Positions 1-26,304 of a stretch of 26,304 bases of DNA are shown in pieces. This DNA is from a bacterium UBP18_UBA7526. GTDB taxonomy: Bacteria > UBP18 > UBA7526. The position numbers and the translations under genes were made by a program. The notes beneath the pieces were generated by a model. That model did no database searches and was not told the origin of the DNA. It saw nothing but the letters and a program-made list of their open reading frames with translations. Each line of letters starts with the position of its first letter. The stretch's first letter is position 1. The stretch lies in contig DLMW01000026.1 in the NCBI GenBank assembly GCA_002478245.1, positions 1 through 26,304 on the forward strand, written 5' to 3'.

Positions 1-91
1 CCGCTACCTTGCCTAGAATCTGTCCCCGCGCATCTATCAGATACCATTTCCTCTTAATATCCCTTTTCTTCGCAGAGTAGGTTCCTCTCAT
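1..91 (-). CDS. rplM: 50S ribosomal protein L13, N-terminal part (runs off the window start)
   Basis: Manual translation from ATG at 91: MRGTYSAKKRDIKRKWYLIDARGQILGKVA, matching the L13 N-terminus (W-x-x-x-D-A-x-G-x-x-L-G). SD-like AAGGAG upstream; truA-rplM synteny. Absent from the ORF track. Confidence 0.93.
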   Translation of the reverse strand, partial: MRGTYSAKKRDIKRKWYLIDARGQILGKVA

Positions 92-130
92 ATCCTTCTC
101 CTTGTGATTATAAGGTCGCCTTTCTACCAA

Positions 131-183
131 CCCTACCCCTTCATTAGAAGATATAGATATTATGGCACAATGAAGGGGCAGGG
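131..183. repeat. 15-bp inverted repeat overlapping the rplM promoter and leader
   Basis: 131-145 ccctaccccttcatt versus 169-183 aatgaaggggcaggg: 14/15 complementary, the mismatch being a G-U pair on the minus strand; 23-nt loop. Confidence 0.85.
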
Positions 184-187
184 TCAA
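159..187 (-). promoter_or_regulatory. Sigma70-type promoter for rplM
   Basis: Minus strand TTGACC-17 bp-CATAAT with TG one base upstream of the -10 box (extended -10). Confidence 0.7.
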
Positions 188-196
188 GTGAAACTT

Positions 197-958
197 TTAG
201 TATCTTACTCTTATAAGGTAGAGGCCTTGGGCAGGGGCGGTGGGGCCGGCTAGTCTGCGATCGTGGGCTCTCAGGATCTCTTCTACTTTGGAAGGGCTAA
301 TCTTCCCTTTTCCTACCTCAATTAAAGTGCCCACGATACTTCGCACCATTCCGTAGAGGAAACCGTCGGCTACACAATCGATAGAGATGAGTCTACTCTT
401 AGGTGAACGGTAACCCCGGTAAGGAGTTATCGTTAGTTTGGTGATGGTGCGGACTGGGTTTTGGGCGGTGGAGCCAGAGAGTTGAAAGGAAGAGAAATTG
501 TGTTTACCGATCAGATACTTTGCCCCTTCCTTTATAGCTTTTAGGTTAAGTCTATAGGGGATATAGAAGGCATAATTCCTTAGGAAGGGGGAAGGAGTGG
601 GGCCTTGGTAGATGATATATCTATAGTACTTACTTTTAGCATCGAATTGGGCCTGGAAATTATTCTTTGCTCGTTGGGCTTTTCTTATTACTATGTCTTT
701 GGGAAGCAGGCTATTTAAGGCCTTCTTGAATTCCTCTGGAGAGATCCTTTTCTTTGTCCTGAAGTTTGCCACCTGACCCAGAGCATGGACTCCGGCATCT
801 GTCCTTCCCGCCCCAATTACTCTAATCCTCTCCTTAGTAATCTTACTCAATGTATCTTCTAAGATTCCCTGTATGGTTTTCTTCTGGATCCTGGTTTGCC
901 TCTGCCACCCACTATAGTTCGTCCCTTCATATGCAATAGTAAGTCTTATATTCGGCAT
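197..958 (-). CDS. truA: tRNA pseudouridine(38-40) synthase
   Basis: IAYEGTNYSGWQ, GAGRTDAGVHALGQV (catalytic D), FLYGMVRSIVG, AGPTAPAQGLYL. Confidence 0.97.
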   Translation of the reverse strand: MPNIRLTIAYEGTNYSGWQRQTRIQKKTIQGILEDTLSKITKERIRVIGAGRTDAGVHALGQVANFRTKKRISPEEFKKALNSLLPKDIVIRKAQRAKNNFQAQFDAKSKYYRYIIYQGPTPSPFLRNYAFYIPYRLNLKAIKEGAKYLIGKHNFSSFQLSGSTAQNPVRTITKLTITPYRGYRSPKSRLISIDCVADGFLYGMVRSIVGTLIEVGKGKISPSKVEEILRAHDRRLAGPTAPAQGLYLIRVRY

Positions 959-974
959 GCTATCTCTTCCAATG

Positions 975-1001
975 AAAAAGCAGAAGCCTAAAGCTCCTGC
1001 T
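975..1001 (-). terminator. Candidate intrinsic terminator between asd and truA
   Basis: Minus strand AGCAGGAGC-TTTAG-GCTTCTGCT then TTTT: 9-bp stem with one G-U and a short U tract. Confidence 0.5.
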
Positions 1002-1029
1002 AGAGGTTGATCTTCCTTACTTTTGGTTT

Positions 1030-2049
1030 TTAAATCAGTTCCTTCTCAATCAAAAGTTCGGCGATCTGGATGGTGTTTAGGGCTGCTCCCTTCCTCAGGT
1101 TATCCGAGACCACCCAGAGGTTTAGACCATTTTCTATCGATTCGTCCTCTCGAATTCTACCCACGAAGGTTTCGTCCTTTCCTATAGCATCAATGGGGAT
1201 AGGATACTTCGCTTCTTTCGGATTATCAATAACCTTTACTCCCGGTGCTTGGGATAGTACCTCCTTTGCCTCTTGGGCGGTTAATTTTCTCTCTGTTTCG
1301 ATATTTATGGCCTCGGAGTGGCCGATATAGACCGGAACCCTCACGCAGGTAGCGGTGATCTGGATAGAATCGTCCTCCATAATCTTTCTCGTCTCGTTCA
1401 CCATCTTCATCTCTTCCTTGGTATAACCACTCTCTAGGAAGTCATCTATCTGAGGAATTACATTAAAAGCAATCTGACAAGGCAAAACTTGTTTGACGAT
1501 CTCACTTTCTTGCTTGCTAATTATTTCCTTTGTTTCCCTTTCGAGTTGCTCCATGGCCTCCCTTCCCCAGCCAGAGACAGACTGATAGGTAGAGACAACG
1601 ATCCTTTTAATCCGAGCCACATCGTGCAAGGGCTTTAAGACTACCACCATCTGGATAGTGGAGCAGTTGGGATTGGCGATGATTCCCTTATGCTTCCCTA
1701 AGGCAAGGGGATTTACTTCGGGAACAACCAAGGGAACCTCGGGATCCATCCTCCAGGCACTGGAATTATCCACGACCACTGTCTTTGCTTTGACAGCAAT
1801 GGGAGCGAACTTCTTACTGATCTCTGCCCCGATACTGAAGAGAGCGATATCTACATCCTTAAAGGAGCTAGAGGTCAGTTCTTCTACAATTACGTCTTTG
1901 TCCTTAAATTTCAATCTCTTTCCCGCTGATCTCGCAGATGCTAATAACTTAATCTCTTTAATGGGGAAGTTCCTCTCCTCCAATATCTTAATCATCTCCT
2001 GGCCAACAACGCCTGTTGCTCCCACCACTGCGGTGTGATATGTCTTCAT
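1030..2049 (-). CDS. asd: Aspartate-semialdehyde dehydrogenase
   Basis: VVGATGVVG, DNSSAWRM, IIANPNCST (catalytic C), STYQSVSG, DNLRKGAALN. Confidence 0.97.
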   Translation of the reverse strand: MKTYHTAVVGATGVVGQEMIKILEERNFPIKEIKLLASARSAGKRLKFKDKDVIVEELTSSSFKDVDIALFSIGAEISKKFAPIAVKAKTVVVDNSSAWRMDPEVPLVVPEVNPLALGKHKGIIANPNCSTIQMVVVLKPLHDVARIKRIVVSTYQSVSGWGREAMEQLERETKEIISKQESEIVKQVLPCQIAFNVIPQIDDFLESGYTKEEMKMVNETRKIMEDDSIQITATCVRVPVYIGHSEAINIETERKLTAQEAKEVLSQAPGVKVIDNPKEAKYPIPIDAIGKDETFVGRIREDESIENGLNLWVVSDNLRKGAALNTIQIAELLIEKELI

Positions 2050-2480
2050 TAAAAATCTCCTCTATCTTTTGCTTCAAAGTAATCTTCTAAAATCTCATTA
2101 TGGTCAAAGACTAAATCCTTTGGTATCTTTCCTCTTTTGAATACCCCAATCTCAGAGGCATCAGTAGATGCCTTTGGGGTTCCAGAAGCGGTAGCGACAA
2201 AGACTGTGGTTACGGTATGCCATCTGGGATCCCTATCTAAGGTAGAATAGGTATGAAGCTGTCCCTTTAGTTCCACATCTAAAGAGGTCTCCTCCTTCGC
2301 CTCTCTTAGGGCACAGTCCTCCAAACTCTCTCCATAATCTAAGAAGCCACCAGGGATGGCCCAGCCTACAGGAGGATTCTTCCTTTTGATTAAAACAATT
2401 CCTTTATTCTCTAACTCAATGATAATATCCGCGGTTATCCGCGGTTCTTTCTTGATCCTGGTTTTCTGTTTCCTGCTCAT
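2049..2480 (-). CDS. Nudix hydrolase (ADP-ribose pyrophosphatase-like)
   Basis: Nudix box [24 protein letters not shown]; RDPRWHT; FDH near the C-terminus. Confidence 0.9.
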
Positions 2481-2501
2481 CCCTGCTTCTTGGTTCTAGT
2501 C
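2450..2501. repeat. Degenerate heptamer array spanning the Nudix start
   Basis: tcttgat cctggtt ttctgtt tcctgct (cat) ccctgct tcttggt tctagtc. Confidence 0.55.
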
Positions 2502-2712
2502 TTAGGAGCTAAATGACCCTGTTCTATTGCTTGGATGGACTTGGTCAACTTTTTCCCTAAAACATCATAATTGCTTAAAAGATATCCCCTTCGGGGATAC
2601 TTCCATAAATGACTCGGTTTCAAAGAGGGTATCCAGATGCTCTTTAAGTCTCATCCGCCAACTTATGTGCTATCTGGTAAATTTCTAGGTCCTGGCAACT
2701 TTGATATTTCAT
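2477..2712 (-). pseudogene. Four-helix-bundle protein (23S rRNA IVS protein / Avd-like, TIGR02436-type) remnant with internal deletion and frameshifts
   Basis: Three frames: MKYQSCQDLEIYQIAHKLADET* (from 2712), LKEHLDTLFETES (from 2648), YLLSNYDVLGKKLTKSIQAIEQGHL...* (2584-2477). These match the family N-terminus (DLEIYQxAHxL) and last helices; the middle is missing. Confidence 0.8.
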
Positions 2713-2735
2713 CTTTAATTTTTACAAGCATCCAG

Positions 2736-3794
2736 CTATACGAAACTGGCTACTAGGTCTCCCACTTGGCTTGTGGAGAGCCCCATCTTTCCTGCTCCTA
2801 AGTTCTTTATCTTTCCCGCACCTAAAGCCTTTATCATTGCTTCCTCAACCAATTGAGAACCTTTCTTCTCTCCCAGGGTCTCGAGCATCATCCCCCCGGC
2901 AGCAATGGTGGCTAAGGGACAGATGACGTTCCTTCCCGTATATTTGGGGGCCGAGCCATGGATGGGTTCGAACATAGAAACCCCTTGGGGATTGATATTC
3001 CCACCCGCAGCGATCCCCATCCCTCCCTGGATTATGGCTCCTAGATCAGTGATGATATCCCCGAACATATTACCAGTAACGATGACATCGAACCATTCGG
3101 GATTCTTCACCATCCACATGCAGATGGCATCCACATGGGCATAGTCCCTCTTGATATCCGGGTACTCCTTTTCCCCCATCTCATTAAATGCCCTATCCCA
3201 CAGGCCATAGACATTGGTCAGGACATTCGTCTTCCCACATAGTGTCACCTTCTTATCTTTATTCCTCTTCCGGGCATACTCAAAGGCGTATCTAAGGCAG
3301 CGATCTACTTCCTTCCTGGTATATCTCATCACCTGAGTGGCCACTTCCTCAGGGGTTCCCTTATTCCTTACCTCCCCCTCCCCCCGATAGAGACCAGCGG
3401 TATTCTCCCTTACTACCACAAAGTCGATATCCTCTGGTCCCTTATCCTTAATTGGGGTCTCAACCCCAGGGTAGAGCTTAACCGGCCTCAGGTTTACGTA
3501 CTGATCGAGATCAAATCTCAATTTAAGAAGAAGCCCCTTCTCCAGTATCCCTGGTTCAACATCCGGGTGGCCCACAGAGCCGAGATAGATGGCGTCCATC
3601 TTCCTTATCTCTTCTAAGGCAGAATCGGGCAAGACCTCACCCGTCCTCAGGTATCGTTCTCCACCAAAGTCATAGTCTATGAACTCGAACTCGATCTTCT
3701 CTTTCTGGGCAACCGCTTTAAGGACCTTTAGGCCTTCTCTTATTACCTCTGGTCCTACTCCATCACCAGGGATAACAGCGATCTTATACACCAC
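2736..3794 (-). CDS. leuB: 3-isopropylmalate dehydrogenase
   Basis: IAVIPGDGVGPEV, NLRP, VDA, NMFGDIITD, MFEPIHGSAP; leu operon context. Confidence 0.9.
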   Translation of the reverse strand: MVYKIAVIPGDGVGPEVIREGLKVLKAVAQKEKIEFEFIDYDFGGERYLRTGEVLPDSALEEIRKMDAIYLGSVGHPDVEPGILEKGLLLKLRFDLDQYVNLRPVKLYPGVETPIKDKGPEDIDFVVVRENTAGLYRGEGEVRNKGTPEEVATQVMRYTRKEVDRCLRYAFEYARKRNKDKKVTLCGKTNVLTNVYGLWDRAFNEMGEKEYPDIKRDYAHVDAICMWMVKNPEWFDVIVTGNMFGDIITDLGAIIQGGMGIAAGGNINPQGVSMFEPIHGSAPKYTGRNVICPLATIAAGGMMLETLGEKKGSQLVEEAMIKALGAGKIKNLGAGKMGLSTSQVGDLVASFV

Positions 3795-3812
3795 TGCCTC
3801 GCTCCTTTAAAA

Positions 3813-3941
3813 GTAGTAGGTAACAAGCAAAAAGTAAAAATTGATGAGGATATTTAAAAAATCGAAGTTTACCAGAAATCTAACTCTTTCAATTCCCTAA
3901 CGGGGTCTAGCGATTTCGTTTTTTTACTGATTACTGAATAG
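3813..3941. repeat. Inverted heptamer arrays bounding an 80-bp insert between leuD and leuB
   Basis: Left gtagtag gtaacaa gcaaaaa gtaaaaa (3813-3840); right tttttac tgattac tgaatag (3921-3941). 3833-3840 agtaaaaa and 3921-3928 tttttact are a perfect inverted pair. Confidence 0.6.
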
Positions 3942-4410
3942 AATTCATCAAGCCGCCAGAGGAGATTATTCTCTGAAGGAATTTTGGGAAGGGAGGGACA
4001 CGATAGAGTTTCTTTCTGGTAGTGTTTCTAATCTCCCCTTTACTTAAATCGATCTCCAAAATGTCGTTCTCTTTTGTTTCTCTGACAGCCTCTCTACTCT
4101 CCAGTATGGGTAGACCCATATTGATGCAGTTCCTGAAGAAGATGCGGGCAAAGGAGGAAGCGATGATACAGGAGACACCACAACCCTTTATGGCTAAGGG
4201 AGCGTGCTCCCGGGAACTACCACAGCCGAAGTTCTTTCCGGCAACAATAATGTCCCCGGGCGCTACCCTCCCCGCAAAATTCTTACTCCTTCCTTCCAGA
4301 CAGTGTTTGGCTAACTCTTCAGGATCAGTAGTCACTAGATACTTTGCGGGGATGATCTCATCAGTATTGACATCATCCCCGAACTTATGAACCCTTCCTT
4401 TGAGTCTCAC
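3931..4410 (-). CDS. leuD: 3-isopropylmalate dehydratase small subunit (short type)
   Basis: GDDVNTDEIIPAKYL, GKNFGCGSSREHAP, SFARIFFRNCINMGLP. Confidence 0.95.
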   Translation of the reverse strand: MRLKGRVHKFGDDVNTDEIIPAKYLVTTDPEELAKHCLEGRSKNFAGRVAPGDIIVAGKNFGCGSSREHAPLAIKGCGVSCIIASSFARIFFRNCINMGLPILESREAVRETKENDILEIDLSKGEIRNTTRKKLYRVPPFPKFLQRIISSGGLMNSIQ

Positions 4411-4626
4411 TTAATCGAATCTCTTCTCCTTTAAATGCTTCTCGATCTCATCCCTCATGAGGCTGACAAGCTCCTCATCCGTCTCTTTAATCTTCTTCCA
4501 GATCTTTTGACAGGATGGACAATCACTAGCATCCTCAATGCAGCGGTCATAGCGGACAAGTCCTCTGGACTTTATGGCTATGGCTGCGATCAGGTTGTAG
4601 TTAAGGTTCTTTAACATCCTTCTCAC
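4411..4626 (-). CDS. Small helical protein with CxxC motif, function unknown (start may be ATG 4617)
   Basis: 71 aa, host-like composition, DCPSCQKIW between predicted amphipathic helices; stop abuts the leuD GTG; G-rich SD-like sequence upstream. Confidence 0.75.
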   Translation of the reverse strand: MRRMLKNLNYNLIAAIAIKSRGLVRYDRCIEDASDCPSCQKIWKKIKETDEELVSLMRDEIEKHLKEKRFD

Positions 4627-4639
4627 CCCCTTTGTAATC

Positions 4640-4747
4640 AGTGAACAGTAATAATTGGTTTACGGTGAAAAGCGGTAAACCCCCTTAGAAAACTCAAAGA
4701 GCACGCACCCTTAATTAAAGATATAGGCGAAGTAGGGATAGTAACGC
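4640..4747 (+). repeat. 108-bp dispersed repeat, copy 1
   Basis: Aligns to 8707-8813 with 5 substitutions and one 1-nt indel. Confidence 0.97.
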
Positions 4748-4869
4748 CTAAGAGTAAAACTCTATGAAAAAGGGGTAAACAGTCCCGGATGAGGGACGGG
4801 CAGATTGAATAATAGTGGGGCAAGGAGAACGCACCGCTCAACCGTTAACCTTAAAGTAGCGCAGTTCAC
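4640..4869. other. Inverted-repeat-bounded structured intergenic element, long copy
   Basis: gtgaac (4641-4646) / gttcac (4864-4869) ends; 4657-4676 complementary to 4833-4850; internal hairpins at 4724-4750, 4751-4763 and 4782-4797. Confidence 0.7.
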
Positions 4870-4872
4870 CGA

Positions 4873-6150
4873 CTATTGATTGTGGACTTCATCTGGATGG
4901 GCAATCCTTCCTTTGATGGCGCTGGCAGCAGCTACTGCAGGATTAGAAAGATAGACCTCTGATCTGGGGTGGCCCATCCTGCCCACGAAGTTGCGGTTTG
5001 TGGTGGCCAGAGCCCTCTCTCCCTCTGCCAAGACCCCCATATGGCCACCGAGACAGGGGCCACAGGTAGGGGTGGAGACTACCCCCCCTGCCTCTAAGAA
5101 TATCTCGATCAATCCTTCTTTCACTGCCTGAAGATAGATATTCTGGGTAGCAGGGATAATAATGAGTCTTATATAAGAGGGGATCTTCTTTCCCTTCAAG
5201 ACTTGGGCAGCGATCCTTAAATCCTCCATCCTTCCATTGGTGCAGGAGCCGATGACCACCTGATCTAAAGGGATATCCCCTACCTCACTCACTGGTTGGG
5301 CATTGGAGGGAAGATGAGGGAGGGCAACCTGAGGGGCGATCTTTGAGCAATCGTATTCTCTTATCGCGCAATAGTGGGCATGGGGATCGCTGGTGGGCAG
5401 TGGACAGTGAACAGTGAACAGGGAACAGTGTTTCCTTGCATATTCGAGAGTGATTTTGTCAGGGGCAATGATCCCTGATTTTGCTCCAGCCTCGATGGCC
5501 ATGTTGCACATGGTGAATCTTGAATCCATGGAGAGATGAGAGATTACTTCTCCACTGAACTCCATGGCCTTATATGAGGCGCCATCTACTCCAATATCGC
5601 CAATAGTATAAAGGATGAGGTCTTTTCCGCTTACCCACTTATTTAATTTTCCCCAATAGATGAACTTTATCGTCTCTGGAACCTTGAACCAGAGCCTCCC
5701 AGTAATCATTACCGCTGCTAAGTCTGTCGAGCCCACACCAGTAGAAAAGGCTCCTAAGGCACCATAGGTACAGGTGTGGGAATCGGCACCGATGACCAAG
5801 TCCCCAGGCCTTACCAGGCCCTGCTCAGGCAGAAGAGCGTGCTCTATCCCCATCCTCCCCACATCGAAGTAATACTTGAGATTCTGCTCTTGGGCAAAAT
5901 CCCTTGATATCTTCACCTGTCGGGCTGAAGCAACATCCTTATTAGGGGTGAAGTGGTCAGCAACTAAGACCACTCTCTTATTGTCAAAGACCCTTTTCTT
6001 CCCAGATTTCCTAAACTCCTTTATGGCTAAGGGAGCAGTGATATCATTCCCTAAGGCGATGTCTACCCTGGCCTCGATGAACTCCCCCGGCTCCACTTTT
6101 TTCCTTCCCGCATGAGCCGCCAATATCTTCTCTGTTATGGTAAGACTCAT
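4873..6150 (-). CDS. leuC: 3-isopropylmalate dehydratase large subunit (short type)
   Basis: [49 protein letters not shown]. Confidence 0.95.
5398..5430. repeat. Heptamer tandem array inside leuC
   Basis: cagtgga cagtgaa cagtgaa cagggaa cagtg, translated as [11 protein letters not shown]. Confidence 0.9.
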
Positions 6151-7664
6151 TATCTTCTTCTGTAGATTAAACGATTCAGGGCATTGAGATAGGCCTTGAC
6201 CGAGGCCTCAACGATATCTGTGGAAGCACCATGACCAGTGATGGTCTCTTTTCTGCTCTCTATCTTGACGATGACCTCTCCCAAGGCCTCCTTACCGCCG
6301 GTTACGCCCCTTAGAGCATAGTCCACTAACCTGCACTTTATCTTGGTAATCTTGTCTATGGCTTTATAGCAGGCATCCACCGGTCCATCACCCGTCGCCC
6401 TCTCCTCAAAGAGCTTCCCCTCTCTCTTTATTCTGATGCTTGCCTCTGGAGTAACCTTCGTCCCGCTTCTAACCTCCATATCCTCTAAGGTGAAGGTATC
6501 AGGAATCACATGGATCTCATCCTCAACGATGGCCTCCAGATCTCGATCGGTGACCTCCTTCTTCTTATCTGCCAATTCCTTAAATCTAACAAAGGCCTTA
6601 TTGAGATCCTCTTGAGAGAGCTCGGTATAGCCCAGTTCTTCCAGTCTCTTCCTGAAGGCATGCCTTCCCGAGTGCTTCCCTAAGACTAATTTGGTCTCTT
6701 TTATCCCTACAGATTGGGGAGTCATGATCTCATAGGTAATGGGCTTTGCCAATACCCCATGCTGATGGATCCCTGCCTCATGAGCAAAGGCATTGGCCCC
6801 CACGATGGCCTTGTTGGGTTGAACGGGAATCCCAGTGAGACTACTTACCAATCTTGAAGTCTTATAGATCTCCTTTGTCTTTATCCCGGTTACTTTATTA
6901 AAGATGTCTTTTCTGGTCCTCATGGCCATGACGATCTCCTCTAATGAGGCGTTCCCCGCTCTCTCTCCAATACCGTTTATGGTGCACTCCACCTGGGTAG
7001 CACCGTTCAAGATGGCGGATAGGGAGTTGGCTACTGCTAGGCCTAAGTCATTATGGCAGTGGACGCTAATTACCGCCTGGCCGATATTGGGAACCCCTTC
7101 TCTTATCCCTCTAATTAGCTTCCCGAATTCTACAGGAGTGGCATAGCCTACGGTATCCGGAATATTGACTGTCGTTGCTCCAGCAGCGATTACTGCTTCA
7201 ATTACCTGATGTAAGAATTTGGGCTCGGTCCTTGAGGCATCCTCTGGAGAGAATTCCACATCATCAGTAAGCTTCTTGGCATATTTTACCCCTTCTACAG
7301 CGAGCCTCAAGATCTCCTCCTTTGCCTTCTTCAGCTTATACTTCATGTGGATCTTTGAGGTGGCTAGGAAGACATGGATCCTGGGCTTTTGAGAATACTT
7401 CACCGCATCCCAGGCCCTCTTAATATCCTCCTTCGTTGCCCGTGCCAATCCAGCGATAATAGGACCTTTTACCTGTTGGGCAACGAGCTTTACTGCCTCA
7501 AAATCGCCAGGTGAAGAGATGGGGAAGCCGGCCTCAATGACATCCACCCCTAACTTAGCCAGCTGCCTTGCAATCTCCAACTTCTCCTGGATGTTCAGAC
7601 TCGCCCCTGGGGATTGCTCCCCATCCCTTAAGGTAGTGTCGAATATCAATATTTTCTCAACCAT
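6150..7664 (-). CDS. leuA: 2-isopropylmalate synthase
   Basis: [45 protein letters not shown]; C-terminal regulatory domain with GDGPVDA. Confidence 0.96.
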
Positions 7665-7680
7665 CTTTATTCTCCTTTCG

Positions 7681-7699
7681 AACGCGAATTATTTGCGTT
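7681..7699. repeat. Imperfect palindrome, copy 2 of ACGCGAA-TTA-TTCGCGT
   Basis: aacgcgaa-tta-tttgcgtt overlapping the ilvC stop, just upstream of the leuA SD. Confidence 0.8.
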
Positions 7700-8684
7700 T
7701 TATGAAGGGCATCATGGCCCGCAGTTCCTTTCCCACCTTTTCGATGAGAAGTCCTTTTTCCTTCTCCCTTAATTCATTGAACTTAGGATAACCTGCCTTA
7801 CACTCTGCCATCCATTCCCGGGCAAAGGAGCCATCCTTTACCTCAGATAGTATCTTCTTCATCTCATCCCGAACCGTCTGACTTATAACCCTTTTGCCTC
7901 TGGTCAGGTCGCCATACTCTGCGGTATCTGAGACCGAGTACCTCATCCAGGTCAAGCCCCCCTCATAGATGAGATCAGTGATGAGCTTAAGTTCATGAAG
8001 GCACTCAAAGTAGGCGACCTCTGGCTGGTATCCGGCCTCTACTAGGGTAGCAAAAGCGGCCTTGATGAGTTCGCTCACTCCGCCACAGAGGATGACCTGT
8101 TCCCCGAAGAGGTCGGTCTCCGTCTCTTCAGCGAAGGTGGTCTCCAGAACTCCTGCCCGGGTGCAACCGATCCCTTTAGCATAGGCCAAGGCGATCTCCT
8201 TTGCCCTTCCCGTATAATCCTGCTCGATAGCCACCAAGGCCGGGGTCCCCTCTCCTAGAGTGAACATCCTCCTTACCAAGTGCCCAGGTCCTTTGGGAGC
8301 AACCATGAAGACATCGATATTCTTAGGAGGAAGGATCTCTTTGAACCGGATGTTGAAGCCATGGCTAAAGGCCAGGGCATCCCCTTCCTCCAGGTTGGGC
8401 TCAATATCCTTCTTATAGACCTCTCCCTGGATGGTATCGGGTATCAGGATCTGGATGATGTCTGCTTCCTTTGAGGCTTGCGCACAAGAAACTGGTTTAA
8501 AACCATGCTCTACTGCTAGTTGATAGTTATCCGTTCCTTCTACTTCACTCACAATAATATCCAATCCCGAATCCCTCAGGTTCTGGGCCTGAGCATGGCC
8601 CTGAGAACCATAGCCAATAATGGCAATCCTTCTCCCCTTCAATACCTCTAAATTGGCATCCTTCTCATAATAAACTTTTGCCAT
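7689..8684 (-). CDS. ilvC: Ketol-acid reductoisomerase
   Basis: [41 protein letters not shown]. Confidence 0.97.
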
Positions 8685-8706
8685 CTTTGCGCCTCCCTTT
8701 GGTCGG

Positions 8707-8821
8707 AGTGAACAGTAATAATTGGTTTATGGTGAAAAACGGTAAATCCCCTTAGAAAACTCAAAGAGGAGCACCCTTAATTAAAGATATATGCGAAGTA
8801 GGGATAGTAACGCTGTTCACT
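8707..8821 (+). repeat. 108-bp dispersed repeat, copy 2, closed by a 9-bp inverted repeat
   Basis: 8707-8813 matches 4640-4747; agtgaacag (8707-8715) / ctgttcact (8813-8821), followed by a second unit ctgtcta. Confidence 0.97.
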
Positions 8822-8833
8822 GTCTACCGTGTT

Positions 8834-9316
8834 TCACTTGCTACCCCTGGGTAGGGCGATCCTTCCGGTGCGGCTTAAGGTCTTTAGGCCCAGGGGTCGC
8901 AAAAGGTCTAAGATCGTCTTTATCCTATCCTCTTCTCCTACGATCTCGATGGTTATCGTCTTCTCACCCACATCTGCAATCCTGGCCTCAGGAAAGCTAT
9001 TGACAATCTGTAGGATCTGGGGTTTTGTTCCCTTTGTTAAAGAGACTTTGACTAATAATAGTTCTCTGGTAATGGGCTTCTCACCCACGAAGTCAGCGAC
9101 CTTGATGACGTCGATTAACTTATGGAGCTGTTTCGTTACCTGCTCCAGGATCCTATCATCTCCTTCAACCACTAAGGTCATCCTTGAGGTATCGGGGTTC
9201 TCTGTCTCACCCACTGCCAAACTCTCGATATTGAATCCCCGCGCACTGAATAGCCCAGAGATCCTTGCTAAGACCCCTGGCTTATTCTCTACCAGAACAT
9301 TAATGATATGCTTCAT
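8834..9316 (-). CDS. ilvN: Acetolactate synthase small regulatory subunit
   Basis: VENKPGVLARISGLFSARGFNIESLAVG ACT domain; KQLHKLIDVIKV; RTG. Confidence 0.96.
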   Translation of the reverse strand: MKHIINVLVENKPGVLARISGLFSARGFNIESLAVGETENPDTSRMTLVVEGDDRILEQVTKQLHKLIDVIKVADFVGEKPITRELLLVKVSLTKGTKPQILQIVNSFPEARIADVGEKTITIEIVGEEDRIKTILDLLRPLGLKTLSRTGRIALPRGSK

Positions 9317-9330
9317 TTCTCCCCTCCGGG

Positions 9331-9347
9331 ACGCGAATTATTCGCGT
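9331..9347. repeat. Perfect palindrome ACGCGAA-TTA-TTCGCGT
   Basis: Immediately after the ilvB stop and upstream of the ilvN SD. Confidence 0.85.
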
Positions 9348-11021
9348 TTAAGCCAAGCCTCTGAGCATCTCAGTAAGTGGGGCTCCCGCAGGAACCATGG
9401 GGAAGACATTCTCTTCGGGCTCGATGAGAAAATCGAGAACCACCGGCTTATCGATAGAGATCGCTTTCTTCAAAGCAGGAACGACTTCTTCCTCCTTCTC
9501 CACCTTGATGCCCACTGCTCCGTAAGCCTCGGCCACCTTGACAAAGTCGGGATTCCCGGCCAGAGAGACGGCAGAGTATCTCTTCTTATAGAAGAGCTCC
9601 TGCCACTGTCTGACCAATCCCAGATAACCGTTGTTCATAATGGCTACCTTAACTGGTATCTTATTATGGACGCAGGTAGCCAGTTCCTGGATATTCATCT
9701 GAAAGGAACCATCCCCAGCAATATCAAAGACCATTCTGTCTGGACAGCCTACCTTAGCCCCGATGGAAGCGGGAAAGCCATAGCCCATGGTCCCCAATCC
9801 ACCAGAGGATAGGAAGGTCCGGGGCTTGGTATACTGATAGTACTGGGCAGCCCACATCTGGTTCTGACCCACCTCAGTAGCGATGATGGCCTCTCCCTTG
9901 GTCACCTCATAGATCTTCTCCACAACATACTGAGGCTTCAACTTTCCGTTCCTTTTATAGGTTAGGGGATGGTTCTTCTTCCATTCTCCAATCTGCTTCA
10001 GCCATCCAGATATCGCAGGCTTTTTGACGATCTTATTGAGCTCCCGCAAGACGTTCTTCACATCTCCCACAATGGGGATATCTACCTGGACATTCTTGGC
10101 AATGGCGCTGGGATCGATGTCGATATGAATGATCTTGGCCTCAGGAGCAAACTTATCCAAACTTCCCGTAACCCGATCATCGAAACGGGCGCCGATGGCG
10201 ATGATGAGATCACAGTCCATGATGGCGTAGTTGGCGTACTCTGTTCCGTGCATCCCCAGCATCCCTAAGGATAGGGGAGAGTTTTCAGGGAAAGCACCCA
10301 GGGCCATCAAGGTAGTGGCTACCGGGATACTCGTCTTCTCTACTAACTGGATGAGTTCCTTACTCGCCCCGGATATTATCACCCCTCCTCCGGCATAGAT
10401 AACAGGTCTGGTTGCCTTGGATATCATCTGGACGGCCTTCTTAATCTGTCCCGGATGGCCAAAGTAGGTGGGTTTATATCCGCGGATCTCAACCTCTCTA
10501 GGAAACTCGGCCTCCGTCTCTTTAATCTGGACATCCTTGGGAAGGTCAATCAATACTGGACCAGGACGACCGGTAGAAGCGATATGGAAGGCCTCCTTCA
10601 CTGTCCTTGCCAGGTCCTTAACATCCTTAACCAGGAAGTTATGCTTCGTGATCGGCCTGGTAATTCCTGTAACATCCGCCTCCTGGAAGGCATCGTTCCC
10701 TACCAGATAGGTGGGAACCTGACCAGTGATGGCCACAATGGGAATGGAGTCCATATGGGCAGTAGCGATGCCTGTAGTCAGGTTCGTCGCCCCTGGACCA
10801 GAGGTTGCCATGCAGACCCCTACCCTGCCTGTTGCCCGGGCATAGCCATCCGCCATATGGGCTGCTCCCTGCTCATGCCTGGTAAGGATAAACCTTATCG
10901 GGGCATCATAGAGGACATCGAATACCGGAAGGATGGCTCCTCCAGAGATACCGAATATTACCTCTACCTTCTCCCTTATCAGACTCTCGACTAAGATCTT
11001 GGCGCCGATCATCTTGGCCAT
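9348..11021 (-). CDS. ilvB: Acetolactate synthase large subunit, biosynthetic type
   Basis: [36 protein letters not shown] ThDP motif. Start moved to ATG 11021 because GGAGGAGG lies just upstream. Confidence 0.96.
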
Positions 11022-11056
11022 TATTCCCTCCTCCAATAAAAAGTAACATTTTGCAT

Positions 11057-12715
11057 TTATTTAAGGATGGCTCCCTTATCTGCGGAACTTACCAACTGGG
11101 CATATCTGGCTAAATATCCCTTCTTAATCTTGGGCTCCGGAGCCCTCCATTGGGAAAGCCTTTCTCTTATCTCTTCTTCACTCAACTCTATATCTATTCT
11201 CTTATTGGGGATATCGATACTTATTAAGTCTCCGTCTTTGGCTATGGCTATCGGTCCTCCACTTGCTGCCTCGGGTGAGATATGACCAATGCAAGGACCC
11301 CTGGTTCCACCAGAGAACCTCCCATCTGTAATGAGGGCAACATCCTTCTCCAGGCCCATGCCGCAGACCGCGGAGGTGGGGGTGAGCATCTCCCTCATCC
11401 CTGGCCCCCCTTTGGGACCCTCATATCTAATGACGATTACCTCATCCTTCTTTATCCTTCCTCCCAAGATGGCTTCCACTGCTCCCTCTTCAGAATCGAA
11501 GACCCGCGCTTTCCCTCTATGCTTAAGCATCTCTTTAGAGACCGCCACCTGCTTAACCACCCCGCCATCTGGAGCCAGGTTTCCTCTCAATATTGCGATC
11601 CCTCCCTCTCTATGAAGGGGGTTTTCAAGGCTTTTTATGATCTCCTTTCTCTTTATCTCTGCTTCTTTGATATTCTCCCCTATTCTACTCCCAGTAACGG
11701 TCAACTCATTGAGGTTCAGAAGGTTCTTTTTTGCTAACTCGTTCATAAGAGCCGGTATCCCTCCTGCCTCATCCAGGTCCTGCATATGATATTTCCCAGA
11801 AGGAGCAACATCACATAAATGAGGAGTACGGGCACTAATCTGGTTAAAGAGTTCCAAATCCAGTTCTATTCCGCACTCCTGAGCAATGGCCGGAAGGTGC
11901 AAGACAGTATTTGAGGAACAGCCCAGGGCCATATCAACAGTAATGGCATTCTCAAAGGCTTTTCTAGTCATGATCTGTGAGGGTCTGATATCTTCTTTGA
12001 CGAGTTCCAGGATTCTTTTCCCAGCGAGTCTCGCCAGTTCCCTTCTCTTCAGAGAGACGGCCAGAATAGTCCCATTCCCAGGAAGAGCCATACCCAAGGC
12101 CTCGGAGAGGCAGTTCATGCTGTTGGCGGTAAATATCCCCGCACAGCATCCCTCTCCCGGACAGGCAAGGTCTTCTAACTCCTTCAACTCTTCCTCAGTC
12201 ATCTTGCCGATGGCTACTTTACCTACCCCCTCAAAGACATCTATGAGGTCCACATCCTCCCCCCTGTACTTACCAGCGAGCATCGGGCCACCCGAGACGA
12301 TTAGGGAGGGGATATTTAATCGGGCAGCAGCCATGAGCATCCCCGGGGTGATCTTATCACAGTTAGTGAGTAGTACTAATCCATCGAAGGGATGGGCTTG
12401 AGCCATGCTCTCTATGGAATCAGCGATGAGCTCCCGGGAGGCAAGAGAGTACTTCATCCCCGGGTGGTTCATGGCGATGCCATCGCAGATCCCAATGGTT
12501 CCAAACTCCAAGGGTGTTCCCCCAGCCTCCCTTACCCCTCTCTCTATCTCCTTGGCCAACTCATCGAGATGGATGTGGCCCGGGACGATCTCATTGGCTG
12601 AATTGGCGATGCCGATAATGGGTTGGGCGATGTCTTTATCCTTCAAGCCCAGGGCCTTCATGAGGGACCTGTGGGGCGCCTTCTCATACCCTTTCTTCAT
12701 GATATCGCTTCTCAT
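11057..12715 (-). CDS. ilvD: Dihydroxy-acid dehydratase
   Basis: [41 protein letters not shown]. Confidence 0.97.
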
Positions 12716-12744
12716 CTCTTAGCTCTCAATTAGGATGATTATTC

Positions 12745-12773
12745 AGTATAGTCTATAAACCTTTTTTTGTCAA
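12745..12773 (-). promoter_or_regulatory. Near-consensus sigma70 promoter for the ilv-leu operon
   Basis: TTGACA (12773-12768)-17 bp-TATACT (12750-12745), overlapping the end of rimI. Confidence 0.8.
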
Positions 12774-13217
12774 ATTTTTCTTCCCCATGATTAGGGCATC
12801 CTCACCTGTGTCGCTATAATATCCCCTTCGGATACCCCTGACCTCAAAGCCAAACTTCTTATACAAACTCTGAGCCGCTAAATTGGATGGCCTTACTTCT
12901 AAAGTAGCCTCTTTCGCCCCTTTTGATACTGCTAACTTCAGAAGGAACCTTATGAGCCTCTCCCCAATCTTCCTTTTCCGATAATCGGGATGGACCGCCA
13001 GGTTAGTGATATGTGCCTCATCGAATATGAGCCAGAATCCGGCATAGCCCACCACCCTTCCTTCGCTCTTAGCAACTAAGAAGCGGGAAGAATCCCTCTG
13101 TCCTAGCTCTGTCAGGAAGGCCTCCCGCGACCAGGGGGAGGGAAAGGAGAGCTCCTCAATCTCCAGGATCTGGTCGATATCCTCTTTTCTCATGTCCTCA
13201 ATAGTAATGGGAATCAA
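12753..13217 (-). CDS. rimI: Ribosomal protein S18 alanine N-acetyltransferase
   Basis: FPSPWS, EAHITNLAVHPDYR, LEVRPSN, RGYY...EDALIM; follows tsaB. Confidence 0.92.
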   Translation of the reverse strand: MIPITIEDMRKEDIDQILEIEELSFPSPWSREAFLTELGQRDSSRFLVAKSEGRVVGYAGFWLIFDEAHITNLAVHPDYRKRKIGERLIRFLLKLAVSKGAKEATLEVRPSNLAAQSLYKKFGFEVRGIRRGYYSDTGEDALIMGKKNLTKKGL

Positions 13218-13226
13218 GTTAGCTCC

Positions 13227-13910
13227 TCACTTCCCCACTGGCGCTCGAACATAAATAGGTCTTAAGGAAAGTAGCTCTGTCTTTCTACTTCTCTTTAGTT
13301 TCTTCAACCCCAACTCTGCGATGGATGAAGCATCCGGCAATCTCCGTGCCTTAGGAGCAAGGATTGCCCTCTTCCCTAATCTCTTCTTTATCAAATCCCC
13401 ATAGACCTCTATCCCATCCCCCAAAAAAACGATCCTTAACCCTTGACCCTTGACCCTTAACCCTATCTTCTTTAATAACTCACCTGGTTCACAAGCCATA
13501 TACCTGGTAAGTCTCTTTCCATTCTTATACAAAGCAGTATAGACCTCTCCCTTTCGCGCATCCAGAATGGGACAGACTAAATCCTGACAATTAAAGAGCT
13601 TGAAGGCCAGACCGTCCAAGGTTGGTATCCCAACAATTGGGATATTCAATCCCTGGGCCAATCCCTTGGCCGTAGCGATCCCAATGCGTAACCCAGTGAA
13701 GGAGCCTGGTCCCAGGGAGACGGCGATTCCATCCAGATCTTTAATGGTCAAAGAGGCATCCTTTAGTATCCTATCTATAGCAGGCATTAGCCTTGAGGTA
13801 TGGGTCTCTCTCAAGTTTAGAGTATATTCTGCGATCAACCCTTTCTCATTCATCAGAGCCACAGAGCCGGTCATAGTAGAGGTTTCAATCCCTAAGATTA
13901 GCATAGTCAA
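13227..13910 (-). CDS. tsaB: t6A biosynthesis protein TsaB (start may be ATG 13904)
   Basis: LGIETST, VSLGPGSFTGLRIG, DARKGEVY, PIYVR. Confidence 0.95.
   Translation of the reverse strand: MTMLILGIETSTMTGSVALMNEKGLIAEYTLNLRETHTSRLMPAIDRILKDASLTIKDLDGIAVSLGPGSFTGLRIGIATAKGLAQGLNIPIVGIPTLDGLAFKLFNCQDLVCPILDARKGEVYTALYKNGKRLTRYMACEPGELLKKIGLRVKGQGLRIVFLGDGIEVYGDLIKKRLGKRAILAPKARRLPDASSIAELGLKKLKRSRKTELLSLRPIYVRAPVGK
13434..13464. repeat. Heptamer tandem array inside tsaB
   Basis: ccttaac ccttgac ccttgac ccttaac cct, translated within IGLRVKGQGLRI. Confidence 0.88.
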
Positions 13911-13959
13911 ATCCGTCAGCCGGTCTGCCTGTTGAATAGAAAGGTAGCGGGGTTAGACC

Positions 13960-14436
13960 CTAACATTTTATCCTCTTTACAATTTCTTGACAGTGCTTCC
14001 CTTTCGGGATAAGTTCTACCCTTCTTCTCTTCTCAGCAATAATTTCCAGATTTATGATCATGACCTCTTGGGGCAAAAGTTTTCTTACCTTCTCCGCCCA
14101 TTCAATAATGGTTACCCCTTCTCCATAGAAGTATTCCTCATAACCTAAATCATAGACCTCCCTGAGATTATCTATTCGGTAGAGATCGATATGATAGACG
14201 GGTAATTTCCCCTTATATTCCTTAATCAGGGTAAAGGAAGGACTGGTGACATAATCCCTCTTCTTTACTCCCAAACCCCTTGCTAACCCTTGGGCCAGGG
14301 TCGTCTTCCCGCTCCCCAATTTCCCAATCAGGGCAACCACGTCTCCTAGGCGAAGCAATTTACCTATCCTCTTTCCTAAATCTATCGTCTCTTCAGCACT
14401 TCTCGTCTCTAAGTCTAACGTTCTTTTCCTCTTCAT
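13960..14436 (-). CDS. tsaE: t6A biosynthesis ATPase TsaE
   Basis: GKLGSGKTT P-loop, VTSPSFTL, YHIDLYR, IIEWAE. Confidence 0.96.
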   Translation of the reverse strand: MKRKRTLDLETRSAEETIDLGKRIGKLLRLGDVVALIGKLGSGKTTLAQGLARGLGVKKRDYVTSPSFTLIKEYKGKLPVYHIDLYRIDNLREVYDLGYEEYFYGEGVTIIEWAEKVRKLLPQEVMIINLEIIAEKRRRVELIPKGKHCQEIVKRIKC

Positions 14437-14497
14437 TTTCCCAATCTGGATAGAACAAGACTCGGGCGTATCGTAGAGAGCCTTTTATAAAGACCCA

Positions 14498-15172
14498 TTA
14501 CATTTCAAATAGGTTTTCTTCTAAACCGACATTAATCTCGATATCTTCGTAGTTGCTTGAGCGGATAAGCTGATTATTTATGTCGTAGTGCTCATATTTT
14601 ATGGGAACCTTTAGCTCCTTATCCACCCAGATCCTCTCATAGGCTATCCCTTGTGTCTCTTGGGGCTCTTTGGATCTCATCTCAAGCAATATGGTTTCTC
14701 TTTCTCCCACCATTTCTCTACCTATTATCTGGAATGAACCTTCTTTTAGATACGGAAGATGATAATCGATGAACTCCCCCCAATCGGATTGATCGATCCC
14801 GTAGCCCCTTAAGTCGCACACCCTTTTATGTCGGGGATGGAAGGTAAGGGTGAAACGGGAGAGGAAACCTCTACCCGGTCTTACATACACCTTCCCCTCT
14901 CTATAGATTAGCACGGTTCCTTTATCCTTCTCAGAGATGACCTCCATCCTGATCTTCTTCGGTTTCTTGAAGAAGTATCTAAAGGTATATTCTTCGTTCT
15001 TGTCTCCCTTTGCTACAAAGCTCACATAGGTGCACTGGTAGTCGCTAATCTCTTTAAATCTTTCCTTTATCTCCCAGAATAATTCATTTCCTGTCAAGGG
15101 ATAGACTGAGAGAGAAAGAAAGACTAATGAAGCAATTACTGACCAGATAATTCCTCCTGACTTTCTACCCAT
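14498..15172 (-). CDS. Exported LolA-like (lipoprotein-sorting fold) protein
   Basis: N-terminal hydrophobic signal/anchor; FKKPKKIRMEV, IWVDKELKVPIKYE, YEDIEINVGL...F pattern typical of LolA-like proteins. Confidence 0.65.
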   Translation of the reverse strand: MGRKSGGIIWSVIASLVFLSLSVYPLTGNELFWEIKERFKEISDYQCTYVSFVAKGDKNEEYTFRYFFKKPKKIRMEVISEKDKGTVLIYREGKVYVRPGRGFLSRFTLTFHPRHKRVCDLRGYGIDQSDWGEFIDYHLPYLKEGSFQIIGREMVGERETILLEMRSKEPQETQGIAYERIWVDKELKVPIKYEHYDINNQLIRSSNYEDIEINVGLEENLFEM

Positions 15173-15178
15173 AACTTC

Positions 15179-16309
15179 TTAAGCCCAGACTCGGCCCAGA
15201 AGGCTGGGCTTTAGTTTGACTGCGCCATTGGGGCAGAGCTCATGACAGCAGAAACATTCTATACATTTTCTATAGTCAATCTTAGGGTAATTCTTTTCCA
15301 TCGTGATCGCAGCTACAGGACAGCCCTCTAGGCAGACTTCGCAGGCCTCACACTTCCTTTTATCAATGATCGGCCTCACCCTCATGGCCCGAGTAACGAT
15401 CTTCACCAAGAACTTGGGCGCCCTCTGGGCAATGGTTCCCACCGGAAGGCGAAAGTCCTTAACCTCTACTCTCTCTAAGGACTCCCCCACCACCTCAATC
15501 TTCCTCAGGTCCCCTACTCCTAAGTTCCTTCTCACCGCAGCCTTTGTGGTCGGGATAGCTAAGGGCTGAAGCCCTACCAATAGAGCAAAGACGACATCTA
15601 GGGAGACAGGATCTAAACTGGCTAGGATAAGCCCGATATTCCTCAAATGGCCATAGGCTGGGCCATCCCCCTCCATTCCCACGACCCCATCCATTATGGT
15701 TAGATCCGGCTTTACTACGCTCAGGATGTCGCAGAGGATGTCCCCAAGCTCCTCAGACTTCGGTGCCCGCCTATGAAACTCGCTCTTCCTCATCCCAGGG
15801 ATGACCCCAAATAGGTTCTTGACCGCTCCTGTCAGGGTAGTATCCCCATGGGTCTTCCATTTCGGTAGATTTATGAGAACATCTGCCTCAAGAGCGGGCC
15901 GGGCGATGTGGAGACTCTTGAAGAACTTAGAATCTGGGGTGGGAACCTCAACAATCCCTTCCTTATGGAAGTGGATCATCTGGGCCCCGGCCTCTAAGGC
16001 TGCCTCCTGGATGCCCGATATCCGGTAGACCTCCTCCACCCTATCAAAAGGTGCTCCCGGGCTATCCCCAACCAGGGGGATCCCACCTACTTCTTTCACT
16101 AATTTAATGGTTGCTTTAACGACTGAGGGATGGGTACATACCCCCTCCTCTGGGGGATGGGCAGAGAGCATATTGGGCTTTATCAAGACCCTATCGCCCC
16201 TCTTAACTATTTTCTTTAGGTCACAGACCAGCTCAACGCTTCTTCTAGCTGCTTTGTCTACCTTATCTTGTTCATAACCTCTACATCTGACGATCGATAC
16301 CTTGGTCAA
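15179..16309 (-). CDS. DUF362 domain protein with C-terminal 2x[4Fe-4S] domain
   Basis: VLIKPN, THP, INLPKWKTH, TGAVKNLFG, DGVVGMEGDGP; CEACEVCLEGCP and CIECFCCHELCP. Confidence 0.9.
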   Translation of the reverse strand: MTKVSIVRCRGYEQDKVDKAARRSVELVCDLKKIVKRGDRVLIKPNMLSAHPPEEGVCTHPSVVKATIKLVKEVGGIPLVGDSPGAPFDRVEEVYRISGIQEAALEAGAQMIHFHKEGIVEVPTPDSKFFKSLHIARPALEADVLINLPKWKTHGDTTLTGAVKNLFGVIPGMRKSEFHRRAPKSEELGDILCDILSVVKPDLTIMDGVVGMEGDGPAYGHLRNIGLILASLDPVSLDVVFALLVGLQPLAIPTTKAAVRRNLGVGDLRKIEVVGESLERVEVKDFRLPVGTIAQRAPKFLVKIVTRAMRVRPIIDKRKCEACEVCLEGCPVAAITMEKNYPKIDYRKCIECFCCHELCPNGAVKLKPSLLGRVWA

Positions 16310-17025
16310 TAGCTCTCTCCAATGATGAGGCGCAGGAGGTTGGGGTGGGTAAGATGCCTCCCCCCTGCTCCATAACCTATCCTCTCTATTCTCATCCTAG
16401 GCATCCTGCCGAAGGAGGAGGCTAAGGTGGAGATGATGGCTGCTCCAGTAGGGGTGACCAGCTCCTCTTTGACCCCTTTTCCATAGACCGGGATATTCTT
16501 CAACAGTTCCAGAGTGGCTGGAGCAGGAAGGGGAAGGATACCGTGACCACATCTGATAAACCCTTTCCCTAAGGGTAAGGGTGAGGAGTAGATCCTCTCT
16601 ATCTCTAGTTCCGCAATCCCCACTACGGCTCCCACGATATCGATGATGGCATCCGTTGCTCCCACTTCGTGAAAGCGAACCTCCTCTATTGAGGTACCAT
16701 GAACCTTGGCCTCTGCCCGAGCAAGATTGAAGAAGATGGCGGCGCTCAATATCTTAACCTTATCCTCTAAGGTACTCTTCTCTATTAAAGTGGTGATCTC
16801 TCTTAAGTCTCTCCGCATTCTCTCCTTCTCCTTTGTCACTACCTCTATCCTGGTCGCTGAGATGAGTCCCTTCTTAATTTTTCTCTTCTCAATCCGGAAG
16901 CCTTCGAGCCCCAACTTCTCCAATTCTTCCTCGAGTCTCTCAATCCTCAGTCCACTATCAACCAGAGCGCCTAGGATCATGTCCCCACAGATACCTGAAA
17001 ATGAGTCGAAGTAGGCGATGCGCAT
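16306..17025 (-). CDS. larC: LarC-family nickel insertion protein, N-terminal domain only
   Basis: YFDSFSGICGDMILGAL, FHEVGATDAIIDIVG, HGILPLPAPAT, ELVTPTGAA, GYGAG; ends at NLLRLIIG after 239 aa. Confidence 0.85.
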   Translation of the reverse strand: MRIAYFDSFSGICGDMILGALVDSGLRIERLEEELEKLGLEGFRIEKRKIKKGLISATRIEVVTKEKERMRRDLREITTLIEKSTLEDKVKILSAAIFFNLARAEAKVHGTSIEEVRFHEVGATDAIIDIVGAVVGIAELEIERIYSSPLPLGKGFIRCGHGILPLPAPATLELLKNIPVYGKGVKEELVTPTGAAIISTLASSFGRMPRMRIERIGYGAGGRHLTHPNLLRLIIGESY

Positions 17026-17486
17026 CAGGCCTCTCCCTTGGCGATAGCCCTCACCACATCTGCCTTGCCTACAATGCCTACAATCCTATCCTTCTCCATC
17101 ACAGGTAGCAGATACTTTCTCTCTGTGGACATGAGAGTTGCGATATCCTCGATATAGGTATCTGGTTTTATGGTGACTACCTCTTTGGTCATGACCTCAG
17201 AGACCTTCTGTCCCAGGATCCTATCCATCTCCTCTTCAAACCTCTTAGGACTCTCCAAATAGATTACTCCTTCCAAAAGCTGGACTACAGTAGGGATATG
17301 GACCTTCTTGTCCCTAATGATTAAGTCTGCCTCAGTTATGATCCCCCTCAATCTATTATTCTCATCCACTACTGGTGCGCCGCTTATCCTGTGCTCTACC
17401 AGAAACTTCGCCACCTCCTCTATTGTCATATCCTCTCTTACTGTCAAGACCTCCTTAGTCATGATATCCTTTGCCTGCACAACCAT
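17025..17486 (-). CDS. Tandem CBS domain protein
   Basis: AKDIMTKEV...ISGAPVVD...GIITEADL and VSEVMTKEV...LPVM...GIV. Confidence 0.9.
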   Translation of the reverse strand: MVVQAKDIMTKEVLTVREDMTIEEVAKFLVEHRISGAPVVDENNRLRGIITEADLIIRDKKVHIPTVVQLLEGVIYLESPKRFEEEMDRILGQKVSEVMTKEVVTIKPDTYIEDIATLMSTERKYLLPVMEKDRIVGIVGKADVVRAIAKGEA

Positions 17487-17510
17487 CGGCGCACCCCCTC
17501 ATTAAAGCGT

Positions 17511-19094
17511 CTATCGTTTGATCAATAACTTTTTACTTTTTAATTGTTTGAAGGCTTGGGGTAGTTTCTCCAGAAGATCAGAGGCGATGAGGGATTCCTC
17601 CCCTTTCTCCTGACAAGCCAGATCCCCAGCCAAGCCATGGAGATAGACCCCCGTCTTCGCTGCCTCCAAAGGTTCCCTTCCCTGGGCTAAGAAGGAACCG
17701 ATCATCCCGGTTAAAACATCCCCTACCCCTGCCGAGGCCATCCCAGGATTCCCTGTAGGATTGAGGTAGATATCCCCCTCTGGATCAGCGATGACCGTCC
17801 TGGCCCCTTTTAGAACAACGATCACCTTATACTCCAGGGCAAAGCCACCTGCTATCCTTATTCTATTCTCTTGTACCTCTCTTATACTCTTACCAATAAG
17901 CCTCGCCATCTCACCAGGATGGGGAGTAATTATTTTAGTCGGATAGTTCTTTAATATTTTGAGGTGACCAGTGAGGGCATTGAGGGCGTCAGCATCGATG
18001 ACCATGGGAAGTGAGATCCTTCTTATTAGATCCCTTACCAGTCGTTGGGTCTCCTTATTCGTAGATAGTCCCGGGCCAAGGGCAAGGGCATCTACCTTTT
18101 TGGAAAATTCTATTATCTTTTTCTCTCCTTTCAGAGAAAGGGTCTTCTTCTTCGTCTCTGGCAGAGGCAGGGTCATCCCTTCTGTCAGTTTAATCTCCAT
18201 AATCTCATTCAAACTCTCTGGGATGCCCAGAGTGACTAAACCCACCCCGCTTCTTAGGGCCCCGAAGCAGAGGGAAGCGCCTCTAGAGGCTAGGGTTGCG
18301 GCACCGGTCATGCCGATTGAACCAGCGATGACAAAGAGGTGGCCATAGGTTCCCTTATGGGTGTCTGGTCGCCGCGGTTTTAGATAAGAGGAAACCTCCT
18401 CTTTTGTAATAAGATTTACTTTAATCCTTTTATCCTCCAGGAACTTCTTGGGGATTCCGATGCACGCCACCTCTAACTCTCCCACATACTCTGCTCCGGG
18501 ATAGACGACTAACCCAATCTTGGGAAGACCGAAGGTTATGGTCAGATCTGCCCTTACCGCTTCCCCAGAGACCTTACCTGTGCTTCCTTCTACTCCCGAG
18601 GGAATGTCTACGGAAACAACAGGTTTCTCCAAGGTATTGATGAACTCAATGGTCTGGGCTTCTAATCCTTGGGCTGCCCCCTTTATTCCCGTTCCCAGAA
18701 TGGCATCAACGATCAAATCTGACTCTTTGATCTCTTGCCCAAACCTCTTTAGCCTTTGAGAAGTATCTATCTCTATAGTCTCTATTCCCTCTTTTAAAGC
18801 CCTTCTTAGATTGATCTTCGGGTCTTTTTTAAGTTCTTCCTTCCTGGCTAATAGAAATACTCTAATCCTTGTCCTCTCTTTTACTAAGAGGCGAGCGACC
18901 ACCAGTCCATCCCCCCCATTATTCCCCTTACCACAGAAGATAGAGACCCTCTTTCCTCTTAAAGGAGCATAATGGGATTTAATTGCTCTGGCTACCGACC
19001 TTCCCGCATTCTCCATAAGTTCTAGAGAAGGAACCCCAGAGGCAATGGTCTTTCTATCTATCTCTCTCATCTCTTGGGTGGTAACAACCTTCAT
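17511..19094 (-). CDS. nnr: Bifunctional NAD(P)H-hydrate epimerase/dehydratase
   Basis: LMENAG, CGKGNNGGDG, VDAILGTG, HKGTYG, ALGPGL, DADAL, TPHPGEM, LKGA, GDVLTG. Confidence 0.95.
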   Translation of the reverse strand: MKVVTTQEMREIDRKTIASGVPSLELMENAGRSVARAIKSHYAPLRGKRVSIFCGKGNNGGDGLVVARLLVKERTRIRVFLLARKEELKKDPKINLRRALKEGIETIEIDTSQRLKRFGQEIKESDLIVDAILGTGIKGAAQGLEAQTIEFINTLEKPVVSVDIPSGVEGSTGKVSGEAVRADLTITFGLPKIGLVVYPGAEYVGELEVACIGIPKKFLEDKRIKVNLITKEEVSSYLKPRRPDTHKGTYGHLFVIAGSIGMTGAATLASRGASLCFGALRSGVGLVTLGIPESLNEIMEIKLTEGMTLPLPETKKKTLSLKGEKKIIEFSKKVDALALGPGLSTNKETQRLVRDLIRRISLPMVIDADALNALTGHLKILKNYPTKIITPHPGEMARLIGKSIREVQENRIRIAGGFALEYKVIVVLKGARTVIADPEGDIYLNPTGNPGMASAGVGDVLTGMIGSFLAQGREPLEAAKTGVYLHGLAGDLACQEKGEESLIASDLLEKLPQAFKQLKSKKLLIKR

Positions 19095-19106
19095 CTACCT
19101 ACTTTC

Positions 19107-19484
19107 TTACTTTTTTATTGCTATGGCCTGAGCGATAGCATACTCTCTTGTGTGGGACATGGATACCCGGACTTCATCTATCCCTAATCTCTGGGCAATC
19201 TCTCTGGTCTTTCCTACTAGCTTTATCTCTGGCTTCCCATCATTATTATGGACAATCTGGATATCTCTCCATCTCACCCCTCTTCTCCACCCCGTTCCCA
19301 GGGCCTTCATCACCGCCTCCTTGGTGGCAAAATGGGCCCCATAGAACTGGTATCTATCCTTCTTCCTTTCCCCTCGCGCAATCTCTTCCTCAGTAAAGAC
19401 CCTTCTTAAGAATCTACTATTATTGTCAATGGCTCTTTTTATTCTTTCTAGGGCAACAATATCTATTCCCACACCCTTAATCAT
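19107..19484 (-). CDS. acpS: Holo-[acyl-carrier-protein] synthase
   Basis: GVGIDIV, FATKEAVMKALGTG, GKP, SMSH. Confidence 0.95.
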   Translation of the reverse strand: MIKGVGIDIVALERIKRAIDNNSRFLRRVFTEEEIARGERKKDRYQFYGAHFATKEAVMKALGTGWRRGVRWRDIQIVHNNDGKPEIKLVGKTREIAQRLGIDEVRVSMSHTREYAIAQAIAIKK

Positions 19485-19504
19485 CCCATTTTCCTTTATA
19501 ACAC

Positions 19505-19533
19505 ATTATACTACATCGACAACCTTTTCGCAA
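19505..19533 (-). promoter_or_regulatory. Sigma70 promoter for the acpS cluster
   Basis: TTGCGA-17 bp-TATAAT on the minus strand. Confidence 0.75.
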
Positions 19534-19535
19534 CA

Positions 19536-19565
19536 TAAAAAGCCCATCCCGAAAAGGGATAGGCT
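19536..19565 (-). terminator. Intrinsic terminator after yvcK
   Basis: AGCCTATCCC-TTTTC-GGGATGGGCT then TTTT: 10-bp stem with one G-U. Confidence 0.8.
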
Positions 19566-19612
19566 CTTAGAATAGTTGGGTAAAGACTATCTAGGCCAAA
19601 TGGTGTCTTTAG

Positions 19613-20893
19613 CTAAGTCGAAAGAAAGAAGATCTTCATAATGGCCCGGGCCAACTTATCCGGCTCATGGCGCAGGTAATCCTTGGTACTCATGAGATTT
19701 GCCTTAACTACCTTAACCCCCAATTTCTTTAATCTCTCTTCATCCACCTTTACGGGAAAGGCCCTCTCCTCCTCATACCTCTTGGCGAGTTCTGAAGGGG
19801 CCTGACTGATATTGACCAGGGCATAATCCAGAAACCTACTCCCAGTATGTCTATAGATGGCCTTTACATGATCAGAAGCAGAATAGTTGTCTGTCTCTCC
19901 CGCCTGGGTCATGATGTTACAGACATAGATCTTAATGGCCTTTGAGTTCTCTATGGCCTCTATCATCCCTTTTGTTAAAAGGTTGGGCATGACGCTGGTA
20001 TAGAGGGAGCCAGGACCGATAACAATTACCTCTGCCTCCCTTATGGCTTCCAGGGTTTCTGGATAGGAAGGAGCATCAGAAGGCAAGAGGGAGAGCCTCT
20101 CTATCTCACCTCCTGCCTCGGGAATCTCCGCCTCCCCCTTTATTACCCTCCCGTCCTTCATCTTCGCCTGGAGGGAGACGTCGCTTAGGGTAGAGGGAAG
20201 GACCCGACCCCGGATGGCCAGTACCTTGCTCGTAGCCCTTACAGCACTGGCAAAGCTCTTGGTCACCTCACTTAAGGCAGCGATGAAGAGATTCCCAAAG
20301 GAGTGACCCTCTAACTCACTGGGGCCTTTGAACCTATGCTGAAAGAGGTCCGCCATCAGGGGTTCGGTATCTGCCAAGGCCACCAGGCAGTTCCTGATAT
20401 CCCCTGGAGGAGGCATAGCGAAGTCTCGACGCAATCTTCCCGAGCTTCCTCCAGAATCGGCCATGGTAACAATGGCAGAAAGATTAGAGGTGTACTCTTT
20501 TATCCCTTTTAAGAGGCTAGAGAGGCCATGTCCCCCTCCAATACCTACTACTCTTGGGCCGCGGCGGAGCTGCCTCTTCTCATAGGCCACATCGACCAGA
20601 TCCCTCTTCTCCTGGGGAGCAAAAAGAGAATAGATGGATTTCAATAACCGTTGCAGACCCAAAGCGATACAGATTGCACCCAGAAAGATAATGAGCATAA
20701 CCAGAGGCCTCTTTACTAGGGCCTCGGAGAGAAAGACCCTCTCAAAGCCCTTCACAAACTGAGGAGGCTGAGGAAGGCGCAATAGGCCACCCAATCCTGT
20801 TCCCAGGAAGATGATCCCGACAAGCAGAAGGAATATCCATCTCTTAATGAGCATCCCAGGATAGAACCACTTCAATATCTTCTTTAACTTCAC
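19613..20893 (-). CDS. yvcK: YvcK/GlmR-family (gluconeogenesis factor, UPF0052) protein with two N-terminal TM segments
   Basis: GGGHGLS, DSGGSSGRLR, PPGDIRNCL, GHSFGNL, GPGSLYTSV, NIMTQAGET, RHEPDKLA. Confidence 0.9.
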   Translation of the reverse strand: MKLKKILKWFYPGMLIKRWIFLLLVGIIFLGTGLGGLLRLPQPPQFVKGFERVFLSEALVKRPLVMLIIFLGAICIALGLQRLLKSIYSLFAPQEKRDLVDVAYEKRQLRRGPRVVGIGGGHGLSSLLKGIKEYTSNLSAIVTMADSGGSSGRLRRDFAMPPPGDIRNCLVALADTEPLMADLFQHRFKGPSELEGHSFGNLFIAALSEVTKSFASAVRATSKVLAIRGRVLPSTLSDVSLQAKMKDGRVIKGEAEIPEAGGEIERLSLLPSDAPSYPETLEAIREAEVIVIGPGSLYTSVMPNLLTKGMIEAIENSKAIKIYVCNIMTQAGETDNYSASDHVKAIYRHTGSRFLDYALVNISQAPSELAKRYEEERAFPVKVDEERLKKLGVKVVKANLMSTKDYLRHEPDKLARAIMKIFFLST

Positions 20894-20919
20894 TCCCTTA
20901 GATCTCCTTTTAAGCCCTT

Positions 20920-20944
20920 GGCTGATCCGCCTCTGGCGGAAACC
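20920..20944 (+). repeat. 25-bp REP-like palindromic element, copy A
   Basis: ggctga-tccgcc-tct-ggcgga-aacc; its reverse complement matches 23455-23479 at 24/25. Confidence 0.9.
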
Positions 20945-20957
20945 AATATTAACCTAT

Positions 20958-21677
20958 CTATCTTCTCCTTTTAATTAGATCAAGCATCTCTCGGACCGCT
21001 TTTCTCATCCCCACCATTACTGCCCGGGCGATGATGTTATGGCCGATGTTCAACTCCTCTATCCCAGGGATTTTGGCTATGGGCAAGACATTCTGAGAGG
21101 TGAGGCCGTGACCTGCACTTACCTTGAGGCCTGATCCTTGCGCCTCCCTGGCTGCCTGGGAAATGCGCTTGAGTTCTTTATCCTTTCTTTTTTTACTTCT
21201 TGCTTCTGCATAGCATCCGGTATGGAGCTCCACCATCTGGGCACCGGTCTGGGCAGAGGCCTTGATTTGCTTTAGATCCGGGTCTATGAATAGACTAACA
21301 AGGATTCCTTCCTTTCTTAATCTCCTGACCGCTCTGGAAACCTTCCTTAAGTTTTTCGCTACATCCAATCCCCCTTCCGTAGTTAGTTCTCGCCTCTTCT
21401 CCGGAACCAGGGTAGCCTGATCTGGTCTCACCCTACAGGCAATCTTCAGCATCTCTTCCGTTATCGCCATCTCTAAGTTGAGCCTCTTGACCTTCTTCTT
21501 CAGAATCTCTACATCCCTATCCTGGATGTGGCGCCGATCCTCCCTTAGATGAACGATAATAGAGTCTGCTCCTGCTTCTTGAGCCAGGAGGGCAGCCTCT
21601 AAGGGATTGGGCTCTTTTGCCTTCCTGGCCTCCCTTACCGTAGCCACATGATCCACATTCACTCCCAGTCTAACCAT
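20958..21677 (-). CDS. pdxJ: Pyridoxine 5'-phosphate synthase
   Basis: [54 protein letters not shown]. Confidence 0.97.
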
Positions 21678-21700
21678 CCTCTGCCTCGTTTATCTAACAG

Positions 21701-21714
21701 AAGTATCGATACTT
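21701..21714. promoter_or_regulatory. Perfect 14-bp palindrome upstream of pdxJ, possible operator
   Basis: aagtatcgatactt is self-complementary; function inferred only. Confidence 0.3.
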
Positions 21715-21717
21715 GAT

Positions 21718-22653
21718 TTACTCCTGGAAGATTATCTTGCTGCCCAGGGTGACCTCAAAGAGGGGAGGGGTGACAGAGACCACCTCAACCTTGGCAGGGG
21801 TGGTAACCTCGGGCTTCAATCTATATGTTCCCCGAGAGAGATCACTGACATCTATGGCTATGGTGATATCCGTAGCCTTCAAGGCCGCCAGCGCTTCCTG
21901 GGGCCCCCTTAAAACCAGGGCGGCCTTCTTCTCCTTTAAGCGGGCCTCAAGGAGTGAGGAAGGGGGTTGCATAATCTTAACTGGTACATCGGTGAAGCTC
22001 TTCTCCACCAGCTCCTGGACCAAATCTATCACTACCTGAATGGGTACCTCCCCCATAATCTTCAGACCCTTCTCCGCCAGATCTGCCTTCACCACCTTAG
22101 TGATGCTTCCCGAGATATTGCTCACATCTATAGGAGTAGTCGGTATTCCCGCCAAGGCCGCAACTCTCCCCTCCGGACCTGAGACCTCAAGACTCTTGGG
22201 GCTGGAGGTGATCTTCCTTATCCCATAACCAGAGGCCGGCTTCCCCAGGATAGTGGGCTTTATCTCAACCTCTCTAGTAACCAAAGGCTCTAAATTGACC
22301 GCGACCGCCCGCGGTGTTATCTCAACCACCCTCACCCCTTCCGGACATTTTATCTTGAAGTCCTCTGAGGGATAAAGGAAATGGCCCTTCTCCTTTCCTT
22401 TAAGATCGAGGTAGACCTTGATCTGCTTCCTCTCTAAGCCCAAGATGATCTTGCGTGGACCCTGGAGGCTTACCGAGATCGTCTCTGGGGTTATGCTGGG
22501 GATAAGGTTGGTGGGAATATTACAGAAATCGAGTGGTATCTCACCGAAAGAGATGGGCTCCCCCTGCTGGCCCAAGACATAGAAGAATAATGCTAAGGCA
22601 CAGGCCAAAGAGGCCAATTTAATACCCAGGTTGTGACGAAACCAATTCCTCAT
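21718..22653 (-). CDS. cdaR: CdaR/YbbR-domain regulator of diadenylate cyclase
   Basis: N-terminal TM (NLGIKLASLACALALFFYV) followed by beta-rich YbbR-like repeats; overlaps the cdaA stop. Confidence 0.88.
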   Translation of the reverse strand: MRNWFRHNLGIKLASLACALALFFYVLGQQGEPISFGEIPLDFCNIPTNLIPSITPETISVSLQGPRKIILGLERKQIKVYLDLKGKEKGHFLYPSEDFKIKCPEGVRVVEITPRAVAVNLEPLVTREVEIKPTILGKPASGYGIRKITSSPKSLEVSGPEGRVAALAGIPTTPIDVSNISGSITKVVKADLAEKGLKIMGEVPIQVVIDLVQELVEKSFTDVPVKIMQPPSSLLEARLKEKKAALVLRGPQEALAALKATDITIAIDVSDLSRGTYRLKPEVTTPAKVEVVSVTPPLFEVTLGSKIIFQE

Positions 22654-23420
22654 CTTTTCAAAACCTCCTTAGGGCGAAGTAGGAGGTTCTTCACTGTCTC
22701 AGAGAGGGTAGTCAGATCCAGATCCCTAGTCAGCCTCCCCCCAACCGCCAGGGATATCTTCCCCGTCTCCTCTGAGACAACAATTACTACCGCATCCGTC
22801 TCCTCTGAGAGACCCAGAGCCGCCTTATGCCTCATCCCCATCCTGGGAGGAACATCTGGATTTCTAGTAAAGGGTAAAAGACACCCGGCAGCAGCGATTC
22901 TATTACCCTGGATGATGGCCGCGCCATCGTGAAGCGGGGTAGTAGGTAGGAAGATGGTGGATAGTAGTTCCCGACTCACCTCGCTATCGAGCCTTATCCC
23001 AGTCTCGATGTAGGTCTTTAATCCTGCCTCCCTCTCTATAGCGATGAGCGCCCCCTTCTTCTTCTTGGAGAGGATATCTACCGCCTCCATTATCTCATAA
23101 AAATAGCCGGGTTTGGCTTCTTTTAAAAACCCTCTAAAAAAGCGCCTCTGACCAACCTCGGCCAAGGCCCTCCTTATCTCTGGCTGGAAGAGGACGACGA
23201 AGGCTAAGACGAAGACCGGCCAGAACTTCCCGATAAGGAAGTTGAAGGCATTCAGTCCCAATCTTTGGGCAATGAAGGCCACGATAACCAAGATGATCAG
23301 ACCCTTCAAGACCTGGATCGCCCTGGTTCCCCTTACCAATAAGAAGAGCCAATAGAAGAGGAGGGTTACCACCAAGACGTCAATGAGGTATAATCCATAC
23401 CTTAGAATTGCTCCTCTCAT
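22650..23420 (-). CDS. cdaA: Membrane diadenylate cyclase
   Basis: Three N-terminal TM segments, FQPEIRRAL, TPLHDGA (DGA), GMRHKAALG (RHR-like motif), VVSEETG. Confidence 0.95.
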   Translation of the reverse strand: MRGAILRYGLYLIDVLVVTLLFYWLFLLVRGTRAIQVLKGLIILVIVAFIAQRLGLNAFNFLIGKFWPVFVLAFVVLFQPEIRRALAEVGQRRFFRGFLKEAKPGYFYEIMEAVDILSKKKKGALIAIEREAGLKTYIETGIRLDSEVSRELLSTIFLPTTPLHDGAAIIQGNRIAAAGCLLPFTRNPDVPPRMGMRHKAALGLSEETDAVVIVVSEETGKISLAVGGRLTRDLDLTTLSETVKNLLLRPKEVLKR

Positions 23421-23454
23421 CCTTCTCTCACTATATCCGAGGAAATTGGTTTGC

Positions 23455-23479
23455 GGTTTCCGCCCGAGGCGGATCAGCC
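23455..23479 (-). repeat. 25-bp REP-like palindromic element, copy B (opposite orientation)
   Basis: ggtt-tccgcc-cga-ggcgga-tcagcc. Confidence 0.9.
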
Positions 23480-23493
23480 TTAAATAACACTAC

Positions 23494-24696
23494 TCATCGT
23501 TTGAGGAGAATGGCGTCTGTCATATCCACCACCCTCTTCATCTCAAGTACATCGTGAACCCTTATAATATCTGCCCCATTCAAAATAGAAGCGGCCACCG
23601 TGGCCGCTGTTCCTTCTAACCTCTCCTCTACTGGGAGGTTCAATATCTTCCCGATCACCGATTTTCGGGAGGGACCGACCAGTATCGGCCGGCCCAAAGA
23701 TTTGAATTCTGAGAGTCTCTTAAATATCTCTAAGTTATGTTCTGTTTTCTTTCCAAAGCCGATCCCGGGATCGATGATTACTTTCTCCTCATCTATCCCT
23801 TTCTCCTTGGCAAAGGCGATCCTCTCTCTTAAGAAAGAGATTATCTCACCCACTACATCCCCATATCGGGGATTCTTCTGCATATTGCGCGGCTCACCCT
23901 GCATATGCATCAGGACCAAAGGGGCCTTATATCTTGAGATCACCTGGCTCATTCCCCTATCCATCCTCAGAGCGCTGATATCGTTCACCAGGGAGGCCCC
24001 AGAGTCCAGGGCCGCCTCTGCCACGACGCTCTTATAGGTATCAATGGAAATGGGGAGGTCGATCCTCTTAACAAGTTCTTTAATCACTGGGATGGTCCTT
24101 CTCATCTCCTCTTTTAAGGGGACGGGCTGGGCGCCGGGTCTAGTTGACTCCCCACCAATATCAATGATGTCCGCTCCCTCCGAGGCCATTCTCTCTGCCT
24201 GCTTAAGAGCAGAATCTATCCTATTATACCTTCCTCCATTGGCAAAGGAGTCTGGGGTGACGTTTAAGATACCCATGATCAGGGTTCTTTTGCCAAGCCG
24301 TAAAGTATATTTCCCGCATTCTATCTCCCATCTCTTACGTTTGAGATTGGTAAGAAGATCTTCCAGCTCCCCTCTAATCTCTGCCAAACCAAAGGGCTGC
24401 CTCCTCAATTTCTCAATGAGCAATCGGTAATGCCTCTCTGTCCCCAATAATAGCACATCCGATCTTTTTCTCCTTAAATCGATCACCCCCCGACTAATGG
24501 CCGCCTCTGCCCCTAAGGATAATGCCTCCTGCTTCAGTATATTGGCTGCCTGGGGTTTAATCTTTTCTAATCTTATGGCAAAGGAAAGGGCCTTGGGGGC
24601 CATGAGCCTTATCCCATAGGAGTCGACCCCGATCCTCTTTAACTCCTTCCTTGCTCGAGAAAGATCATCAATAATTACCACCCGTGAATTATGCAA
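23494..24696 (-). CDS. folP: Dihydropteroate synthase with about 130-aa N-terminal extension
   Basis: IMGILNVTPDSF, DIGGESTRPG, SIDTYK, DPGIGFGK, SRKS, RVHDV. Confidence 0.95.
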   Translation of the reverse strand: MHNSRVVIIDDLSRARKELKRIGVDSYGIRLMAPKALSFAIRLEKIKPQAANILKQEALSLGAEAAISRGVIDLRRKRSDVLLLGTERHYRLLIEKLRRQPFGLAEIRGELEDLLTNLKRKRWEIECGKYTLRLGKRTLIMGILNVTPDSFANGGRYNRIDSALKQAERMASEGADIIDIGGESTRPGAQPVPLKEEMRRTIPVIKELVKRIDLPISIDTYKSVVAEAALDSGASLVNDISALRMDRGMSQVISRYKAPLVLMHMQGEPRNMQKNPRYGDVVGEIISFLRERIAFAKEKGIDEEKVIIDPGIGFGKKTEHNLEIFKRLSEFKSLGRPILVGPSRKSVIGKILNLPVEERLEGTAATVAASILNGADIIRVHDVLEMKRVVDMTDAILLKR

Positions 24697-24746
24697 AATA
24701 GGTCCTCACTTCCCACATAGGAAATTGGATATTGGAAATTCTCTAT

Positions 24747-25301
24747 TTAGCCCCTAATCAAAGATAAGGCCTCTGCGCGAGCAGCGGTCCTCTTTCGGAA
24801 GACCCCTCTTACAGCAGAGGTGATGGTCACTGAGCCTGGCCTCTTTATCCCCCTGATGATCATACAGAGATGCTCAGCCTCCACTACCACTAAGACCCCC
24901 TGGGGCCTTAAGGTATCCATAATGGTATCTGCGATCTCCTTGGTCAGCCTCTCCTGTATCTGGGGTCTCTTGGATAGAATATCCACCACCTGGACCAGCT
25001 TCGATAAGCCGGTCACCCTTCCTCCACCAGGGATATAGGCAAGATGGATCCGACCATAGAAAGGTAAAAGGTGATGCTCACAGATGGAATATAGGGGGAT
25101 GTCCTTAACCAGGACCAACTCATCATGCTTTATAGGGGCAAGGGTAAGGACCTTCCGGGCATCCTTTCCCATCCCAGAGAATATCTCGCTATAGAGCTCT
25201 GCCACCCTCTTGGGAGTATCTACTAAGCCTCTCCTCTTAGGGTCTTCGCCAATGGCCTTCAGGATGTCTTGAATCGCCCGGGCTATCTTTTTCTTATTCA
25301 T
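24747..25301 (-). CDS. folE: GTP cyclohydrolase I
   Basis: [30 protein letters not shown]. Start set at ATG 25301; the GTG at 25310 lies inside a repeat. Confidence 0.95.
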
Positions 25302-25314
25302 ACTGTTCACTGAT

Positions 25315-26304
25315 TTATCTCTTTCTCTTGGGAAACTCCTTCTCGATGCCCACTAGTTCCGCCGCTTCTTCCCCATCCATGACCTCTCTCTCCAACAGGG
25401 TCTCGGCCAAGAGTGTAAGCTTCTTCTTATTCTTCCTCAGTAGCTCCATGGCCCGGGCATAACACTCATCCACGATCTTACGCACCTCCTGATCTATGGC
25501 CCGAGCGGTCTCCTCACTATAATCCTTTACCTCTGTTATGTCCCGTCCTAAGAATATCTCTTCGTGTGGCCTACCAAAGGTGAGGTGTCCCAGCTTCTCA
25601 CTCATCCCATACCTGGTCACCATCCTCCGTGCCTCATCCGTAACCTCCCTGAGGTCAGACTGGGCACCGGTCGATACCTCATTGAAGATAATCTCCTCAC
25701 TTGCTCTCCCTCCCAGGGTCTTAGTAATCTCAGCCATTAATTTCTTCTTAGTAGAGAGGTATCTATCCTCTATGGGTGGGGTGATGGTATAACCCAGGGC
25801 CAGACCCCTCGGCAGGATAGATACCTTATGGAGTGGATCGGCCTCTGGTATCAGAAGGGCCAGAAGGGCGTGACCTGATTCGTGATAGGCGGTTATCTCC
25901 TTCTCCTCCTTGCTGATCACCCTTGACTTCCTCTCCGGGCCGGCCATGACCCGATCTATGGACTCCTCAATCTCCTCCATGGTCACCAGTTTCTTATTTT
26001 TTCTGGCTGCTAGAAGTGCGGCCTCATTGGCCACATTGGCCAGATCCGCTCCCGAGAATCCCGGTGTTCTACGGGCGATGACCTTAAGGTCCACATCCGC
26101 ATCTAGGGGGATCTTCCTGGTATGGACCTTTAGTATGGCCTCCCTTCCGTTTAGGTCTGGTCGATCGACAACAATGCGTCGATCGAATCTCCCCGGCCGC
26201 AGTAGCGCCGGATCCAGGACATCCGGCCGGTTGGTGGCGGCGATTAGGATCACACCTTCATTGGGATCGAAGCCATCCATCTCAACAAATAGCTGATTCA
26301 GGGT
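25315..26304 (-). CDS. ftsH: ATP-dependent zinc metalloprotease FtsH, C-terminal part
   Basis: [37 protein letters not shown] zinc motif, GGRASE; frame open to the window end. Confidence 0.97.

Follow-up and report, generated by a model that had tools for sequence, protein, structure and literature searches.

Relics and miniatures of hairpin cassettes, probably mobile at the DNA level, at the ilv/leu gene junctions of a UBP18 bacterium

The window analysed here is a stretch of 26,304 nt (contig DLMW01000026.1, assembly GCA_002478245.1) from the bacterium UBP18_UBA7526, in which ilv and leu genes form an operon. A first-pass annotation had placed inserts at four junctions (leuB/Nudix, leuD/leuB, leuC/small ORF and ilvN/ilvC, here J1 to J4), and all four exist. 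These four inserts are decayed or miniature and are accompanied by two minimal palindromes that the annotation had missed; a heptamer array also lies inside leuC:

2481-2735: J1 insert at the leuB/Nudix junction, 255 nt
2480..2712, minus strand: J1 cargo, a decayed gene of the four-helix-bundle (4HB) family of 23S rRNA intervening sequence (IVS) proteins, from DNA alignment to sister genome G001 and BLASTP
2725..2735, unstranded: remnant of the upstream CTGGATG heptamer array of J1, ~1.3 units (~4 units at the same place in G001)
2470..2499, unstranded: decayed downstream arm of the J1 cassette, aligned to the CCAGGAT/CAAGGAT array of G001
2579..2607, plus strand: UUCG-loop hairpin repeat, 29 nt, in place of ~32 nt of the 4HB relic in the alignment
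3795..3930, unstranded: J2 insert at the leuD/leuB junction, 136 nt, arms 3812-3841 and 3918-3937
4627..4872, unstranded: J3, full copy of composite element A+B (A 4640-4747, B 4774-4849)
5398..5430, minus strand: CTGTTCA heptamer array, ~4.7 units, inside leuC, translated in frame as HCSLFTVHC
7682..7698, unstranded: palindrome of 17 nt at the leuA/ilvC junction, one CGCGAAT-type unit per arm
8685..8833, unstranded: J4 at the ilvN/ilvC junction, half copy with element A at 8707-8813, 94% identical to J3
9331..9347, unstranded: second copy of the 17-nt palindrome, at the ilvN/ilvB junction

The J1 relic persists as three frame pieces (2647-2712, 2580-2645 and 2480-2575), and its TGA overlaps the ATG of the Nudix gene, such that the downstream arm (2470-2499) now codes for the end of the relic and the first Nudix codons. 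The same junction in G001 holds an intact 4HB cassette, the ortholog of J1, whose ORF matches PF05635 at 4.6e-22 (78.7 bits, cut-off 33.8) as well as TIGR02436. Aligned to this ORF, J1 has an internal deletion of 173 bp, and the mended relic (78 aa) is 66% identical to its product (BLASTP, 1e-22). The mended relic itself found no match in Pfam at E<=1 and matches neither the PF05635 nor the TIGR02436 profile. Since it matches the G001 ORF at 1e-22, and that ortholog lies above the cut-off, we consider J1 a pseudogene of a PF05635 family member; the pseudogene proposed by the first-pass annotation is thus real by orthology rather than by HMM. A multi-copy intergenic element has the 29-nt UUCG-loop hairpin within J1 as its terminal module; ~19 near-identical copies occur in the window's genome (G000), many adjoining assembly gaps.

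Inverted repeats forming an IVS-type stem enclose J3, J4 and the relatives' cassettes described below; J1 and J2 lack such a stem. J3 is closed by the stem 4628-4636/4864-4872, with nested stems inside, and the closing arms of J4 lie within 8701-8716/8813-8829; both stems are inverted, 9-12 bp long and made of one or two heptamer units. The earlier description of all four inserts as closed by inverted heptamer arrays stands for the stems of J3 and J4, but J1 and J2 have no significant fold and "arrays" overstates one or two units. That the window arms are this short, that J1 has no closing stem (fold z -0.6 versus shuffles) and that J2 folds no better than its shuffles (z +0.4 to +0.5) all count against reading the inserts as mobile cassettes. 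The arms of J2 are inverted, A/T-rich and of CAGTAAT/CAGTAAA type; the leuD stop codon falls within one of them, and their words match the C77 hairpins of G000. J2, J3 and J4 share one word class, AGTRAWN, found also in the abundant AGTAACC/AGTTTAC hairpins of G000, which contradicts the initial assignment of a different unit family to each of these three.

The cargo of J3 and J4 amounts to one and a half copies of the multi-copy composite A+B, and the two copies of a structured element noted earlier were borne out, element A being 94% identical between them across 108 nt. Elements A and B have 18 matches in G000 and 9-16 in each of G001, G002 and G004, and combine terminal inverted repeats, no coding capacity and many copies, as MITEs do. 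We also considered placing J2 in the element A family; the match is confined to a 28-nt core (z ~4), falls within the range of the best shuffles and was kept only as weak. The 17-nt palindrome, of which chance predicts 0 copies, occurs only twice in the genome. An Rfam scan of the whole window at E<=1 gave no match, and neither orfX (4411-4626) nor the relatives' orfY had a convincing family match. The best LeuB matches, at 70-76% identity, are scattered over many phyla and were uninformative about the lineage.

For comparison we used G000 and five sister genomes. Nearly every ilv/leu junction differs among the four orthologous operons, with filled, empty and differently filled states, the alternative alleles that the first-pass annotation had proposed to look for. 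The leuB/Nudix junction measures 255 nt in G000; in G002 it is ~35 nt long and contains an array remnant, and in G004 and G005 its length is 0. The leuD/leuB junction measures 136 nt in G000, ~4 nt in G002 (empty), 135 nt in G004 and 105 nt in G005, with different units each time. At the J4 site, G002 and G003 carry a GxxExxY gene and G004 carries nested hairpins. Between orfX and leuD, G002 and G004 have a hairpin whose two flanks are diverged copies of the end of orfX, at least 27 nt long; this end is single-copy in G000, and the unusual length of the duplication counts against the mobile-cassette reading. Among contigs from one DNA run (a hydrocarbon metagenome), no alternative alleles were seen, and contigs break at copies of element A.

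The relatives also hold intact counterparts of these relics. A full cassette spans ~450 nt. Its left arm, of 3-5 tandem ~7-nt units, is followed by a ribosome-binding site and a single small gene, and its right arm repeats the left one as the reverse complement. Among 22 cassettes, the downstream arm is the best match of its own upstream arm in 11, where the expectation for each is 1 in 22. The gene encodes either a 4HB protein (PF05635/TIGR02436) or a small, nuclease-like GxxExxY protein of the PD-(D/E)XK type (PF13366/TIGR04256; PDDEXK_3), and nearly all intact genes of both kinds in the relatives are flanked by complementary inverted arrays. Arm words also go with the kind of cargo: the word CRCNRAW, a motif defined post hoc after inspection of the data, occurs 4.9 times per PDDEXK_3 cassette versus 0.43 times per 4HB cassette. 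The notion of hairpin-closed inserts with varying cargo is supported, and we found no description of free-standing 4HB cassettes in the literature.

Cassettes are copied whole, arms and gene together, into new spacers and replace one another at a single spacer. The same ~450-nt cassette occurs at different sites with 90-96% DNA identity: L044 and L066 (both G004) and L026 (G005) are 90-93% identical from ~-61/-84 to +90/+95 relative to the gene, beyond which the flanks are unrelated, the proteins of L026 and L044 being 98% identical, and L045 (G003) and L071 (G004) are 95.7% identical over 468 nt. Conversely, L016, L025 and L043 are different cassettes in the same spacer, with flanks that are 84-91% identical around 4HB proteins that are 35-38% identical or unmatched (family median 31%). 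Cassettes sit between co-directional genes and are always sense-oriented; all neighbours whose direction could be decided point the same way as the cassette gene (33/33 upstream, 36/36 downstream). They also nest within older hairpins and then decay, and vertical decay in G000 is seen in J1 (versus G001), C34 (versus G004) and C72 (versus G005). G000 has four 4HB matches, each of them broken or partial and none forming a full-length uninterrupted frame; intact GxxExxY/PDDEXK_3 genes remain at C24 and, within a 301-aa open frame, at C88. Action of the system in trans, as suggested earlier, is plausible only insofar as G000 has intact GxxExxY genes elsewhere and no full-length uninterrupted 4HB frame. 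Cargo-bearing copies are present, intact, elsewhere in the lineage, and the cassettes move.

From this we conclude that the junction inserts are probably relics and gene-less miniatures of hairpin cassettes mobile at the DNA level. On our reading these cassettes are related to the IVSs of 23S rRNA and are, in G000, mostly fossils. The cargo proteins may bind the words of their own arms and take part in movement or maintenance; slippage and template switching would keep units alike within an array and between both arms, and long stems, once transcribed within the operon, would be cut by RNase III as in 23S IVSs. More tentatively, we propose that 4HB and GxxExxY proteins could belong, as element-encoded factors, to a still undescribed class of mobile DNA; its ends would be inverted arrays of ~7-nt protein-binding words, it would insert in sense into operon spacers and the tips of hairpins, and its products might include the classical 23S IVSs and much of the bacterial heptamer excess, in-frame housekeeping arrays included.

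Further observations weigh against mobile cassettes. The ends of three near-identical cassette copies show no regular short target-site duplication, neither a reverse transcriptase, a Y1 enzyme nor any other recognised transposase turned up in the six genomes, and we know of no enzyme activity of 4HB proteins. All six genomes are incomplete metagenome bins (completeness 53-93%), and G000 contains 248 N gaps, with 20 of its 99 heptamer arrays lying within 300 nt of one. Inverted arrangement, expected from the first-pass annotation to be enriched, was so for arrays: 14 of the 99 have an inverted partner within 800 nt, against 3.3 (maximum 9) in a random-place control and 5 in a mirror control, a count that uses stricter thresholds than a first, uninformative version with loose ones. 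It was not for exact inverted 11-mers within 700 nt, with 520 in G000 versus 490 mirror pairs.

The rival that survives best, although we judge it unlikely, is that local slippage and template switching in place account for everything, the small genes being passengers with no dedicated mobility. Exact period-7 runs are enriched throughout G000 (61 versus 5-9 for periods 6 and 8-12, an STRR-like excess), 43 of the 99 arrays lie inside long open frames, and heptamer excess has been ascribed to slippage (PMC4692102). The in-gene arrays behave accordingly: units of the enolase array are uniform within each array and differ by 1-3 bases between genomes, and in AhcY an array substitutes native sequence of equal length. 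At the site of the leuC array, G005 has a CGCATTC array instead, and in G002 and G004 a 30-nt double-hairpin element, with at least nine copies in G000 (two of these in the window), sits in frame within it. Units of in-gene arrays at orthologous sites shift in concert between genomes, which counts against the mobile-cassette reading, since some cases of different units at one site may reflect in-place evolution rather than new insertion. In-place dynamics fails, however, on units of arms plus gene that recur nearly unchanged at unrelated sites, on near-identical proteins in different spacers, on unrelated cassettes in one spacer and on the strict sense orientation.

The sense orientation of every cassette within operons would also suit an element acting at the RNA level, as the first-pass annotation had envisaged, in which the stem directs removal of the cargo from the mRNA, perhaps with insertion through an RNA intermediate and enzymes supplied in trans. 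RNase III does excise bona fide 23S IVSs bearing the same gene family (PMC4990558), and G000 has an RNase III gene, but cutting by this enzyme is not religation. Mismatches between arms are strand-symmetric, with no excess of G·U over A·C (61 versus 71, p=0.43), which points to palindromy at the DNA level and led us to reject RNA-level selection as the main constraint on the arms. J3 folds best on the sense strand (z -3.3, versus -1.3 on the plus strand) and J4 on the plus strand (z -2.25, versus -0.5 on the sense strand), such that no strand is favoured, and the reverse transcriptase (RVT_1) that a diversity-generating retroelement would need was not found in any of the six genomes (53-93% complete). 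We therefore regard this alternative as improbable. Least probable of all are host-selected regulatory hairpins, serving as operon-internal processing, stabilising or translational-coupling sites for ilv/leu expression: inserts do fall precisely in the gap from a stop codon to the following ribosome-binding site, which is preserved or insert-supplied, and element B, with covarying hairpins, does lie directly upstream of RBS and ATG at many loci in relatives, but junction content differs among close relatives with some junctions empty, A and B are both truncated in the window and run antisense to the operon, and the same elements adjoin unrelated genes.

This family of six genomes offers a natural experiment tying together three things that have so far been without explanation, namely the function of PF05635 and GxxExxY proteins, the origin of 23S IVSs and the bacterial excess of 7-nt repeats. 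Depending on the genome, cassettes in one and the same operon are intact, replaced, empty or fossil. This variety, near-identical cassettes at different sites, strict sense orientation and the failure to find a known transposase or reverse transcriptase make binding and mobility assays of two small proteins a cheap and concrete test. The in-frame arrays within the essential enzymes LeuC, enolase and AhcY bear, moreover, on annotation and on the tolerance of proteins for repeat-derived loops.

Several known systems resemble these cassettes in part. Insertions of very small mobile repeats into genes and heptamer arrays are known from the SDRs of Nostoc, reportedly described by Elhai et al. in 2008, and the Rickettsia palindromic elements; the 30-nt double-hairpin in the leuC array is similar, in another lineage and with other sequences, and we know of no relation to gene-bearing cassettes described for either. 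Cyanobacterial STRRs are comparable intergenic heptamer repeats. REP/REPIN elements, mobilised by RAYT (Y1) transposases (PMC3116915), likewise form short palindromic intergenic inverted pairs with non-autonomous copies on which one protein family is proposed to act; here, in contrast, the arms are tandem arrays that vary between copies rather than one conserved REP sequence, the candidate protein is encoded inside the element, and no Y1 (HUH) transposase (PF01797) was found in the six genomes. The intergenic heptamers GGGAATC of Xanthomonas, with 70-75 convergent (inverted) pairs, and GGGGATT of Nostoc (Rehm et al. 2015, PMC4692102) are also mostly intergenic 7-nt tandem units, often between co-directional genes, that vary among close relatives. 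Those reports describe one unit per genome and no link to cargo genes or mobility, whereas here there are dozens of units per genome, each complement-paired around a gene or nested element.

The closest likeness is to the ORF-bearing IVSs of 23S rRNA, known from Leptospira, Brucella and Xanthomonas and from Coxiella burnetii, in which the S23p ORF follows tandem GACAGAT heptamers and the first of these repeats is where RNase III cleaves (PMC4990558). Both have a PF05635 protein in the loop of an inverted-repeat stem, tandem heptamers directly upstream of the ORF (strain-variable in copy number), a decay-prone ORF, and transcription within the host transcript. The sole 23S rRNA assembled in the family, that of G001, is 3017 nt long where the model has 2925 positions; this surplus of ~90 nt is too short for a 450-nt cassette, and none was seen inside. 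The rRNA spacer of G001 holds a gene-less heptamer hairpin. The cassettes described here differ from IVSs in lying between protein genes of operons rather than in 23S helix 25 or 45, in having GxxExxY as a second cargo family of the same design, and in their movement between sites.

The window is contig C81 of a 1.16-Mb metagenome bin (G000; 82.6% complete, 45.7% G+C, 90 contigs, 248 N gaps). The genes of its ilv/leu region lie on the minus strand throughout, and four of their junctions hold the inserts J1 to J4:

minus strand, ilvD and ilvB
8834-9316, minus strand, ilvN
8685-8833, non-coding spacer J4
8707-8813, element A, antisense to the operon
7689-8684, minus strand, ilvC
6150-7664, minus strand, leuA
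4873-6150, minus strand, leuC
4627-4872, non-coding spacer J3
4774-4849, element B, antisense to the operon
4640-4747, element A, antisense to the operon
4411-4626, minus strand, orfX, a 71-aa ORF without family
3931-4410, minus strand, leuD
3795-3930, non-coding spacer J2
2736-3794, minus strand, leuB
2481-2735, non-coding spacer J1
2049-2480, minus strand, Nudix gene
minus strand, asd and truA, in the same region

A 17-nt palindrome occurs just twice in G000, once in each of two further short spacers of the operon (24 and 31 nt). J3 and J4 have in common a 108-nt stretch (94% identity), and their inverted closing stems are 9-12 bp long, with one or two GTGAACA-type units. Compared with shuffled sequences, J3 folds with z-scores of -3.3 on the sense strand and -1.3 on the plus strand, and J4 with -2.25 on the plus strand and -0.5 on the sense strand. 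The A/T-rich arms of J2 (CAGTAAT and CAGTAAA) are of the word class also found in the J3 and J4 arms; the J2 fold was not significant against shuffles, and J1 as it stands in G000 formed no closing stem. The first-pass annotation, which had described inserts bounded by inverted heptamers, was right in kind; the arms that it saw in the window are stubs, and the cassette system here is mostly fossil.

What a complete cassette looks like, a small gene between arms of tandem ~7-nt units with the right arm the reverse complement of the left, is seen in the five sister genomes (G001-G005). At the leuB/Nudix junction of G001, from a different genus of the same family, about four CTGGATG units are followed by a ribosome-binding site (RBS), an intact ORF for a four-helix-bundle (4HB) protein (PF05635 match at 4.6e-22, with a TIGR02436 match as well) and a complementary CCAGGAT/CAAGGAT array that continues in frame into Nudix. 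J1 can be aligned to this cassette along its full length: it has a 173-bp internal deletion, ~1.3 units of the upstream array, a decayed downstream array and a 29-nt hairpin repeat in place of ~32 nt. The J1 relic and the G001 protein match with an E-value of 1e-22; the relic gave no match to Pfam, being too short for the model. J1 is the fossil of a real cassette. The 29-nt hairpin (window 2579-2607, with a UUCG loop) is the first module in a chain of small hairpin modules that occurs ~19 times in G000 (copies on contigs C51, C63, C29, C72, C64, C9, C83, C69 and others); many copies of the hairpin abut N gaps, so that a longer repeat probably went unassembled there.

The first-pass proposal had staked itself on these junctions not being invariant among relatives, and in the ilv/leu operons taken from G002, G004 and G005 they vary in both length and content. 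The leuB/Nudix spacer is 255 nt in G000, ~35 nt in G002, where a remnant of an array is left, and 0 in G004 and G005; that between leuD and leuB is 136, ~4, 135 and 105 nt in G000, G002, G004 and G005, with different units in each. The ilvN/ilvC spacer measures 149 nt in G000, 481 nt in G002, where a GxxExxY (PDDEXK_3) gene also present in G003 lies between CACGGAT arms, and 184 nt in G004, with nested hairpins. Between leuA and leuC there is no spacer in G000, 235 nt in G002 and ~1.9 kb in G004. Likewise orfX and leuD, which abut in G000, are parted in G002 and G004 by a hairpin of 110-147 nt flanked by two diverged copies of at least the last 27 nt of orfX, of which G000 has one. The orfX gene is kept in G000, G002 and G004 and absent in G005; in G002 and G004 alone, a 91-aa orfY lies ahead of it, with hairpins on both sides of the pair (locus L013, 7544-8031). 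The two ORFs could themselves have entered the leuC-leuD interval as cargo.

Each relative genome has 2-10 PF05635 and 1-6 PDDEXK_3 matches, and G000 has four PF05635 matches besides J1, all broken or partial. Nearly all intact genes of either family have three to five tandem units upstream and their reverse complement downstream, in a unit sequence particular to each cassette: the upstream arm was best matched by its own downstream arm, against 21 others, in 11 of 22 cassettes (binomial probability ~1e-9). The arm word CRCNRAW, a motif chosen post hoc with the data already seen, averages 4.9 per PDDEXK_3 cassette versus 0.43 per 4HB cassette, and its class recurs in gene-less ilv/leu hairpins of G002 and G004. 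All decidable neighbors are co-oriented with the cassette gene (33/33 upstream, 36/36 downstream), which indicates that cassettes ride on operon transcription. Some stop-free arrays join the cargo gene in frame with the next gene (L072, at G001 contig C138 2101-2928; L029; L079), giving 4HB-Nudix (275 aa, G001), 4HB-pilin-like (255 aa, G004) and, in G000, a 301-aa open frame that encloses the GxxExxY match.

That the junction inserts form a real system, as first proposed, is upheld by these intact cassettes and by copies at different sites. Three cassettes, two in G004 (L044, L066) and one in G005 (L026), are 90-93% identical in DNA over ~450 nt comprising arms and gene, with unrelated flanks, and the proteins of L026 and L044 share 98% identity; another pair, from different genera (L045 in G003, L071 in G004), agrees at 95.7% of positions across 468 nt. 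The converse is seen at a single spacer, occupied by a different cassette in each of three genomes: its flanks are 84-91% identical, and the 4HB proteins of same-spacer cassettes are 35-38% identical or without match, a background level for a family with a median of 31%. Other copies have come down by vertical descent and are in decay (G000 C34 versus G004, G000 C72 versus G005, J1 versus G001). Cassettes frequently sit nested within older hairpins.

Heptamer arrays extend well beyond cassettes. Exact period-7 runs number 61 in G000 versus 5-9 for other periods, and 14 of 99 arrays have an inverted partner within 800 nt (versus 3.3 with random placement and 5 with mirror pairs as control), most clearly the AGTAACC/AGTTTAC hairpins with their variable, often nested contents; exact inverted 11-mers were not enriched in G000. 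Long open frames contain 43 of the 99 arrays, including those of enolase, AhcY, LpxK, an aminoacyl-tRNA synthetase and IspG. The leuC array encodes HCSLFTVHC, encloses an in-frame 30-nt double-hairpin element in G002 and G004, and has a different unit at its site in G005. In AhcY, (ACCGTTC)x4 stands in place of 39 native coding nt, at unchanged length, in G000-G003, and the canonical sequence stands in G004 and G005 (L168, on G000 C10, versus L176-L180). At one enolase site, four genomes have four unit variants, each array internally uniform. Units within in-gene arrays thus change in concert, and a unit difference therefore need not mean a new insertion. The G001 enolase has an additional in-frame 50-nt palindrome, and a second in-frame array in the window (13434-13464; GGGTYAA, ~4 units) encodes LRVKGQGL in a 227-aa ORF.

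Elements A and B are halves of one ~250-nt composite element with many partial copies in G000. Element B is 70-76% conserved in G001, G002 and G004 (three genera; 9-16 matches per genome), where it has GGTTTAC-type arrays on one side and the RBS of the next gene on the other, usually sitting 10-30 nt upstream of RBS and start codon (L046-L065). One of its hairpins shows compensatory changes and another is hypervariable; the ~85-nt module combines this hypervariable hairpin with an AGCGG/CCGCT stem and a TGAATAA/TTATTCA hairpin that covaries. The window copy has lost half of the conserved hairpin, and element B had no match in Rfam. A smaller element, TCCGCC-NNN-GGCGGA then TCAGCC, lies at window positions 20917-20946 and 23447-23480, with at least nine copies in G000; its full form is the double hairpin of the G002 and G004 leuC, and elsewhere it sits in hairpin loops.

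The RNA-stem-guided mechanism first suggested was not borne out. Across aligned arm positions of 37 cassettes we counted 1199 Watson-Crick pairs, against 61 of G·U type, 71 of A·C type and 233 of other kinds, with no G·U excess or other sense-RNA signature, so arm complementarity appears to be a feature of the DNA itself, or of how the arms are made, rather than of selection on an RNA stem. Searches of the six genomes (53-93% complete) turned up neither a reverse transcriptase domain (RVT_1) nor a Y1 transposase; RNase III is present, and no proteins recur other than those of the two cargo families.

Our literature search found no account of free-standing 4HB or GxxExxY cassettes. The rRNA spacer on G001 contig C126 (L181) has a gene-less heptamer hairpin after the spacer tRNA, upstream of the 23S rRNA gene, with AAACTCC/AAATCCC units opposite GAGTTTT/GAATTTT units. 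In Xanthomonas, 70-75 convergent GGGAATC pairs have been reported, the heptamer repeats being termed uncharacterised (PMC4692102). The Coxiella 23S rRNA intervening sequence (IVS) has tandem GACAGAT heptamers, variable among strains, ahead of its S23p ORF and is cut by RNase III at the first heptamer repeat, and the authors of that study took up the old idea that the IVS ORF served mobility (PMC4990558). The best interpretation of the system described here is that of hairpin cassettes, mobile at the DNA level and related to such rRNA intervening sequences.

Follow-up and report, generated by a model that had tools for sequence, protein, structure and literature searches.

Palindromic repeats in an ilv-leu operon of an uncultured UBP18 bacterium as probable gene-less copies of a selfish repeat family

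Two repeat copies in the ilv-leu operon

The window analyzed here, a stretch of 26,304 nucleotides (contig DLMW01000026.1), contains a minus-strand operon with the gene order ilvD-ilvB-ilvN-ilvC-leuA-leuC-(small ORF)-leuD-leuB. Two similar stretches were found in intergenic gaps of this operon, as originally predicted. Positions 4640 to 4747 and 8707 to 8813 differed by 5 substitutions and 1 indel (94% identity), and the predicted 108-bp duplication was borne out by alignment and by a search of the organism's own genome (E = 2.7e-42). The predicted extent was too short, as copy 1 reaches position 4870 and copy 2 reaches position 8821. The ends, which had been described as heptamer derived, were found to consist of heptamer units, and the tips of the repeat units were AGTGAACAG/CTGTTCACT.

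Copy 1 (4640 to 4870; all parts of both copies are given on the plus strand) is a full-length composite palindromic element of 231 bp, with an nhmmer family match at 4631 to 4792. It occupies the entire gap between the leuC stop codon (4873 to 4875) and the Shine-Dalgarno sequence that precedes the small ORF. Its left tip, AGTGAAC-AGTAATA-ATT (4640 to 4656), is a degenerate heptamer array common to 13 left ends in the same genome and to copies in two genomes from sister genera (G001 and G002). The hairpin GGTTTAC / GGTGAAAAGC / GGTAAAC(C) (4657 to 4681) forms the center of the heptamer-array palindrome, and the same GGTTTAC..GGTGAAAAAC..GGTAAAC center was present in sister-genus copies. This hairpin is followed by a decayed nested copy of a cross-phylum mini-hairpin element (4681 to 4780), recognized by alignment with six intact copies, and by a small hairpin, GTCCC..GGGAC, with a further shared module (CAGATTGAATAATAGTGGGGCAAG...) (4782 to 4840), both common to copies on contigs C67, C16, C62, and C72 and on contig C180 of G001. 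The right arm (4842 to 4870) repeats the left arm imperfectly in inverted orientation (inverted repeat I3). It is homologous to the right end of the family, CCGTTAACCTTAAGTAAYACnGWTCAC, which it fits with 1 indel and 3 mismatches, and the termini of copy 1 pair in folds of both strands.

Copy 2 (8707 to 8821), aligned with copy 1 over 108 nt, is an internal-deletion derivative of a copy-1-like element that kept both tips, which form a perfect 9-nt inverted repeat (8707 to 8715 and 8813 to 8821), and that is without the nested hairpin's right half and the modules that follow it. Its center hairpin, GGTTTAT..GGTAAAT-C (8724 to 8748), has two G-T wobbles on the plus strand. An array-like extension of the right arm continues beyond copy 2 (8822 to 8837) and overlaps the ilvN stop codon (8834 to 8836); part of it belongs to an inverted repeat (8732 to 8744 and 8825 to 8837) that is 92% complementary. 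The distance from the end of the copy to the downstream start codon (ilvC or small ORF/leuD) was 22 to 23 nt for both copies. The small ORF between copy 1 and leuD (4414 to 4617, minus strand; taken from the ORF list) lies outside the element and encodes a conserved product of 68 amino acids (aa) with homologues upstream of leuD in G002 and another relative, G004; no match to it was found in Pfam or NCBIfam.

A dispersed family with nested hairpins

A BLASTN search for further copies, proposed with the original prediction and run on the organism's own genome, returned 20 matches, and nhmmer returned 23 matches (E < 0.01), spread over many contigs. The pair in the operon is real, but it is only part of a dispersed family with at least 20 nhmmer matches at this threshold in the 1.16-Mb metagenome-assembled genome (MAG). 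This MAG was 82.6% complete and contained 248 scaffold gaps of 2 to 386 nt, which account for the N runs beside several copies; completeness across the MAG and the genomes of relatives was 53 to 93%. Thirteen left ends were found in the MAG, and for four of these a partner right end lay at a distance of 86 to 300 bp. The same architecture was found in G001 and G002, and all five family genomes matched parts of the element. The two window copies shared 94% identity, and no other copy exceeded 86% with either of them. About 8 copies were oriented opposite to their flanking genes and about 12 in the same direction. Approximately 20 heptamer arrays of at least three units were counted, versus none in shuffled sequences. 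No contig from a hydrocarbon metagenome spanned either element; contigs broke 30 nt inside the copies, as would be expected of a repeat. Family membership and the use of both orientations are direct observations, and the elements are most probably dispersed, gene-less, mosaic palindromic repeats that fill intergenic gaps, rather than a regulatory RNA dedicated to the operon.

Nesting was likewise observed directly. The nested element in the window copies is a decayed pan-phylum CCCCGTTAGAAA / TTTCTAACGGGG mini-hairpin beside a GGTAAAC unit. Its left arm in copy 1 is CCCCCTTAGAAA, with a G-to-C change at 4684, and its interior is about 80 nt long. The right arm has been lost from both window copies; in copy 1, it is short by 11 nt, with the remnant GGGG-TAAAC at 4772 to 4780. 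The inner 19-mer core matched 101 loci in many phyla, compared with about 4 expected by our estimate from the size of the collection, and the anatomy of the mini-hairpin was constant, with a 12-bp inverted repeat, a loop of 3 to 140 nt, and direct (G)TAAA flanks. No gene-enclosing arms of this hairpin, as an autonomous form would have, were found within 450 nt in five family genomes or within 8-kb cross-phylum loci, and a literature search with the arm strings gave no relevant paper. Insertion of small hairpins into arrays was also seen in leuC, where a 30-nt double hairpin lies within a heptamer array in G002 and G004 and is absent from the present genome.

At the orthologous junctions of relatives, the absence of the window element was observed directly for both sites. 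The ilvN|ilvC junction of G002 and G003 contains a full cassette, in which inverted arrays of the CACGGATTAG type bracket a GxxExxY gene, the same junction of G004 contains other arrays, and G005 has an empty leuC|leuD junction, where leuC abuts leuD. The unit sequences of the window-element arms and of the GxxExxY cassette arrays differ.

Genes for small nucleases were also found. Single-domain GIY-YIG ORFs of 77 to 103 aa were found in G001, G002, G004, and G005 and, with the present MAG, in all five genomes searched. These small genes were flanked by ACCCCG-type hairpins, and one ORF of about 80 aa in the MAG (contig C80) was bracketed by CCCCGTTAGAAA-class arms. Their closest solved relatives were UPF0213 proteins, and NCBIfam gave only subthreshold matches to group I intron endonucleases. 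The MAG also contained four PDDEXK_3 matches, three with short-unit arrays visible beside the gene, and cassettes with array ends thus occur in this genome as well. In the literature searched, GxxExxY/PDDEXK_3 proteins received catalogue mentions only, and no description of array-ended cassettes (PDDEXK_3 / TIGR04256) was found. No gene-bearing partner with the arms of the window element was found in the MAG (82.6% complete, with its 248 gaps) or at eight loci in relatives. Y1_Tnp/RAYT (PF01797) was detected in none of six family genomes, although the controls gave matches, and the outer ends of six complete copies had no consistent direct repeat that would represent a target-site duplication.

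The center hairpin and alternative explanations

In its main form, the original prediction was of a structured RNA on the strand antisense to the operon, discrete and supported by strand-specific covariation in the center hairpin; a single-stranded DNA element was the weaker alternative. Three substitutions between copies 1 and 2 fall in this hairpin (4663/8730, C/T; 4672/8739, G/A; 4680/8747, C/T). By base identity they give G-C, A-T, or G-T pairs on the plus strand and A-C mismatches on the minus strand, as had been predicted. An independent Logan contig (L176, from the probable source run) has C instead of T at 8730, as its sole difference in 2,358 nt, so that this one of the three substitutions is either polymorphic or assembly dependent. 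In copy 1, the hairpin folded as DNA with -5.8 kcal/mol on the plus strand and -4.1 kcal/mol on the minus strand (plus-strand local z score, -2.3). In copy 2, it reached only -1.3 kcal/mol on the plus strand, no better than shuffled sequences (z = -0.05), and did not form on the minus strand. In folds of the whole element, the left arm of the hairpin (GGTTTACGG) found its pairing partner at the opposite end of the element instead, and the minus strand folded at least as well as the plus strand (z = -3.4 versus -2.2), with -65.5 kcal/mol for the minus-strand RNA of copy 1.

RNA-type conservation was not observed. RNAalifold on seven copies recovered 12 pairs on either strand, confined to the invariant 12-bp closing stem, and none had double changes, which leaves zero covarying pairs on both strands. 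No conserved structure was found by RNAalifold in the interior of about 80 nt on either strand. Across the family, the spacer of the center hairpin varied from 1 to about 60 nt, and some further copies break the stem by transversions. The window had no Rfam match at gathering score, in agreement with the original statement that no known family was recognized, and an Rfam search at E ≤ 1 of eight loci with related hairpins gave nothing relevant. Scanning of positions 4400 to 9000 for sigma-70 promoters and intrinsic terminators gave no site in or beside either copy. The family center hairpins contained five top-strand G-T wobbles and no A-C mismatches, a small sample of events that are not independent; this count could mean a strand-specific constraint on the center hairpin. 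Over 93 loci of the nested hairpin, no strand bias was found (11 top-strand wobbles, 16 A-C mismatches, and 26 transversions, where 1:2 is expected). For the three "compensating" substitutions, the most plausible reading is that they are transitions in a copy undergoing decay and do not reflect selection for an RNA fold.

A plus-strand structured small RNA, or a cis-antisense RNA against the ilv-leu mRNA, would fit the three pair-keeping substitutions and the z score of the copy 1 hairpin. No RNA sequencing run was found to contain the locus. Given the occurrence of copies in both orientations to genes, the variable hairpin, the copy 2 hairpin with a z score near 0, the equally good minus-strand fold, the interior without covariation, the polymorphic substitution, and the results of the Rfam, promoter, and terminator searches, the predicted RNA is unsupported and we consider this explanation scarcely credible. 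The elements could instead act in the sense strand, where a leader, an attenuator, or an RNase site would precede the starts of ilvC and of the small ORF/leuD by about 22 nt, and both the distance to the start codon and the strong minus-strand fold of copy 1 are compatible with such a cis-regulatory or processing role in the mRNA. That spacing is, however, expected whenever an insertion is tolerated in the interval from a stop codon to the following Shine-Dalgarno sequence; other copies lie beside unrelated genes, also in the other orientation, both junctions lack the element in relatives, down to the directly abutting leuC and leuD of G005, and no T-box, leader, or riboswitch model matched. 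A sense-strand function is accordingly very unlikely. Without any mobile element, gene conversion inside the operon or a plain local segmental duplication might account for two copies that are only 4 kb apart and closer to each other than to any other copy. Copy 2 has both tips and lacks the interior, which is the signature of element-defined ends, and the many copies on other contigs and in other genera largely refute a purely local event, which we regard as extremely improbable.

A further explanation is that the heptamer and nested hairpins are functional single-stranded DNA (ssDNA) sites, bound or cut on one strand by Ssn-like GIY-YIG enzymes as NTS/dRS3 repeats are in Neisseria, and that they shape recombination or DNA uptake and are not purely selfish. 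Cleavage by Ssn enzymes is confined to one strand of the hairpin repeat and requires it to be single stranded (PMC11893778). The hairpin-flanked single-domain GIY-YIG genes in all five genomes searched, the five-to-zero wobble count, and the greater stability of the copy 1 hairpin on the plus strand are consistent with this explanation. Against it, the published SRM pattern was not enriched in the MAG (3 occurrences versus 3 to 5 in shuffled sequences) and was absent from both window copies; the nested hairpin showed no strand bias and had lost its right arm in both copies; and the best solved relatives of the GIY-YIG proteins were UPF0213 proteins. Dedicated ssDNA sites of this kind are improbable. 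The element may be used as an ssDNA hairpin, which would explain the top-strand G-T excess; selfish DNA alone does not require a strand constraint.

A probable selfish repeat family and its relation to known systems

Both stretches very probably belong, as copies without genes, to a single family of composite, selfish palindromic repeats in this lineage. The basic element would be a unit of 86 to 300 bp in which two imperfect inverted arms, built from tandem GGTNNAC-type heptamers, surround the GGTTTAC..GGTGAAAAAC..GGTAAAC center, with smaller hairpin elements nested into the heptamer arrays. Copy 2 would derive from a copy-1-like element through a recent copy event and an internal deletion that kept both termini. 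Because no gene-bearing partner with the same arms, no target-site duplication, and no Y1/RAYT transposase were found, we infer the mode of spread: the elements probably moved as DNA, through hairpins in single-stranded DNA, and small stand-alone nucleases (GxxExxY proteins of the PD-(D/E)XK type and single-domain GIY-YIG proteins of about 80 to 100 aa) are the putative enzymes. On the operon mRNA, the elements would be carried passively. It is conceivable, although we think it rather doubtful, that the array palindromes and the nested CCCCGTTAGAAA mini-hairpin are substrates that propagate the GxxExxY and GIY-YIG genes. The cassettes would then be ultrasmall, homing-type, and undescribed, with gene-less derivatives spreading as one-strand ssDNA hairpins, and such use of one strand would explain the tolerance of top-strand G-T pairs.

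Under the selfish-repeat reading, an apparently covarying "antisense RNA" would be a decaying repeat copy, and its annotation as an RNA gene or as a regulator of the operon would be inappropriate. The junctions of an essential biosynthetic operon hold different array-ended palindromic inserts in different genera, one of them still with a nuclease gene. The arrays in turn harbor smaller hairpin elements, which in leuC are even in frame. A link to the small nucleases, if it holds, would give a testable function to two large protein families whose role is not known, GxxExxY and many of the single-domain GIY-YIG proteins, and would help to explain the repeat-fragmented assemblies of such uncultured lineages.

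Among characterized systems, the Ssn proteins are GIY-YIG ssDNA nucleases, and SsnA is associated with the dRS3-NTS hairpin repeats of Neisseria (Chenal et al. 2025, PMC11893778). Like the Neisseria intergenic mosaic elements and dRS3-NTS, the family described here consists of many short intergenic hairpin repeats with nonpalindromic flanks, and as in the SsnA system, small, hairpin-flanked, single-domain GIY-YIG genes of Ssn-type architecture are present in the same genomes. By analogy, strand-specific recognition of ssDNA would fit the top-strand G-T bias. Unlike that system, the present repeats do not match the published SRM pattern, their arms are tandem heptamer arrays with nested composites, and the link between nuclease and repeat is putative. 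REP/BIME and REPIN elements, which are associated with RAYT (Y1/HUH) transposases (Bertels and Rainey 2011, PMC3116915), share the intergenic, palindromic, mosaic, and gene-less character, the location within operons, the occurrence in both orientations, and the presumed action as ssDNA hairpins. They differ in that the present family has heptamer-array arms, no GTAG-type REP head, and no Y1_Tnp/RAYT in the six family genomes.

Modular miniature inverted-repeat transposable elements (MITEs), such as the Correia elements of Neisseria and the BOX and RUP elements of pneumococcus, also have terminal inverted repeats (perfect 9-nt tips in copy 2 and imperfect arms of about 27 nt in copy 1), dispersed noncoding copies of variable length, internal-deletion derivatives, and cotranscription with neighboring genes. 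In contrast to MITEs, no target-site duplication was present at the outer ends, only the nested mini-hairpin having direct (G)TAAA flanks, and we identified no DDE transposase whose ends would make it cognate to the family. Small palindromic repeats that are tolerated in frame inside genes are known from the Rickettsia palindromic elements, and the leuC heptamer array and its 30-nt double hairpin in G002 and G004 are comparable; the window copies are intergenic and unrelated to those elements in sequence. Intergenic tandem heptanucleotide arrays were reportedly described as STRR in cyanobacteria by Mazel in 1990, and very small dispersed repeats (SDR) of 20 to 30 nt, hairpin elements that insert into arrays and into each other, are said to have been reported from Nostoc by Elhai in 2008. 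The present repeats resemble both, although they belong to another phylum, have other unit sequences, and form arrays as inverted pairs that bound discrete elements. The feature is of an ordinary kind, similar to REP, MITE, and Neisseria intergenic mosaic elements (NIME), yet it represents a new family.

The operon copies and their dispersed family

As originally predicted, positions 4640-4747 and 8707-8813 of the window differed by 5 substitutions and one 1-nt indel (MAFFT alignment), and a BLAST search with copy 1 (4640-4870) against the window's own metagenome-assembled genome (MAG; G000) recovered copy 2 (8707-8821) with 94% identity (E = 2.7e-42). The long genes of the window were all on the - strand, and Pfam matches in the operon comprised ilvD, ilvB, ilvN, ilvC, leuA, leuC, leuD, and leuB. 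Copy 2 was located between ilvN and ilvC, and copy 1 between leuC and a conserved 68-amino-acid (aa) open reading frame (ORF) that precedes leuD. This ORF (4414-4617, - strand; between leuC and leuD) contained a C..CPSC motif, its stop codon abutted the leuD start, and it was conserved in two genomes of the same family (G002 and G004) but had no match in Pfam or NCBIfam. In relatives, its homologue was preceded by a DUF6812 ORF.

The two copies are related, as had been proposed, but they belong to a dispersed family rather than forming a pair: BLAST with copy 1 produced 18 more partial matches on 15 other contigs of the assembly, and an nhmmer profile built from five copies produced 23 hits (E<0.01). 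Read in register, family copies were a mosaic with a left tip of sequence AGTGAWC-RGTAATAATT and a right end (CCGTTAACCTTAAGTAAYACnGWTCAC) that imperfectly repeats the left end in inverted form. The other parts were a series of GGTNNAC-type heptamers arranged around GGTTTAC..GGTAAAC, an optional double hairpin of 30 nt, a hairpin whose arms (CCCCGTTAGAAA / TTTCTAACGGGG) enclose ~80 nt (mini-hairpin), and a small GTCCC..GGGAC hairpin plus a further module. On this view, copy 1 (4640-4870) is a complete element of 231 bp, with two bases between its end and the leuC stop codon. Copy 2 retained both tips, as a perfect 9-nt inverted repeat, with ~115 bp of the interior missing. Neither copy retained the nested stem: 11 nt of its right arm are missing from copy 1, and the entire right half is missing from copy 2. 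The best-supported interpretation is that copy 2 is a recent derivative, with an internal deletion, of an element like copy 1.

A strict search of G000 (82.6% complete, 248 scaffold gaps) found 13 left ends, four of which had a right-end partner 86-300 bp away. Several of the 248 runs of N (2-386 nt each) directly adjoined repeat copies, which makes repeat families a main cause of the fragmentation of this MAG. Parts of the element were matched in all five other genomes of the family and in 0 of 35 genomes that are more distant; the architecture, with its centre GGTTTAC-GGTGAAAAAC-GGTAAAC, was shared by the sister genomes G001 and G002. Tandem GGTNNAC-type arrays (≥3 units) occurred ~20 times in G000 and never in shuffled sequences. 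One five-unit array (G000:C34:2245-2280) apparently falls within an IspG-like coding sequence, with a broken gene for a four-helix-bundle (23S rRNA IVS) protein ~270 nt downstream of the array.

The central hairpin and the proposed antisense RNA

The hairpin on which the original prediction was based (4657-4681 in copy 1, 8724-8748 in copy 2) is the turning point of the heptamer array, from GGTTTAC units to GGTAAAC units. The spacer between these units ranged in other copies from 1 nt to ~60 nt and may contain further heptamers or the 30-nt double hairpin. All three hairpin substitutions (4663/8730, 4672/8739, and 4680/8747) do preserve pairing on the + strand, as either Watson-Crick or G-T, judged by base identity. 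Folded as DNA, the copy 1 hairpin had -5.8 kcal/mol on the + strand (z = -2.3) and -4.1 kcal/mol on the - strand, and that of copy 2 had -1.3 kcal/mol on the + strand (z = -0.05) and no fold on the - strand. The local hairpin was absent from the minimum-energy fold of the whole element, where its left arm (GGTTTACGG) paired with the far end. A Logan contig, assembled independently from the probable source run and covering 6379-8736, differed from the MAG at a single position in 2,358 nt (8730, C in the contig and T in the MAG); one of the three hairpin changes is therefore not fixed. These seemingly compensating substitutions are best explained as transitions in a copy in which hairpin stability is nearly lost, one of them being polymorphic or assembly-dependent.

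Across family copies, the 7-bp centre stem contained five top-strand G-T wobbles (two in copy 2 and one each on contigs C80, C27, and C18), no A-C mismatches, and transversion mismatches in two copies. The binomial probability of this bias was ~0.03 if the five events are independent; because a single variant, GGTTTAT, accounts for three of them, the bias is suggestive only.

A structured RNA antisense to the operon, as initially proposed, was not borne out. The 23 family hits were found in gaps between codirectional genes in both orientations (~8 opposite to the genes and ~12 in the same direction). Genes were called by a crude codon-usage method, which recovered those of the window, and several orientations were inspected by eye using the flanking Shine-Dalgarno sequences and start codons. 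Neither copy contained or adjoined a promoter-like or terminator-like site, and neither matched Rfam, in agreement with the initial statement that no known family was recognized. The locus was found in no RNA sequencing run. RNA folds of the element were -65.5 kcal/mol (z = -3.4) for the - strand, which is the operon mRNA sense, versus -60.2 kcal/mol (z = -2.2) for the + strand, so that the - strand folds at least equally well. RNAalifold of seven nested-module copies returned only a 12-bp closing stem, which was invariant and without double changes on either strand. The best-supported reading is that the window copies belong to a selfish, gene-less, nested palindromic repeat family.

Heptamer arrays and orthologous junctions

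The 30-nt double hairpin (CCGCCAGAGGCGG plus CAGCC..GGCTG) had 9 copies in G000, usually within heptamer arrays; two mutually inverted copies were ~2.5 kb apart in the window (~20912-20942, - strand; 23458-23490, + strand). Within leuC (5399-5430), one of the tandem arrays of G000, with ~4.5 CAGTGAA-type heptamers, was translated in frame. The corresponding array of G002 and G004 contained the double hairpin as an in-frame insertion adding QPKADPPLAD, which G000 lacked, and G005 had unrelated sequence at this position. This clean case of presence and absence indicates that heptamer arrays are insertion sites.

The window element was absent from the ilvN-ilvC and leuC-leuD junctions of relatives. 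Between ilvN and ilvC, G002 (L154, G002:C45) and G003 (L153, G003:C101) contained a 127-aa gene of the GxxExxY family of small PD-(D/E)XK nucleases (TIGR04256, 6e-32; PDDEXK_3, 1e-30), which was bracketed by inverted arrays of CACGGATTAG-type units as a complete small cassette. The final unit of the left array contained the GxxExxY start codon. A hairpin flanked by inverted ACGCAGAT-type arrays was found at this junction in G004, and the G001 contig broke 14 nt upstream of ilvC. The leuC-leuD junction was empty in G005, with the stop codon abutting the start codon. In G001, G002, and G004, it held other arrays along with one or two small ORFs. The differing inserts of G000, G002, and G003 shared one end point, immediately before a conserved CCGAC-Shine-Dalgarno stretch.

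Mini-hairpins across phyla and small nucleases

The 19-mer GGTAAACCCCGTTAGAAAA, at the junction of GGTAAAC and the mini-hairpin left arm, was found at 101 loci (L051-L151) in a genome collection with a single representative per species, for which ~4 matches were expected by chance, as estimated from collection size. These matches included Omnitrophota, Syntrophaceae, Nitrospirota, Planctomycetota, Nitrospinota, and CPR groups, among others. Mini-hairpin anatomy was constant at all loci (12-bp inverted repeat, loop of 3 to ~140 nt, and direct (G)TAAA flanks); in odd copies the direct flanks were different (GTCATA, for example). Mini-hairpins of Planctomycetota and CPR were often within Gly-Phe-Thr codons (GGTTTACC) of prepilin leaders. 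Right-arm variation at 93 loci showed no strand bias (11 top-strand wobbles, 16 A-C, and 26 transversions). Mini-hairpin-type loops in G001 (22 copies) and G005 (8 copies) contained two small hairpins (e.g., L177, L182, and L179; 60-66 nt; arms CCCGTTAGAAGT / ACTTCTAACGGG). The inner stems of these elements differed in sequence between copies with pairing kept, so that the elements have the shape of a three-way junction and many changes in them appear compensatory.

G000 contained four PDDEXK_3 matches and four 23S rRNA IVS protein matches; three of the PDDEXK_3 genes were adjoined by short-unit arrays of yet other sequences, and none had the arms of the window element. A Y1/RAYT transposase was detected in none of the six genomes of the family. 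Single-domain GIY-YIG ORFs (77-103 aa) flanked by ACCCCG-type inverted repeats were found in G001, G002, G004, and G005. In G000, an ~80-aa GIY-YIG ORF (locus L172, G000:C80:9100-9460), the middle of which falls in a 161-nt scaffold gap, had degenerate CCCCGTTAGAAA-class arms on both sides, with TTTAC-G-C8-ATTAGAGA before it and three degenerate CTAACGGGG-like motifs after it. This locus is possibly a gene-bearing relative of the mini-hairpin element. The nearest solved relatives of the small GIY-YIG proteins were UPF0213 proteins.

One clade of single-domain GIY-YIG proteins cuts one strand of hairpin repeats, only as single-stranded DNA (ssDNA) (PMC11893778). By analogy, and from co-occurrence in the lineage, the repeats may spread via ssDNA hairpins that would be handled by small nucleases. 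The search pattern for SRM, the hairpin repeats of these nucleases (Ssn) (PMC11893778), was not enriched in G000 and was absent from the window copies.
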